From assembly GCA_012797845.1 (NCBI GenBank), contig JAAZOH010000002.1, positions 1-60,216 on the forward strand: a stretch of DNA of 60,216 nt. The letters run 5' to 3'. The DNA comes from Candidatus Beckwithbacteria bacterium. GTDB taxonomy: Bacteria > Patescibacteriota > Microgenomatia > UBA1400 > UBA1449. The notes under the pieces are model-generated. The model saw only the letters and a list, made by a program, of their open reading frames with translations. It did not search any database and was not told the DNA's origin. Below are positions 1-60,216 of this stretch, one piece after another (position 1 is the stretch's first letter; the number at the start of each line of letters is the position of its first letter). A program made the position numbers and the translations under genes.

Positions 1-138
1 GTTTTTGGGCTGATGGCTACTTTGCTGAAACCATAGGTAAAACCAATTACTTACAAATAAAAAAGTACATTAAAGACAATAAAGAAATTATGCCAGAGAA
101 GGATTAAAACCACGGTCTTTAGACCGTGTGTAGTTTAT
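1..138 (+). mobile_element. IS200/IS605-family element, right end (partial, contig end)
   Basis: 3' end of a Y1 transposase, then subterminal hairpin CACGGTCT-tt-AGACCGTG (111-128) and terminal tetranucleotide TTAT (135-138). Identical inverted copy at the other end of the window. Confidence 0.9.
3..107 (+). CDS. tnpA: IS200/IS605 transposase TnpA, C-terminal fragment (5' partial)
   Basis: Translates FWADGYFAETIGKTNYLQIKKYIKDNKEIMPEKD*, matching the FW..GY...T.G...I..YI motif (catalytic Tyr helix) of Y1 transposases. Confidence 0.88.
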   Translation, partial: FWADGYFAETIGKTNYLQIKKYIKDNKEIMPEKD

Positions 139-1531
139 TAGGTTTGCAATACACATTGCTTAATTTAGAAGCTATTGAATGCCAATTCCAATATCTTTTT
201 ACATGCTCTCTAGCAGTCTTTCCAAAACTAGCATATTTACAAGGATTGGAAATAAAGTCAATTAAATAGTCTCTAATTTGCTTTGGATTATTAGGATCAA
301 ACATAATTCCTATTTCAGGATCAGAAATTACTTCACGTATTCCTGGAATATTAGATGCAAAAACTGGTTTTCCACAAGCCATGACCTCTGGAATAACCAA
401 AGGGAGACCTTCTCTTGTACTGGGAAAGAAAAAACTGTCACAGGCCTGGATATAAGTTGGCATTTGATCATGAGGTACTTTGTTAAAAATATGTATACCA
501 ACCCCAAGACCTTGAGTTATTCTTTGTTTATTATAATTGTCTATTTGTATACATACTTCATTATAAATAGAATCTGGCTGTCCTTGTCCTGCTCCGCCAC
601 CTATAAAAACCAAGTAGCCCTTTTCTTGGATATCTAAGGGTAAGGTTTTCCATATGTTGATTAACACATCTGGTTGTTTTCGTTGAACAAACCTACCTAT
701 AAATAATATAACGGTTTTATCTATTGGAATTCCTAATCTAGTACGTATGTGTTGCTTTTCTTTTTTTGAACAAGGTTTAAAATGTTCATCATCAACTCCG
801 AATGGTACCATCTCAAAATTCATCTGAGGTTTAGTTAAACCAGCCTCAGAATACTCTAAAGCTATATCGGAATTAGCTCCTATGTATCCTGTCATAGCAC
901 AATTGAGTAATGCATTTAAAGGTTGATGCTTTTTTGACGATTGCCAAGTAATTTGATTTACTCCCCTTCTAGTTATTGATCCACTTGTGGCAGTACTTAG
1001 GTATGTATTAATCCCTAAGGTTCTTAATAATATTGAAGCTAGATATTGTTGCTCAGCTTTATCATTATATGTTTCAGGGGTTTCTGGAATGGGTGGAAAT
1101 ACTTCCATCCATTGCACAATATCAAAATCACTACGTCTTTTTAAAAGATAGCTGATTATATCTTCAATCCCTGCTCCTACGCCATGTACGACTATTCCTT
1201 CGGGGCTAATTTGTGTCCCTCTTTGATCCGAATGTTCATATATGCCTTTAGCAATAATCTCTGTATGATGGCCGAGTACTTTAAGACCTTGTGCCAATTT
1301 TCTTGTGCCAATTTCTAATCCTCCAATCTCATATAAAGGATGATAAGGGATGACTAAAGCAACTTTAGGTGGTTGTCTTACTATCGTTTCTTTACTGAAA
1401 CTTTCACACTGTATTCTGGCAAGATTGAATATTGCAGAAGCTACAAACGGAGAATTAATTCTCTCCCCATCAACAATAGATTGAACTAGTTGTTCAGTAT
1501 TTGGGTGAAGTGTTTCTCTACCCAGTGGCAT
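119..1531 (-). CDS. glycosyltransferase family 4 (GT-B); last ~7 codons supplied by the IS end
   Basis: GGLE N-terminal loop, FIGRFVQRKQ, FPSTREGLPLVIPEVMACGKPV motif. The stop codon lies inside the IS hairpin. Confidence 0.9.
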   Translation of the reverse strand: MPLGRETLHPNTEQLVQSIVDGERINSPFVASAIFNLARIQCESFSKETIVRQPPKVALVIPYHPLYEIGGLEIGTRKLAQGLKVLGHHTEIIAKGIYEHSDQRGTQISPEGIVVHGVGAGIEDIISYLLKRRSDFDIVQWMEVFPPIPETPETYNDKAEQQYLASILLRTLGINTYLSTATSGSITRRGVNQITWQSSKKHQPLNALLNCAMTGYIGANSDIALEYSEAGLTKPQMNFEMVPFGVDDEHFKPCSKKEKQHIRTRLGIPIDKTVILFIGRFVQRKQPDVLINIWKTLPLDIQEKGYLVFIGGGAGQGQPDSIYNEVCIQIDNYNKQRITQGLGVGIHIFNKVPHDQMPTYIQACDSFFFPSTREGLPLVIPEVMACGKPVFASNIPGIREVISDPEIGIMFDPNNPKQIRDYLIDFISNPCKYASFGKTAREHVKRYWNWHSIASKLSNVYCKPNKLHTV

Positions 1532-1535
1532 AATA

Positions 1536-2111
1536 TTAAATTTTGGACAGAGAATTAGATTTCAGTTTCTTAAATTCCTTTATAAAACGAGGATGATTAG
1601 TAGGATTATATAAAATTGAGAGTAATCCCGCTTTTCTAGCACCAATAACGTTTGGTTTACTGTCATCGATGAATACACATTCACCTGGCTTAACACCTAA
1701 TCGTCTATACATAATATCGAAAATCTTTTTATCCGGTTTCTTAATTCCTAATTTAGCAGAATTTAGCATGACATTAAAATTATCAGCAAATTTAAATTTA
1801 TGACTCCATTTATCAAATATAGTAAATGTACCATTATTAATAATCCCAGTTTTATAGATATTTTTTATCTGGTTATGAAACTCCCACATTTGTATATTTT
1901 TCTTATATCCATCTGCAATTTTGTCAGCTAATGCTTGTACATCAATTATTTTATTACCGTATCCATTTTTTATTTCATCCCAAAAAATCTTGTCATTTAA
2001 AGCGCTACCGCATTTATGATCAATAGCTAGAACTATTTTTGATGGTCTCCAACTCTTTTTTTTAATAAGCAGCGGACCAACACAATCATAGATAATGGCT
2101 TTAATTTTCAT
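1536..2111 (-). CDS. HAD-superfamily hydrolase (subfamily IA, phosphatase-like)
   Basis: IIYDCVGP motif I, INNG motif II, KKPD motif III, FIDDS..NV..A motif IV. Confidence 0.85.
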   Translation of the reverse strand: MKIKAIIYDCVGPLLIKKKSWRPSKIVLAIDHKCGSALNDKIFWDEIKNGYGNKIIDVQALADKIADGYKKNIQMWEFHNQIKNIYKTGIINNGTFTIFDKWSHKFKFADNFNVMLNSAKLGIKKPDKKIFDIMYRRLGVKPGECVFIDDSKPNVIGARKAGLLSILYNPTNHPRFIKEFKKLKSNSLSKI

Positions 2112-3180
2112 ATTGGTGAATAGCTGGTAATTCTAAATTATGTTTATGAGTAAACAATTCAATTGTACGAACTTTTTCTGATCTTTCAATTATAGTTTGA
2201 AGTTCTTGGACCCTATCCTGAAATGAATGATCTTGTAGTGCTTGTCTTGCATTAAAACTAGGTAACTCCCCTTGGTAATCAGGGCAAAGAGTTATATTGC
2301 CATCTGTAGCTACTCGAACAAGGCATCTTCCCTCCTGGCAAAAAATAGGACAATCCCAACACTCTGAATCTCTCATAGTGTAACGACTATCTTTAAAAGA
2401 AAGCACTAAACCATTAGGTAATAGTGCTCGATGGAAAGCAACACCAAATTGATCTCTAGTAGTATGAAAATTTGCCTTTGGATATAGTTGTGTTACTGTA
2501 GTTTGGAATTCTGGATACGCAACAAACTCTCGTTCCCAAAACGATTTATCACTTCTGTCCAAGTTTGGATAATGTACCAAGTCTAAATATTGGACTTGCT
2601 TAACACCTAAACCCTGGCAAAAATCAATAAAACGTTCCATTTCTGAGGGGGTCATTTCACTTCGTAATAATACCCGGTTTATGCGTGTATATATTAATTG
2701 GCTAGAAGCACGAATTCCCTCCAATACTTTATGTAAATCTCCACCTCCTGTAATTTCCCGAAAACTGTCTGGATCACATGTGTCCAGGCTCACTTTAAGC
2801 ACATTTAATCCTTTTGGTAAACCACCATTCTTTTCTAAGTAAGTTGTTAACAATATTCCATTAGTAGTAATATCCACTTCTTTATATCCCATTTCGCTTA
2901 TTTCTGTAATAATTTTATCCCAATCATGTCTCAATAATGGTTCTCCTCCTGTGCCTCTCATTTTAGTCATTCCACCCTGTTCATGTAGCTGTCTGAGTAT
3001 AGTTAGAAGATCATCAGAACTGAGGTTTCCTTCATGCATAGGTGCTTTCCGAAAGTCTTCCATAGCAGCTGGAAACGCATCGTTTCTATAAGAAGAACCA
3101 CCGCAGTAATTACAAAATAAATTGCAATAAGGCCATAATGCAACTCTAGCAGTTGTATCAGCAAGAGTTTCTTTATTCAT
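2101..3180 (-). CDS. radical SAM enzyme, MoaA-like fold with twitch-type auxiliary Fe-S motif
   Basis: CNLFCNYC (CxxxCxxC), TGGEPLLR, ITTNG, VSLDT, C-terminal CWDCPIFCQEGRC..RVATDG...C. No C-terminal GG motif of true MoaA. Confidence 0.85.
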   Translation of the reverse strand: MNKETLADTTARVALWPYCNLFCNYCGGSSYRNDAFPAAMEDFRKAPMHEGNLSSDDLLTILRQLHEQGGMTKMRGTGGEPLLRHDWDKIITEISEMGYKEVDITTNGILLTTYLEKNGGLPKGLNVLKVSLDTCDPDSFREITGGGDLHKVLEGIRASSQLIYTRINRVLLRSEMTPSEMERFIDFCQGLGVKQVQYLDLVHYPNLDRSDKSFWEREFVAYPEFQTTVTQLYPKANFHTTRDQFGVAFHRALLPNGLVLSFKDSRYTMRDSECWDCPIFCQEGRCLVRVATDGNITLCPDYQGELPSFNARQALQDHSFQDRVQELQTIIERSEKVRTIELFTHKHNLELPAIHQYEN

Positions 3181-3210
3181 AACTATCTTTATAGGACACT
3201 AAATTAGTGT

Positions 3211-3236
3211 TATTATAATACGAAAATTATAATACG
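3211..3236. promoter_or_regulatory. candidate bidirectional -10 region between divergent operons
   Basis: TTATAATACG occurs twice (3213-3222, 3227-3236). TATTATAATA (3211-3220) is palindromic, giving TATAAT on both strands in the 88-bp divergent gap. Confidence 0.45.
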
Positions 3237-3268
3237 CAATAAATATATACATATTATTTATTTGAAAA

Positions 3269-4354
3269 ATGGAAACACCTGAACATCTAGCACAAACACT
3301 AATACATAAAAAAGATATCGTATGTACTCAGTGTGAAGAACCGACCATCTATCCTTTAACTGGGGGGATTATTAATATCAACGAAGTTATCTGTTCTCCT
3401 TGTTTCGATTGTCAGCCAGTAGTTGCTAGTATTTACATTAATGCTCCAGAGAGAAGAGATAAGGAATTATTTATTAGGCAAATCCTTATGCAACAACCAG
3501 GAATACCTGTGCCAACGCTCCTAGATTCAGGAGATACTTTTATTGATGGTCAACTTATAACGTATATGGTGAAAGAACTTATTCCGGGTGATACCTTATA
3601 TTCAGTTTTACATAACCGGTTACCTGAATTATCTAAGATTGATTTAGAATCTATTGCTCTGCAACTTGGAAATTATTTAGCTAGAATTCACCAATGTTAT
3701 TTTCCTTGTTTTGGAGAAATTAATGGGGATCAGTTGTCTCCTAGGTCTGAATGGCGTGATGTTTTCTGGGAAAGATTTTTACGAAGAGCAAAATCAGTAT
3801 CAAATCTTCCTTCGGACATTCAAGTTGGACCCTATCAAGCCATTGATATCCAAGTACTATTGCCTATCTTAATAAAAAAAGTGCAACAAGAAATTGGTAT
3901 ATTAGATTCAGTCACAACTCCAGTTTTAGTACATGGTGATTGCCATTTTCTCAATGTTATGGCTAATTCAACAAAGAAATGGGGTATATCTGCGATACTG
4001 GATATGGAAGATGCACATGCTGGTGATGCTGAAGTAGATTTGGCAATCATTGAGAGTCAACTTAATTTATCTCCTGAGTTTAGTACTGCATTTAAAACCG
4101 TATTGCCTGCTTTTCTTCACGGCTATAGTATGAAAAGGAGAATATCTCCTGAGTTTAAACAAAAAAGAAAACTTTATCATATTCCTTGGTCACTCTCTTA
4201 TTTTGAGGCAGTCTTACAGATGGATACACAAATTCATCCAATAACTGAACAAATAATAGGATATATGCATCGTCACTACCAGGTACTTAAAGGAATATCG
4301 CAAGGATTAACACTAGAAGAAATAGGAGTTCCCTGTATAGTAGATAATGATTAA
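3269..4354 (+). CDS. aminoglycoside phosphotransferase / choline kinase-like (APH) family kinase
   Basis: GIPVP, HGDCHFLNV (Brenner HGDxxxxN motif), ILDMEDAHAGD metal-binding motif. Confidence 0.88.
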   Translation: METPEHLAQTLIHKKDIVCTQCEEPTIYPLTGGIININEVICSPCFDCQPVVASIYINAPERRDKELFIRQILMQQPGIPVPTLLDSGDTFIDGQLITYMVKELIPGDTLYSVLHNRLPELSKIDLESIALQLGNYLARIHQCYFPCFGEINGDQLSPRSEWRDVFWERFLRRAKSVSNLPSDIQVGPYQAIDIQVLLPILIKKVQQEIGILDSVTTPVLVHGDCHFLNVMANSTKKWGISAILDMEDAHAGDAEVDLAIIESQLNLSPEFSTAFKTVLPAFLHGYSMKRRISPEFKQKRKLYHIPWSLSYFEAVLQMDTQIHPITEQIIGYMHRHYQVLKGISQGLTLEEIGVPCIVDND

Positions 4355-4412
4355 GTTACACTAACTATAATATATTCAAACTCCTTTTACACTCCCCTAT
4401 ATAATTTTTTCT

Positions 4413-4441
4413 GTGTGACACAATGAAAAAGCAGTGAGCTA
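4413..4441 (+). repeat. 29-bp direct repeat, copy 1 (copy 2 at 6631-6659)
   Basis: GTGTGACACAATGAAAAAGCAGTGAGCTA vs GTGTGACACAATAGAAAAGCAGTGAGCTA, 27/29 identical. Confidence 0.9.
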
Positions 4442-4512
4442 GAAAAAGTTAATGTATTTTTGAAGAAATGATATAGTGTTTATATATTTAAATACTAAAA
4501 ATATTTATTGTT

Positions 4513-4665
4513 ATGAGAAAAATATCAACTGATCGGATTTTTGAATTTGAATTAGCTGCACTTAAATTACTTCAAGAGAATAATAATAGGCTACCATCTA
4601 GAGAAATCGTTAGAATTTTAGAAAATACACTTGAGTTGAACCAATATGAACCCTCCACGGACTAA
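4513..4665 (+). pseudogene. N-terminal remnant of an Mrr-type restriction protein (winged-helix Mrr_N), truncated by IS200
   Basis: MRKISTDRIFEFELAALKLLQENNNRLPSREIVRILENTLELNQYE resembles the first helices of Mrr_N. The frame runs into the IS end and stops at 4665. Not in the ORF track (too short). Confidence 0.55.
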
Positions 4666-5175
4666 AGTCCGTGGTTTCCTAAACATGTTATTGATCTTGT
4701 ACATACTTAATCACAGAACTCAGATTCCTATGGCCAACAGTACCAACAAAGTACCCTTCAGACCAAAAGCTATTTGCCCAGACAGCTTCTTCCAAGCTTG
4801 GAAACAGTTCTCGCAGCTTTTTACTGGTACCACCTTTGATCAGCTGCATAATCCTACTCGGACTGTATGTGGGTTTGGCTCCAAGCAGCAGGTGTATATG
4901 GTCAGGTTGGATGTTAAGCTCCACAATCTCAAAGTTGTTAATCTGCGCACAAAAACGAATCATGCCATCCAAACGTTTTTTAATGTTTCCTACCAGTTTT
5001 CGCTTACGATACTTGGGTATAAAAGTAAAGTGATACGTAATATCATAGGCAGTGTGAGTAATATGTTTAATTTCCATATTCTCAAGTTTATCAAATTGCC
5101 AAAACATTCGTTTTTGTGCTTACAAGGATTGCATTCCTCCCACGCCCTTACAGGGCGGGGTTTCTTGCAATGTTT
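4646..5175 (-). mobile_element. complete IS200-type element (tnpA only, no tnpB), 530 bp
   Basis: LE hairpin CCC-A-CGCCCT-tac-AGGGCG-GGG (~5139-5160), RE hairpin CCACGGACT-aa-AGTCCGTGG (4655-4674). On the minus strand both hairpins are preceded by GAAA and both cleavage sites read TCAT. Confidence 0.92.
4688..5077 (-). CDS. tnpA: IS200/IS605 family transposase TnpA (Y1, HUH)
   Basis: YHFTFIPKYRK, DHIHLL (HUH), KGGTSK, FWSEGYFVGTVG, IKYVQDQ catalytic Tyr. Start set at ATG 5077. Confidence 0.95.
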   Translation of the reverse strand: MEIKHITHTAYDITYHFTFIPKYRKRKLVGNIKKRLDGMIRFCAQINNFEIVELNIQPDHIHLLLGAKPTYSPSRIMQLIKGGTSKKLRELFPSLEEAVWANSFWSEGYFVGTVGHRNLSSVIKYVQDQ

Positions 5176-5634
5176 ATGAACTCTGTTACCCAAGAAGATA
5201 GTCTCGGTTGTAGTCTTGCTTGTATTGCCCAGCTAACCCACAAATCCTATCAAGCAATTTTAAAATTAGTCGATCATCAAAAAGCTCAAACTCAGGGATT
5301 TTATTGTAAAGAATTAGTATCTATTCTATCTTACTTAGGCTATAACTATAACTATAAATACTTAAAACCAAGACTTAAAAAACTAATTTATACAAATGGG
5401 GTCATTGTCTTTATAAAACGTTCAAAAAAATATCCTAACGGACATTATTTAATTCGTGTTAATAAAACATGGATGGATCCCTGGATAAATTTTTCTGCTA
5501 CCGCAAGGATTATCGATGCAACGGCAGGTTTTAGAAAACGGCTACCTGGAACTCCAATTTATGCTTTGTTCCCAAGGCAAATATTAGTTAGTGAACAAAA
5601 AAATACCTGCTGCTACAAAAGTAACAACAGGTAA
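5176..5634 (+). CDS. peptidase C39-like (papain-fold) protein
   Basis: QEDSLGCSLAC (Gln/Cys), GHY (His), MDP (Asp). The true start ATG 5176 coincides with the IS target site. Confidence 0.6.
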   Translation: MNSVTQEDSLGCSLACIAQLTHKSYQAILKLVDHQKAQTQGFYCKELVSILSYLGYNYNYKYLKPRLKKLIYTNGVIVFIKRSKKYPNGHYLIRVNKTWMDPWINFSATARIIDATAGFRKRLPGTPIYALFPRQILVSEQKNTCCYKSNNR

Positions 5635-5682
5635 ATTTTATTTAATTTTTGATAATAAAATATAAATCTCTTTCTATATCAA

Positions 5683-6480
5683 CTACATATGTATGCTAGA
5701 CATATTGGATATGTCATGCATGCTGTAGATATATTCCAAAACTTGTTCAACTGTAGCTAAAGCCTTAGTAATAGCTAGCAGTGGGTCTTTGGCATAAAGG
5801 CTAATGTATTTCCAACTACTGCCTGAATGGTCTTCATATCCATAAAGATTAGTTAAGACTGCAGCTGTAAATTCAGCTACCACTTCCTGATCAACATTTT
5901 GCCCAGCTGTCAATTTGCCTTTTATCCGGGCATGGATAGCATGAGCTAGTTCGTGGAAAAAGACTGAGGGGTCAAAACTAGCTAAACGGATCCTTGTCCC
6001 ATCAGTAGTACAATCTCCATACCTATCTTCTATGGTAGGGGTATAACTAACGTTAATCTTTAGTTTTTCAGCCAGATCCATAAGCGGGGGTAATTTGGCA
6101 GGAGTGTATAGAGAAATAGGAGTTTCCCCTTTGGTAGCAGAGGCTGGAAAAACCGGTACTGGATAAAAACCTATACAAGTATATTCTTCCCGATCAGCTT
6201 CTCCATCAATATCTTTGACCATATGTGGTCTGATGATATATACAGCCTTACTACCTTTCTGGACAAATCTACCTGCCTTTTGCCATTGTCTAAAACCTCT
6301 GCAATCTAATTCTTCAGCCTGGATATAGGCTAGAACCCGGTTACTTAAGCTCCAGTTTCGAGCTGGAGCTTGGGGATCTAACCGAATCCTGACGGTATTA
6401 GTAATGGGAGATAAATCTCCATTCTTAAACTTCTCGACCACCTGATCGAGACTTTGTTTAACCTTAGGAGAGAATTTCAT
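5683..6480 (-). CDS. ardC: ArdC-like ssDNA-binding antirestriction protein with zincin (HExxH) domain
   Basis: WSLSN..L, GFRQWQKAGRFVQKGSKA (ArdC N-terminal domain), HELAHAIH, EVVAE. Strong AAGGAGG SD upstream. Confidence 0.8.
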   Translation of the reverse strand: MKFSPKVKQSLDQVVEKFKNGDLSPITNTVRIRLDPQAPARNWSLSNRVLAYIQAEELDCRGFRQWQKAGRFVQKGSKAVYIIRPHMVKDIDGEADREEYTCIGFYPVPVFPASATKGETPISLYTPAKLPPLMDLAEKLKINVSYTPTIEDRYGDCTTDGTRIRLASFDPSVFFHELAHAIHARIKGKLTAGQNVDQEVVAEFTAAVLTNLYGYEDHSGSSWKYISLYAKDPLLAITKALATVEQVLEYIYSMHDISNMSSIHM

Positions 6481-6536
6481 AAACCCTATCCTCCTTCTCT
6501 ACTGCAGGAATAGTAATTAAGCACCAAGCTTGCAGC

Positions 6537-6659
6537 TAGCTCACTGCTCAACCATTCCTACTACACACGAAGTCAAGGTGCGGCATTTGTGTCCTGATTT
6601 TTTGAAGGATGCAGATGCTGTGCCTTGACCGTGTGACACAATAGAAAAGCAGTGAGCTA
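6537..6659 (+). other. ~123-nt imperfect hairpin (ssDNA or RNA structure) between ardC and the R-M operon
   Basis: Outer stem 6537-6548/6648-6659 (12 bp perfect), middle stem 6564-6569/6630-6635, inner stem 6572-6595/6606-6629 (24 contiguous pairs, 6 of them G-T/U wobble on the + strand). Confidence 0.85.
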
Positions 6660-6721
6660 AGAGACTATATTTTTATTATTAGTTGAGGAAATATAACTTT
6701 GGATATAGAATTATAGGGATT

Positions 6722-7645
6722 ATGCCAATCTTTAAAGTCAACAAACAAAAGCTGGAATCAATTAAGGAAGTTAAAATTGATTTGGAAAAAGACATACAAA
6801 CTCTTACGGAAAATAATCTGACTACTATTTTTAATCTTCAATTTGTTTGTTCTGAATTTACTCATAATAACTTACGTATTGATACTTTGGCTTACGATCA
6901 AGAAACTCAATCCTTTGTGATTATTGAATATAAAAAAGATCGAAGTTTTTCTGTTATTGATCAAGGCTATGCTTATTTAGCTTTAATGCTAAATAATAAA
7001 GCTGACTTTATTTTGGAATACAATGAAAAGACTAATCAAAATCTTAAGCGAGAGAATATAGATTGGTCACAATCACGGGTTATCTTTATCGCTAATTCTT
7101 TTACCAAATATCAACAGCAGGCTATTAACTTTCAAGATTTACCAATTGAACTTTGGGAAGTTAAAAAATACAGCAATAACACTTTTTTATATAACCAACT
7201 TCAATCACCCCAAGCTTCAGAATCGATTAAGACAATTAGTAAAAATAAAACCATAAGCAAAGTTTCACAAGAGGTTAAAAAGTATACAATTAGCGATCTT
7301 TTTAAAGTAGATTGGAGAAACTCAAGAGATTTATTTGAATCTTTAAGACCTAGAATTCTAGAAATAGATGAAAGAATTGAAGAAAAATTTAATAAATTTT
7401 ATGTAGGATACAAAATTGGGTCATATAATCTTTGTACGTTAAATGTTTATAAATCTAAACTGGAGTTAGACTTGGTAAGAGTTGATAAAAAAGATCTAAA
7501 TGATCCAGAGAATAAAATAAAACTACGACCATGGAAAGAAAATAATTGGGGTAAGTTATGTAGATATACTATCCTATCTAAAAATGACTTCGATTATGCT
7601 ATGTTTTTAATTAAACAAGTATATGAAAAGTTTTATAAGGAGTAG
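6722..7645 (+). CDS. PD-(D/E)xK (NucS/EndoMS-like) nuclease fused to DUF5655-like domain
   Basis: RIDTLAYD..FVIIEYKK nuclease motif, DQG..Y, C-terminal H/NWG-type domain. ATG start 6722 preferred over TTG 6683. Confidence 0.7.
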   Translation: MPIFKVNKQKLESIKEVKIDLEKDIQTLTENNLTTIFNLQFVCSEFTHNNLRIDTLAYDQETQSFVIIEYKKDRSFSVIDQGYAYLALMLNNKADFILEYNEKTNQNLKRENIDWSQSRVIFIANSFTKYQQQAINFQDLPIELWEVKKYSNNTFLYNQLQSPQASESIKTISKNKTISKVSQEVKKYTISDLFKVDWRNSRDLFESLRPRILEIDERIEEKFNKFYVGYKIGSYNLCTLNVYKSKLELDLVRVDKKDLNDPENKIKLRPWKENNWGKLCRYTILSKNDFDYAMFLIKQVYEKFYKE

Positions 7646-7647
7646 CC

Positions 7648-9102
7648 ATGTTCGAACAAGCCTTCAAAAATATTGATGATGTTTTATGGAAAGATGCAGG
7701 AGTGAGTAACGAGCTTGATTATATCGAGCAAACCTCCTGGATTTTGTTTTTAAAATATTTGGATGATTATGAAAAAGATAAAAAAACTGAAGCTGCCTTG
7801 GCTGGGAAGCAATATCGATTTTTAATTGATGAAGCATTTCGTTGGGAATCTTGGGCTTGTCCAAAAACTCAAGATGGTAAACTGGATCACAATCAGGCTT
7901 TATCTGGTGATGACCTTAGAGACTTTGTTGACCGTCAACTGTTCCCCTATCTCAAAAAATTTAGAGAAAAAGCTGAAAGCCCAGATACAATCGAATATAA
8001 AATCGGAGAAATATTTTCCCAGCTGCGAAACAAAATTCAAAGTGGCTATACCCTAAGAAATGTCTTAGACATTATCGACCAGATGAAATTCCGCTCCCAG
8101 CAGGAAAAATATGAACTGTCGCATCTTTATGAAGCCAAAATCCAAAATATGGGTAATGCCGGCCGTAATGGTGGCGAGTACTACACACCAAGACCACTGA
8201 TTAAAACTATTGTCAAAGTAGTTGATCCGCAGATTGGAGATCAAGTTTATGACGGGGCGGTTGGTTCGGCCGGATTTTTGATCGAGGCGTTTGAGTATAT
8301 GCGCAACTTGCGGCCACTGTCGACCAATGACGTCACAACTTTGCAAAAGCAAACCTTTTTTGGTAAAGAGAAAAAATCGCTGGCGTATATCATCGGGATT
8401 ATGAATATGATCCTGCATGGCATTGATGCCCCCAATATTTTGCATACCAACACCCTTTCTGAAAATATTTTGGATATCCAGGAAAAAGACCGCTTTGATG
8501 TGGTGCTGACCAATCCCCCATTTGGCGGCAAAGAACGCAAAGAAGTCCAGCAGAATTTCCCGATCAAAACCAGTGAAACCGCCTTTTTATTTCTGCAACA
8601 TTTTATAAAATCTCTAAAAGCAGGAGGTAAAGCCGGGATTGTAATTAAAAATACTTTTCTGTCCAATACCGACAATGCTTCCATTTCCCTGCGCAAACTG
8701 CTTTTAGAAAACTGCAACCTGCATACGATTTTGGATTTGCCAGGCGGCGTTTTTACCGGAGCTGGAGTCAAAACCGTAGTCTTATTTTTCCAAAAAGGTT
8801 CAGCAACCCAGAAGGTTTGGTTTTACCAGCTTAACCTTGACCGCAACTTAGGCAAAACCAATCCGATCAATGAAAATGATTTGGCAGAATTTTTGACTTT
8901 GCAAAAAGACAAAGCTGATAGCCGAAATTCCTGGACAGTAGATATTAAAGACGTAGACGAAAAAACCTATGATCTGTCAGTCAAAAATCCAAATAAAAAT
9001 GATGAGGTGGTGTTGCGCGAGCCGAATGAGATTTTGGAAGAGATGGAAAAGTTAGACTTAGAAAATAAAAATATAATGTTGGAAATTAAAAACTTACTAT
9101 AG
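7648..9102 (+). CDS. hsdM: type I restriction-modification methyltransferase subunit M (N6-adenine)
   Basis: GEYYTPRPLI, YDGAVGSAGFL (motif I), NPPFGG (motif IV), TSETAFLFLQH. Confidence 0.95.
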   Translation: MFEQAFKNIDDVLWKDAGVSNELDYIEQTSWILFLKYLDDYEKDKKTEAALAGKQYRFLIDEAFRWESWACPKTQDGKLDHNQALSGDDLRDFVDRQLFPYLKKFREKAESPDTIEYKIGEIFSQLRNKIQSGYTLRNVLDIIDQMKFRSQQEKYELSHLYEAKIQNMGNAGRNGGEYYTPRPLIKTIVKVVDPQIGDQVYDGAVGSAGFLIEAFEYMRNLRPLSTNDVTTLQKQTFFGKEKKSLAYIIGIMNMILHGIDAPNILHTNTLSENILDIQEKDRFDVVLTNPPFGGKERKEVQQNFPIKTSETAFLFLQHFIKSLKAGGKAGIVIKNTFLSNTDNASISLRKLLLENCNLHTILDLPGGVFTGAGVKTVVLFFQKGSATQKVWFYQLNLDRNLGKTNPINENDLAEFLTLQKDKADSRNSWTVDIKDVDEKTYDLSVKNPNKNDEVVLREPNEILEEMEKLDLENKNIMLEIKNLL

Positions 9103-9106
9103 TTCT

Positions 9107-10921
9107 ATGAGAATACAAACGATAAGTATTGCAAATTATCCTCCAATTAAAAATTTAAAAATAGAGAACTTAAGTAATGTTGTAATTATTGCTGGAGCGA
9201 ATGGTTCAGGTAAAACAAGACTGAAAGAGGCTATTATTCAAACTTTTCAAGGTAGTCCTCAAATGTCGCTAGAGATTCGAGCCACTAAAGATGAAGAAAA
9301 ACAGAGATTTAATGATGATTCAATTAATGTGATTCAGGGACAGTCAAATCAAATATTAAATCAATACATGCAAAGTCGTAGTTTTGGTCGGGGTAAATAT
9401 GTTGGATCATTAGTTCAGATTGATTCTGATAGAAATATTACAACTACAAAATATAACAAAATAAATTATCAAACCTCTGATCCAGATGACCAAGATTCAC
9501 CAAGCACGTTTTATTGTCAAAATTTTGCAAATAGATGGCAAGATTTTATGAATTATATTCATCAAAAAGTGGCTGCATATAATACAAAATTAGCTGAGGA
9601 AGTAAAAAACAACCAAGAAAAAAAGGGACGCGAAATATTACTAAAATTGCCACATCCACTAGATAAATACAAAGCTATATTCAAGAAACTACTACAAGAT
9701 AAAGAATTACAAGACATAGACCCAGCTAATCCAGGCGAATTTAAATACAAAACTGATGAGGGAATAATACTGCCTTTCAAGGCATTAAGTTCTGGTGAAC
9801 AGGAAATTATCAAAATAATATTTGATATTGAAAGGAAAGATATTAAACATTCAGTTATTCTTGTTGATGAACCTGAATTACATTTACACCCTACCCTTAC
9901 TTTCAAATTAATAGAAAATTTGAAGACAATTGGCGAACAAACAAATCAGTTTATATTTCTCACTCATTCTGCAGATATTATTTCAACTTATTATTCGACC
10001 GGAGATGTATATTTTATTGATGCAGAACAAACTGGACAAAACCAGGCTCATAAATTAAGTGAGCTTGATCATAGTCATAAAACATTAGTAAAACTTATAG
10101 GCGAAAATCTAGGTTTATTTGCTGTAGGCAAAAAACTTATTTTTATTGAAGGAGATAGTTCAAGTATTGATCGAATGACTTACCATTCTATAGCCCAAAA
10201 ATATCTTCCTGATGCTAAAGTAATTCCAATAGGTTCCGTTGAGAGTATAGGAACACTAAATATCATAGAAGAACAAATAAGAAATGCAATTTTTGGTATA
10301 GACTTTTATATGATTAGGGATCGTGATGGTTTAGCAAATGATCAGATCAATGAATTAGAAAAAAGTGGGAAATTAAAATGTTTGAAACGAAGACATATAG
10401 AAAATTATTTTTTTGATGAAGGAACCTTATTTAAGGTTGCTGAAAGATTGTGTCTAACTACAATAAATCCACAAATTACCCCTACCTATATTATTTCCGA
10501 ATTAAAAAAAATTGCTTCTAAAATGTTTAATTTAAATCTTTTGCAAAGCATAAAAGATTATTTAGTACTTAATCACAACCTAGACATTCCTACTGTTCGG
10601 AACATAGATAAAAAAAGCTCTGAAGAAATAAAAATAGAAATGATAAGTGGAGTAAAACAATCTTTGTCAAAAATCAATATCGATCTTTCTGAAGTAAAAC
10701 TAGACCAATGGATTACTACAGAAAAACTCAAATTAGAACGTTCACTTCAAGCTGATGAGTGGATTATTGATTTCCGTGGCAAAGAAATATTTTCTGTATT
10801 TTGTTCCAATGTTTTTCATGATGATGTTTTGAAAATAAGACAAGCGTATGTAGATATAGCACTTCAAGAAAAACCTAATATCTTTAAAGATATTATTGAC
10901 ATATATCAAAGTTTTAATTAA
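9107..10921 (+). CDS. ABC/AAA ATPase fused to TOPRIM-like nuclease (OLD-family-like)
   Basis: GANGSGKT Walker A, LSSGEQ signature, ILVDEPELHLHP Walker B/D-loop, THS H-loop, then FIEGD...D and RDRD TOPRIM motifs and IENY. Confidence 0.85.
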   Translation: MRIQTISIANYPPIKNLKIENLSNVVIIAGANGSGKTRLKEAIIQTFQGSPQMSLEIRATKDEEKQRFNDDSINVIQGQSNQILNQYMQSRSFGRGKYVGSLVQIDSDRNITTTKYNKINYQTSDPDDQDSPSTFYCQNFANRWQDFMNYIHQKVAAYNTKLAEEVKNNQEKKGREILLKLPHPLDKYKAIFKKLLQDKELQDIDPANPGEFKYKTDEGIILPFKALSSGEQEIIKIIFDIERKDIKHSVILVDEPELHLHPTLTFKLIENLKTIGEQTNQFIFLTHSADIISTYYSTGDVYFIDAEQTGQNQAHKLSELDHSHKTLVKLIGENLGLFAVGKKLIFIEGDSSSIDRMTYHSIAQKYLPDAKVIPIGSVESIGTLNIIEEQIRNAIFGIDFYMIRDRDGLANDQINELEKSGKLKCLKRRHIENYFFDEGTLFKVAERLCLTTINPQITPTYIISELKKIASKMFNLNLLQSIKDYLVLNHNLDIPTVRNIDKKSSEEIKIEMISGVKQSLSKINIDLSEVKLDQWITTEKLKLERSLQADEWIIDFRGKEIFSVFCSNVFHDDVLKIRQAYVDIALQEKPNIFKDIIDIYQSFN

Positions 10922-10995
10922 TTTTTATAAAAAATTTTAATAACTAAAGAATTAATTAAGATATACGTTTTTACGCTAAATAAAAAAGAATATGT

Positions 10996-11409
10996 ATGAG
11001 CATTAATCATCAAGAAATAATAACCGAGATTAATAAAAATATTACTACAATAATAACTGTAATTTTGATAATTTTTACTTTCTTTTTTTATTATTCCAGT
11101 GCTTATTTTTTTGCATTTCTAACCTTAGTTTTACTTTTGATTAGTCCCAGAGTTAATGACATTAAAAAGATCAAGGTAAGTTTTAAAAATGTTGATATTG
11201 AATTTAGAGAACTTAATAAAGAATTAAAAGAAGTTATACAATCCAAAAATACATTAGAAAATAAACTTAAAGGAGCTAAAAAAATACTTAGCAATATGTT
11301 TAAACTTGGTTGTCGTATTGGAGAGGGAAAGGCTTTAGGTACAATTTCAGATGTAAAAATGATTGAAGACGAGGAAGGAAATATAACAGTTCAATATGAT
11401 GAATCCTAA
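10996..11409 (+). CDS. hypothetical membrane protein (two TM helices plus coiled region)
   Basis: Hydrophobic N-terminal pair of segments; overlaps the hsdS start. Confidence 0.6.
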   Translation: MSINHQEIITEINKNITTIITVILIIFTFFFYYSSAYFFAFLTLVLLLISPRVNDIKKIKVSFKNVDIEFRELNKELKEVIQSKNTLENKLKGAKKILSNMFKLGCRIGEGKALGTISDVKMIEDEEGNITVQYDES

Positions 11410-12490
11410 CTGGCAAACAAAAAAACTAGGCGAAGTAATAAAACTTGAATATGGAAAACCATTACCTAAATCTGATAGAAAAACTGATGGTAGATATCCG
11501 ATTTATGGCGCCAATGGAATTAAAAGCTGGAGTAATAAATTTTATTATGATAAGCCCACTATTATTGTTGGCAGGAAAGGTTCTGCTGGTGAAATTAATC
11601 TAGTGGAAGAAAAATTTTGGCCATTAGATGTTACTTATTTTACAACTTTTGATGCTAAAAAATATGATTTAAAATTTTTATATAACCTTTTAAAAAATCT
11701 TGAACTCCCAAAATTAGCAAAAGGTGTGAAGCCTGGGATTAATAGGAATGATATTTATAAAATAAAAGTTCCCCTTCCTCCCCTTTCCGAACAACGTCGC
11801 ATAGTCAAAATTCTGGATGAGGTTTTTGGACAGATTGAGAAAGTCAAAGCAAATACTCAAAAAAATCTGGAAAATAGCAAAGAGTTGTTTGAATCGTATT
11901 TGAAATACTCCTATGAAGGAAACAATGAATGGTTAACTAAAAACTTATTTGAGGTTGCAGAAATAAATAAAGATAAAAATGGTAGAAAAGACCTTCCATA
12001 TATTGGGATGGAGGATATTGAATCTAATTCTGGGAAGTTTATCGGATCATTTGAACCAAAAAGTGTAAAGAGTTCATCTTTTTATTTTAATGATAAACAT
12101 ATTTTATATGGTAGATTAAGACCTTATTTAAATAAGGTACTGATACCAGATTTTGAAGGACATTGTTCGACGGAAATATTTCCGATTAGAGTAAATAATA
12201 GTTTGGATAAAAAGTTTTTATTTTACTGGCTTATAAAAAGATCAACTACAGAAAGAATTAATTCTACATGTACAGGAGCCAGAATGCCGAGAGCAAATAT
12301 GAATAAAGTTTTTAAAGACTTTAAAGTTGTATTTCCAAAATCTCTTACTGAGCAAAAGCAAATAGTCGCTAAGCTGGATGATTTATCAGAGAAAACTAAA
12401 AAATTAGAACAAAATTATCGGCAGAAATTGGCGGATTTGGAGGAGCTTAAGAAATCAGTTCTCAATAAAGCGTTTAGTGGTGAGTTGTAA
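11396..12490 (+). CDS. hsdS: type I restriction-modification specificity subunit S
   Basis: Two TRDs separated by PLPPLSEQRRIV..LD and closed by EQKQIVAKLD...KAFSGEL conserved helices. Confidence 0.95.
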   Translation: MMNPNWQTKKLGEVIKLEYGKPLPKSDRKTDGRYPIYGANGIKSWSNKFYYDKPTIIVGRKGSAGEINLVEEKFWPLDVTYFTTFDAKKYDLKFLYNLLKNLELPKLAKGVKPGINRNDIYKIKVPLPPLSEQRRIVKILDEVFGQIEKVKANTQKNLENSKELFESYLKYSYEGNNEWLTKNLFEVAEINKDKNGRKDLPYIGMEDIESNSGKFIGSFEPKSVKSSSFYFNDKHILYGRLRPYLNKVLIPDFEGHCSTEIFPIRVNNSLDKKFLFYWLIKRSTTERINSTCTGARMPRANMNKVFKDFKVVFPKSLTEQKQIVAKLDDLSEKTKKLEQNYRQKLADLEELKKSVLNKAFSGEL

Positions 12491-12500
12491 AAATAAAGAT

Positions 12501-12538
12501 AGATTCCGGATCAGGCTTTCAATCTGTCCGGAATGACA
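12501..12538. repeat. REP-like palindrome
   Basis: AGATTCCGGATC...TCCGGAATGAC, with stem ATTCCGGA/TCCGGAAT. Confidence 0.65.
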
Positions 12539-12543
12539 TGGGT

Positions 12544-12608
12544 TAGTTTACAATTATTTACCAACTAGTTGACATAAGAGAAGCCATAGTTTACAATTAG
12601 TTGACATA
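12544..12608 (+). promoter_or_regulatory. four TAGTT(T/G)ACA boxes, candidate operator of the downstream wHTH protein
   Basis: TAGTTTACAATTA at 12544 and 12587; TAGTTGACATA at 12566 and 12598, ending at the ATG. Confidence 0.6.
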
Positions 12609-13666
12609 TGATAAACAAAGAAGAAATACTTAAAACCATAAAAGATAAAGGCATTGTCAAAAGCTCTGATTTGGTGGCTAGTTTTGGTGTGTCAAGACAA
12701 TATATTGCCAGACTTTTAGCCCAGCTGGTTTCTGAAAATGAAATTGTCAAAGTTGGCTCAACCAGAGGTGCTTTGTATGCTACTGAAAGTTATTTAGCTA
12801 AAAATCCTCAATCTGCTGCTGCTGTTTACACTAAAACTTTTAAAAATACTAATCTGGAAGAGCATAAGATTGTTGATGAGATAAAAACCAGCTTTTCCTT
12901 GTTTGATCAATTGCCGGAAAATATCAAAAGTATTTTTGAATACGCTTTTTCAGAAATGCTCAATAACGCTATTGAGCATTCGCACTCTAAAACTATTAAA
13001 GTAAAAGTCAGTTTAAATCAGAAAGAGCTTTCCTTTGTGATTGATGATTTTGGTATAGGAGTATTTAGAAGCATCATGAATAAAAGAGGCCTCAAATCTG
13101 AGCTGGAAGCGATTCAAGATTTGCTCAAGGGCAAAACTACAACAGCGCCCAAGCTCCACTCTGGAGAGGGAATCTTCTTTACTTCTAAAGTTGGAGATCA
13201 ATTTGCTTTGGATAGTTTTGGTTACCAACTTATGACAGATAATACCATTGATGATCTGTTTGTCGGCAAAACCAAGGGACAAAAACAAGGAACAAGAGTT
13301 ACTTTTAAAATCGGTATTGATAACAAACATCATCTCAATGATGTTTTTAAAGAGTATACCAATGTGAGTAATGATGGAGACTATGGTTTTGACAAAACGG
13401 AAATAAAAGTGAGGCTCTACACCATGGGTGGGGTGTATATTTCCCGCTCTCAAGCACGCAGAGTTTTGGCAGGACTGGAAAAATTTAAAGTCATCGTGAT
13501 GGACTTTGATAAAGTGCCGACAGTAGGTCAGGCATTTACCGATGAAATTTATCGGGTCTTTAAAAATAAATATCCGGAAATAAAAATTGAGAATATAAAT
13601 ACGAATGAAGCTGTCAATTTTATGGTGGAGCGGGCCAAGAAAGAAGCAGAAGTAGGAAGAACATAG
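12608..13666 (+). CDS. wHTH - HATPase_c - STAS-like (DUF4325) protein
   Basis: N-terminal HTH (SRQYIARLL), EMLNNAIEHS N-box, DDFGIG G1, HSGEGIF G2, GTRV; C-terminal SRSQARR..DF..V..VGQAF.DE. Confidence 0.85.
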   Translation: MINKEEILKTIKDKGIVKSSDLVASFGVSRQYIARLLAQLVSENEIVKVGSTRGALYATESYLAKNPQSAAAVYTKTFKNTNLEEHKIVDEIKTSFSLFDQLPENIKSIFEYAFSEMLNNAIEHSHSKTIKVKVSLNQKELSFVIDDFGIGVFRSIMNKRGLKSELEAIQDLLKGKTTTAPKLHSGEGIFFTSKVGDQFALDSFGYQLMTDNTIDDLFVGKTKGQKQGTRVTFKIGIDNKHHLNDVFKEYTNVSNDGDYGFDKTEIKVRLYTMGGVYISRSQARRVLAGLEKFKVIVMDFDKVPTVGQAFTDEIYRVFKNKYPEIKIENINTNEAVNFMVERAKKEAEVGRT

Positions 13667-13692
13667 TGTGAAAGTTTGTAACCATCTTTTAT

Positions 13693-16053
13693 ATGAACGA
13701 AGCCGAAACTCGAGCTGAATATATTGATCCAAAGTTAAAATCATCTGGATGGGGAGAAGTTGAAGGGTCAAAAGTTTTACGGGAATATCGGATAAGTGAA
13801 GGAAGAATACTGGGGAATTTAATAGATAGAAAGCCGGAAATTGCCGATTACATCTTGGTATATAAAAACCGCAAACTTGCAGTTATAGAAGCCAAAGCTG
13901 ATGAGCTGCCGGTATCAGAAGGCGTTAATCAAGCCAAAAATTACGCCAGAAAACTAAAGCTTGATTTTACCTATTCCAGCAATGGCAGAGAAATTTACGA
14001 AGTGAATATGAAGACCGGTAAGGAATGGACTTTGGAGCGCTTCCCTACCCCGGATGAACTTTGGCAAGCTAGTTTTTCGGATCAGAATGAATGGAAAATC
14101 AAATTTTCCAATATTCCCAATGAAGGTAGTTTTGGAAGTCGTTATTATCAAGAAATTGCAATCAACAATATTTTGGATGCTATAGCTGAGGAGAAAACCA
14201 GAATTTTGCTGACCATGGCTACCGGTACTGGCAAAACTGCCGTGGCTTTTCAAGTAGCTTGGAAACTGTTTCAAACCCGCTGGAATTTAAACCGTGATGG
14301 CGGTCGCAGGCCCAGAATTTTATTTTTAGCCGACCGCAATATTTTAGCTGACCAAGCTTTCAATGCCTTTTCTGCTTTCCCGGAAGATGCGCTGGTGAGG
14401 ATTAATCCTTTGGATATCCGTAAAAAAGGCTGCGTACCGACTAATGGCAGTATCTTTTTTACTATTTTTCAAACATTCATGAGTGGAGCAAATAACACTC
14501 CTTATTTTGGGGAGTATCCGGCAGATTTTTTTGACTTCATTATTATTGATGAATGTCATCGAGGTGGGGCCAATGATGAGAGTAATTGGCGCGGTATTTT
14601 GGACTACTTCAAACCCGCGGTACAACTGGGCATGACGGCTACTCCCAAGCGAAAAGATAATATTGACACGTATAAATATTTTGGCGAACCGGTTTATATT
14701 TACTCACTTAAAGAAGGTATTAACGACGGCTTTCTAACTCCATTTAAAGTTAAGCGGATTAAAACCACGCTTGATGATTATGTGTATGTTTCTGATGATC
14801 AGATAATTGAAGGCGAAGTTGAAGAAGGCAAAGTTTATGAAGAACCGGATTTTAACCGCATTATTGAAATAAAAGAACGAGAGGCTGAAAGAGTCAGGAT
14901 AGTTTTGAATGAAATAAACCAAAATGAAAAGACACTTATTTTTTGTGCTACCCAACTTCACGCTTTAGCGGTGAGAGATTTAGTTAATCAAATGAAAAAG
15001 AGTCATGATCCCCTTTATTGTGTCAGAGTAACTGCCGACGATGGGTCCAGAGGTGAACAATATTTACGCGAATTTCAAGATAATGAAAAAACTATTCCCA
15101 CTATTTTAACTACTTCCCAAAAATTATCTACCGGAGTTGATGCCAGAAATATTCGCAATATTGTTTTGATGCGGCCGATTAATTCTATGATTGAATTTAA
15201 ACAAATTATTGGTCGAGGCACTAGACTATTTGATAATAAATATTATTTTACTATTTATGATTTTGTTGATGCCTACAAACATTTTTCTGATCCAGAATGG
15301 GATGGTGAACCGATCCCAGAAATTTGTAAAAAATGTGGTCAAGATCCTTGTGTTTGTGAACCAAAATCACCCCAAGTTTGTCCCGTTTGTGGTCAATCGC
15401 CATGTATTTGCGAAAAACCACCTAGAATTTGTCCCGTTTGTGGTCAGTCACCTTGTATTTGTAAACCCAAGAAAATGTTAAAGATAAAATTACGTGACGG
15501 TAAAGAACGAGATATTCAACATATGCTTTCCACCTCATTTTGGGGGGCAGATGGCAAACCGTTGTCTTCTGAAGAATTTATCAAAAAGATTTATGGAGCT
15601 TTACCAGATTTATTTAAAAATGAAGCTGAACTACGAAAGATTTGGTCCAATCCCACAACCCGAAAAAAGTTTTTGAGTCGGTTATTTGAGTTAGGCATAG
15701 ACTTAGAACAATTAGAAAATATTCAAAAAGTAGTCAACGCTCAAAATTGCGATCTTTTTGATGTTTTAATTTATTTATCATTTAGCAAACCCTTAATTAC
15801 TAGACAAGAAAGAATTGATAAAAACAGAAAAAATATTTTTGAAGGACTTGATGATAAGCAAATAGAATTTTTAAACTTTGTTTTATCAAAGTATGAAGAA
15901 AAAGGTGTAGAAGAATTAGATGAAGAAAAACTACCAATTCTTTTAAATCTTAAATATCAAGCTATAGCTAATGCCGAACAATCTTTGGGTGATGTTAATA
16001 CAATCCGCGATATGTATTTTGACTTTCAAAAAAGACTTTATGCTGAAGTTTAA
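13693..16053 (+). CDS. hsdR: type I restriction endonuclease subunit R (EcoEI/EcoAI-like)
   Basis: ADYIL..AVIEAK nuclease motif, MATGTGKT, IIDECHRG, LSTGVDA, QIIGRGTR, and an EcoEI-type C-terminal domain. Confidence 0.95.
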   Translation: MNEAETRAEYIDPKLKSSGWGEVEGSKVLREYRISEGRILGNLIDRKPEIADYILVYKNRKLAVIEAKADELPVSEGVNQAKNYARKLKLDFTYSSNGREIYEVNMKTGKEWTLERFPTPDELWQASFSDQNEWKIKFSNIPNEGSFGSRYYQEIAINNILDAIAEEKTRILLTMATGTGKTAVAFQVAWKLFQTRWNLNRDGGRRPRILFLADRNILADQAFNAFSAFPEDALVRINPLDIRKKGCVPTNGSIFFTIFQTFMSGANNTPYFGEYPADFFDFIIIDECHRGGANDESNWRGILDYFKPAVQLGMTATPKRKDNIDTYKYFGEPVYIYSLKEGINDGFLTPFKVKRIKTTLDDYVYVSDDQIIEGEVEEGKVYEEPDFNRIIEIKEREAERVRIVLNEINQNEKTLIFCATQLHALAVRDLVNQMKKSHDPLYCVRVTADDGSRGEQYLREFQDNEKTIPTILTTSQKLSTGVDARNIRNIVLMRPINSMIEFKQIIGRGTRLFDNKYYFTIYDFVDAYKHFSDPEWDGEPIPEICKKCGQDPCVCEPKSPQVCPVCGQSPCICEKPPRICPVCGQSPCICKPKKMLKIKLRDGKERDIQHMLSTSFWGADGKPLSSEEFIKKIYGALPDLFKNEAELRKIWSNPTTRKKFLSRLFELGIDLEQLENIQKVVNAQNCDLFDVLIYLSFSKPLITRQERIDKNRKNIFEGLDDKQIEFLNFVLSKYEEKGVEELDEEKLPILLNLKYQAIANAEQSLGDVNTIRDMYFDFQKRLYAEV
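15325..15462 (+). repeat. three tandem CxxCGQxPCxC repeats inside hsdR
   Basis: CKKCGQDPCVC / CPVCGQSPCIC / CPVCGQSPCIC; units start at 15325, 15379 and 15430. Confidence 0.9.
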
Positions 16054-16139
16054 ACAAATTAATTAAGTTTCCAGATTGATAAAATAATTAGGTTTACAAC
16101 TATTTTAAAATGATATAAAACTCAGGTTTTATATAAACT

Positions 16140-16886
16140 ATGGAAAAAATAATCAAATCCGAATTAGAACCTCATATACAGAAACTTATTGATGATTTGG
16201 TAATAAAATATGGTCCAATCGCTATCGTATTAATAGGACTATTTTTAATAATAGTAATAATAACATGGGATATTCTAAAAAATAAAATAAGAGGTGAAGT
16301 AAAAAAGGGAGTCGATAAACATAAAGCAGAGATTGATAATACCTACACTAAACAAATTGAACATTATCGTCTTTATGTTGCTAAACAACACAAAGCCTAT
16401 GCCAAATTAAATAAATATTTATTAAAAACAGAAGGTTTGGCAGTATTTCAAGCTTTAAAGACATATCCAGATTTTACAGAATATACAGAAACAGAAATTT
16501 CGAAATATCTTAAAGAAAGGAACGCATCAGAAAATGAATTGAAACAATTCATTAGTTTAATGGGTGATTCTAAAGCTTTACAAAAAGAAATGCAAAACTA
16601 TACAGAATTATTTAATGTAAGAAAAGCTCGTGTTTTTTTTCATAAAACTAAAAATCATTATTGGATTAACGCATTATATTTTTCCAATAAAATTGAAGAG
16701 CAATTTAAAGATATTACTAAAATATTGAATGAAATGATTATTATTAGAGAAATACCGTCAAATGATAATAAACTTACGAAAGAAGATATGCAGACATTGA
16801 GAAGTTTACAAAAAAACTTGCAATCAAGTATTGATAAAATAGTCAAACAAATGAAGGAAGAGTTATCTGCAGGCTTAGCTAAGTAA
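16140..16886 (+). CDS. hypothetical protein with single N-terminal TM helix and helical body
   Basis: Clean 248-aa ORF co-oriented after hsdR; no recognisable motif. Confidence 0.7.
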   Translation: MEKIIKSELEPHIQKLIDDLVIKYGPIAIVLIGLFLIIVIITWDILKNKIRGEVKKGVDKHKAEIDNTYTKQIEHYRLYVAKQHKAYAKLNKYLLKTEGLAVFQALKTYPDFTEYTETEISKYLKERNASENELKQFISLMGDSKALQKEMQNYTELFNVRKARVFFHKTKNHYWINALYFSNKIEEQFKDITKILNEMIIIREIPSNDNKLTKEDMQTLRSLQKNLQSSIDKIVKQMKEELSAGLAK

Positions 16887-17015
16887 GTTAGTTTATTAAG
16901 TCCTATAATCTATACTTTACCACCTTCTTCTGATATAATTTGGTTCTAATTTAAGTCTATTTTTAGGTTTAGCTTTTTATAATCAATACTATAAGTATGC
17001 TAATTTTTATTTACC

Positions 17016-17576
17016 ATGAAAGATAGTGAGCAATCAATCGGACTATATGACTATGCCGAGCTACAATCATTTTTAGCTGCTCCATTTAGACAGTTAGAAA
17101 CTAGGCAAATACCACAAGCTCCTAGTAAAGAATTTTTGATGTGGATACCAACACAGAGACATATTGAAGTAGGTTTTGTATACAAGTCTAGTATCTGGTA
17201 CCTTGTAAAAGCTAGTGATTGGGGAATCCCGATTTGGTTAATACCTCCAGATGCTGATGTCTTACTTCATTCTCATTACGAAATTCCCGGACAAGATCCA
17301 ATAAAAGCAACCATACCTAGCGCTGAAGACTTTTTAAATGCTTCACCAACTGCCCATAATTTAATTACTTCAACTATTGGTTTAACTCAATTCCATACAG
17401 TTGATTCCTTACATCATCTGGAATTAAGAGCCATCGCAGAATCAGAAAGATATAGAACCGATATTGATGGCTACTTAAGCTTTCTTGAAAGTCTTGATGC
17501 TAGGTATGAAGTGTATCTATGGGAAGAAATGTCGGATAACCAATTAGCTTGTCTTTTGAAAAGCAGTTACAAATGA
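17016..17576 (+). CDS. hypothetical protein, possible JAB/MPN-like metallo-motif
   Basis: IEVG ... LLHSH ... PSAED resembles the JAMM E..HxH..SxxD motif with an elongated spacer. Confidence 0.45.
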   Translation: MKDSEQSIGLYDYAELQSFLAAPFRQLETRQIPQAPSKEFLMWIPTQRHIEVGFVYKSSIWYLVKASDWGIPIWLIPPDADVLLHSHYEIPGQDPIKATIPSAEDFLNASPTAHNLITSTIGLTQFHTVDSLHHLELRAIAESERYRTDIDGYLSFLESLDARYEVYLWEEMSDNQLACLLKSSYK

Positions 17577-17605
17577 AAATTATCCATATATAATTAAAAC
17601 TATAT

Positions 17606-17818
17606 ATGACTACAGCTACTCTAATTCAAGTCGGCAAAAAACTAAAAAAGGCAAGACAAAAAAGAAGTTTAACGCAGCAGCAAGTTGCCGATAAAGTGGG
17701 TATTCACGTCAGTTATTACTACCGCATTGAGCGGGGCGTTGTTAATCCTTCTATAGAAATATTAGAACAAGTTTGTAAGGTATTAAAAATTAAAGGAAGT
17801 GAGATCTTACCTTTTTAG
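17606..17818 (+). CDS. XRE-family helix-turn-helix transcriptional regulator
   Basis: LKKARQKRSLTQQQVADKVGIHVSYYYRIERG..NPS. Confidence 0.92.
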   Translation: MTTATLIQVGKKLKKARQKRSLTQQQVADKVGIHVSYYYRIERGVVNPSIEILEQVCKVLKIKGSEILPF

Positions 17819-18096
17819 TGTTTCGTGATTTTCTTCTGGCTGCTTTTTCCCTCCCGCTTTTTTAAGATAATTCTGGCTACTGATTCTAAAATATCAGCCA
17901 CTTTTTCAATATTATCTGGCGTAAGATTTTCTGGGTCTTTTTCCTCTAAGCCTATTTTGGCATATTTTAAAGCTACTACTCTACTTTCCAGTATTTTCTT
18001 AAATGTTTGCGAATGAATACACGAGAACTTTTTGAGGAAAACTTCTTCTTGACTTAAACTCAAAGCCTTATTTTTTACTGACTTATTATTTTTCAT
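17815..18096 (-). CDS. small hypothetical protein divergent from the recombinase
   Basis: ATG 18096 (MKNNKSVK...), 93 aa. The longer ORF-track call would overlap the recombinase start. Confidence 0.55.
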   Translation of the reverse strand: MKNNKSVKNKALSLSQEEVFLKKFSCIHSQTFKKILESRVVALKYAKIGLEEKDPENLTPDNIEKVADILESVARIILKKREGKSSQKKITKH

Positions 18097-18192
18097 TGCT
18101 ATATTATAACTTATTTGACCTCCAGTAATCTTTCTCTCTATCCCTATATGGATAGTTAAGCCTGACATATCAATAATTATATAATAATACGT

Positions 18193-19839
18193 ATGGAAAA
18201 TGCTGTGGCTGTCATTAGGGTATCCACTGTAACCCAAAGTATGCGGGGAGATTCACCTGAGGATCAAAAGCAACAGATCGAACGTTATGCTCAGGCAAGA
18301 AGTATCAGGATTAAGAAATATTTTGTCTTCATGGACTCAGCTTCTAAAGAGCAACAGCCTGTCCAGGAAGCTATTAACTACTGCATAAAAGCTCAGAATC
18401 ATATCCAGCTCCTTATCATCAAATCAATTGACCGATTTACCAGAGGTGGTTCATCACTGTATGACTTGATGAAAACTCGCCTTACAAAACACGGGGTTAA
18501 GTTAATCGATTTATATGGTGTCATCAGCAACCAAAGTGTTAACACCTTGGAACATTTAAGTGTAGCTTATTCCTGGAGTGTGTACAATCCTACGAAAAAA
18601 ACCGAGCTTTTAGAAGCCGAACGGGGAAAAGATGAAATGAGGGATATTATGACCCGGATGATAGGGGCTGAAATCAGGTATGTCAGACTGGGTTACTATG
18701 TCAGGGCTGCCCCGCTTGGGTACCAAAACCAAAAAATTGAGACAGTGCATGGCAGGCGGAATATTTTAGTCCCCCACCCGGTTGAATCAAAATGGATTAT
18801 TGCTATGTTCCGGCTAAAAGCTGAAGGTTTTTTATCTGATCATGAAATTGTCCAACACGTTAACTTATCCGGTTTTAAGACACGAAGATACTATGTTCGG
18901 GATACGCAAGATAAGCGCAAAGTAATTGGGTATCAGGGCGGCAAAGCCTTAACTATAAAAAATTTTGACAGGTTACTTAAAAAACCAATCTATGCTGGTA
19001 TCAACTGCGAAAAATGGACGGCTAATAAGCCAGTAAAATGCGTGTTCCCTGGTCTTGTATCAATTGACCTTTTCAATAAGGCTAATAAAGACAAGATGCT
19101 AATCTGTGAGCAAAATGGTGAGGTGCAACTTATCAAAGGTAAAGCCATGCTTAAGCGCTTTGTCAAAAGTTCCAAAACCTATTTGTATCCATATAAAAGA
19201 CTGGTGCTATGCCCTATTTGCAGACAGCCGTTCTTTGCCAGTGCTTCTAGAGGCAGATTGGGCATATACTATCCTGCCTACCATTGCAACAAACGTGGCC
19301 ATTACTACCGTGTACCTCTGAAAAAATTCAACCAAACAGTAATCAATTTTTTAAGCAGAATCAGGATTAAAAAAAAGTATAATTCTTACTACCAAAAACT
19401 GTTTAAGCGCGAATGGAAGCAAAAGCAACAATTACGAAACAAGCATCGGCTGCTAATTGACACCAGGTTACAGGAAATTGATACAGAAATTAAGCTTAAC
19501 CTTGAAAAGGTTAACATGCTCTATTCAAAAACTGCCTTAAGTGCAATTGAGGTAACAATAGGACAGCTAGAAAGGGAAAAGAAAAAGTTACAAGCCAAGA
19601 GAAGCATAACTCTAAAGAATGCCAGGAATGATAAAAACAAACATCCTCAAATTAGTCAGCCAAGTAATCAGATTCCTACACATATTATTAATGACCATAA
19701 TACAGTTAGTAGAGAAAGGCTATTTAACTACCTTTTCCAAACCTTACCCACGTATGAGGAGCTAGAAAAATTTAGTGCCAAATTAAACAGAGAATTTACC
19801 ATTCATCTGGGCCAGGAGAAGGTGATGCAAACGGCATAG
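18193..19839 (+). CDS. large serine recombinase (resolvase + recombinase + Zn-ribbon + coiled coil)
   Basis: IRVST catalytic Ser, SIDRFTRG, APLGY, CPIC...YHC zinc ribbon, C-terminal coiled coil. Confidence 0.92.
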   Translation: MENAVAVIRVSTVTQSMRGDSPEDQKQQIERYAQARSIRIKKYFVFMDSASKEQQPVQEAINYCIKAQNHIQLLIIKSIDRFTRGGSSLYDLMKTRLTKHGVKLIDLYGVISNQSVNTLEHLSVAYSWSVYNPTKKTELLEAERGKDEMRDIMTRMIGAEIRYVRLGYYVRAAPLGYQNQKIETVHGRRNILVPHPVESKWIIAMFRLKAEGFLSDHEIVQHVNLSGFKTRRYYVRDTQDKRKVIGYQGGKALTIKNFDRLLKKPIYAGINCEKWTANKPVKCVFPGLVSIDLFNKANKDKMLICEQNGEVQLIKGKAMLKRFVKSSKTYLYPYKRLVLCPICRQPFFASASRGRLGIYYPAYHCNKRGHYYRVPLKKFNQTVINFLSRIRIKKKYNSYYQKLFKREWKQKQQLRNKHRLLIDTRLQEIDTEIKLNLEKVNMLYSKTALSAIEVTIGQLEREKKKLQAKRSITLKNARNDKNKHPQISQPSNQIPTHIINDHNTVSRERLFNYLFQTLPTYEELEKFSAKLNREFTIHLGQEKVMQTA

Positions 19840-20065
19840 TTGTGGTTGTGGTAGCTCCAGAAGCAGTAACTGAGCTAGAGGTAATTGAAAGCACTCTCTC
19901 AGATTCTGGTCTTTTCAAAAAATCATCAGGTAGTTCGCAATAAAAAGGTTTGGGATCTTGATCATCACAGAGCTCTAAATAGCCAACAAACTTATTTTTT
20001 TGAGCATCATCTTCCTTTTTAACTTCTCGAATTTCTGCTGGTGGCAAATCAGTAATAATGGTCAT
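19796..20065 (-). CDS. small hypothetical protein
   Basis: 89-aa ORF directly downstream of and co-oriented with the PLD gene. Confidence 0.5.
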   Translation of the reverse strand: MTIITDLPPAEIREVKKEDDAQKNKFVGYLELCDDQDPKPFYCELPDDFLKRPESERVLSITSSSVTASGATTTTTMPFASPSPGPDEW

Positions 20066-20089
20066 TTGTGCCGATTATATAACCCTAAA

Positions 20090-20554
20090 CTATCTAGAGC
20101 CAATACACTTTTCGTAATTGATAAACTTCACCATGTAGATAGCTGACTCTTCGTCTTCAATCCGCCTCATGATTTCCCGGCTTTTTATTTGGGATAAAAT
20201 ATTTAAACTCCCCTCCCATAAGATAGTGCGGTCAATAATTGCCAACTTGCGGTGATGGTTACCTTTACAAATAAAGGGTTGCACTCCTAGATACTCAAAC
20301 CTGGTAATTTCATAATCGGCCTGCTCTGCCATAGGTCTACGATGCTCTTTGGGATCTCTGGTAAAAACATAGACTTTCACTCCATTGTTAACGAGTGATT
20401 CAAAAACCGGATACAAGAATTTCATTCTAGCACTGCTAATAAAAGGGCTTTCGATAATAACTTCCCTTTGACAATGCTGTAAGTCATAGATAAACTGCCT
20501 GTAAAAAGTATGCTCATCAAACAAGGCTGATGCAGGTAAGGGATTATTTTTCAT
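20090..20554 (-). CDS. phospholipase D-like (single HKD-type) domain protein
   Basis: IIESPFI, HRKLAIIDRTILWEGSLN (HxK(x4)D...GSxN). Confidence 0.85.
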   Translation of the reverse strand: MKNNPLPASALFDEHTFYRQFIYDLQHCQREVIIESPFISSARMKFLYPVFESLVNNGVKVYVFTRDPKEHRRPMAEQADYEITRFEYLGVQPFICKGNHHRKLAIIDRTILWEGSLNILSQIKSREIMRRIEDEESAIYMVKFINYEKCIGSR

Positions 20555-20660
20555 ATTCCTCCTCGGCTGCCTCGTAAGCGATCATTAATTTGTTAAAAAA
20601 TGCCAGGAGTGGTTCAAAATAATTTGCGTCAACCCCGCTTCTTATATTGTCTTCATATAC
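20544..20660 (-). pseudogene. 3' remnant of a gene formerly coupled to the PLD gene
   Basis: Open frame ..YEDNIRSGVDANYFEPLLAFFNKLMIAYEAAEEEYEK*, whose stop overlaps the PLD start. No plausible start before it meets the PHP gene. Confidence 0.4.
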
Positions 20661-20666
20661 ATATAT

Positions 20667-21413
20667 ATGACTCACGAAAGGCTTTTAAGAGCTGATCTGC
20701 ATACCCATACAAATTTTTCCAAAGATGGAATTACTCCTCCTAATGTTTTTGTAACCGAACTATTAAGGCAAAGTATTGGAATTGTAGCAATTACTGATCA
20801 CGATACCATGGATGGTATCCCCCCTATTCAAGATGCAATCCTAAGCCAATCTGCTGGTATTACTGTTATTTCAGGTATAGAAATAACCACGGGTACTCCA
20901 AACCAAAATGATAAGAATATAGAATTATTAGCCTATTATTTATCTGAACCAGTAAGTTCTGGATTAAATCTTTCCCAAACAATTCAAGAAGTTGCCAAGC
21001 AAAAAGGAATTATTTCCATTCCCCATCCTTTTGAATTATGGCGGCATGGAGCTGGAGAAGAAGTTGAAGCAATAATAGCTTATGCAACGGAGGCTGGAGT
21101 GCCTGTAGCAATTGAAATCTTTAATGCAAGAGCGTTGCCTGGTTTTAATAAGAGAAGTGAAAATTCATTGGCTAGATTTCAAAATACTATATATACGGCA
21201 GGTAGTGATGGCCATCATCCTTTAGAACTTGGCAGAGCTGGTTTGTTATTGGTAGTTCCAAGTAACGAAGTTTATGACAAAAATTGGTTGCTTTTAAATC
21301 TTCGCAATAAACCTCAAGTCTTTGGAGAAGCAAATCCACTTACTACTTTCATATTAAGATTATTGGTTAAATTTGAAAAAAAGCGTCAAGCAAAAATGAA
21401 ACCTCTTCCTTAA
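20667..21413 (+). CDS. PHP-domain phosphoesterase
   Basis: DLHTHT..SKDG, AITDHD, GIEIT, HPF, GSDGH. Confidence 0.92.
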   Translation: MTHERLLRADLHTHTNFSKDGITPPNVFVTELLRQSIGIVAITDHDTMDGIPPIQDAILSQSAGITVISGIEITTGTPNQNDKNIELLAYYLSEPVSSGLNLSQTIQEVAKQKGIISIPHPFELWRHGAGEEVEAIIAYATEAGVPVAIEIFNARALPGFNKRSENSLARFQNTIYTAGSDGHHPLELGRAGLLLVVPSNEVYDKNWLLLNLRNKPQVFGEANPLTTFILRLLVKFEKKRQAKMKPLP

Positions 21414-21464
21414 TATTTACCGCTTTTAATTTCGCTGCTTAAACAAATCCTAATTAAATATAGT
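21318..21464 (+). repeat. 147-bp direct repeat, copy 1 (copy 2 at 23720-23866)
   Basis: Covers the last 31 codons of the PHP gene plus downstream DNA; offset 2402 bp. Confidence 0.92.
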
Positions 21465-21608
21465 TTTTCTCAATATTTTCTAAACAAAAAATCAATACTC
21501 TATTTATAGGTATAAAATTTCATTTCAGCTACTTGTAAGAAAATACAATTAGCCTAAAATAAATATTTCCAAGATAAATAATACGTGCATTCTCTGGGTA
21601 GATAAATT

Positions 21609-22697
21609 ATGACTCAATCTAAAAAAAACATTCTATTTTTTCTAAAATTATCTTACTTATTAAGCTTTCTTCCTTTTCTTGCAGACCTTTTTTCTTATTC
21701 AGGATTTATGCAGAAAAATGTTTATCTTCCACCGTTGGCCTTTTCTTGTCTTATAGTTTTATTTCATATTTTTCTTAGCAAGAAATATAAAATTAAACTT
21801 TCGGAGCAGTTTGTTTCCAGTAACCTAATATTTCTGCCTATAGTTTTTGGGATTTTAGGAGCGTTTGCGTTTTTTCTAGAAGAATTAGGGCCATTATTCC
21901 CAAATTATTTTTTTGCCAACTATAAGATTCATTATATAGTTTTTCCCTATATAGCTTTATCATGTATGCTTTTTGGTTTTGTTCATTGTTCAAAAGAAAA
22001 AATTGAAACCTATATGAAGCAGTTAGTGCCAATTGTTACTTGCGCACTTTGTATTTTTGCAGGTTTGCTTTACTTTTCAGAACCGCTTGTTTATAAAGAA
22101 CTTGTCAAAGAAGATTCAGTAGTAGAAAATATTACAGCTTTAGGATATTTTGCTAGTGGAATTACAGCTTTTATTTTAGCCAAAAAAACCTCCTCTAATC
22201 GTTCTATTGCGTTTCATAAAATTTTAAGCCTTCTTTGTATTGTAGTTGGAATAGGCTTCATTTTTGTTTCCTTGGAAGAAATTTCTTGGGGGCAAAGAAT
22301 TTTTCATTTCCAAACACCAGCGGCTATTGCCGAACATAATCGTCAAGCTGAAATCAATCTTCATAATTCAGAAGCGTTATGGCCTTTTGTTTATAAAGCA
22401 TATCTTGCAATTGGGCTATATGGAATGTTGGCTTGGCTTGTAGATTGGATAAGTAAAGACCTCTATATCCTGCCTAAGAAATATCAACTTTGGAAAAAAA
22501 TCTGTATTCCTAAATCCTATCTTTTTGCAAACTTCTTTTTAATTGTATTGTATGTTTGGCTTCGTTCTCATCATGGACCATGGAAATACCAATTACTTGA
22601 GGAATTTAGTGAGATGATTTTAGCAATAGGAATTAGCATTCATTTGATCGAAGCTACCGTCCATATTTTTGACCCAAATGAACAAGTAGAAGATTAA
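21609..22697 (+). CDS. polytopic membrane protein of unknown function
   Basis: About 9-10 TM segments; C-terminal EEISWGQRIF..TP..HN.Q.E.NLHN motif. Confidence 0.8.
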   Translation: MTQSKKNILFFLKLSYLLSFLPFLADLFSYSGFMQKNVYLPPLAFSCLIVLFHIFLSKKYKIKLSEQFVSSNLIFLPIVFGILGAFAFFLEELGPLFPNYFFANYKIHYIVFPYIALSCMLFGFVHCSKEKIETYMKQLVPIVTCALCIFAGLLYFSEPLVYKELVKEDSVVENITALGYFASGITAFILAKKTSSNRSIAFHKILSLLCIVVGIGFIFVSLEEISWGQRIFHFQTPAAIAEHNRQAEINLHNSEALWPFVYKAYLAIGLYGMLAWLVDWISKDLYILPKKYQLWKKICIPKSYLFANFFLIVLYVWLRSHHGPWKYQLLEEFSEMILAIGISIHLIEATVHIFDPNEQVED

Positions 22698-22702
22698 TTT
22701 TT

Positions 22703-22776
22703 GGGGTTGTAGCTCAGTTGGTTAGAGCATCCGCCTGTCACGCGGAAGGCCGCGGGTTCGAGTCCCGTCAATCCCG
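22703..22776 (+). tRNA. tRNA-Asp(GTC)
   Basis: Acceptor GGGGTTG/CAATCCC, anticodon arm TCCGC-ctGTCac-GCGGA, GGTTCGAGTCC T-loop. CCA not encoded. Confidence 0.97.
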
Positions 22777-22880
22777 CACATCTTTTATCTCAAAAACAAC
22801 TATATCAAACTATTCTAAAGATTACTGCAAGTTCAAACTTATTCTATGTTATAATTAGTCAAATAATTTTTTAGGAATCT

Positions 22881-22904
22881 AGCTGCCACGATGCAGCTTT
22901 TTTT
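22881..22904 (+). terminator. intrinsic terminator-like hairpin
   Basis: AGCTGC-cacgat-GCAGCT followed by a T run, downstream of tRNA-Asp. Confidence 0.55.
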
Positions 22905-22906
22905 GT

Positions 22907-23644
22907 ATGTTATTTGAAGAAAGATTAAGAAAACTGAGAGATTTATCTCTAGAACAACAAGCACAAGGAGTACAGCAAAAAATTTGGGAATTTACGTTAA
23001 AAGAAAAATTGTTTAAAGAGTTAAGAGATGGAGTTAGGCAGAATCCTAATTATGCCGAAATAGCTGATTTTTTGCAAAGCAGTGCAGTAGTTGAAATAGT
23101 TGAATATTTAGCAGATCAGGTTTGGTGTAAACCATTAGTAAAAGAATTAGAAATAGCATCTTGTACCCACCTTTTATCACCAGATCTTTCAGAAACTGTG
23201 GATGAATCTAGTATAAGGATTATTTGCTATGAAGCTAATGCCGTTCCTGCACCAATAACTAGTAAGCAGGTTTTACCAGAAGAAAATATTAAGTTACCTG
23301 AAAATATAGCTGAAGAGACTATTGATTCCGCATCAATTATTCAGGCGGCTTTAGCTGCAGGAGGAATGAGTACTTATAATGGTGGTAAACGAATCTTTCC
23401 TGAATACAAAAAACCTTCAGGAAAAGGATTTATAACTTTATCAGGTAAACATTATCTTGTAGAAACAGTTGCAAGAAAAGAACGTCCTATAGAAATTAGC
23501 TTTACGGCGAGAGTAGACCCCTACACTCAAAGTGTCGTATATGGTCTTAAAGGTTATCATGAACTATTTTATAGTACCCCTGACGAATTATTTGATAGTA
23601 TAGCAATGAGGGTAAATAATGGCGAAAGTTTCGAAGAATCTTAG
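22907..23644 (+). CDS. hypothetical protein
   Basis: Clean 245-aa ORF, no motif recognised. Confidence 0.7.
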   Translation: MLFEERLRKLRDLSLEQQAQGVQQKIWEFTLKEKLFKELRDGVRQNPNYAEIADFLQSSAVVEIVEYLADQVWCKPLVKELEIASCTHLLSPDLSETVDESSIRIICYEANAVPAPITSKQVLPEENIKLPENIAEETIDSASIIQAALAAGGMSTYNGGKRIFPEYKKPSGKGFITLSGKHYLVETVARKERPIEISFTARVDPYTQSVVYGLKGYHELFYSTPDELFDSIAMRVNNGESFEES

Positions 23645-23719
23645 AATATTAATATAAAATAGATATTTATAATAACAAAGGATATTTGTTATAAGTCAAT
23701 TAAAACTGGTTACTTTTGA

Positions 23720-23815
23720 GTTTTTGGCGAAGCAAACCCACTTACCACTTTCATATTAAGATTATTAGTTAAATTTGAAAAAAAGCGTCAAGCAAAAATG
23801 AAACCTCTTCCTTAA
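23720..23815 (+). pseudogene. orphan 3' fragment of a second PHP-gene allele
   Basis: Encodes the identical VFGEANP...KPLP* peptide with 5 synonymous differences from 21318-21413. Confidence 0.85.
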
Positions 23816-23925
23816 TATTTACTGCTTTTAATTTTCTTACTCAAACAAATCATAATCAAACACAGTATTAAAGCTATGCTTCATATTCATAACCAAAGTG
23901 AGTAAGAAAGTTCAAATTAATTTTT

Positions 23926-26900
23926 TTATTTGTGGGAAGTATCTTTTTCAAAAATGAAATAATATACGGTAGGAATAAAAAATAGAATAATAATTCCAGA
24001 GAAACTAAGCCCAGAAATAATAGCACTGCCCACACCTCGCCACAGTGGATCTGAAATAGTAATTGGTACTAATCCCAAAATAGCAGCAATAGAAGTCAGG
24101 GCAATAGCTTCCAGTCTGCTAGCGGCTCCATCAATAATAGCTTCGGTATATGGCATTCCAGTTTCCAAGTTGAGTGTGATCTTATCAACCACCAAGATTG
24201 AGTTTTTGACCACAATCCCAAAGAGTGCTAAAGTTCCAATCATGGCTGGAAAAGACATGGGGATTTTGATAAGACTGAAAACTAAAAGCACTCCAGCAAT
24301 AGAGAGTGGAATAATAGTAATAACGATCAAAGCTTTTCTAAAAGATTTAAACTGAACAATCATAGTTAAAGTGATTAAGATAATGGCGATGATCATAGCC
24401 TGCATGATTGACTGAGTTGATTTTTGATTATCCTCAGTTACTCCGCCAATAGTCCATGAATAGTTATCTGGGAAAGAAAAATTGGTTTTAACATAATCTG
24501 ATAAATTTTGGTTCACATCAGATATAGAATAGCCTTTGGTAATACTAGCTGATACCGAAATAGTCCGAGCTCCATCTTCTCTTAAGATGAGCGAAGGATT
24601 TGATTTGAGTTGTAAGCTGCCTAATTCAGATAGAGGAATATATCCAAGGGAAGTAGGAATATAGAGCTTACTAATTTCTTCAGGTGTTTGGATTCCTGAT
24701 TGTAATCTGATAGTAATATCTTCGGTTTCATCAGATTCCTGATTCAAACGAATATCTCCAGCCGAATAGCCGCTAGCAAAGATTCTCAGCCAAAATCCAA
24801 CTGTACTATTACTTAAGCCATATTGCTGCATTTTAGTTTTATCAGGAACAAAAGTGATTTTGCTGGTGCCGGTTTTGATGCTGATATTTACATCAGCTAT
24901 ACCGTTTTGAGTTTTTAAAAATTCGCTGGTTTTTTGGGCATACTGATCAAGTTGGGCTAAATCATCGCCATAAAAACTGATTTCTACATCACCCCCGGAA
25001 GGCGGTCCAGAAGCTTTTTCAACGATTGCTAGTTTGCCTTTACTATAATTAGTAAAGCTTTTACGCAAGCCATTAGCAATTTCTGCAGAACTAATACCCC
25101 TATCCTCTTTTGGAGTTAGATTGACTGTAAAGAAAGCCTTATTATTGCCAGTGCCAGTAAAGTTAACTCCACTGGTATAAATCTTACCCAAATCCAAAGA
25201 GATAAAAGAAACTTCAGGAGTATCTTTTAAAATTTTAGGCATCAAACTAAGAGCCTCTTTTTTAGTACTTTCCAAATTAGTTCCTTCAGGTAATTCTAAA
25301 TTAAGGTACACTACGGTTTGATCTGTTTTAGGAAAATATTCACTCTCCAAAAAACCAAACCCAGCCAGGCTATAACAAAACAGACAAAACGCTAAGATAA
25401 TAAAAATAATTTTTTCTCTTCTGCCTTTAAAAGCAATAATACTGGCAATGAGATGTTTATATTTTTCGGTAATAGTTTCAAAACTAATCAATCCCGAATT
25501 TAATTTACTTATATTTATTTTGCTTTTACTGGATTTAGTTTTTAGCCAATTTTGACACAGAGGTAGTAAAACCGGTCTAGTTAGGTAAGCAATCAGCATA
25601 AATACTACTAAAGCTAACAGCTGCCATAGAAATAATGGGCTTTGATGAAAAAAGTAAGAAAATGTACCAATTACTCCCAGTGGCAAAATAATATTGAAAA
25701 AAGTTTTGACTCTTGGCGGAAAATTCGGTTTTAAAATAATTGCCATAAATGGCATGGTAATGAACATAGCCACGATAAATGAAGCTGCTAAAGAACTGGA
25801 AACTACAATTGGCATTGGTTTGATAAATTCACCAATAATCCCAGTGGAAACCAAAAGCGGCAGAAAGGCAAAAATAGTTGTCAAAGTAGTGGTGATAATA
25901 GCAATCAAAAAATCTTTCCATACCAATAAAGCGGTTTGATAAGGGGTAAATTTACCGGTTCGGTAATACATGGTCATAGCAGAAATCACCACAATGGTGT
26001 CGTCAATCAAAAGCCCAAGGGCCAAAAGCAATGACAGAAAAGAAACCGTATTTAAAGTAAGGCCGGTAAACTTCATGACAATAAAAGTGATCAAAAAAGA
26101 TAACGGAACAGCAATAGAAGCTACTAAAGCTTGTCTTAAACCAACAAAAGTAAATAAGGTAGCTACAATGAGAATAATAGTAAAAATAAGATCATGCATT
26201 AGCCGGTTAAATTGTTCATTAACTTCATCAGCTTGATCAAAAGTGGAAACAATAGAAAACTGACCAGAATATTTAGATAGCTCTTCCTGGACTGCAGTAT
26301 TTACATCTTCAACCGATTGATTGATCGTAAAATTGTCGTTGCGGTAAACATTGAAGGTAACCGCCGAATGCGCTTTTTTATCTTCTGGAGTAATGTAGAA
26401 CGATTGGATTTGCTCTGGTTTTGATCTTTCCGAAATAACGGCAATATCACCTAAAGCTACATTGTTATTATCAATAGTAATTCTGAGCTGACGAAAATCA
26501 TCAATGGAAGTAATACCTTGATCAATATTGACTGAAAAAGATAGTTGATCTGTATTCACAGTTCCAGCCGGAATAGCATTGAGCGCAGCTTGGACAGACT
26601 GAGCTATAGAGAGTGGATTTAGTTTATATGAGGTTATGGCTTCTGGTCTAATATCTATTTGGATTTCTTGCTCTTCTAGGCCCGTAGTTTCGACTTTATC
26701 AACAGCTGACAAAGCTTTAATTCTATTTTCTAAATTTTTAGAAAACCTAATCAAACTAGCGCTATCCCCTTTACCAATCAAAGCAAAGGTCCAGACCGGT
26801 TGATTTTCATAATCATATTTAACAACCTGAGGAGCTTGGGTATCAGAAGGAAGATTGGTGACTTCATCAATCGCCGATTGAACGTCAGTTTTGACTTTAT

Positions 26901-27261
26901 CTGCATCCATGCTGGAGTTAAATTCCAGATAAACGATAGAAGCTGAGTCTCGAGAGGTTGATTGATAAGTTTTTAAACCGGACAATCCTTTAATCTTATC
27001 TTCTATAGGAATAGTAACTAAAGATTCTATATCTGCTGGACTAGCCCCAGGTAAAACAGTAGTTACCACCACAACCGGAATATTGATTTTAGGATAAAGG
27101 GTTCTGGCTAAATTAGCAAAACTATAGCCACCGAGCAGAACTACTGCCAGGACCAATAAAATGAGTAGTCTAGGGTTTTTAAAATAACTGGCAATACTCA
27201 TCTCTTCCAGTTTTTTATGGAATTGTAAGTTTTTAAGATATGTAGAAGTACTATCTTTCAT
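23926..27261 (-). CDS. RND efflux transporter permease (AcrB/SwrC-like)
   Basis: PGASP..IE..VT..IE, ALGLLIDDTIVV, FLPL..GIIGEF, GIVVKNSIL, RL..I.LT motifs. Confidence 0.95.
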   Translation of the reverse strand: MKDSTSTYLKNLQFHKKLEEMSIASYFKNPRLLILLVLAVVLLGGYSFANLARTLYPKINIPVVVVTTVLPGASPADIESLVTIPIEDKIKGLSGLKTYQSTSRDSASIVYLEFNSSMDADKVKTDVQSAIDEVTNLPSDTQAPQVVKYDYENQPVWTFALIGKGDSASLIRFSKNLENRIKALSAVDKVETTGLEEQEIQIDIRPEAITSYKLNPLSIAQSVQAALNAIPAGTVNTDQLSFSVNIDQGITSIDDFRQLRITIDNNNVALGDIAVISERSKPEQIQSFYITPEDKKAHSAVTFNVYRNDNFTINQSVEDVNTAVQEELSKYSGQFSIVSTFDQADEVNEQFNRLMHDLIFTIILIVATLFTFVGLRQALVASIAVPLSFLITFIVMKFTGLTLNTVSFLSLLLALGLLIDDTIVVISAMTMYYRTGKFTPYQTALLVWKDFLIAIITTTLTTIFAFLPLLVSTGIIGEFIKPMPIVVSSSLAASFIVAMFITMPFMAIILKPNFPPRVKTFFNIILPLGVIGTFSYFFHQSPLFLWQLLALVVFMLIAYLTRPVLLPLCQNWLKTKSSKSKINISKLNSGLISFETITEKYKHLIASIIAFKGRREKIIFIILAFCLFCYSLAGFGFLESEYFPKTDQTVVYLNLELPEGTNLESTKKEALSLMPKILKDTPEVSFISLDLGKIYTSGVNFTGTGNNKAFFTVNLTPKEDRGISSAEIANGLRKSFTNYSKGKLAIVEKASGPPSGGDVEISFYGDDLAQLDQYAQKTSEFLKTQNGIADVNISIKTGTSKITFVPDKTKMQQYGLSNSTVGFWLRIFASGYSAGDIRLNQESDETEDITIRLQSGIQTPEEISKLYIPTSLGYIPLSELGSLQLKSNPSLILREDGARTISVSASITKGYSISDVNQNLSDYVKTNFSFPDNYSWTIGGVTEDNQKSTQSIMQAMIIAIILITLTMIVQFKSFRKALIVITIIPLSIAGVLLVFSLIKIPMSFPAMIGTLALFGIVVKNSILVVDKITLNLETGMPYTEAIIDGAASRLEAIALTSIAAILGLVPITISDPLWRGVGSAIISGLSFSGIIILFFIPTVYYFIFEKDTSHK

Positions 27262-28690
27262 ACTTAATCGTATCGCCGGAAACGACAGTTCTATCTAAAA
27301 TAATAACGTCGCCATCTTTTAAGCCTTTACTAATTTCTACAAATCTACCAAAAACATTGCCAAGCTTGACGTTGCGGTACTCCACTTTATCCCCTACAGC
27401 CACATATAAAACTGTTTCTGTTTGGGTTTGAGAAACTGCATCAATGGGAACATATGGAATAGCGCTGCCTGTATCCGGATAGCCAATAGGAATAGAAACT
27501 GACAAATATTGACCATCAGTCACACTACTACAATATTCATTTGGCAAGTTATAAAAGACCGTGTATAGCTGACCGTCAGTAGCTTCTTTAGAGATGTAAG
27601 AGGGATATAGTGAAACTTGTTGATTGCCAATGGTAAAAATTGATGGCTCCATTTGAGAAACCGATTTAGCCAAAGAATCTGAAAGGCTAATCAGAGCTAC
27701 ATTGTTTTGAACATCTCCCGAAATTAAAGCAATGGGAGTCCCTGCAGCTACAGCTTGGCCTGGCTGGACATACACTTTTTCAATCCGGCCAGAAAATGGA
27801 GCAGCTGGATACATCAAAGATTCAGCAACTTGAGTAATAGCTAAAGATAGCCGACTTACTTCCTTGCTTAAATCCAAGGCTTTTTCCTGTAAATCCAATT
27901 GTCGTAGAGTAACATCTTTGCTGATATTAGAAAGTTGAGCTGGTGGATTATCATCATCTACTTGATACTCAGCAGTACGAATAGCTGATTTGAGCTCATC
28001 AACTCCAGCTAAATATTGGCTTTTTAATATTTTAGTTTCTAAGATCAAAGAATCATTGACCGCATTATCATTATGCTCTTCCAGTGTTTTTATATTGTCA
28101 TTAATAATGTTGAGAATATCTTCATTCGTAGATAATTGATCTTTTAAATCAGTTAGAGTTTGATCAGCTAAAGAACGTAACTCATCGGAGTTCTCATCAC
28201 TTTTATTAGCTAAATCACGTTGCTTAGCGATAATTTCTTTTTGAGTATCATACGTTGCATTGATGTGATCGTACTGTGTTTGAGCAAGCTGGCGTTGCAA
28301 AGAAGCGACACTAGCTCCCTGATAATTACTGGATAAAGCAATGAGCCAAGTACCTTTACTGACCGACTCACCTTCTTGATGGTAAATATTTTGAACTATA
28401 CCTCCAGATTGAGCTACAACTGTTAGCACTCCCTTTTTGTCGACTTTAGCTTGAAAGTTTAAACGAGGAGCTTTACCAACATGATAGACAGAAACTGTTT
28501 TAGTCTGAGCTGATTTGACTGGCTCTTCTTCTGAACGGTTAAGATAACTGCTGCCAATGACCAGTAATAATAAAATTAAAAGCGTAGAAAAAAAAGCAGG
28601 AATAGAATGTTTTACAATAGTGTTCTTGAAAGCACTGGCTGTTTGCTTTAAAAATAAAGATGGGTTATGTAAAAAAGATTTCTTTTTCAT
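27251..28690 (-). CDS. RND membrane fusion / adaptor protein (HlyD family) with long coiled coil
   Basis: N-terminal TM, lipoyl-like GIVQ..EGESV, APFSGRI, VP.DAV, VEI.KGL..GD. Confidence 0.9.
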   Translation of the reverse strand: MKKKSFLHNPSLFLKQTASAFKNTIVKHSIPAFFSTLLILLLLVIGSSYLNRSEEEPVKSAQTKTVSVYHVGKAPRLNFQAKVDKKGVLTVVAQSGGIVQNIYHQEGESVSKGTWLIALSSNYQGASVASLQRQLAQTQYDHINATYDTQKEIIAKQRDLANKSDENSDELRSLADQTLTDLKDQLSTNEDILNIINDNIKTLEEHNDNAVNDSLILETKILKSQYLAGVDELKSAIRTAEYQVDDDNPPAQLSNISKDVTLRQLDLQEKALDLSKEVSRLSLAITQVAESLMYPAAPFSGRIEKVYVQPGQAVAAGTPIALISGDVQNNVALISLSDSLAKSVSQMEPSIFTIGNQQVSLYPSYISKEATDGQLYTVFYNLPNEYCSSVTDGQYLSVSIPIGYPDTGSAIPYVPIDAVSQTQTETVLYVAVGDKVEYRNVKLGNVFGRFVEISKGLKDGDVIILDRTVVSGDTIKYER

Positions 28691-28768
28691 AGTGATTTAT
28701 TTTTTCATTGACCATTTGGTCAACAAAAAAGGTATAATATAATACTATTAGCAATTTGTCAAATATTT

Positions 28769-29350
28769 ATGCCAAAAACAAAAGCTCAAAACGAAATTAT
28801 CAGAGAGCAATCAAAAGAAAAAATTCTTTACGCTGCTTTAAAAGCTTTTTCCCGTTATGGCTATCACGGTACTACCATGCGGATGATTGCTGTCCAAGCT
28901 AAAATTTCTAAAGGCTTGATTTATAACTATTTTTTGAACAAAAAAGAAATCATGGAATTTCTTTTGGAACAGAGAATTGCCCAAATCAAAAAAATTTTTA
29001 ATCAGGAAATTGTAGGCACTCCGGAAGAACGGATCAACTTTGCTATAAGGGAATTTTGTGACAATATTGTAAAAAATAAAGGTGTAATCCGTTTGCTTAT
29101 TTCTATCTTTTTACAACCCGGGGTACGCCTAGCTTTTAACCAAGAAAAAAAATTTGAGCATAAATTACTTAAAGATTTTGATGCTTACTTTGAAGATGTG
29201 AGAAGAAAACTGGATCACAGTCAAAAGAAGTGGACCAAAGAAACCATTACAATTATGTTTTATGGATTGGTAATGACGTATCTTTTAGACGAAGATGAGC
29301 TCAAATTTAGAACTGCCTCCAGAGAATTGTTTAATTTGGTTTTTAAATAA
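28769..29350 (+). CDS. TetR/AcrR family transcriptional regulator
   Basis: ILYAALKAFSRYGYHGTTMRMIA..AKISKGLIYNYF; divergent from the efflux operon. Confidence 0.93.
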   Translation: MPKTKAQNEIIREQSKEKILYAALKAFSRYGYHGTTMRMIAVQAKISKGLIYNYFLNKKEIMEFLLEQRIAQIKKIFNQEIVGTPEERINFAIREFCDNIVKNKGVIRLLISIFLQPGVRLAFNQEKKFEHKLLKDFDAYFEDVRRKLDHSQKKWTKETITIMFYGLVMTYLLDEDELKFRTASRELFNLVFK

Positions 29351-29631
29351 AGTTTATCAGTATTTATTGATCAATTTTTCAATTTGCAAATTATTTTAGT
29401 ATTTCTGTGCTATAATACCTCATAATTAAAAATCCGAGTAATTAAGCATTTTTTTTGCTTCGACTGATTTAAAATAGATAGTTTGGATCAATTCCCTATT
29501 CTTCTGTATTCAATAAATTAGTTCATTCCATTTGGAATAGAATTACTCCCCACTTAGAATATTCTAAGTTCAGTTTTGTATAGATTACAACTGTGATATT
29601 TTTATTGCTAGTTTTAATTTGTATATAGTAT

Positions 29632-30822
29632 ATGTATCAAAGATCAAAACGATCGGGTAATTACCGCTTTTCCCAAAGACCCAAATTTAATGGCAATGGT
29701 GGCAAGCGGAATATCAAAACATTTTCCGATATTTCTAAATTTATTCACCGAGCCAGAGATGTAGGCCAAAATGAGATTTATCAGCCCAAAACCAATTTTG
29801 AAAACTTAGCTATTGATGAAAGCTTAAAAGCTAATATTTCTAAAAAAGGGTATACCCTACCAACGCCAATTCAAGATGAAACTATCACTCACATTTTAGC
29901 TGGCAAGGACCTACTGGGAATTGCCAATACTGGTACCGGTAAAACCGGTGCCTTCCTGATTCCCTTACTCAATAAAGTCTTGCAAAATCCCAGTGAACAA
30001 GTGCTTATTATGGCTCCAACCAGAGAACTAGCTTTACAAATCCAACATGAATTTTTTAGTCTCAGTAGTCAGACTGGCATTAGTTCAGTGCTTTGTATTG
30101 GTGGAACCAGTATGTACCAGCAAAAAGATAATCTGAGCAGAAAATATAACTTTGTGATTGGAACTCCGGGAAGGCTAAAAGACCTAATCAACCAAAGGGC
30201 CTTACATATTTCCAGTTTCGGCTCAGTGGTTTTGGATGAAGTTGACCGGATGCTTGATATGGGATTTATTCATGATATTAAAACAATTCTTAGCTCCTTA
30301 CCAAGCCAGAGACAAACTTTGTTTTTTTCAGCTACGGCTTCAGGGGAAATTTTAGAGCTAATTCATGGTTTTTCCAAAGACTTAGTTACAGTTTCGGTTA
30401 AATACACTGATACAGCTGAAACCATTGATCAAGACATTGTTAAATTCAAGGGATCGGAAAACAAATTAGAGGTTTTAAATAACCTGTTGCGTCAAGATGG
30501 TTTTAATAAAGTTTTAATATTTGGTCGGACTAAGCATGGAGTCAGAAAACTATCTGAAAAACTAAACTACAGTGGTTTTCGGACCGACTCAATTCATGGC
30601 AATAAATCCCAGCCGCAAAGGGAACGGGCACTACGAAGTTTCCGCCAAAACAGAGTTAATATTTTAGTGGCTACTGATGTAGCTGCCAGAGGCTTGGATA
30701 TTGACGGGGTTACTCATGTGATCAATTATGATCTGCCTGAGAGCTATGAAAACTATATCCATCGAATTGGCCGGACCGGGCGGGCCAACCATCAAGGCAA
30801 AGCCTTAACGTTCGTTGAATAA
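29632..30822 (+). CDS. DEAD-box RNA helicase (RhlE/CshA-like)
   Basis: PTPIQ, ANTGTGKT, PTRELALQ, DEVD, SAT, ATDVAARGLD, HRIGRTGRA. Confidence 0.95.
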   Translation: MYQRSKRSGNYRFSQRPKFNGNGGKRNIKTFSDISKFIHRARDVGQNEIYQPKTNFENLAIDESLKANISKKGYTLPTPIQDETITHILAGKDLLGIANTGTGKTGAFLIPLLNKVLQNPSEQVLIMAPTRELALQIQHEFFSLSSQTGISSVLCIGGTSMYQQKDNLSRKYNFVIGTPGRLKDLINQRALHISSFGSVVLDEVDRMLDMGFIHDIKTILSSLPSQRQTLFFSATASGEILELIHGFSKDLVTVSVKYTDTAETIDQDIVKFKGSENKLEVLNNLLRQDGFNKVLIFGRTKHGVRKLSEKLNYSGFRTDSIHGNKSQPQRERALRSFRQNRVNILVATDVAARGLDIDGVTHVINYDLPESYENYIHRIGRTGRANHQGKALTFVE

Positions 30823-30882
30823 AACTTTTTTAATCCTCTAACCCTAATGCAAGACTAACTATATTTACGTTATAGTAAAATC

Positions 30883-32604
30883 ATGCATTGCATGGTTAAG
30901 AATAAAAACGCACTGTATTTAGTAGTAATCTTTCTGGCTACCATTTTTGCGTATAGCAATATTTTTGCAAATCAATTCCTAGGTGATGATTATGACTTTG
31001 TTGTCAATTGGCAAAGCATTCATAATTTTCAAAAAATTCCTCAGCTTTTAAAAGGCGAGGTTCCAGCTGGTAATGAGGGAGTATATCGACCAGTTCGTAG
31101 TTTAGTTTACGTTTTAGTTTATAGCTTAAGTAACGTTAATCCTCTTGGCTATCATATTTTTTCTCTAATAATTCACTTAGCTAGTGTTTTCCTTACTTAT
31201 TTTTTTATTAAAACGTTTTTTAAAAAACCGCTTTTAGCTTTTTTAAGCGCTTTGCTTTTTGCTTTACATCCAATTCACACCGAATCAATTACGTATATAA
31301 CCAGCAGTTTTGATGCTTTTGGATTTATGCTGTTTTTTGGAGCTTTAACAAGTTTTGCTTATTTTTTAAAAAAGAAAAAAGCGTATGTTCTTTATGTAAG
31401 CTATGCCTTGGTTTTTTTGGCTTTTTTTAGTCATGAAATGACTTTGGCTCTGCCTTTACTACTGCTTTTGCTGATTTTTACGTTTAAGAAAAAAGCTGAC
31501 TATAAAATTACAATCCCCTATTTTGTATTGGCAGCTCTATATGGATGTATCAGAATTTTTATTATTCATACTCCAGCCCGTTCTCAATATTTGGCAAACA
31601 GTTTTTATCTCACCTTTTTGGCGGTTATTAAAGCTTTTTGGCTAGCGTTTAAAACCACTTTATTTCCTTATCACTTAACTCTGGATCATCATATTTATCC
31701 AAATTTATTTACTTTTTCTAATTATCAGTTACTAAGTTTGGCAGCCCTTCAACAACACTGGTATCAGCCTGTCTTTTTGTTGAGCTTGGGGTTTCTAGCT
31801 TTATTTTTAGTTACTGTTTTTTATTTTTTCAAAAAAAATCCAATTGTCAGCTTTTCTCTCATCTGGTTTTTTCTGACACTTTTGCCGGTTGCTAATATAG
31901 TTCCCAATTACACTTTGTTTCGGGAAATGTACTTATATATTCCTTCCTTTGGTATTTGTTTAGCTTTAGCGTATTTAGGAACTTACCTACTTAAAAAAAA
32001 TCAGCAACTTGGCATTATTGTAATTAGTGTCGTGATAATTTTATTTGGAATCAGAACTTATTTTAGAAATTTAGATTGGCAAAATGAACTGATGCTTTGG
32101 CAAAAGACAGCTGAAAGTTCTGCTCAAAACCCTATGGTTTTGTATAAATTAGGCTCAGCTTATCAAGCAGCTGGCCAAGCTGATCAGGCTATTGGAGCTT
32201 ATAAATCAGCCCTTATTTTGCAAGATGATATGGGGTTTGTCTATTACAACCTAGGTCTTTTGCATCAGCAGCAAAAGCAAGTTCACATGGCCCTGGGCTA
32301 TTATGAAAAAGCTTGGCATCGCAATACTAAAGAAGCTTTACCGCCACTTATTGATTTATACAATCAAGAAGCTATCAAACAATTTCAAAATGGGGAAGTT
32401 TTAAGTGCTCAGACTTACTTACAAAAAGCTTTAGATTTAGATTTATGTTCTGCTCAAACATTCAATAACTACGGCTCAATTGTAGCTAGTCAAGGTGACT
32501 ACTTTAAAGCTAAAGTATTATTTGAGCAAGCTTTAAACTGTGATCCTAACTTTACCCAAGCTCAGGAAAATTTAGAAAAACTTGAAATGAAAAAACCTTT
32601 TTGA
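30883..32604 (+). CDS. TMTC-like GT-C glycosyltransferase with C-terminal TPRs
   Basis: F.GDD, YRP, LFALHPIHTES, Y.YIPS, RN.DWQNE..LW, TPR repeats. Confidence 0.88.
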   Translation: MHCMVKNKNALYLVVIFLATIFAYSNIFANQFLGDDYDFVVNWQSIHNFQKIPQLLKGEVPAGNEGVYRPVRSLVYVLVYSLSNVNPLGYHIFSLIIHLASVFLTYFFIKTFFKKPLLAFLSALLFALHPIHTESITYITSSFDAFGFMLFFGALTSFAYFLKKKKAYVLYVSYALVFLAFFSHEMTLALPLLLLLLIFTFKKKADYKITIPYFVLAALYGCIRIFIIHTPARSQYLANSFYLTFLAVIKAFWLAFKTTLFPYHLTLDHHIYPNLFTFSNYQLLSLAALQQHWYQPVFLLSLGFLALFLVTVFYFFKKNPIVSFSLIWFFLTLLPVANIVPNYTLFREMYLYIPSFGICLALAYLGTYLLKKNQQLGIIVISVVIILFGIRTYFRNLDWQNELMLWQKTAESSAQNPMVLYKLGSAYQAAGQADQAIGAYKSALILQDDMGFVYYNLGLLHQQQKQVHMALGYYEKAWHRNTKEALPPLIDLYNQEAIKQFQNGEVLSAQTYLQKALDLDLCSAQTFNNYGSIVASQGDYFKAKVLFEQALNCDPNFTQAQENLEKLEMKKPF

Positions 32605-34230
32605 ACATAGCATCCAACCAACTATGACCAGCGAACAAAGGCTGATAATATTACCCAAATCTCTTACAAAACTATTTTCAAATTTGACCTGAATGTGTTG
32701 TGTCCCCTTATCTACTGAAAAGGTAATTAATCCGTATTTTCCACTAGCTTTAATGAGTGTTTTAGTCTCATCAATATATACATTCCAACCTGGAAAATAA
32801 TATTTGGCTATAGTTATAGTTCCGGCATTACCTTTTTTAGTAAAAGAAATAAGGCGTTGATCAGGAGAGCTTTGCAGATTAGTAATCTGCATATCCTGTT
32901 TGCCATAATCAATTAAAGCCAATTTCTTAACCTTGGGTAAACACTGTTTAGTCCAGATTGGTAAATATTCATTTTGCCAAGTGGTGGTTGGACAGAGGCC
33001 TTCAGCGCGGTAAACCGAAGCATAGTTATAACCAACTGGCTTGAAATAATCCTGATGAAGTAAAAAAACAGAAACAATAAGCACTAACGGTAAACCATAT
33101 TTTAAAACAGTAGATTTGAAATTCTTGGCCAGCAAAATGATCAAAATAATTGCAAAAACCGTGGTCACCGTCAAAAACCGGTAAGGAAACTGCATAAAAC
33201 GAAGGTAAGGAATCAAATCCCAAAGAAACTGGCTTTGAGCTGAAATAAAAAATAAAGAAGTAAGAAAAGTAGTAATAGCAAAAATAACTAGCTGTTTATC
33301 ACCTTGGTATTTGTTGTGCATAAGCTTATAACCTAAAACCAGACAAGCTATAAATCCGCCGATAAATAAGTTTATGCCCAGAAGTGGAGGTAAAATCCCC
33401 CACCCACTTGGCGTTAAACCAGCTAGTTGTAGTGGTTCTAAAAAAGCAGCTTTATAGGCAGTGTGGCCAAATTCGGTTTGGCTATAAATAGTAAATTGTT
33501 GCTCATAGATGGCTGGCAAGAAAAAATAGGCTGCCAGACCAATCCCAAAAAAACCAGCCAAAACACAAGTGATAATAAAGTTTTTATTTTTTAAGTTTAA
33601 AAGCAGAAAAATTCCAAGACAGAAAGAACAAGCTAGACCGATAATAGTATGAGCTAAAATGATGGCTGCCCAAAAACAACTTACCATCAAAAAATAGATT
33701 TTGCTTTGTTTTGCTTTTAAATTAAATAAGGCCCAAAAAAACCAAGGCAGTAAGATAAAACTACTTAGCTCAGCTAAAGCTCCCCGATGAAATAAATCAT
33801 AGTTTAGATAGGTTGAAGTGATAAATAATATGCTTCCTAAAACAGCTAACCATTGGTTTTTATCAGTAATTTTAAAAACTAAAAGAAACATACCAACAGC
33901 CCCAATGAGATAGGCAAATAAAAACAATAGCTTAACTACCTGAAATAAAGTTAACCCCAGTAGATGTAGGCCAGCTCCGGTGTAATAAATAAGTTGAGAA
34001 TTAAAGTTAAACAATAAATAACCACCACCATTGGCTAGTTGATCAATATAGCGCACTGGAAATTGGCTAGCTTGCAAAGCCTGGGTCATCAAATCTATCC
34101 TAACTACCTGAACATCATCATGGGTAATAAATAAGCCAGCATGAAAAATTGGTTTGGCTAAAAAAGCAATTACTGCTAGTAGGATCACATATGGGAGTAG
34201 ATTATAAAAATAGTTAAATATTTTACTCAT
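32572..34230 (-). CDS. GT-C-fold membrane protein (6-pyruvoyl-tetrahydropterin synthase-related / YfhO-like)
   Basis: THDD, FPVRY..GGGY.LFNF, RGALAE, QFPYRFL, EYLP, YFPGW.V.ID. Confidence 0.85.
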   Translation of the reverse strand: MSKIFNYFYNLLPYVILLAVIAFLAKPIFHAGLFITHDDVQVVRIDLMTQALQASQFPVRYIDQLANGGGYLLFNFNSQLIYYTGAGLHLLGLTLFQVVKLLFLFAYLIGAVGMFLLVFKITDKNQWLAVLGSILFITSTYLNYDLFHRGALAELSSFILLPWFFWALFNLKAKQSKIYFLMVSCFWAAIILAHTIIGLACSFCLGIFLLLNLKNKNFIITCVLAGFFGIGLAAYFFLPAIYEQQFTIYSQTEFGHTAYKAAFLEPLQLAGLTPSGWGILPPLLGINLFIGGFIACLVLGYKLMHNKYQGDKQLVIFAITTFLTSLFFISAQSQFLWDLIPYLRFMQFPYRFLTVTTVFAIILIILLAKNFKSTVLKYGLPLVLIVSVFLLHQDYFKPVGYNYASVYRAEGLCPTTTWQNEYLPIWTKQCLPKVKKLALIDYGKQDMQITNLQSSPDQRLISFTKKGNAGTITIAKYYFPGWNVYIDETKTLIKASGKYGLITFSVDKGTQHIQVKFENSFVRDLGNIISLCSLVIVGWMLCSKRFFHFKFF

Positions 34231-34307
34231 ATATAATTACAATTATGGTAACATAAAATTATTGAAATAATGTTACTATACTGGTACATACTATCTATTT
34301 TTCTATT

Positions 34308-35774
34308 ATGAAAACTAAAAAATTTACCATTCTCCATAGTAATGACATGCATGGTGATTTTCTAGCAGAAGTTTCAGGCCAAAAAGGCGAACTCATTGGT
34401 GGCTTAGCTTTGTTATCTGGCTATATTAATAAAGTCCGAAGCGAAGAAGAAAACGTCCTCTACGTCATTTCTGGAGACATGGTTCAAGGTTCTTTGATTG
34501 ATGCTGAGTATAAAGGTATTTCCACCATGGAGATTATGAACTATCTAGCTCCTGATGTAGTAGCGCTGGGTAATCATGAGTTTGACTATGGCCTACCCCA
34601 CTTGCTTTTTTTGGAAAAAATGGCTAACTTCCCAATTGTAAACGCCAACCTTTATATTAAAAAATATATGCGGCGGCTGATGCAACCATATAAAATTATC
34701 AATAAAGCTGGTTTCGACATTCTCTTTACTGGTATTATCACGGAAAAAATCATGGATGCTTTAGCTATGGACAAGCTGGTTGGTAGTTTTGTAACCTTGG
34801 AAGAAGCTAGTAGTGAAGTTGGGAAAATTTGTGATGCCTATAAAAAAGATGATATTGATCTGACTATTCTATTAACTCATATTGGTTTTGACTCAGATAT
34901 AGCTTTAGCTAAAATGCTCAAACGTGAATGGGGAGTGGATATGATTATCGGGGGCCACTCACATACAGTTTTAGATCATCCTAAAAAAGTCAATAAAATT
35001 TTGATAGCTCAAGCTGGAGTTGGAACCAATCAGATTGGCCGCTTTGATATTGAAGTAGATGATGAGACTAATAGTATTATCAAGTATACATGGCAGCTGA
35101 TTCCGATTAATAATAAACTGGCTAAACCAGACCAAAACCTGCTTGATTATATTAATGATTACAAAAAGAAAGTCGATCAAAAATATAGCGCTTTGGTTTG
35201 TAAATTGGCCCGAAAACTGACTCATCCGAAGCGAGAAATTGAAACTTCACTTGGTAATTTAATAGCTGATATTTTTGCCCAAAATGCGGAATGCGATGTC
35301 ATGTTTGTGGGTTCTGGTTCAATCAGAGTGGCTGAGCTTGGACCAATGGTCAGCCTTGGTGATCTAAGAGCCTGCTTTCCTTATGATGACAGCTTGCACC
35401 GTTTTAGTGTAAGTGGAGAGGAGCTGAAAAAAGTTTTTGCTCACATTATGCGACCCACTAACCGTGATGGTGAGGGTGAATGTTACCAAGTCAATGTTGG
35501 AGTTGAAGCTATTTATAGTGATGCCAAGCAGCAGCTTATTGGCCTGAAAATTGCTGATCAAACTGTTTTAGACACTAAACTATACAAAATTGCCATGCAG
35601 GGCTATCACTACAATAATGCTAGTACCTACTTAGGCATTGATAAAAAATATATCCAAACCTTACCGGATCACAAAGTAGTAGCGAGCTCGGCCCAAGCAG
35701 TACTTGAAGAATACTTGCGAAACCATCAGAATATTGATAGTCAGGTTGAAAATCGGTTGATTTATAAAAAATAA
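34308..35774 (+). CDS. bifunctional metallophosphatase / 5'-nucleotidase
   Basis: HSNDMHG, GD..QGS, LGNHEFDYG, LTHIG, GGHSH. No signal peptide. Confidence 0.92.
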   Translation: MKTKKFTILHSNDMHGDFLAEVSGQKGELIGGLALLSGYINKVRSEEENVLYVISGDMVQGSLIDAEYKGISTMEIMNYLAPDVVALGNHEFDYGLPHLLFLEKMANFPIVNANLYIKKYMRRLMQPYKIINKAGFDILFTGIITEKIMDALAMDKLVGSFVTLEEASSEVGKICDAYKKDDIDLTILLTHIGFDSDIALAKMLKREWGVDMIIGGHSHTVLDHPKKVNKILIAQAGVGTNQIGRFDIEVDDETNSIIKYTWQLIPINNKLAKPDQNLLDYINDYKKKVDQKYSALVCKLARKLTHPKREIETSLGNLIADIFAQNAECDVMFVGSGSIRVAELGPMVSLGDLRACFPYDDSLHRFSVSGEELKKVFAHIMRPTNRDGEGECYQVNVGVEAIYSDAKQQLIGLKIADQTVLDTKLYKIAMQGYHYNNASTYLGIDKKYIQTLPDHKVVASSAQAVLEEYLRNHQNIDSQVENRLIYKK

Positions 35775-35790
35775 TACACTCTTTTCTAAA

Positions 35791-36243
35791 ATGCTAAAAA
35801 AGATATTTAAAATTATCAAAATTATTTTCCTAGTTTTACTGCTAATTTTGATGCTTTTAATTATGGCTTGGCAGATTGATCGGAATTTTTATCACCCATA
35901 TCTGCCTGATCTTGAAACTCAAATTCACAAAGATGTGACTACCACTAAAATCGCAATCCCCAAAGATGAACAAAGTTGTCTGGCCCAAAATGGCACCTGG
36001 AAAAAAATGGGGATCAGGCCTGTAGCTTCCTGTAATTTACCAACCCAAGATGGTGGTAAAAGTTGCACTAGCAGTGATAACTGTGAAGGAGTCTGCTTAG
36101 CCGATTTGACTAATGAAGAATTGCGAGAAGGAATGAAAGGCCGGCTTTTTAAAACTGATGGCCAATGCTCAGATTGGCTGATAGTTTTGGGTTGCAAGGC
36201 TTATGTGTATAAAGGCTGGGCCCAAGTTGTCTGTTCTGATTAA
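35791..36243 (+). CDS. membrane-anchored Cys-rich hypothetical protein
   Basis: TM helix, then C..GTW..C..TQDGGKSC..C.G.C...GQC...GC. Confidence 0.7.
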   Translation: MLKKIFKIIKIIFLVLLLILMLLIMAWQIDRNFYHPYLPDLETQIHKDVTTTKIAIPKDEQSCLAQNGTWKKMGIRPVASCNLPTQDGGKSCTSSDNCEGVCLADLTNEELREGMKGRLFKTDGQCSDWLIVLGCKAYVYKGWAQVVCSD

Positions 36244-36248
36244 AATGT

Positions 36249-36740
36249 ATGAAAAAAATTATTTTACTATTCTTATTTTTACTAGTTTTAGCTAGTTGTA
36301 ATGAAAAAAAAGATGAGCAGCGGGCTAAAGGCATTTCCGAGTCGCAGTTTCAATACAACTTTAAGACACTTAAACAAGCCCTTGATCAAGGGTATGGACT
36401 GGAATGTGTTTACGCAGATGAGTCTGGTACTAAAATCAAAGCTTTTATTCAAGGTACTTCTGTTAAAACTATGGGAATGGAACCAGAAGATCAAGCTTAC
36501 AAAATGCTAGCCAAAGGTCAAAATATGTGGACCTGGGATGAAAATAAACAAGTTGGCAGTTTGACTAATCTGAGTAATTTAAATAAAGATAATGACATTA
36601 CCATGAATGGTAAATCAATCAGGAGTTCAGAAGATGTGATTGCAGTAATCGAGGCCAATCGACAATCTTGTGCCACTAAAACTTTTTCGACTGCCGAATT
36701 TAAAGTGCCAGCCAATATAAACATAGTTAGTGAGGAATAA
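36249..36740 (+). CDS. putative lipoprotein
   Basis: LVLASC lipobox. Confidence 0.75.
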   Translation: MKKIILLFLFLLVLASCNEKKDEQRAKGISESQFQYNFKTLKQALDQGYGLECVYADESGTKIKAFIQGTSVKTMGMEPEDQAYKMLAKGQNMWTWDENKQVGSLTNLSNLNKDNDITMNGKSIRSSEDVIAVIEANRQSCATKTFSTAEFKVPANINIVSEE

Positions 36741-36741
36741 T

Positions 36742-37269
36742 ATGAAACCATATTTTTATATCGCCGGTATTTTCATTATTGCTGTACTGTTTAGTTCTTG
36801 TAGTCCAGACAATACAGACAATGCTAATCAGGCGCAAAATCAAAAACAACAGGATGTGTCGACAATTGTGCCGCCTAGGCAAGAAGAAAATTTGCAAAGC
36901 CACGGCACATTAGCTCCGGAAGAAGAACTAATTACCTTATTTTTCTCATTGATTGATCAAAAACAAATTCCCGAAGCCATTGCTTTGATGTCCAAAACTG
37001 CCGTACCAGATGATAGTACTAAGCAAGCTTGGGGAGTCCAATTTAATGCCATAACTAGTATCAATATTTTGGATATGGAAGCCTGGGATGAAACCAACTG
37101 GACCGATAACCAGAAAGTATATAAAGTTAGCCTTGAAGCGTATGTTAAAGATGATCCTTCGGCTCCAATCCCAAATTATGGCTGGGGTGATAATCCCAAT
37201 ATCCGTTGGATTGGCTTAATTAAAGAAGATGGCCAATGGAAAATTGATAGCATCTCTACCGGACCGTAA
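36742..37269 (+). CDS. putative lipoprotein (NTF2-like / DUF4829-like)
   Basis: LFSSC lipobox; C-terminal KEDGQWKI..I.TGP. Confidence 0.7.
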   Translation: MKPYFYIAGIFIIAVLFSSCSPDNTDNANQAQNQKQQDVSTIVPPRQEENLQSHGTLAPEEELITLFFSLIDQKQIPEAIALMSKTAVPDDSTKQAWGVQFNAITSINILDMEAWDETNWTDNQKVYKVSLEAYVKDDPSAPIPNYGWGDNPNIRWIGLIKEDGQWKIDSISTGP

Positions 37270-37273
37270 CTAG

Positions 37274-38020
37274 CTATTTTTGGGCAGAAACAGAAATACT
37301 GACTGCGTATTCGGTGATTGCTGAAGAGGTTTGACTGTGGACTGTAATCTTTGTAAAACCAGCCTTTTTAATCAGTTCTAGATATTTTTCCTTGAGCACT
37401 GCTCCAGCAATACATCCCGTCAGTAACTCCTTATCATTTTTTAAAGCTTGAGGCAGTGGCTTTAGCAAAACTACATCTGACACCATCAATCTGCCACCTT
37501 TTTTCAAAATCCGATAGGTCTCACTAAAAACCTTATTTTTATCTGGAGCTAAATTAATCACACAATTACTGATAACTACATCAACCGCCTGGTCTTTGAT
37601 TGGTAAATCTTCAATATCCCCTTTTAAAAACTGCGTGTTTGTATATCCACCCTTTTGAGCATTGGTCTTAGCCTTACTAAGCATTGACTGAGAAAAATCT
37701 ACGCCAATAACTTTTCCAGTTTTACTCACTTTATTAGCAGCCAAAAATACATCAAAACCAGCGCCACAACCTAAATCAACTACTGTTTGGCCTTTTTTCA
37801 AGGAAATAATAGCAGTAGGATTACCACAACCTAATCCCAAATTTGCTCCGGTAGGAGTAGAATCCATTTCTGTTTGGCTGTAGGCATTTTTCAATGTTTG
37901 ACGCTGTAGGGCAAAATTGCTGACCGGACTACAACTGCATTTACAACCACAACCTGAACCCTGAGCTAGCTGAGAATAAGAACTACGAACCAGTTCTTTG
38001 ATCTGAGATTTTTTTATCAT
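37274..38020 (-). CDS. arsM: arsenite methyltransferase
   Basis: N-terminal CGCKCSC, LGLGCGNP, DLGCGAGFD, SNCVINL, GCIAGA. Confidence 0.88.
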   Translation of the reverse strand: MIKKSQIKELVRSSYSQLAQGSGCGCKCSCSPVSNFALQRQTLKNAYSQTEMDSTPTGANLGLGCGNPTAIISLKKGQTVVDLGCGAGFDVFLAANKVSKTGKVIGVDFSQSMLSKAKTNAQKGGYTNTQFLKGDIEDLPIKDQAVDVVISNCVINLAPDKNKVFSETYRILKKGGRLMVSDVVLLKPLPQALKNDKELLTGCIAGAVLKEKYLELIKKAGFTKITVHSQTSSAITEYAVSISVSAQK

Positions 38021-38096
38021 CGTTTTATTATAAATAATAAATAAAAAGAAGAAAGTATATAAAATTGAACTAATTAAAAAAGAAAAACAAAACTAA

Positions 38097-38351
38097 TTAC
38101 ATAGTCCGACCAATCATGCAAGAAATATAGGATTTAGCTTTGGGTCCCAGTTTCTTAGCTTCAGGACTACTTGCTTCGGGATAACCCATTTGCAAAAGCT
38201 TGACCTTAGCTGTTTGAGCATCACCAGTAAATTGAACTACTTGCTTTTCAGGGTCAACGCTAATATCTGTCATACCAAGCTTTTCTAAAGTATTACTAAT
38301 GCTACTAGCACAACCCTGACATTTAATATTGACCAAATGAAGCTTGACCAT
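38097..38351 (-). CDS. heavy-metal-associated (HMA, CopZ-like) domain protein
   Basis: IKCQGCASSI (CxxC), LLQMGYP. Confidence 0.85.
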   Translation of the reverse strand: MVKLHLVNIKCQGCASSISNTLEKLGMTDISVDPEKQVVQFTGDAQTAKVKLLQMGYPEASSPEAKKLGPKAKSYISCMIGRTM

Positions 38352-38401
38352 ACTTACAGTATAGTCTTATAAAATGAAATTTCGGTGAAACTTATGAGTG
38401 G

Positions 38402-38572
38402 CTATGGTTCACAAGGCTGACTAGGCATTAATGAGCTTGGATTGCCATGCTTCACCCATTGACCATTTTGGCAAAGCCAAGTGTCTTCATTTCCGCCAAG
38501 TGCAAATCGCAAAAAAGCTATAGTAATGATGAGAACAGCAATAACTAAAATAACAATTACAATTTTTTTCAT
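38402..38572 (-). CDS. small membrane-anchored protein (EDTWLCQNGQWVKHGNP type)
   Basis: 56-aa ORF not in the track: MKKIVIVILV...GGNEDTWLCQNGQWVKHGNPSSLMPSQPCEP*. Confidence 0.75.
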   Translation of the reverse strand: MKKIVIVILVIAVLIITIAFLRFALGGNEDTWLCQNGQWVKHGNPSSLMPSQPCEP

Positions 38573-38574
38573 AT

Positions 38575-38904
38575 TTATTCACTAAGTTTTTCTGGCCAAA
38601 GCGTTCCGGCTTTTTTCTCAGCTTTATCCCCTACTTTATAATCCTCCCAAATATCATGACTAACTTCGACATTCAAGGTTTTACCTTCAGTAGTTTTAAA
38701 AACTACAATAAAACGATGTTGTTCACCTTCATCAAAATCATCAATAACTTTATGTTTTTTCTCGACTACTTCGCCTACCCAAGCACTGGCTTTGGCTTTT
38801 AAAAGCAGTTTAACCACAAAGGCAAGAAAACCAATAATTAGAAGCAGAAAAACTCCAAAAAAAATAACAATTGGTCCAAAAACCACGGCTTTGGCTGGAT
38901 CCAT
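38575..38904 (-). CDS. small membrane protein with OB-fold-like tail (DUF2500-like)
   Basis: GGAGG SD before ATG 38904; TM helix, then GEVVEK...VVFKT.EG...YKVGD. Confidence 0.7.
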   Translation of the reverse strand: MDPAKAVVFGPIVIFFGVFLLLIIGFLAFVVKLLLKAKASAWVGEVVEKKHKVIDDFDEGEQHRFIVVFKTTEGKTLNVEVSHDIWEDYKVGDKAEKKAGTLWPEKLSE

Positions 38905-38927
38905 ATTTCCTCCTTTATAATTTCTAA

Positions 38928-39017
38928 TGTCATTCTGAACCCACTTTAGTGGGTGAAGAATCTTTTTTGACAAGATCCTTCGGTTATTGCCAGTCGGCAA
39001 ATTTGCTCAGGGTGACA
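38928..39017. repeat. REP-like palindromic miniature element
   Basis: TGTCATTCTGA..GAAGAATC..AGATCCTTCG..CTCAGGGTGACA. Confidence 0.75.
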
Positions 39018-39021
39018 CAGT

Positions 39022-39600
39022 TTATATTTTTTTAGCAACAGCACTAGCTAATTTTAATAAACCTTCATTATCAATAGCCCGCTCAACATTTTTATCAATC
39101 CTAATAAAATTATTATCATCCAAAATCAGATTGATATTTACAATTCTGCTTTCGTTATCAGCCCAGACCGCATAATGATCGCCGCTAATATTGGGATCAG
39201 TTTTTAAAACAAATTTTTTGGCAGCAATCTCTTTTTGTTTGGTAACCGACAAATTTTTATTGACAATAATAGCAATATAGGGTGAATTTTTCTCATCGGT
39301 CAAATAATAATCGCAAGCATTAATCTGCGTGTCATTGATGTTTTTAGCTTTGGCAATAGCAATCCCTGTAGCTTGGCTCACAAAATCAGCACTGATTTGG
39401 GTACATAAATCAACTTGAGTATCTAGTTTTGTTTGGGTTTCTGGCTGTGGTGTGGCAGTTGGACTGGGAGTGGGGCTGGAAACCTGCTTCGTATTTTCAG
39501 ATACATCAGTTTGCTCTTTCTGATCGCGAGGAATAGTACAGGCGCTGAGTATTATTGAAAATAAAATAAGTGGTATAAAGACGACTGTTTTTAGATTCAT
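39022..39600 (-). CDS. putative lipoprotein with P/T-rich linker
   Basis: ILSAC lipobox, SSPTPSPTATPQP, two-Cys domain. Confidence 0.75.
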   Translation of the reverse strand: MNLKTVVFIPLILFSIILSACTIPRDQKEQTDVSENTKQVSSPTPSPTATPQPETQTKLDTQVDLCTQISADFVSQATGIAIAKAKNINDTQINACDYYLTDEKNSPYIAIIVNKNLSVTKQKEIAAKKFVLKTDPNISGDHYAVWADNESRIVNINLILDDNNFIRIDKNVERAIDNEGLLKLASAVAKKI

Positions 39601-39644
39601 AAAACATTTTTTGAATAAATATTTATTGATCATTTAATAAATAA

Positions 39645-40079
39645 TTACTTAAACAAATAGTTAACACCCATTAAAGCTAATTTATTAATAACCAAAATTA
39701 TAAAATAAATAAGAAAAGCGAATGTTGAATATTTTAAGATGCTTAAAAAAAATTCTAATTTTTGATTACATACATTTTGCTTCTTTAAAATAAAAGATTT
39801 TGTTTCTTCAAACTCTTTTTTATAGTAGCTTATCCATTCACTACTCTTCCAAGCATCGTTTTGCATTTCCATGATTCTTAATGTTACATCGTAGTATTTT
39901 TTATAGAATCTTAGTTCATAAATTGCTGCTAACTGTATAGCTAACATTACATTTGCTTTTGGGTTTTTCTCATCTAGAACAATTCTTCTTACTGTTTCAT
40001 GATAATTTTTATATGTCTCTTCTCTAAGATGTTCACTTTTTGAAAGAAAATAATCGAAAAAATTTTCTAAAACTGACAT
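39645..40079 (-). CDS. hypothetical protein with C-terminal TM
   Basis: 144-aa ORF coupled to the upstream large gene. Confidence 0.55.
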   Translation of the reverse strand: MSVLENFFDYFLSKSEHLREETYKNYHETVRRIVLDEKNPKANVMLAIQLAAIYELRFYKKYYDVTLRIMEMQNDAWKSSEWISYYKKEFEETKSFILKKQNVCNQKLEFFLSILKYSTFAFLIYFIILVINKLALMGVNYLFK

Positions 40080-43000
40080 ATTTTAATTCTTTTTTTAGTA
40101 TTTTTTTGCAAGTTAATTTTAACTATTTTATAAAGTAAAGCTAAAGTCTTTTTAAAATATTTCCAAAATGAAATGATTAAAATTTTGCCATACTTTAAAA
40201 TTAGTTTGGCAGTTTTATTTAAAATCCCAATAATCGTTTTGCCAACCTTAGTTTTGCGATAGATAAATAATAAAATGCCTGAGATTAAAACTAAAACTCC
40301 AGCAATGATGGCATAGAGTTTCCAACCTAAGTAAACTGATTCAGTGACTTTATTATCTTGATCAATACTGATTTGTTTACCAGCCTCAATTTTTTGAGCA
40401 ACGTCTTTACCAGAAACTTCTACCTCACCGTCAGCAACTTTGACGTTAAATGCATTTTCATAATTACTGACAATAAATTTGGTATGCACATTTTTGACTA
40501 AAAAATATTCATTAGAATCTAAAGTCCCAGCGGTAAAAGCGGCCAATTTACTAGCAAACAAATCCATATCAAAACGGTCAAACTTGATGGCATAAATTTT
40601 GGCAGGAGAACTAAAGTCAGCCGTAATCTGGCCTTTTAAAAGCACTGGGTGCAAATAGTTGTCAGTTCCAAAAACAGTCCCTTCCAAAAAGGTCATACGA
40701 CCCCAAGGCTCTTCGACGTTTAAAGTTAGCGTAGTGTTGGCCATATAAATCCGGCCGGGTAAAAGCTGGTAGTATGTCACTTCACCCATATTGTGCCAAG
40801 TGCCATTTTCATAATAAGAAATATTGTTGCTTGTACGATTGCCTGTCGGAGTTGGCTCGGGTGTAGCCGGATTGTAATCAGTTGAGTAATCGCCAACTTG
40901 ATAGTATTTGATAGTTTTCTCCTCCTGGGTGGCAAAGAATAAGCCTTTATCATTGGCATGGACAAAAAGCGCATCTTCTTCGCGATTGCTTGGTAAAGTT
41001 GCCGGAGTTTTGTCTAGATTATTGTCAGTAAAAATTCGGATTGTGCGGTGATTTTGGTCTTTTACATAAGTGGAATAAATGGCATATTTTCCTCCAGGTG
41101 AAACCGAAATATCTAAAGGGTGACCTTTCGTCACTACATCTTTTTCCCAGGTTTTGTTAGCATTTCTAAACAAATAGGCCTTGTCACTAGTTATTATGGC
41201 AATACTACTGGTATCCTGGCTGCTATCAATAACTCTGACATTGCCATTAACGTTACCAAGATTAGTAATGACCGTATCATTAAAAGTTTGCAGACACTCA
41301 CCGCCGCCCTTTGGACAATCAACTATCACATTATTACTGGTAGTAAAGTGAAGTAGACCTGGATAAGACATAGGTGCCTTGCTATTTTTGATGCCTTCAA
41401 TATCAAATCTGGTGTAGGTGTACATACCTTTATTCATTAGCCTGAAAGGATAGATATAAAAACCATCAGGAGAAACATCACACTCACCGGCGCTGCCAAC
41501 ATCATTGATTTCCTGAGAAACAAATTCATGGCCTGAGCTATCAAATAGTTTTAAAAAATTACGACTATTTTTAGTGGTTCCAAAAGTGCCAATATGACTA
41601 AACAGAGCGGTTGTATTGCCGTCATAAGAAGTATCCAAACAGGCATGGGATTGACCACCAGTAGCGATAGTATTGCGCACTACTCTGATCTGATTGCCAG
41701 TTAAACTATCCAAAAAATAAACACTGCCGGAAAGATTTTGATTTTTAGTCGTGTAAAGGATAACCATTTTGCCATCTTTGGTAGCAGCCATTTGGCTAAA
41801 AATTTCCTCACCGCGGTCAAGTTGCCAGAGCAGTTGAGGTTCACTAAAAATATTTATCCCTCCGTCAGTTAGCCGGCCATTAAGTGGTTCAATTACAAAC
41901 TCCAAATTTTGATTGTTTGGCACAGCATTAACCGTTTGGCCAATAGTTTTATAGCCAGGAGCAGTGATAGTAAAAAAGTACTCACCGGGCTGCATGCCTG
42001 GCAAAGGTCCAGTCCCAGGCACATCGGAATCAAAACGCCAATCCTGATTACTAGCCATGACATGGGCATTTACCAGATTACCACTACGGTCTTTAATAGT
42101 GATAGTAAACAAGACATCTTGATCTTTGAGGGTAAAATCAACCTGATTTAAAGTCAGATTGCCTTCATCACAAGGGTTAAGACCATCGCCCATTTTAAAT
42201 TCCAGCTCTTTCGTTTCCGTTTGGCTAAAGTCCGGATGGGTCACAGTGATGGTAACTTTGCCGAGCTGATTAATGCCTTGTAAATAAAATGAGCCGGTAT
42301 TTTTACTAGTGGTGGTACTTTGACCAGTGCTAGCGGTAACCGTGGCTCCAGCCACCGCTTTGCCAAACAAATCTTTGACATTGCCTCTGACCGAGCCAGA
42401 ATACAGTGGCAAGGAAAATTCATGAGAGCTAACTTTCTGACCGTTATCAAAAGCGACCAGCTCATAGTTTTTAGTTTTGCCGCAGTACGCATTATCAGTA
42501 GAAACATCAGGAGCAATAAAAGTATTAAAATTAAACTGGTTTAAACCCTGAACCGTTTGGGTGCTTTGCCAAATAGCTGTTTGGTCAAAATTACCATTAT
42601 ATTTATTTTCAAAAATTTTAACTGTCACTGCCCCATTTTCTTCACCAGTATTTTTGATATTAAAATCAATCAAAAAATTATTGAGTGTGTTTTGCTCCAA
42701 TCTTTGGGTAAAATTATCAATTTGGAATGACGGTGGGGTTGGCAACTTATCAATGGTTAGGATAAAGGTATTATTAGTTTCATAATATTCAGGAATCATT
42801 TGCGAAGGATCAACGTTAAAAATGACTTTAGTTAGCTCGCCTTCGGGTGGTGTAAAGGGAATGGTTTTGAGCCAGAGAAATGGCACATTGTAGTTATCAG
42901 CATCTGATTTTAAGAATTGTAAATATTTGGAAAAATTACTTTCTTCAATCAAAAAATCACCCACAATATCGCCGGCAGTTTTAGGCGGACCATTGCGTGC

Positions 43001-43621
43001 TCCAAAATAAATCAGTTCAGGAATAGTTTCTTTAAAAAGCTGCCCGCCACCAGAAACTTGACCATCGCGATTACGGGTATGCCCCCAACTAGCCTCGGCC
43101 TCAATATCGGCAGCATAAGCTTTGCCATTGTTAACTACTTTAAAAGTCAGAGTGTGATCGCGATCATTGTAAACCACACCATGATAGACAAAATTACCAT
43201 ACGGACTGCCGACGGAAATATCCGGAGCATAATACAATTCATCTTGAGCGCAGACATTGTGACAATCTTGCAGCTGAGGCACGATACAGTTCTCGATCAA
43301 AGGCTTGCAGACAAACCAAGCATTAAAAACCGTATCTACCGAAAAGCTGCTAATATCACCTTTTTTAGCCGCATCATACACATCCTTCATTAAAGAAATG
43401 GCTTTTCTGATGCTGCCAAATTTACCGACAGAACAATTTTGCTGAAACAAATCCCAACAGTAAGAACCTTGCCAGACAAATTTGTAGGTAGCGCATTGGG
43501 CATAACACACTTTTTCGCTCTGAGGATAGGCGTAAGTTTTTTTAGGGAAAACAAATAAACTAAAAAATAAAAAGGTAAAAAGAGAAAAGAGAAAATAGTA
43601 TTGTATTAAAGCTTTTTTCAC
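40067..43621 (-). CDS. large surface-anchored multidomain protein (Cys-rich N-term, Ig/CARDB-like, carboxypeptidase-regulatory-like, beta-propeller, FecR-like, C-terminal TM)
   Basis: Signal peptide; VDP..I.E..ETNN; G.V.D..G..V.GATV; APGYKT; V..GEVEV; C-terminal hydrophobic helix with basic tail. Confidence 0.75.
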   Translation of the reverse strand: MKKALIQYYFLFSLFTFLFFSLFVFPKKTYAYPQSEKVCYAQCATYKFVWQGSYCWDLFQQNCSVGKFGSIRKAISLMKDVYDAAKKGDISSFSVDTVFNAWFVCKPLIENCIVPQLQDCHNVCAQDELYYAPDISVGSPYGNFVYHGVVYNDRDHTLTFKVVNNGKAYAADIEAEASWGHTRNRDGQVSGGGQLFKETIPELIYFGARNGPPKTAGDIVGDFLIEESNFSKYLQFLKSDADNYNVPFLWLKTIPFTPPEGELTKVIFNVDPSQMIPEYYETNNTFILTIDKLPTPPSFQIDNFTQRLEQNTLNNFLIDFNIKNTGEENGAVTVKIFENKYNGNFDQTAIWQSTQTVQGLNQFNFNTFIAPDVSTDNAYCGKTKNYELVAFDNGQKVSSHEFSLPLYSGSVRGNVKDLFGKAVAGATVTASTGQSTTTSKNTGSFYLQGINQLGKVTITVTHPDFSQTETKELEFKMGDGLNPCDEGNLTLNQVDFTLKDQDVLFTITIKDRSGNLVNAHVMASNQDWRFDSDVPGTGPLPGMQPGEYFFTITAPGYKTIGQTVNAVPNNQNLEFVIEPLNGRLTDGGINIFSEPQLLWQLDRGEEIFSQMAATKDGKMVILYTTKNQNLSGSVYFLDSLTGNQIRVVRNTIATGGQSHACLDTSYDGNTTALFSHIGTFGTTKNSRNFLKLFDSSGHEFVSQEINDVGSAGECDVSPDGFYIYPFRLMNKGMYTYTRFDIEGIKNSKAPMSYPGLLHFTTSNNVIVDCPKGGGECLQTFNDTVITNLGNVNGNVRVIDSSQDTSSIAIITSDKAYLFRNANKTWEKDVVTKGHPLDISVSPGGKYAIYSTYVKDQNHRTIRIFTDNNLDKTPATLPSNREEDALFVHANDKGLFFATQEEKTIKYYQVGDYSTDYNPATPEPTPTGNRTSNNISYYENGTWHNMGEVTYYQLLPGRIYMANTTLTLNVEEPWGRMTFLEGTVFGTDNYLHPVLLKGQITADFSSPAKIYAIKFDRFDMDLFASKLAAFTAGTLDSNEYFLVKNVHTKFIVSNYENAFNVKVADGEVEVSGKDVAQKIEAGKQISIDQDNKVTESVYLGWKLYAIIAGVLVLISGILLFIYRKTKVGKTIIGILNKTAKLILKYGKILIISFWKYFKKTLALLYKIVKINLQKNTKKRIKICQF

Positions 43622-43736
43622 TTGTGTAAATTTTGTTTTATTATAATACTTTTTATTTTTTTACAACATATGCTTTTCAAGCTTTAATAATATAAATTAT
43701 TAATTGATATCTCAAGATGATAAAATACACGACCAT

Positions 43737-44252
43737 ATGGAAAGAATGACGTCATTTTTAGGAAGCAGAAAAAGAGAAGTGCTTAGCAAAATAGCTGAAC
43801 CAATACTTATTATTTTACTAAGTATTGCACAACCAGCTTCTGAAGCTTCTGCTCAAAATCCAGCAACTGATAATAATACAGCTATTATAGATATAGTGCC
43901 TGGATTTTTAGAAATAAGTCCATCGTTTTCAGAAGGTGAATTTAATATCAAAGTTTCTGATGCTAGAGGAACCGGAGCAGGATGGTCTTTGTCAATGCAA
44001 TGTTCTGGCTTACCAGAAAGTTGCCCAACAATTTCTAATACAGAGCCTATAACCATTATTGCTGGACAAGATGAAGAAGGGACAATGCCTTCCAGCAGCT
44101 TAAATCAATTGCCAATAAAAACAAGCGATGAACCTTTAACAATTTTATCTGCTGGTCAAGATCAAGGAATGGGAACTTATATATTTTCTCCTCAAGTAGT
44201 TTGGGAAGGTTCATTACCAGATTCTGAAATAATTATTTTGACTATACAGTAG
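43737..44252 (+). CDS. secreted WxL-domain-like protein
   Basis: Signal peptide; VSDARGTGAGWSLS resembles the WxL V.D.RG...GW.L motif. Confidence 0.55.
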   Translation: MERMTSFLGSRKREVLSKIAEPILIILLSIAQPASEASAQNPATDNNTAIIDIVPGFLEISPSFSEGEFNIKVSDARGTGAGWSLSMQCSGLPESCPTISNTEPITIIAGQDEEGTMPSSSLNQLPIKTSDEPLTILSAGQDQGMGTYIFSPQVVWEGSLPDSEIIILTIQ

Positions 44253-44258
44253 TCAGTA

Positions 44259-44855
44259 TTACTCAAAACCGTGTTCTTTTTTCCAAACCTCTAAATCTTC
44301 TTGCATTTTTTGGACGGCCGCATCATGGCTAGCATTCATTTCAGCTACCCTATCTTCGTAGGCTTTGTGTTGGGCAGCTACTTTTTCTTCCCAGGCTTTA
44401 TCTTGCTCGGCTTTGTATTTTTCAAAGTCAAAATCAGAAGAGTTATTTTGAGAAACTTGAGTTGGTGTCGGTGTAGCTTGAACCTGATAGTTGTACTGGT
44501 ATTGATTAGTAGTTTTTGGAGCAATAGTTGGAACTGCTGTTGGTTTAGGAGTTGTAGTAGCTGTTGGAGTTCCAGTTGGCGGAATCGGAATAGCTTTAAA
44601 AGCTGAGGCTTTATCATCTTCTGGCTGTGGAGCAAAAGCCTGTTCAAAAGCCTCAACTACTTCATTAATTTTTTTATTAAAAATAGAGGTAAATGAGTCG
44701 GGGTTAAAATCAGCCTCAACCCCCTTGGTATATTTAATTGTCAGAAATAAGAGTGATCCTATTAGTAAAAAAACCAAGAAAATTGGAAAGAAAATATTTG
44801 ATTTGTATTTTTTAGGAACAGTGTGAATAGAGTTGTTAGGTTTTTTTGAGGGCAT
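44259..44855 (-). CDS. membrane-anchored hypothetical protein with P/T linker
   Basis: N-terminal TM, PTGTPTATTTPKPT, helical C-terminus. Confidence 0.7.
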   Translation of the reverse strand: MPSKKPNNSIHTVPKKYKSNIFFPIFLVFLLIGSLLFLTIKYTKGVEADFNPDSFTSIFNKKINEVVEAFEQAFAPQPEDDKASAFKAIPIPPTGTPTATTTPKPTAVPTIAPKTTNQYQYNYQVQATPTPTQVSQNNSSDFDFEKYKAEQDKAWEEKVAAQHKAYEDRVAEMNASHDAAVQKMQEDLEVWKKEHGFE

Positions 44856-44978
44856 ATAATTAAATCTTTATTATCTATAAATTATAGCAAGACTTTCAAA
44901 ACTCTCTGAATAACAAAAAGTATAGACATCTTATAATTTTATTGGTAAAAATTAGTATATTATTTTCAAACTTAAAAT

Positions 44979-45680
44979 ATGGAAACTCAATTTAACCAAA
45001 GCGAGGCTGGTAAAGAAAAAGATTTTCAATATGAAGAAATATTATTAATTCAAAGCGCAGACTCTGAATTAGGACTGAGTCTGCAAGAAATTGGTTTCAA
45101 AACAACTATTTTAAGCTTAGAAGAGTTCCCTTCAAGCATTTTGGATTTAAATAAATATGGCTTAGTTATTTCAGATCAAGATATAGACGCTAATCAAATA
45201 GGGCATGATATAGTGCTAGCGGTGTTAAAAGAACCAAATGAGACTACAAATCCCTTTAGTGGTTATTTAACTATATCGAGAAACGATCTAGTAATAGTTT
45301 TGCAATTAATAAAAGACTCTCCAAACTTAAGAGTTGCGTTGGGAAAATTAAAATACTATTTATACCTTGAGGCAAGAGAAGCTCAAAAAGCTGACCCTGA
45401 CAGTTTTTGGAATGATGCATCAGAAAATACAGATTTTGATGTTGTTGCTTCATTTAATCTTTTAAAAACTCATCCCCGCTTTAATAAACTAAAAGAGAGA
45501 TATCCGGGACTAATAGATTTTGAGCAGATATTAAAAGATTCTGAGCGTAGTTTTTTTTCTAAAAGGCTTGTAATTCACTGTCTTTGGCAATTACTTTATC
45601 ATTTATCTATCGGAAGTTCTGAAGAACATTATGCAATGCTTTTTACTAACTTAGAGAAGTATCTTATAGAATTGACATAA
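44979..45680 (+). CDS. hypothetical protein, possible degenerate receiver-like N-terminus
   Basis: ILLIQ...IGFKT...LVISDQ pattern. Confidence 0.55.
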   Translation: METQFNQSEAGKEKDFQYEEILLIQSADSELGLSLQEIGFKTTILSLEEFPSSILDLNKYGLVISDQDIDANQIGHDIVLAVLKEPNETTNPFSGYLTISRNDLVIVLQLIKDSPNLRVALGKLKYYLYLEAREAQKADPDSFWNDASENTDFDVVASFNLLKTHPRFNKLKERYPGLIDFEQILKDSERSFFSKRLVIHCLWQLLYHLSIGSSEEHYAMLFTNLEKYLIELT

Positions 45681-45791
45681 AATACTTATTTAAATTTAAA
45701 GGATTTATTTGTCATATAATTAGATTAATTATTTACACATACATCATATTGTAGCAAAATTACTATTAAGTTAAAAAATTATTTAATCATT

Positions 45792-46265
45792 ATGAGTGGA
45801 CCAGAAGATGGAAAATCAAAAGAAACAACCATAAAAAAAAGTATTGGAAGTGCATTAATTGTTGAAGATCTTTTAAATATAAGAGAACTAATGGAAGCAA
45901 TTCTTAAAAGAAGACTTAATGAAGAAGCAGTAATTATAGTAGCGGAAAGTGGAGAAGAAGCATTAGAAAAATTGACTAATAATTCTATTAAACCTGATTT
46001 AATAATAACTGATCTACGGTTAAAAGGAATCAGTGGTATTGAGACACTAAAGAAAGCACGAGCCTTGTTTGGAGAAGATGTGGGTTTTAATCATGTTTGT
46101 CTTGTGTCAGGAACAATGGACCAAACGCCTGAAGAACAAAATTTTTTAAATAGCATCGGAGCTGTTTGTAAAATTAAAGGAAATCCTGTCACCCTTATAG
46201 AAGAACAAATAAAACTGGCAACAGAAAAACTAAATCAAGAACCTGTAACACCTCCTGGTGATTAA
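45792..46265 (+). CDS. single-domain response regulator (receiver)
   Basis: LIVEDL, AESGEEAL, PDLIITDLRLKGISG (phospho-Asp), VSG, K. Confidence 0.85.
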   Translation: MSGPEDGKSKETTIKKSIGSALIVEDLLNIRELMEAILKRRLNEEAVIIVAESGEEALEKLTNNSIKPDLIITDLRLKGISGIETLKKARALFGEDVGFNHVCLVSGTMDQTPEEQNFLNSIGAVCKIKGNPVTLIEEQIKLATEKLNQEPVTPPGD

Positions 46266-46386
46266 TTTAGAATTACTTCATTTCAAAAATTTGCACCTGT
46301 CAGGGTTTTAGGTCTATGTAAAGTCCGGGCTGATCAATATTGCTGACTTTATATCAAATTATAATTTTGGTATTTACTAACTTTCC

Positions 46387-48861
46387 TTAATTCACTTTTT
46401 CCAGCCATATTTTATCAAGCAACGTATTAGCTTCTCTACCACGAATAGTTAATGAATGACACCCTTTAGCCAAACCAAATATTTTCGGATTAAATTCACT
46501 ATTTTGCCAGTCACCATCGCCTCGCCATGAAACATATCTATTTGCAAATGTATTACCTGTTACTGGTATATCCCACAACATATAGTCACTCTCAGGCTCA
46601 TGATCTATATTGATGTAAAAAGAATTTGATGATTCACTAGAAGCTTTAACTAAGGCAAGAATTTGGTAATATCCATCTTCAGGAGCAAATACCATAATTT
46701 CAGCTTTTCCTCCTGCTTTTATTTGATTGGTATTATTAGTTTGATAAACATAGTCATTTACAGCTACAAATGGGACTTCTACTGAACTACTTCCGAAATT
46801 ATAAACACACTGAATAGCTGGAAGAAGATTAGTTGTAACCGGAGATGTAGTAGGTGTTGGCATTGGTGTTGATGTAGAAATAGGAGTCGGAGTTGGTGTG
46901 GGCATCGGAGTTGGTGTGGAAATAGGAGCTTCTTCGCCAGATACAGAAGATAAAACCATATCGTTGCTGTACCAAAGATATTCTATGGCAAACTTTTTAG
47001 CCCGAATTGCATTAAACAGCCAAATCTCATTATCAGTCATATAGCGATTTTGTGCTGACCAAAAAGGAATTGAATCTTGAGGAAAAGCGAGATAGTCTGG
47101 CTTGACCAAGTGATGAAACATCATAATATCAATGTAATCGTTATGATATTTTTCAGAATCAAGAAAATTTAAATAAGAATATTGATTAATACATTCTGTC
47201 CCATCAATATTCCAATCATCTCTACCTCCAAAGCTACTAGGCATATTGGTTCCTATAAAAATATAGCGAATGGGATCAATATAGGGCTTAAGTGCTCGAT
47301 AAACAGGTTCAACATTATGTTTAAATTCAGAAGGAATATCCTTATTCATTTTATAATAAAGTTGAGCTCCTTGACCCAACATATCAATTGTTACACAGGT
47401 ATATTGAGGATGAGGATGATAATTATGGTTATCTAATAAATAATTTGAATAAACATTATTTGTACTAATCGATTCATAAGAATTATTATCACCTTTTCTA
47501 GTTAGTGAATGAAAAGCGTAAGCCTTAGCTTTTTCTTGCCAGTTACTATTGTCAAACATTAATCCTTCTAAAGCTAAAATTGCAGCTCTTCCAGCATTTT
47601 CTTCACCTTTAGAATCATTAACAAATGTATCTTTATTATTACTTAACGGGGGAACATTATCTAGAATAAATTCTGCATTACGTTGTAGTGAAGATTTAAT
47701 ATCTTGTCTTAGTTCTTCAGGTAATTTTGGCCACAACAGCCAAGCCGCAAGGCCATAAGAATAAGCTTGAAGATGGAGTGTGTTGCAATTGGCTACGTTA
47801 ATGTCAGTACAATTTGCTTGATAATCAAATGTTTTAAAAGTTTTAGTGGCTTCAGATAAACTATTAATTGCCCTATTTAAATTTATAGGATCTTCATTTT
47901 CACGATATTTGACAGCAAAAACTAAAGCTGAATCAGACAAGATTCGCAACGGTGTTTTAAACTCATTTTTTATACTCAAATCTTTTTGGCCACCAACAAT
48001 CTTTTCGTTGTCTTTATCTATAAAATTAGTTGTGAACTTTCTACTGCTATTAGCATAATCTTCAATATATTTGTCAATATAAGATAAAGCTTGGCCACGC
48101 ATATCTTGATCAAAGGCAGTAATTTGAGTTTGTTTAAAATCATCAAAATAAATTGCTTTATCTTTTTTTGCCCAGTTTATTGCTAAAACCAAACTAGAAA
48201 CTTTAGTCATATCAGGTTTAATTGCTTGATTGCCTTCTAATGCTGTAGCCATACTCAAATTAACTTCATCAATACGTGCATAAGTGCCTCTATCCGTTGT
48301 GATAATTTCAAAACTATGCCAGCCTGTACTTCTTTTTACTCCAGTAAAAATTCCTTTAGTGCTACTATTATCTATAGTTCTGTAATAATAGTAATTTGGT
48401 GCAAGTGTTGGATGAACTCCCAGCATCACATATTTGTTTTCATCTCTAGCCATTAAAAAACCGCCAACATCATTGGTTCCCGGGTCATAAAACTTTATGG
48501 AAAAAATACCTTGCTGTGGTAATTCAAAGGTTTTAATTACCTGAGCAGCACTTCCATCAGAAGTGAGTTTTAAAGAAAAATCACCTTCGTTTTTGATATG
48601 ACTATCAAATGAAACTTGTTGTTCATCATTGGAATTAATTGCCCAGCCATTCAAATCATTATTAAATCCACTAGCAATAATCGTTTCTCCTTCCAAATTT
48701 TGGTAAAAAACCTCAGCTTGTTTTTCGGTTTTCTTATTAAAAAATAAAAAATATAATATTAACGCAATTAAAAAAAATGTTAAAAAAACAAATAAATATT
48801 TATATTTATTGAAAATCCCAAAATGTGTTTTTAATTGTAAAAATTTATCTTTTAAATTCAT
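46387..48861 (-). CDS. membrane-anchored extracellular glycan-active protein (lectin-like + helical toroid + PT linker + CBM-like)
   Basis: N-terminal TM, beta-sandwich region (GWHSFEI), helical region (GEENA, NHNYHPHPQY, GRDDW), PT repeat, C-terminal H.L.I.GRE..T.LDKI. Confidence 0.6.
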   Translation of the reverse strand: MNLKDKFLQLKTHFGIFNKYKYLFVFLTFFLIALILYFLFFNKKTEKQAEVFYQNLEGETIIASGFNNDLNGWAINSNDEQQVSFDSHIKNEGDFSLKLTSDGSAAQVIKTFELPQQGIFSIKFYDPGTNDVGGFLMARDENKYVMLGVHPTLAPNYYYYRTIDNSSTKGIFTGVKRSTGWHSFEIITTDRGTYARIDEVNLSMATALEGNQAIKPDMTKVSSLVLAINWAKKDKAIYFDDFKQTQITAFDQDMRGQALSYIDKYIEDYANSSRKFTTNFIDKDNEKIVGGQKDLSIKNEFKTPLRILSDSALVFAVKYRENEDPINLNRAINSLSEATKTFKTFDYQANCTDINVANCNTLHLQAYSYGLAAWLLWPKLPEELRQDIKSSLQRNAEFILDNVPPLSNNKDTFVNDSKGEENAGRAAILALEGLMFDNSNWQEKAKAYAFHSLTRKGDNNSYESISTNNVYSNYLLDNHNYHPHPQYTCVTIDMLGQGAQLYYKMNKDIPSEFKHNVEPVYRALKPYIDPIRYIFIGTNMPSSFGGRDDWNIDGTECINQYSYLNFLDSEKYHNDYIDIMMFHHLVKPDYLAFPQDSIPFWSAQNRYMTDNEIWLFNAIRAKKFAIEYLWYSNDMVLSSVSGEEAPISTPTPMPTPTPTPISTSTPMPTPTTSPVTTNLLPAIQCVYNFGSSSVEVPFVAVNDYVYQTNNTNQIKAGGKAEIMVFAPEDGYYQILALVKASSESSNSFYINIDHEPESDYMLWDIPVTGNTFANRYVSWRGDGDWQNSEFNPKIFGLAKGCHSLTIRGREANTLLDKIWLEKVN

Positions 48862-48936
48862 AAATATTCTTTTTAATAAAATTATTTTTTAATATTCATC
48901 CATAAGTTAAATACAAAGATAACTTTATCATCTTTA

Positions 48937-50424
48937 TTAGCTAATTTCAAAAATCTGCGCCTGCCAGGGTTTTAAGTCTATATACAAACCATGGGTAATA
49001 ATATCTTGGGTTTTATATACAAACTCTTTTTCAGACAGTTTTTCCAAAAACTTTGTTTTCTCTTGTTGGTTATTTATATCCGGCAATCTAATATTGGCTT
49101 GGCTATCATGGGAAGAATAGTTGATCACAAAAATAACCCGCTGCCCATCTTTTTCCCATTGATAGGCAATAATATCTAGATGATTTAACTTACCCACACT
49201 TTGAGCAGTGAGCTTTTGCCAGTTACCACTGTGTAACACATCTTGATTTAAAAGTCCTAATATTTTTTCATAATATGCTAATAAACCTTTGTGTACTGGT
49301 TCTTCGTAAGCTCGAGCCAGTTGTACTGGTATTTTATGGCTGCGGCCCTCTAACTGACCTTGATGCAATAAACGCATACCAGGTAGCGTAGCTGTTAGTG
49401 TGGCAGCAGCAGGTGATTTGATATAACCAAACTCAGCTACAACTCTAGGCTCGTCATGGTTTTCGACAAACCTAGTCCATTTAGAGCTCATTCTTTCGGT
49501 TTGCAGATACATACTGATTTCTGAGGCATGATCGGTTTTAAGCATATCGTAAAGCTTTTTATCATAGGTAAAATCAAAACCTAATCCCTGAAGCTGTTGC
49601 TCTCTCTCCCAATAGACTTCAGCAATAAAAACAAAATCAGGAAAATCTTTTTTAACATCGCTAATGACTGTGTCCCAAAACTCGCAGTCAGGATATGTCC
49701 AGCCACCTTGTTCTAATTGAGCTTTCCAAGTAGAGGCAAAAATATCATTAAGAGCCAACATAGCCATATCGCAGCGTAAGCCATCACAATGGCTGGCAAT
49801 TTCGCTTAACGTAAAAAGTAGTGCTTCTCTAGTTTCGGGGTTAAAGTAATTAAGTTGAGCAGTATCGGTCCAAGGTGGAAAATAGGGATCACGGCCATGA
49901 GCAATATAAAACTCTTCGTCACCAAGATTAACGGGGAAATAATCATCCTTCATTTGAGCAGCTATTTCAGCTGTAGTTTGAATGTAGTACTGCGGATGAT
50001 CCTTGACCCATTTATGGTCTAAAGCCGTATGATTGGGTACAAAATCCAAAACTACTCCAATACCTAGCTTGTGTAGTTTTTCCCGGACTTGATCAAGTTC
50101 ATTCCAGTCACCTAAATTTGGGTTGATGTCATAATCCCGGATGGCATATGGTGAGCCAATTACATCTTCTTGGGTCCAATCTGGCAAAGCTTGGTAATAA
50201 TCTTCATGCAAATATGTTAGCGAAGCTGAAACACTGACACCCAATCTGGTTGGTTTCCAGATTCCCATTAGCCAAAGATAGTCAAAACCTAGGTCTTTGA
50301 AACGTTGCCAATACTTATCAGGAATCTGATTGAGCGTGATAGACTTACCGATTTCTTTGGTAATTTCTCTCAGCCAAACACGAGTATTAATTTCATACAA
50401 AGTAGGATTGGGGCGAAATTTCAT
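48937..50424 (-). CDS. alpha-amylase family glycoside hydrolase (GH13)
   Basis: LDFVPNHT, DGLRCDMA, IAEVY, FVENHDE. Confidence 0.92.
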   Translation of the reverse strand: MKFRPNPTLYEINTRVWLREITKEIGKSITLNQIPDKYWQRFKDLGFDYLWLMGIWKPTRLGVSVSASLTYLHEDYYQALPDWTQEDVIGSPYAIRDYDINPNLGDWNELDQVREKLHKLGIGVVLDFVPNHTALDHKWVKDHPQYYIQTTAEIAAQMKDDYFPVNLGDEEFYIAHGRDPYFPPWTDTAQLNYFNPETREALLFTLSEIASHCDGLRCDMAMLALNDIFASTWKAQLEQGGWTYPDCEFWDTVISDVKKDFPDFVFIAEVYWEREQQLQGLGFDFTYDKKLYDMLKTDHASEISMYLQTERMSSKWTRFVENHDEPRVVAEFGYIKSPAAATLTATLPGMRLLHQGQLEGRSHKIPVQLARAYEEPVHKGLLAYYEKILGLLNQDVLHSGNWQKLTAQSVGKLNHLDIIAYQWEKDGQRVIFVINYSSHDSQANIRLPDINNQQEKTKFLEKLSEKEFVYKTQDIITHGLYIDLKPWQAQIFEIS

Positions 50425-50488
50425 GGGCAGTTGTTCTCAAAAATGAATTAGGATATTATTGTCAAATACTATTAAAGCAAATCTAGCT

Positions 50489-51109
50489 ATGAAACCGCAA
50501 ACCCTAATTGCTTTTGCTGCTACTTTATTATTAACCGCTTGTTCTGTTTCAGTGACTGATGCAGACCAAGTTCCCAGTCCAAGCCCAAAGGAGATACCTA
50601 TGAGTCAAGCACCAGCCATGCAAATTGATGCAGAAAAAAATTACACCGCTATTTTAAAAACTGATAAAGGCGATATTACAATTGCTTTAAATGCTAAAGC
50701 TACACCAATTACCGTCAATAATTTTGTTAGTCTTGCTAAAAAAGGTTTTTATGATGGTACAAATTTTCACCGGGTAGTTGAAGGTTTTATGATCCAAGGC
50801 GGTGATCCTAGCGGGAATGGGACTGGCGGACCAGGCTATCAATTTGATGATGAATCGTTTGAAGGTGAGTACACTCGTGGAACTGTAGCAATGGCTAATG
50901 CTGGTCCAAATACTAATGGTAGCCAATTTTTCATCATGCATCAGGATTATGATTTACCAAAAAATTATGTGATTTTTGGTAAAGTTACTGACGGTATGGA
51001 TATAGTTGACCAAATTGCCACCTCAGAAGTGACAGCTGGAGCCGGGGGAGAACTTTCTAAGCCACTTTCTCCAACTCTTGTTCAGACTGTAAAAATTGTT
51101 GAGAACTAG
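50489..51109 (+). CDS. cyclophilin-type peptidyl-prolyl isomerase, lipoprotein
   Basis: LLTAC lipobox; FYDGTNFHRVVEGFMIQGGDP; VAMAN.GPNTNGSQFFI. Confidence 0.95.
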   Translation: MKPQTLIAFAATLLLTACSVSVTDADQVPSPSPKEIPMSQAPAMQIDAEKNYTAILKTDKGDITIALNAKATPITVNNFVSLAKKGFYDGTNFHRVVEGFMIQGGDPSGNGTGGPGYQFDDESFEGEYTRGTVAMANAGPNTNGSQFFIMHQDYDLPKNYVIFGKVTDGMDIVDQIATSEVTAGAGGELSKPLSPTLVQTVKIVEN

Positions 51110-51659
51110 GCTTCTCTGGAGCAGGGATTAGAGTTGCTTGAATACCATGAAGTTCTAAAAAGGAAACAATAACTTGGCTCCAATACTTTACTAAAACGAG
51201 TTTTTGAGCTGTAGTAAATCGATCATACTTAGTTCTTTTGCTTACTATTTCTTTAAGAAATTCGTATTTGAGCTTTATATCTTTAAATTGCTCTAGAATT
51301 TTTACATCATTTATAAAATGAATTTGTTTTAGCGCCATTAAAAGACCACCTAGTGAATTTAATGTCATTCTATTGTTTGCAAGAGCATCTTCGGGTTGAG
51401 GAGATTGTTGATGCCGCCATGTTAGACGCGCTTGATGATTTCCTGCAAGATTATCTGAAATTAAACACGAACTCAGAAAAGTACATAACATATTAATTCC
51501 TGGATAGTTACTTTTACCCTGAAAACAATATCCTCTATCATGGATAACTAAACCCACTTTATCAGGATCAGCAAAATCTGAATATTCTATTTCCCCATGA
51601 TCGCTTAAATATGACTCTGGTCTATTTCCAGTATTTGCGTTTGCTATTGCCTCAAGCAT
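51057..51659 (-). CDS. hypothetical protein
   Basis: Clean 200-aa ORF; 3' end overlaps the cyclophilin 3' end. Confidence 0.6.
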   Translation of the reverse strand: MLEAIANANTGNRPESYLSDHGEIEYSDFADPDKVGLVIHDRGYCFQGKSNYPGINMLCTFLSSCLISDNLAGNHQARLTWRHQQSPQPEDALANNRMTLNSLGGLLMALKQIHFINDVKILEQFKDIKLKYEFLKEIVSKRTKYDRFTTAQKLVLVKYWSQVIVSFLELHGIQATLIPAPEKPSSQQFLQSEQELEKVA

Positions 51660-51693
51660 AAAACTTTTTCTTTTTTATAAATTTATAAAATAA

Positions 51694-52296
51694 TTATGGT
51701 TTATCTTGTTCTAGGGCCTTTTTTAAGCCTTCTAAAAACCCGCTTGAATTAGCTGAATTTTGGATAACAGTGCATCCAAAAACTTGTTCAAGTATATCTT
51801 TTACTAGTTGAGTAGTTTCTTGACACCATTCTTCCTGAGTCCTCTCTTCTCTTTTTCCTCTAAAACCCTCTCTAAAATTATTGATCCTTTCCAATAACTC
51901 TGGATATTTTTCAGAAATTTCATTTAAAAAACCTGGCTCAGTCTCCTCAATTACATTAATTCCAGCTAATAATACAGATATAGAGTTTGTCTTTATGCGA
52001 TTTTTTTGAAGATAGGTTTGTAAAGTAGGAAATGTATTTAATGTTTTAAAAAAAACTTCTCTCTTAGCTTGTGATGGAAAATCATCAGCAAAATAAGGTT
52101 TTTCTAGAAAACGAATCAGGTTTTTTTTAAACATAGTTCTAAGTGATTCAGATATCTGACTTTGCTCTTGATGATCTATTACTATGTAACCCATATCAAA
52201 AACAGTAAAAACAAGATTATGAATACTACCATCGACTTCTAAAGACCAAGGAAATTCATCAAACCTAACTGTATCAACTGTAGGAGCTTCATTCAT
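51694..52296 (-). CDS. hypothetical protein
   Basis: Clean 200-aa ORF. Confidence 0.65.
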   Translation of the reverse strand: MNEAPTVDTVRFDEFPWSLEVDGSIHNLVFTVFDMGYIVIDHQEQSQISESLRTMFKKNLIRFLEKPYFADDFPSQAKREVFFKTLNTFPTLQTYLQKNRIKTNSISVLLAGINVIEETEPGFLNEISEKYPELLERINNFREGFRGKREERTQEEWCQETTQLVKDILEQVFGCTVIQNSANSSGFLEGLKKALEQDKP

Positions 52297-52394
52297 ATCT
52301 TTATTTTTAAGATAATTATGTATTCGCCAATAAGTTATATGATAATATGAAAGAGTAACATGTAAAAATGTAATTTTTAGAAAAGGAGATTTTT

Positions 52395-52913
52395 ATGAAA
52401 AAGATAAGCTATTTTTGGATTCTAGCCATCAGTTGTTTGATGTTGGCTTCATGTGATGTAATTGTCAATATGACTCCAAAAGCGGCTTCAGATGCAAATG
52501 AATCAGCAGCTAAAGCAACTCCCGCTCCCAGCTCAACCCCAGAAGAAGTTACTTTTGAAGATGAACAAGCTCAAGATGATGAGCAGCCTGGTGAAGAGGC
52601 TCGAATGGAAACTAAGCAACAAGTTGCCCAAATAGCTCTGACTCAAGCCATGGCTCAGCTTCATAATAAAGTCTATGATGATGTGAATCTAACTATTGGC
52701 AAATTTGATGGTGACTATGCTTCTGGTGGAGTTAAATTTGCTGGGGAAATGGGTGGTGGTTGGTTTTTAGGAGCTAAAGAAAATGGAGCTTGGGTTATTG
52801 TTCAAGATGGTAATGGTACTATTTCTTGTCAAAAAACTGACCCCTACAACTTTCCGGTAGATATGGTGCCAGAGTGTTATGATGAAGTAACTATGCAGAT
52901 AGTACAAAGATAA
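52395..52913 (+). CDS. putative lipoprotein
   Basis: AGGAG SD, MLASC lipobox, G.W.IVQDGNG..SC motif. Confidence 0.78.
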   Translation: MKKISYFWILAISCLMLASCDVIVNMTPKAASDANESAAKATPAPSSTPEEVTFEDEQAQDDEQPGEEARMETKQQVAQIALTQAMAQLHNKVYDDVNLTIGKFDGDYASGGVKFAGEMGGGWFLGAKENGAWVIVQDGNGTISCQKTDPYNFPVDMVPECYDEVTMQIVQR

Positions 52914-52919
52914 ATATAT

Positions 52920-53129
52920 ATGAATACTATTTCTCAAGAAGGTCAAAAACCAATTGGTTTTGAAGGTTCTGCAGTAAGTAGTGAAATACAAGATTTATTA
53001 GCAAAACTTCTTTTTGTGAGTGACCCTAAAGAAAGAACAGCTATTTCGCAAGAAATTGAAAGATTAAAACAATCACCAGAAGCTCAAAAGGACGCACAAA
53101 GACAATTTGAAGCTTCTAAGTTGGAATAG
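52920..53129 (+). CDS. small hypothetical protein
   Basis: 69-aa ORF directly downstream. Confidence 0.5.
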   Translation: MNTISQEGQKPIGFEGSAVSSEIQDLLAKLLFVSDPKERTAISQEIERLKQSPEAQKDAQRQFEASKLE

Positions 53130-53139
53130 ATTTATAAGA

Positions 53140-53156
53140 GCCGCGCAACACGCGGC
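53140..53156. terminator. GC-rich hairpin between convergent genes
   Basis: GCCGCG-caaca-CGCGGC. Confidence 0.5.
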
Positions 53157-53171
53157 CCCTTATTATCACCT

Positions 53172-54920
53172 CTACTTTACTGTCACACTTTTTGCCAAAT
53201 TTCTAGGTTTGTCCGGATCAGCCCCTCGTTCTAAACCCAAGTAATAGCCAAGTAATTGCCCCACCATAATATTGCCAAAAACACTCAACTCGCCTAAGTC
53301 TGGGGTTTGGATCCAAGTATCAAACTCAACTGAGTTTTTAGGGCCAACGCCAATTACTTGCCCACCCCTAGCTTTAACTTGAGCTGCTGAAGAGCAAATT
53401 TCACTGAAGTACTGATCAAAATTAGCCAAGACAAAAATCGGGGTGCCTTTTTCAATCAGACTAATAACTCCATGCTTGAGCTCACCGGCTGCAAAAGCCT
53501 CTGCATGGATGTAGCTGGTTTCTTTAATTTTTAAAGCAAATTCCAAAGCAGCTGGATAATTTAAATCTTTGCCGATCACAAAAATATGGTGGTTTTTTGC
53601 TAGTTTTTTAGCTAAGCTTTGCAATTGATTCATCTGCTTTGCCTGCAAAAATGAGCTAATTTTAGAAAAGTCAGATAGCTGAAATTTTCCGTTTAAATAC
53701 TGAGTAATTCTAACCATATGAGCTAGTTGCGAGGTAAAGGCTTTAGTTGAAACTACAGCTATCTCTGGTCCAGCAGCTACTGGAATAGTCAAATCAGCTA
53801 GACGTTGCAAAGTTGAACCTTGAGCATTAACTAAAGCAATTACTTTAGCACCCTTCTTTTTGGCGGCTTTAATTGCCAGAAGTACATCAGCAGTTTCACC
53901 ACTTTGAGAAAAAGCTATAATCACGCTTTTTTCAGTAGTAAAGTCTAAAAAAGACCGACACTCATGTGCCATATAAGCTCTACCAAAGGCACCTTGTTTG
54001 GCTAGTAAATACTCTCCTAGCAGTGCGCAATGATAAGCGGTGCCACAGCCAGTTAGCAATACTTGATCAGCTTTTTTAATTTGCTGGGCTGCGAGCTGAT
54101 AAGTTTTACCTTCAGATTTGGCAATTTTTGGCAAAATCGTAGCCTGTTCGTTCACTTCTTTGATAAAAAAATGCCGGTAGCCTTCTTTAGCAATTTTTTG
54201 GTTGCCCAGGTGATTTGCCTGCTTTTTCTTTTGGATTGGTTTTTTATCAGCCACTTTAAAGTAAACAACTTCGTTTTCAGATATAACTACAGCTTCACCA
54301 TCATCCAAGTAAACTACCTCTTTAGCTTTGCCAGCTAAGGCATTTTGATCAGAAGCCAAAAACTGCTCTTTACCATTAATTCCGAGTAGCAAGGGCGAGC
54401 CATCACGGCAGCCAATCAGCTGCTTACTTTGAGTATCAAAAACCACAATAGCATTGGAACCTTGCAGCTTGATAAAACTTTCCAAAGTAGCTGTAACAAA
54501 ATCAGGTTTATGTTTAAGCTGTTCCTCAATCAAATGAGCAATGACTTCAGTATCTGATTGGGATGTGAAGTTATGACCTTGTTTTTCCAACCCTGCTTTC
54601 AGCTGGTTGTAATTTTCAACCATGCCGTTGTGCACTACTGCAATCCGGCCCCTACAATCAAAATGCGGATGAGCATTCGTTATGGTTACCCCACCATGAG
54701 TAGCCCAACGGGTATGACCTAAAGCAATGTGACCTTGAGGATATTTAGTTTCGGCTTGACCAATTTTGCCCACATGCTTTTCATACTTTAGTTTTCCATT
54801 TTGTAAAACTGCTAAACCCCAAGAGTCATAACCCCGATATTCCAAGGCCTTAAGGCCAGTCAAAACCGTTTGGCCAGCTTGACTTTTTGAATCATTAAAA
54901 ATTGCAAATATGCCACACAT
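53172..54920 (-). CDS. glmS: glutamine--fructose-6-phosphate transaminase (isomerizing)
   Basis: MCGI N-terminal nucleophile, LEYRGYDS, GHTRWATHG, SQSGETAD, STKAFT, ELKHG, PRNLAKSVTV. Confidence 0.98.
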   Translation of the reverse strand: MCGIFAIFNDSKSQAGQTVLTGLKALEYRGYDSWGLAVLQNGKLKYEKHVGKIGQAETKYPQGHIALGHTRWATHGGVTITNAHPHFDCRGRIAVVHNGMVENYNQLKAGLEKQGHNFTSQSDTEVIAHLIEEQLKHKPDFVTATLESFIKLQGSNAIVVFDTQSKQLIGCRDGSPLLLGINGKEQFLASDQNALAGKAKEVVYLDDGEAVVISENEVVYFKVADKKPIQKKKQANHLGNQKIAKEGYRHFFIKEVNEQATILPKIAKSEGKTYQLAAQQIKKADQVLLTGCGTAYHCALLGEYLLAKQGAFGRAYMAHECRSFLDFTTEKSVIIAFSQSGETADVLLAIKAAKKKGAKVIALVNAQGSTLQRLADLTIPVAAGPEIAVVSTKAFTSQLAHMVRITQYLNGKFQLSDFSKISSFLQAKQMNQLQSLAKKLAKNHHIFVIGKDLNYPAALEFALKIKETSYIHAEAFAAGELKHGVISLIEKGTPIFVLANFDQYFSEICSSAAQVKARGGQVIGVGPKNSVEFDTWIQTPDLGELSVFGNIMVGQLLGYYLGLERGADPDKPRNLAKSVTVK

Positions 54921-55029
54921 ACCTTAAATTTCAAATTGCAAATTTCAAATATTAAAATAAATATCAAATCACAATTTGATGTATTAAAAATAATTAGATA
55001 GAAATTAGAAATTGGAACTGGAGTAAATT

Positions 55030-55215
55030 CCTGACTTTTAGTAATAACTTTGTCACAAAATTACTTTTGGATTTAATTATTACATTGTGGGCTAAGTCTG
55101 ACCCAGAAGGTTTCCGCAGATGCTAACCAGCTTATGCTAGTTGTCCGACTTCCCTCGATAAACTCGGGACCTTCTTCCTCGTCTCCCCTAGATGAACTCG
55201 GGGCCTTGCGCTCGT
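55030..55215 (-). ncRNA. glmS ribozyme (GlcN6P-activated), variant with insertions
   Basis: In the glmS 5' leader, in canonical order: A^GCGC (55212/55211), P1 CCCC/GGGG, GACGAGG, AGAAGGU, UUUAUCGAG, UCGG, GCGGA, ACCUUCU, then AGUAAU..GUGACAAAG..AUUACU. Confidence 0.85.
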
Positions 55216-55282
55216 GCTACTTTTATGCTCCTTTACCTCCTTTCGCGTTAATTACGCTACCATAGTACAATAATCTTACCAT

Positions 55283-56572
55283 ATGTTTGCACGAGCATTT
55301 TATACTACAACTCTCAAACCTTTTTTGTCCAAATTTATCACTATCGACCTAGACTATGTCATCTCTGGTTCGTTTTGGCAAATTGGTCGGCAAGTAGTCA
55401 ACAACCTAACCTCTTTAGTGGTAGCAGTGTTAATGGCCCGACAGCTGAGCCAATCAGCGTATGGTACCTACAACTATTTAATGTCGGTGTTGGGAATTGT
55501 AGTTTTAGCTTCTTTACCTGGTATGAATGCGGCTGTGACCCAAGCTTCAGCCAAAAAAGAACCCAACATTTTACTGCCTGCTTTTTGGGACAAAGTTAAA
55601 TGGAGTTTATTAGGCAGTTTAGCTACTTTAGCTTTGGCAATTTATTATTATTTCCAAAACCAGCCAGAACTAGTTTTTGGTTTGCTGGTTATGGCGCTTT
55701 TTTTCCCCATTCACTTTTCACCCCAACTCTATGAAGCTTTTTTGCACGGCAAAAAACGATTTAAAACTACTGCCATATATGAATCAATTTTTAATATTAT
55801 TTTATGCTTACTTTTTGTTATTACTCTACAAATAAGCTCTAACCCAATTATCTTTTTTGCTATTTATGTGATTACCCAATCAGTGCTCAAACTATTTTTT
55901 CTTTACAAAACATACCAGCAATTTCCAGCCAAAGATAAAACTCGGCCCAAAACTATGATTGTTTATGGTCGACATTTAAGCGTTTTAAATGCTGTTAGCA
56001 TTATTTCTTCACAAATTGATCGGATTTTGCTTTTTACTTTTTTAGGCCCGGCTCAATTAGCCATCTACTCTTTGGGTATTTTGCCGTTGGAAAAAGTCCT
56101 GCTGGTTTTTAGTAACATCACCGCCTTAGCTCTACCCAAGTTTGCCGAAAAAACCTTGGGTCAAATTAAACTCAGCTTGCCAAGGCGCATAGTAGAGCTC
56201 ATGGTGGTTGGTGCTTTTAGCGTCATAGTGTATTGGTTACTGGCTCCTCCATTTTTTAAAATATTTTTCCCAAAATACATAAGCTCAATTACCATTTCCC
56301 AGCTGTCCATGCTGGCCCTTATTTTCCGTTTGCCGGCTCTCCTACTACAGGCTTTTGGTCAGGCAAAAGTCACTCTTTTTCCTAAAAACTTTTTATATGC
56401 AACCAGCGTTATTCCGCAAATTTTCTTTATCCTGATTTTGTACGCTGCCATCTTTTATTTTGGGCTCTTGGGAGCTATTTGGGCTCGGGTTTTGATTGCA
56501 GCTATTGTACTAGTTGTCGGACTTTTCAACTGGAATTATTTGATCCGAATCCGCAGTGATAACAGTCTATGA
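55283..56572 (+). CDS. oligosaccharide flippase (Wzx/MATE-like)
   Basis: About 12 TM; LMARQLS..YG.Y, YGRHLS, DRILL..FLG..QLAIYS. Confidence 0.9.
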   Translation: MFARAFYTTTLKPFLSKFITIDLDYVISGSFWQIGRQVVNNLTSLVVAVLMARQLSQSAYGTYNYLMSVLGIVVLASLPGMNAAVTQASAKKEPNILLPAFWDKVKWSLLGSLATLALAIYYYFQNQPELVFGLLVMALFFPIHFSPQLYEAFLHGKKRFKTTAIYESIFNIILCLLFVITLQISSNPIIFFAIYVITQSVLKLFFLYKTYQQFPAKDKTRPKTMIVYGRHLSVLNAVSIISSQIDRILLFTFLGPAQLAIYSLGILPLEKVLLVFSNITALALPKFAEKTLGQIKLSLPRRIVELMVVGAFSVIVYWLLAPPFFKIFFPKYISSITISQLSMLALIFRLPALLLQAFGQAKVTLFPKNFLYATSVIPQIFFILILYAAIFYFGLLGAIWARVLIAAIVLVVGLFNWNYLIRIRSDNSL

Positions 56573-57819
56573 AAACTTTGCAAGTAGCCTATCGAATTCC
56601 TCCTGATGGTAGGGGTGGCTTAGAAAACCACACTATCCAAATTTGTAAAACCCTGGCTCAAAGCAAAAATCAAGAAGTGGTTTTATTTACCCTTAAAAAA
56701 ACAAAGCTGGGAAAATTTGCCCTGGAAAAGAAACAGTCCAAAGGAGTTTTGATCTATAGATTACTAGTGCCAATTCCACACAACCGCTTTCAGTTCTTCT
56801 TGCAGACTTTGCTTTTCAAACCAATCCTATGCATGGCTTTTATAAAAATTTTACTAGTAGAAAAACCCAAGCTAGTTCATTTTCGCCATTTACTTGGTTT
56901 GAGTGGCTTGCTTCCGGTTATAACTAAAATCTTAGGTAAAAAAACCTGTTTAGACCTGATTGATTACTGGTATTTGTGCCCGGCTATTACCTACCCCTGT
57001 TATGGACAGCTAAGCTTTTGTAGCCAATACTGTTTTTGGCAACAGGAATTAACAGCTCTAGGATTAGTTGTTCAAAACATTCCCTTTTTAAAATACTCCT
57101 ATGCTAGAGGTATGGTCATTTGGCACCAATATTATTGGCGTTTTATTATCAATCATGTTGTAGACATGGTTTTGACTAATTCTTTGCATATCCAAAAGTT
57201 CTATCGCCAACATGGTTTTACTGCTAACAAAGTTGTACCCTGTGGAATTCAACCTTTTAAAGCTTTAGCTAAAACCAATCAAAATAAGATAGTACTTGGC
57301 TTTATTGGGACAGTTTCCCAAGCTAAAGGAATTGAGATTTTGCTTAAAGCATTTGCAAAACTTAGCAATAAAAATGTCACATTAGCTATATATGGGCCTG
57401 CTACTTCCAACTATCAAACTCTGTTTCAAAGATCTAAAAAAATTAGGTATTATGGCCCTTATCAATTGCGCGATTTGCCGACAATGTTGGCTGGAATCGA
57501 TATTTTAGTGGTTCCTTCGGTTTGGGAAGAACCTTATGGTTTAGTAGTTCAAGAAGCCTTAATGAGCCAAACAGTAACGGTGGTTTCTAAGATTGGTGGC
57601 CTAACTGAGCAAATTATCGAAGGTAAAAACGGCTTTTTATTTACAGCTGGTAATTATCAAAACTTAGCTCAAAAATTGGAGCCATTAATAACTCATTTTG
57701 AAAAAATTAAAAACAGTCTTGATTACACATTAAAACGCCGTAGTCTCGAGGATGAAACCAAGGATTTGATCAAGTATTATCAAAATATTATTGGGGATTC
57801 TGAAACAAGCTCAGAATGA
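56569..57819 (+). CDS. glycosyltransferase family 4
   Basis: GGLENH, FIGTVSQAKG, VPSVWEEPYGLVVQEA. Confidence 0.92.
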   Translation: MKTLQVAYRIPPDGRGGLENHTIQICKTLAQSKNQEVVLFTLKKTKLGKFALEKKQSKGVLIYRLLVPIPHNRFQFFLQTLLFKPILCMAFIKILLVEKPKLVHFRHLLGLSGLLPVITKILGKKTCLDLIDYWYLCPAITYPCYGQLSFCSQYCFWQQELTALGLVVQNIPFLKYSYARGMVIWHQYYWRFIINHVVDMVLTNSLHIQKFYRQHGFTANKVVPCGIQPFKALAKTNQNKIVLGFIGTVSQAKGIEILLKAFAKLSNKNVTLAIYGPATSNYQTLFQRSKKIRYYGPYQLRDLPTMLAGIDILVVPSVWEEPYGLVVQEALMSQTVTVVSKIGGLTEQIIEGKNGFLFTAGNYQNLAQKLEPLITHFEKIKNSLDYTLKRRSLEDETKDLIKYYQNIIGDSETSSE

Positions 57820-58838
57820 CATTAATCATGGGACACTTGCAGCAAAAATACACCACAAATTATTTCTTACAATTTGACCAAAAGGGTCGGAAAACCAATT
57901 ATGGCGTGGTGGGTTTGGAAGATTTTTTGTTGGGTCAACCCAGACCTCAGGATCAAAGTATTTTACGCAAAATTGATTTTAAAAATAAAAAAGTTTTGGA
58001 TATCGGTTTTGGCCGAGGTGAAGTCATTAAATATGCCAAAGAGCATGAAGCTAAAAAAGTTATTGGTGTTGATTTTTCTAAACCAGCTTATGAAATTGCC
58101 CTGAATTTTCTAGACATACATCAGATCGAAGCCAAACTTTACTGCCAGGACGCGCTTAATTTTATCCAAAATACTAAGCAGCGATTTGATATTGTCATCA
58201 TGTTTGATGTAGTTGAGCATATCCCCCGCTCTGAACTAACTAGACTCCTTAAGGCTCTCAAACTAAAACTTGCCCAAAAATCAATTTTACTGATCAATAC
58301 CCCAGTATTTGCCCTTGATAATGATGTGGCAAAAGATGGGCTGAAGGCTCAAAACTTTGAAGACACCGATGAGATCGCCGCTACCAAAGATCTGCATATC
58401 AATCGTTATACCAAAACTTCTCTTAAAACCTATCTTCATAGTTTTGGCTTTTTTCCACTGTCTGGCCATATTTTTGTTTACCATTTATCAGGTCAAAATT
58501 GGTTCAACCCAATTGGTCATAACTGGCGAGTGGCTGCCAGCCAAGATTACCCAGTTAATCCCACAGTTTGGTACAAAAAAGAAGTTTATGAATATGCTTA
58601 CTCCAGAAAACAAAAACGCTTGGAAAATAAAAAACTAAGTAACAAACTTCTCAGCTTTCCTAAGTGGTTTGTCAAAGCTTGTCTTTACCGCCTTGATTAC
58701 CGGACAGCTGAGGAAAAACGGCGAGCTCAAATTCAGACACTGCCGATCCTTTATGGGCCCAAGCGTGGCCAAAAAATTAGCGGCAATGTCTTTACCGATC
58801 TTAAATTCCAGAAGCAACTTCTTGGTCTTCGAAAATAG
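57816..58838 (+). CDS. class I SAM-dependent methyltransferase
   Basis: VLDIGFGRGE, GVDFS, FDVVEHI. Confidence 0.88.
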   Translation: MTLIMGHLQQKYTTNYFLQFDQKGRKTNYGVVGLEDFLLGQPRPQDQSILRKIDFKNKKVLDIGFGRGEVIKYAKEHEAKKVIGVDFSKPAYEIALNFLDIHQIEAKLYCQDALNFIQNTKQRFDIVIMFDVVEHIPRSELTRLLKALKLKLAQKSILLINTPVFALDNDVAKDGLKAQNFEDTDEIAATKDLHINRYTKTSLKTYLHSFGFFPLSGHIFVYHLSGQNWFNPIGHNWRVAASQDYPVNPTVWYKKEVYEYAYSRKQKRLENKKLSNKLLSFPKWFVKACLYRLDYRTAEEKRRAQIQTLPILYGPKRGQKISGNVFTDLKFQKQLLGLRK

Positions 58839-58920
58839 TGTCATTCTGAGAAACGTAGTGACGAAGAATTTTTTTTTAGATCCTTCGTCTCCGTTTGCGA
58901 CGGTTTCCCTCAGGATGATA
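58839..58920. repeat. REP-like palindromic miniature element
   Basis: TGTCATTCTGAG..CGAAGAAT..AGATCCTTCG..CTCAGGATGATA; same architecture as 38928-39017. Confidence 0.75.
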
Positions 58921-59023
58921 CAAAGAAAAAAGTACCACACATAATCTTGGGCTTGCAAAAAATCTCCAAAATCAGTATATAGATAGGTATATTGTTACTG
59001 CTGCCTAAGTAACCTGATACGTT

Positions 59024-59611
59024 ATGGACACAACCAGTAAAACCTTGGAACTTCGAGTCAAAGATTTTCTCAAACAAATCAGTCTTAATGAAGCCACAAT
59101 TAGCACTATTTTGGGTGGTCTAGTAGTAGTGATTGTAGCTTTGCTGATTTATAACTATGTCAAACAGCTAGGCACAGAAGCCCAGATCAGTAATACAGCT
59201 GCCAGCACTAGCAATGAAGAGCTTATAAAGCTACAGGCTGGTAGCAACACGTACAAAGTCCAAGCCGGTGAAGGCCTTTGGCAGATTGCTGAAAAAGAAT
59301 ATGGTAATGGGGAGTTTTGGACCGATATTGCTCAAGCCAACTTATTGGACAATCCTGATTTTGTTGAACCTGGCCAAATCTTAGTCTTGCCTCAAGTTGA
59401 TAAATCCAAATTTGGGCAAATCTTATCAGCATCTTCCACCCAAAAACTGACTAGCAATACTTATACCGTTCAGTTAGGTGATGATCTTTACAATATTTCA
59501 ATCAAGGCTTATGGTACTGGCGAACGCTTCATGGAAATAGCTCAAGCCAATAATTTAGCTTCTCCTGATTATTTGGAAGTCGGTCAGGTCCTGACAATTC
59601 CCAGAAATTAA
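59024..59611 (+). CDS. membrane-anchored LysM-domain peptidoglycan-binding protein (2x LysM)
   Basis: TM helix; YKVQAGEGLWQIA..YG and YTVQLGDDLYNIS..YG...IAQAN.L..PD. Confidence 0.92.
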   Translation: MDTTSKTLELRVKDFLKQISLNEATISTILGGLVVVIVALLIYNYVKQLGTEAQISNTAASTSNEELIKLQAGSNTYKVQAGEGLWQIAEKEYGNGEFWTDIAQANLLDNPDFVEPGQILVLPQVDKSKFGQILSASSTQKLTSNTYTVQLGDDLYNISIKAYGTGERFMEIAQANNLASPDYLEVGQVLTIPRN

Positions 59612-59633
59612 CGGTATAATAAAAAATTGAAAT

Positions 59634-59704
59634 GCGGGTATAGTATATCGGTATTATGCTACCTTCCCAAGGTAGAGAGACGGGTTCGACTCCCGTTACC
59701 CGCT
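59634..59704 (+). tRNA. tRNA-Gly(CCC)
   Basis: Acceptor GCGGGTA/TACCCGC, anticodon arm CTACC-ttCCCaa-GGTAG, GGTTCGACTCC T-loop. Confidence 0.97.
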
Positions 59705-59762
59705 CAAAAGAAAAAAACAAATTTTGAGAATTATTTTACATATTTAGAGGCATTACTTGTAT

Positions 59763-60083
59763 ATGACCACTTGTTGGGCAAGTGTCCTGGGTGGGTGTAA
59801 TAGAAAGTCCCAAGAACATATAGTTTCCAGAAATATAATAAAAAAATTGGAAGTAAAAAATACTATTTCAATTTTTGGCGCTCCATGGAATGAATGTGGA
59901 GTAACTCATCTTAACCCATCATCTTTAACTTCAGGTATATTGTGCAGAAAACATAATCAAATGTTATCTGAGGTTGACTTAGAGGCAGGAAAATTATCTA
60001 CCATACTAAACGATATCTTTATTATTTTAATAGATAAAAAGTACGATAAAACTAACATAGAAAAAAAATTAAATGGCAAATAA
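59763..60083 (+). pseudogene. HNH-type Zn-finger endonuclease-like gene truncated by IS insertion
   Basis: CWAS..GC..SQEH ... LCRKHN..LS.VD (EH...CxxHN). The stop TAA lies inside the IS end starting at 60080. Confidence 0.6.
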
Positions 60084-60216
60084 ACTACACACGGTCTAAA
60101 GACCGTGGTTTTAATCCTTCTCTGGCATAATTTCTTTATTGTCTTTAATGTACTTTTTTATTTGTAAGTAATTGGTTTTACCTATGGTTTCAGCAAAGTA
60201 GCCATCAGCCCAAAAA
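60080..60216 (-). mobile_element. IS200/IS605-family element, right end (partial, contig end)
   Basis: Exact reverse complement of positions 2-138; tnpA fragment at 60111-60215. Confidence 0.9.

Follow-up and report, generated by a model that had tools for sequence, protein, structure and literature searches.

A glmS ribozyme with two additional core hairpins in the glmS leader of a probable Patescibacteria (CPR) bacterium

Does the glmS leader in the window (the whole stretch of 60,216 nucleotides of DNA that was analysed) hold an ordinary self-cleaving ribozyme, or an oddity with a new behaviour? A preliminary description of this DNA, made from the sequence alone, had proposed a structurally expanded glmS ribozyme, with two insertions in its catalytic core and possibly an altered response to its ligand. 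The analysis presented here shows that the element belongs to the glmS ribozyme family, as an ordinary representative rather than a one-off oddity. It is very probably a glmS ribozyme-riboswitch in the glmS 5' UTR of a probable Patescibacteria (CPR) bacterium, belonging to a two-hairpin subtype whose core is otherwise canonical.

The glmS covariance model of Rfam (RF00234), the check proposed in the preliminary description, matches the minus strand from 55223 to 55030 with 50.7 bits, far beyond chance (gathering score 37 bits, E 7.8e-9). The match spans model positions 1-167 of 167, and it is the sole glmS match in an Rfam scan of the whole window. Read directly from 55223 on the minus strand, the sequence is AAAGUAGCACGA, followed across the predicted cut by GCGCAAGG and onwards, and the functional RNA extends from approximately 55212 (A-1) to approximately 55033 (the end of P3.1). 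The end of the match at 55030 is separated by a spacer of 110 nt from the glmS start codon at 54920, both being on the minus strand. The 582-residue product of that reading frame matches the glutamine amidotransferase families GATase_6/7 and two SIS domains in Pfam, which is the layout of GlmS. The proposal of a glmS ribozyme upstream of glmS is thus borne out by the Rfam score, the ORF on the same strand and the GATase/SIS domains. In silico, the element combines this score with the position in the glmS leader, the core nucleotides, a double pseudoknot and the peripheral elements P3, P3.1, P4 and P4.1. A plain minimum free energy fold of the whole element was also calculated, and gave z = -1.56; this value is uninformative because the element contains pseudoknots. 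In a transcript search no RNA run containing the locus was found, the only hit being a single wastewater DNA run with 11% of the sampled words. The features of the element and its gene are collected in Table 1.

Table 1. Coordinates of the ribozyme, its structural elements and the downstream gene in the window (minus-strand features; a slash marks the predicted cut in the consensus).
Feature	Coordinates	Strand	Basis or remark
Whole glmS ribozyme	55030..55223	-	Rfam RF00234
glmS CDS, 582 aa (MCGIFAIF...), predicted regulated gene	53172..54920	-	ORF and Pfam
Predicted cleavage site, A(-1) 55212 / G1 55211	55211..55212	-	Alignment with Rfam consensus A/GCGCC
P2.2 5' strand, C2 G3 C4 A5 (55210-55207), bulged A6 (55206) and G7 (55205)	55205..55210	-	Pairs with 55115-55119
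P1 hairpin, CCCCGAG-UUCAU-CUAGGGG	55185..55203	-	Rfam alignment and fold; 5/5 pairs covary in the independent set
GACGAGG core block; CGA (55181-55179) is the P2.1 5' strand	55177..55183	-	ACGAGG invariant in relatives
P2 5' strand, AGAAGGU	55169..55175	-	Pairs with 55111-55105; 5/5 counted pairs covary in both sets
Inserted hairpin A, CCCGAG-UUUAU-CGAGGG	55152..55168	-	Hairpin at the same place, of unrelated sequence, in all 27+29 relatives
P2.1 3' strand, UCG in conserved block AGUCGGAC (AAUCGGAC in relatives)	55146..55148	-	Invariant in 56 sequences
Inserted hairpin B, stem AACUAGC/GCUGGUU (55142-55125), loop AUAA	55122..55144	-	Columns from sequence anchors, not folding
P2.2 3' strand, C52-U53-G54-C55-G56 (55119-55115), and G57 equivalent (55114)	55114..55119	-	UCUGCGG block
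P2 3' strand, ACCUUCU	55105..55111	-	Direct reading and fold
P3 hairpin, GGGU-CAGACUUA-GCCC	55089..55104	-	Rfam alignment
P4/P4.1 with UAAAU / GACAAAG internal loop and GUAA tetraloop	55041..55083	-	High Rfam posterior probability; MFE fold
28-nt imperfect direct repeat, two copies, 23/28	55146..55207	-	55207-55180 against 55173-55146

All of the core elements were found, these being the A/G cleavage site, P2.2, the bulged A6, P1, GACGAGG, P2.1, P2, P3, P3.1 and P4/P4.1. The cut had been placed between 55212 and 55211 in the preliminary description, and direct reading agrees with that position; the AGCG at this site is invariant in all relatives. Direct reading likewise confirms the 7-bp helix described between AGAAGGU and ACCUUCU, which is P2. 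The 3' domain is canonical, and aligns to Rfam model positions 86-167. A candidate P3.1, read from the sequence only, pairs the P3 loop GACUU (55098-55094) with AAGUC (55037-55033).

The core can be mapped residue by residue on the solved Thermoanaerobacter tengcongensis ribozyme. There, P2.2 consists of C2-G56, G3-C55, C4-G54, C5-G53, a bulged A6 and a 7-52 pair, P2.1 of residues 28-30 with 43-45, and the loop between P2.1 and P2.2 of residues 47-50 (PMC7125110). The equivalent pairs in the window are C55210:G55115, G55209:C55116, C55208:G55117, A55207:U55118 and G55205:C55119 for P2.2, with A55206 bulged, and C55181-G55180-A55179 with U55148-C55147-G55146 for P2.1. Single mutations at G1, C2, G3, A27, C28, G56 and G57 abolish cleavage, and serve as non-cleaving controls (PMC7125110). 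All of these positions are kept in the window, at 55211, 55210, 55209, 55182, 55181, 55115 and 55114 respectively. The element therefore resembles the Rfam type (Bacillus and T. tengcongensis) in its place in the glmS 5' UTR, its A/GCG site, P1, P2, P2.1, P2.2 and bulged A6, and also in the GACGAGG and GCGG blocks, P3/P3.1/P4/P4.1, the AAA / GACAAAG internal loop and the GNRA tetraloop. It differs from that type at two base pairs, 5-53 being A:U rather than C:G and 8-25 being G/A rather than A-U.

The first of these differences had been read as a deviation of the core, an A at +5 in AGCGCAAGG. The letter is there, at 55207, but it is not a core deviation because A55207 pairs with U55118, so that CGCA:UGCG replaces CGCC:GGCG. 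Both the 5-53 pair and its two residues are poorly conserved (PMC7125110), and A5 is one half of a compensated form of this pair. Among 64 leaders tabulated, the 5/53 state is G.U in 32, A:U in 17 (Deinococcus being one of these), G/A in 11, A/A in 2, C:G in one and U:A in one, and in the alignment of two-hairpin members described below (A1, columns 10-81) the pair covaries as G.U/A:U/U:A.

A further difference lies in two insertions, whose presence in the catalytic core was claimed in the preliminary description and is upheld by the alignment of relatives. Hairpin A is inserted in the linker that leads from the P2 5' strand to the 3' strand of P2.1; it has a CCC/GGG stem, tandem G.A/A.G pairs, a G:C pair and the loop UUUAU. 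Where the Rfam consensus has a linker of 4 nt, the window has 20 nt (the 17-nt hairpin and 3 nt). Hairpin B stands where T. tengcongensis has a short loop of approximately 4 nt between P2.1 and P2.2 (residues 47-50), and measures 23 nt; at its base are A.C and C:G pairs and a bulged A55124. In the T. tengcongensis core, activity hardly suffers from mutations in this loop, A47-U50 (PMC7125110). The order in the window is thus GAAGGU, hairpin A, AAG-UCG-GAC and the AACUAGC-AUAA-GCUGGUU hairpin, followed by AGCAUC-UGCG-GAA and ACCUUC.

It is worth adding that these boundaries are not those originally drawn. The original parse took UUUAUCGAG (55162-55154) as J2/2.1 and P2.1, preceded by a 6-nt CCCGAG insert, with a second insert of about 27 nt between UCGG and GCGGA and with +5 unpaired. 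It has some appeal, in that UUUAUCGAG agrees letter by letter with the Rfam consensus uUuAuCGAa, and its UCG (55158-55156) could in principle pair with the CGA of GACGAGG. Nevertheless it is extremely improbable. In 55 relatives the region homologous to CCCGAGUUUAUCGAGGG is a hairpin, unrelated in sequence and length; a conserved (A)AUCGGAC stands directly 5' of hairpin B; the family model described below aligns the window in the corrected way, with 52.9 bits; and A5 pairs with U55118 in a pair that covaries. Because the segment is a hairpin of unrelated sequence in relatives, UUUAUCGAG is the apex of the inserted hairpin A and not the canonical block, and the supposed CCCGAG insert is not a separate insert before it. 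The true AUCGA/AUCG block is AGUCGGA, at 55150-55144. As for the 27-nt insert, the AACUAGC-AUAA-GCUGGUU hairpin is indeed there, but the boundaries given for the insert were wrong. The alignment of related leaders, which had been put forward as a check, therefore bears out the two insertions and corrects their parsing, CCCGAGUUUAUCGAGGG being a single variable hairpin. Rfam has its own parse, with one 42-nt insertion and CCGA/UCUG paired, which was set aside in favour of the family-based one. We also considered whether the two inserted hairpins kiss: in the window the loop UUUAU of hairpin A could pair with AUAA of hairpin B (UUAU:AUAA), but the idea was rejected, since the loops of relatives are unrelated.

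We looked for relatives of this core in species-representative genomes, using two pattern scans. The pattern in scan 1 was the cleavage site, the P1 base and ACGAGG; that in scan 2 was the blocks flanking the insertions, the matches listed being part of a larger total. By the distance from ACGAGG to UC(U/A/G)GCGG, the cores found in scan 1 fall into compact, one-hairpin, two-hairpin and Anaerolineales-expanded classes. Compact cores, of 16-20 nt, occur in Deinococcus and in some CPR genomes (L001 among them), and a single additional hairpin is present in the cores of L043 (Deinococcales) and L068. The two-hairpin class in scan 1 comprises 27 distinct sequences, the window included. All 27 fold, with the pseudoknot strands held unpaired, as a P2 that encloses hairpin A, UCG and hairpin B. 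The general layout of this subtype is ACGAGG, the P2 5' strand, hairpin A, (A)AUCGGAC, hairpin B, AG(U/C)AUCUGCGGAAACC and the P2 3' strand. It was found in at least 56 distinct genomes, mostly labelled Patescibacteria/CPR, and the architecture is not exceptional. Across the subtype, hairpin A measures 14-42 nt and hairpin B 18-94 nt, pairing being conserved and sequence and length not. In two details the window departs from most relatives: the base before the P2.1 UCG is G rather than A, and the basal pair of hairpin B is A.C rather than A:U or G:C. We also note that the tandem G.A motif GAG/CGA of hairpin A is seen elsewhere: L019 and L093 have it in their own hairpin A, and L042 has it in P1.

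The two-hairpin sequences from scan 1 were aligned (A1, 95 columns, natural nucleotides only, hairpin interiors trimmed), the columns of hairpin B being set by sequence anchors, and those of hairpin A and P2 by the fold. In this alignment 98.1% of cells are paired, compared to 78.7% in shuffles. The covariation score, a statistic that like the others given here rests on related sequences, is 0.568 compared to 0.163 in shuffled alignments (0/500 reach 0.568), and is at most 0.114 when the partners are slid. A covariance model, R1, was built from A1. The window scores 52.9 bits against it (E 2.4e-11), a match that holds by construction, the window being a member of the seed. There are 29 non-seed members, 28 of them among the scan 2 matches listed and one (L180) from a further search, which score 39.5-65.3 bits with R1. 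In a model-fitted alignment (A2) of this second set, 96.7% of cells are paired, and the covariation score is 0.563 compared to 0.181. In both sets, the pairs changed on both sides number 5/5 in P2, 4/4 in hairpin A and 5/6 in hairpin B, to which the second set adds 5/5 in P1. The counts for hairpin A are biased towards pairing in both alignments, its pairs having been set by folding of each sequence (A1) or by the model (A2). Over the two sets, hairpin B is paired in 95.7-96.5% of cells, with 5/6 pairs covarying. Across the 56 relatives P2.2 is 97.9-100% paired and P2.1 (CGA:UCG) 100% paired, although P2.1 never varies, so that covariation neither supports nor opposes it.

A homologue of glmS lies downstream on the same strand, 104-363 nt away, in all 29 non-seed members. 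The fold bears the signature of purifying selection, because its helices covary over 56 genomes in which the element invariably precedes glmS. Family membership, secondary-structure anatomy, covariation and the linkage to glmS are established for the element in the window. This bears on the possibility that the leader has decayed or been repurposed, its ribozyme activity being lost, and that it is now a structured 5' UTR only, or has no role at all. Such a relic would explain the modest Rfam score of 50.7 bits, when the compact relative L001 reaches 78.9, and the fact that the Rfam cut-off recovers 8/13 of the two-hairpin members tested and misses 5/13. It is hard to reconcile with the retention of all essential core nucleotides, with both pseudoknots intact, or with helices that covary across 56 distinct genomes in an element always upstream of glmS, and we consider it very improbable.

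Low Rfam scores are in any case not peculiar to this subtype. The cut-off of the Rfam glmS model also misses both of two Anaerolineales leaders (L008, L023) and both of two Deinococcus-group leaders (L006, L043). Seven leaders (L006, L043, L077, L040, L093, L004 and L128) were not reported by Rfam at the gathering score with default filters, and have cores that are intact by R1 or by direct reading. Divergent glmS ribozymes are therefore under-detected by the Rfam model, and the two-hairpin subtype is under-annotated rather than a new kind of element.

Several known or related types resemble the window element in part. Compact Deinococcus ribozymes share its form of P2.2, AGCGCAAGG / UCUGCGG, and compact ribozymes of Deinococcus and CPR (L006, L017, L001, L047 and others) share the P1 base GGCCCC...GGGGA, but their spacing from ACGAGG to UCUGCGG is 16-20 nt, compared to 56 nt in the window. 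McCown, Roth and Breaker are reported to have described, in RNA in 2011, Deinococcus-Thermus glmS variants with extra stems in the catalytic core; those variants and the window share the principle that the core tolerates extra stems. The Deinococcales leader L043 has a hairpin at the position of hairpin B only, while the subtype in the window has two hairpins and the flanks AAUCGGAC and AG(U/C)AUCUGCGGAAACC. The Anaerolineales (Chloroflexi) leaders (L008, L023 and others) also lie upstream of glmS and have an expanded P2-P2.1 linker; in contrast to the window, they have two stem-loops 5' of AUCGAA, no hairpin in the P2.1-P2.2 loop, and mostly G/A at 5/53. Leaders of this Anaerolineales/Chloroflexi type are L008, L014, L022, L023, L025, L027, L033 and L037, and further L041, L045, L046, L049, L053, L061, L069 and L071.

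The function of the element can be proposed from that of its relatives. In Bacillus, an mRNA decay pathway reads the 5'-OH cleavage product. From the characterised glmS ribozymes we infer that the element depends on GlcN6P, that it cleaves, and what then becomes of its mRNA. A build-up of GlcN6P would lead to its binding in a preformed pocket, where it would act as a cofactor for cleavage; the cut would be expected between A55212 and G55211; and the cut glmS mRNA, carrying a 5'-OH, would be destabilised, so that less GlmS would be made and a negative feedback loop closed. In the glmS ribozyme family GlcN6P is the cofactor, and cleaved glmS mRNA is degraded (PMC5473149). Hairpins A and B are most likely peripheral structural struts which help the double pseudoknot to fold, rather than determinants of ligand or catalysis; we read them as struts because only their pairing is conserved, and not their sequence or length.

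One might ask instead whether the expanded core alters ligand specificity, or frees cleavage from GlcN6P. The insertions do flank the P2.1 3' strand, which is part of the cofactor pocket (PMC7125110), and directly before the P2.1 UCG there is a G instead of an A. The pocket and active-site residues G1, C2, P2.1 U-C-G, G56 and G57 are nonetheless unchanged, and the linkage to glmS is strict, as feedback by GlcN6P predicts. We therefore regard an altered ligand as exceedingly unlikely. The altered response suggested initially leaves no sign in the sequence, in that all cleavage-essential positions and the P2.1 UCG strand are kept. In practice, the result for the window is that its annotation is corrected, with no evidence of new chemistry or of a new ligand. 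More broadly, the element suggests that a probable CPR bacterium controls its amino-sugar synthesis by feedback through a glmS ribozyme, a control that would be common in CPR-labelled genomes. It also indicates that whole helices are tolerated in the P2-P2.1 linker and in the P2.1-P2.2 loop, a finding of use to those who engineer ribozymes or refine the Rfam model.

One feature does set the window apart from its family. The preliminary description noted that CCCGAGUU(C/U)AUC occurs twice (55202-55191 and 55168-55157). Both copies are present, and they lie within a longer 28-nt repeat, its copies being AAGGCCCCGAGUUCAUCUAGGGGAGACG (55207-55180) and AAGGUCCCGAGUUUAUCGAGGGAAGUCG (55173-55146), as a result of which P1 and its flanks resemble hairpin A and its flanks. 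The repeat is specific to the window: the best 17-nt match is 15/17, compared to at most 12/17 in 28 relatives, and 0/2000 shuffles reach 15. It may record a local hairpin duplication or conversion. Closer relatives, in which P1 and hairpin A might be seen to change together, were sought by a metagenome pattern scan (0 matches), a metagenome GlmS scan (0) and a protein word search with a variable GlmS segment (0).

Such a near-duplicate might act as a conformational switch. In a strand-swapped fold, the P1 3' arm would pair with the 5' arm of hairpin A, and the P1 5' arm with the hairpin A 3' arm; this fold would sequester GACGAGG and the P2 5' strand, and compete with the active fold. With 23/28 matches the repeat is unique among 29 family members, and nearest-neighbour energies place the swapped fold at -9.9 to -13.0 kcal/mol, compared to -12.7 kcal/mol for the two native hairpins, to which the native fold adds the gains from P2, P2.1, P2.2 and tertiary contacts. 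On the other hand such a likeness is seen in no relative and is thus not conserved within the class, and P1 forms first in transcription. Such a switch thus appears quite improbable: the alternative pairing proposed for the CCCGAGUU repeat is energetically possible but finds no comparative support. A broader speculation is that the two-hairpin core may be a glmS structural class not yet described, and that hairpin A of the window is a recent copy of P1, perhaps allowing an inactive strand-swapped fold. We consider this unlikely as a whole, although somewhat less remote than the alternatives above; if it were true, the likeness of P1 and hairpin A in the window would show core insertions arising by local hairpin duplication.

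The closest GlmS relatives of the window protein have 50-55% identity and come mostly from Patescibacteria-labelled genomes; the best include L001 (the closest, 55%), which bears this label, and L047 (a 938-kb chromosome), both with compact ribozymes. A CPR host had been thought probable, and both these relatives and the genomes holding the ribozyme subtype, which are mostly labelled Patescibacteria, agree with this; the host is probably a CPR bacterium. The nearest GlmS relatives mix core types, with compact cores in L001 and L047 and two hairpins in L180 and L040, which suggests that hairpins have been gained or lost repeatedly. The exact GlmS protein of the window was found on only 3 contigs, one of which is from the ENA assembly ERZ928041. 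A literature search found no paper joining glmS ribozymes with CPR/Patescibacteria, and a search by taxon name, Chloroflexi included, likewise found none among the 20 top-ranked papers.

The labels of the genomes with the subtype are Kaiser-, Levy-, Roizman-, Woese-, Gottesman-, Nomura-, Chisholm- and Beckwithbacteria, together with Sacchari-, Parcu- and Paceibacteria, Microgenomates, and a few Chloroflexi or Dehalococcoidia. Several TPA assemblies with the subtype are labelled Gammaproteobacteria or Pseudomonadales. More generally, CPR-type glmS ribozymes occur in many TPA_asm genomes called "uncultured Gammaproteobacteria/Pseudomonadales" (L015, L016, L034, L040, L042, L047, L057, L081, L082, L088 and others), among them the complete 938-kb chromosome OZ246401.1. 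These labels look unreliable. L028 (JAIWHF010000168.1), from a genome labelled as a Methanosarcinales archaeon, has a glmS leader with a core segment identical to that of the Anaerolineales leaders L014, L033 and L071, and is probably a mis-binned bacterial contig.

Finally, the surroundings of the element were inspected. The spacer between ribozyme and glmS (54921-55029, minus strand) is AU-rich, with repeated AUUUGAAAUUU / AAUUUCU units; no terminator-like site was found in it, and a Shine-Dalgarno-like AAGG lies 3 nt before the glmS AUG. A promoter scan gave weak consensus matches only, for example at 55331-55302 (minus strand). Divergent from glmS, at 55283-58838 on the plus strand, are genes for a Polysacc_synt flippase-like protein, a GT4 glycosyltransferase and a methyltransferase, a polysaccharide-synthesis cluster that fits with the supply of amino sugars for envelope glycans. 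On the minus strand at 51057-52296 there are two neighbouring ORFs of exactly 200 aa each, without a Pfam match, and the Rfam scan located two tRNA genes on the plus strand, at 22703-22776 and 59634-59704.
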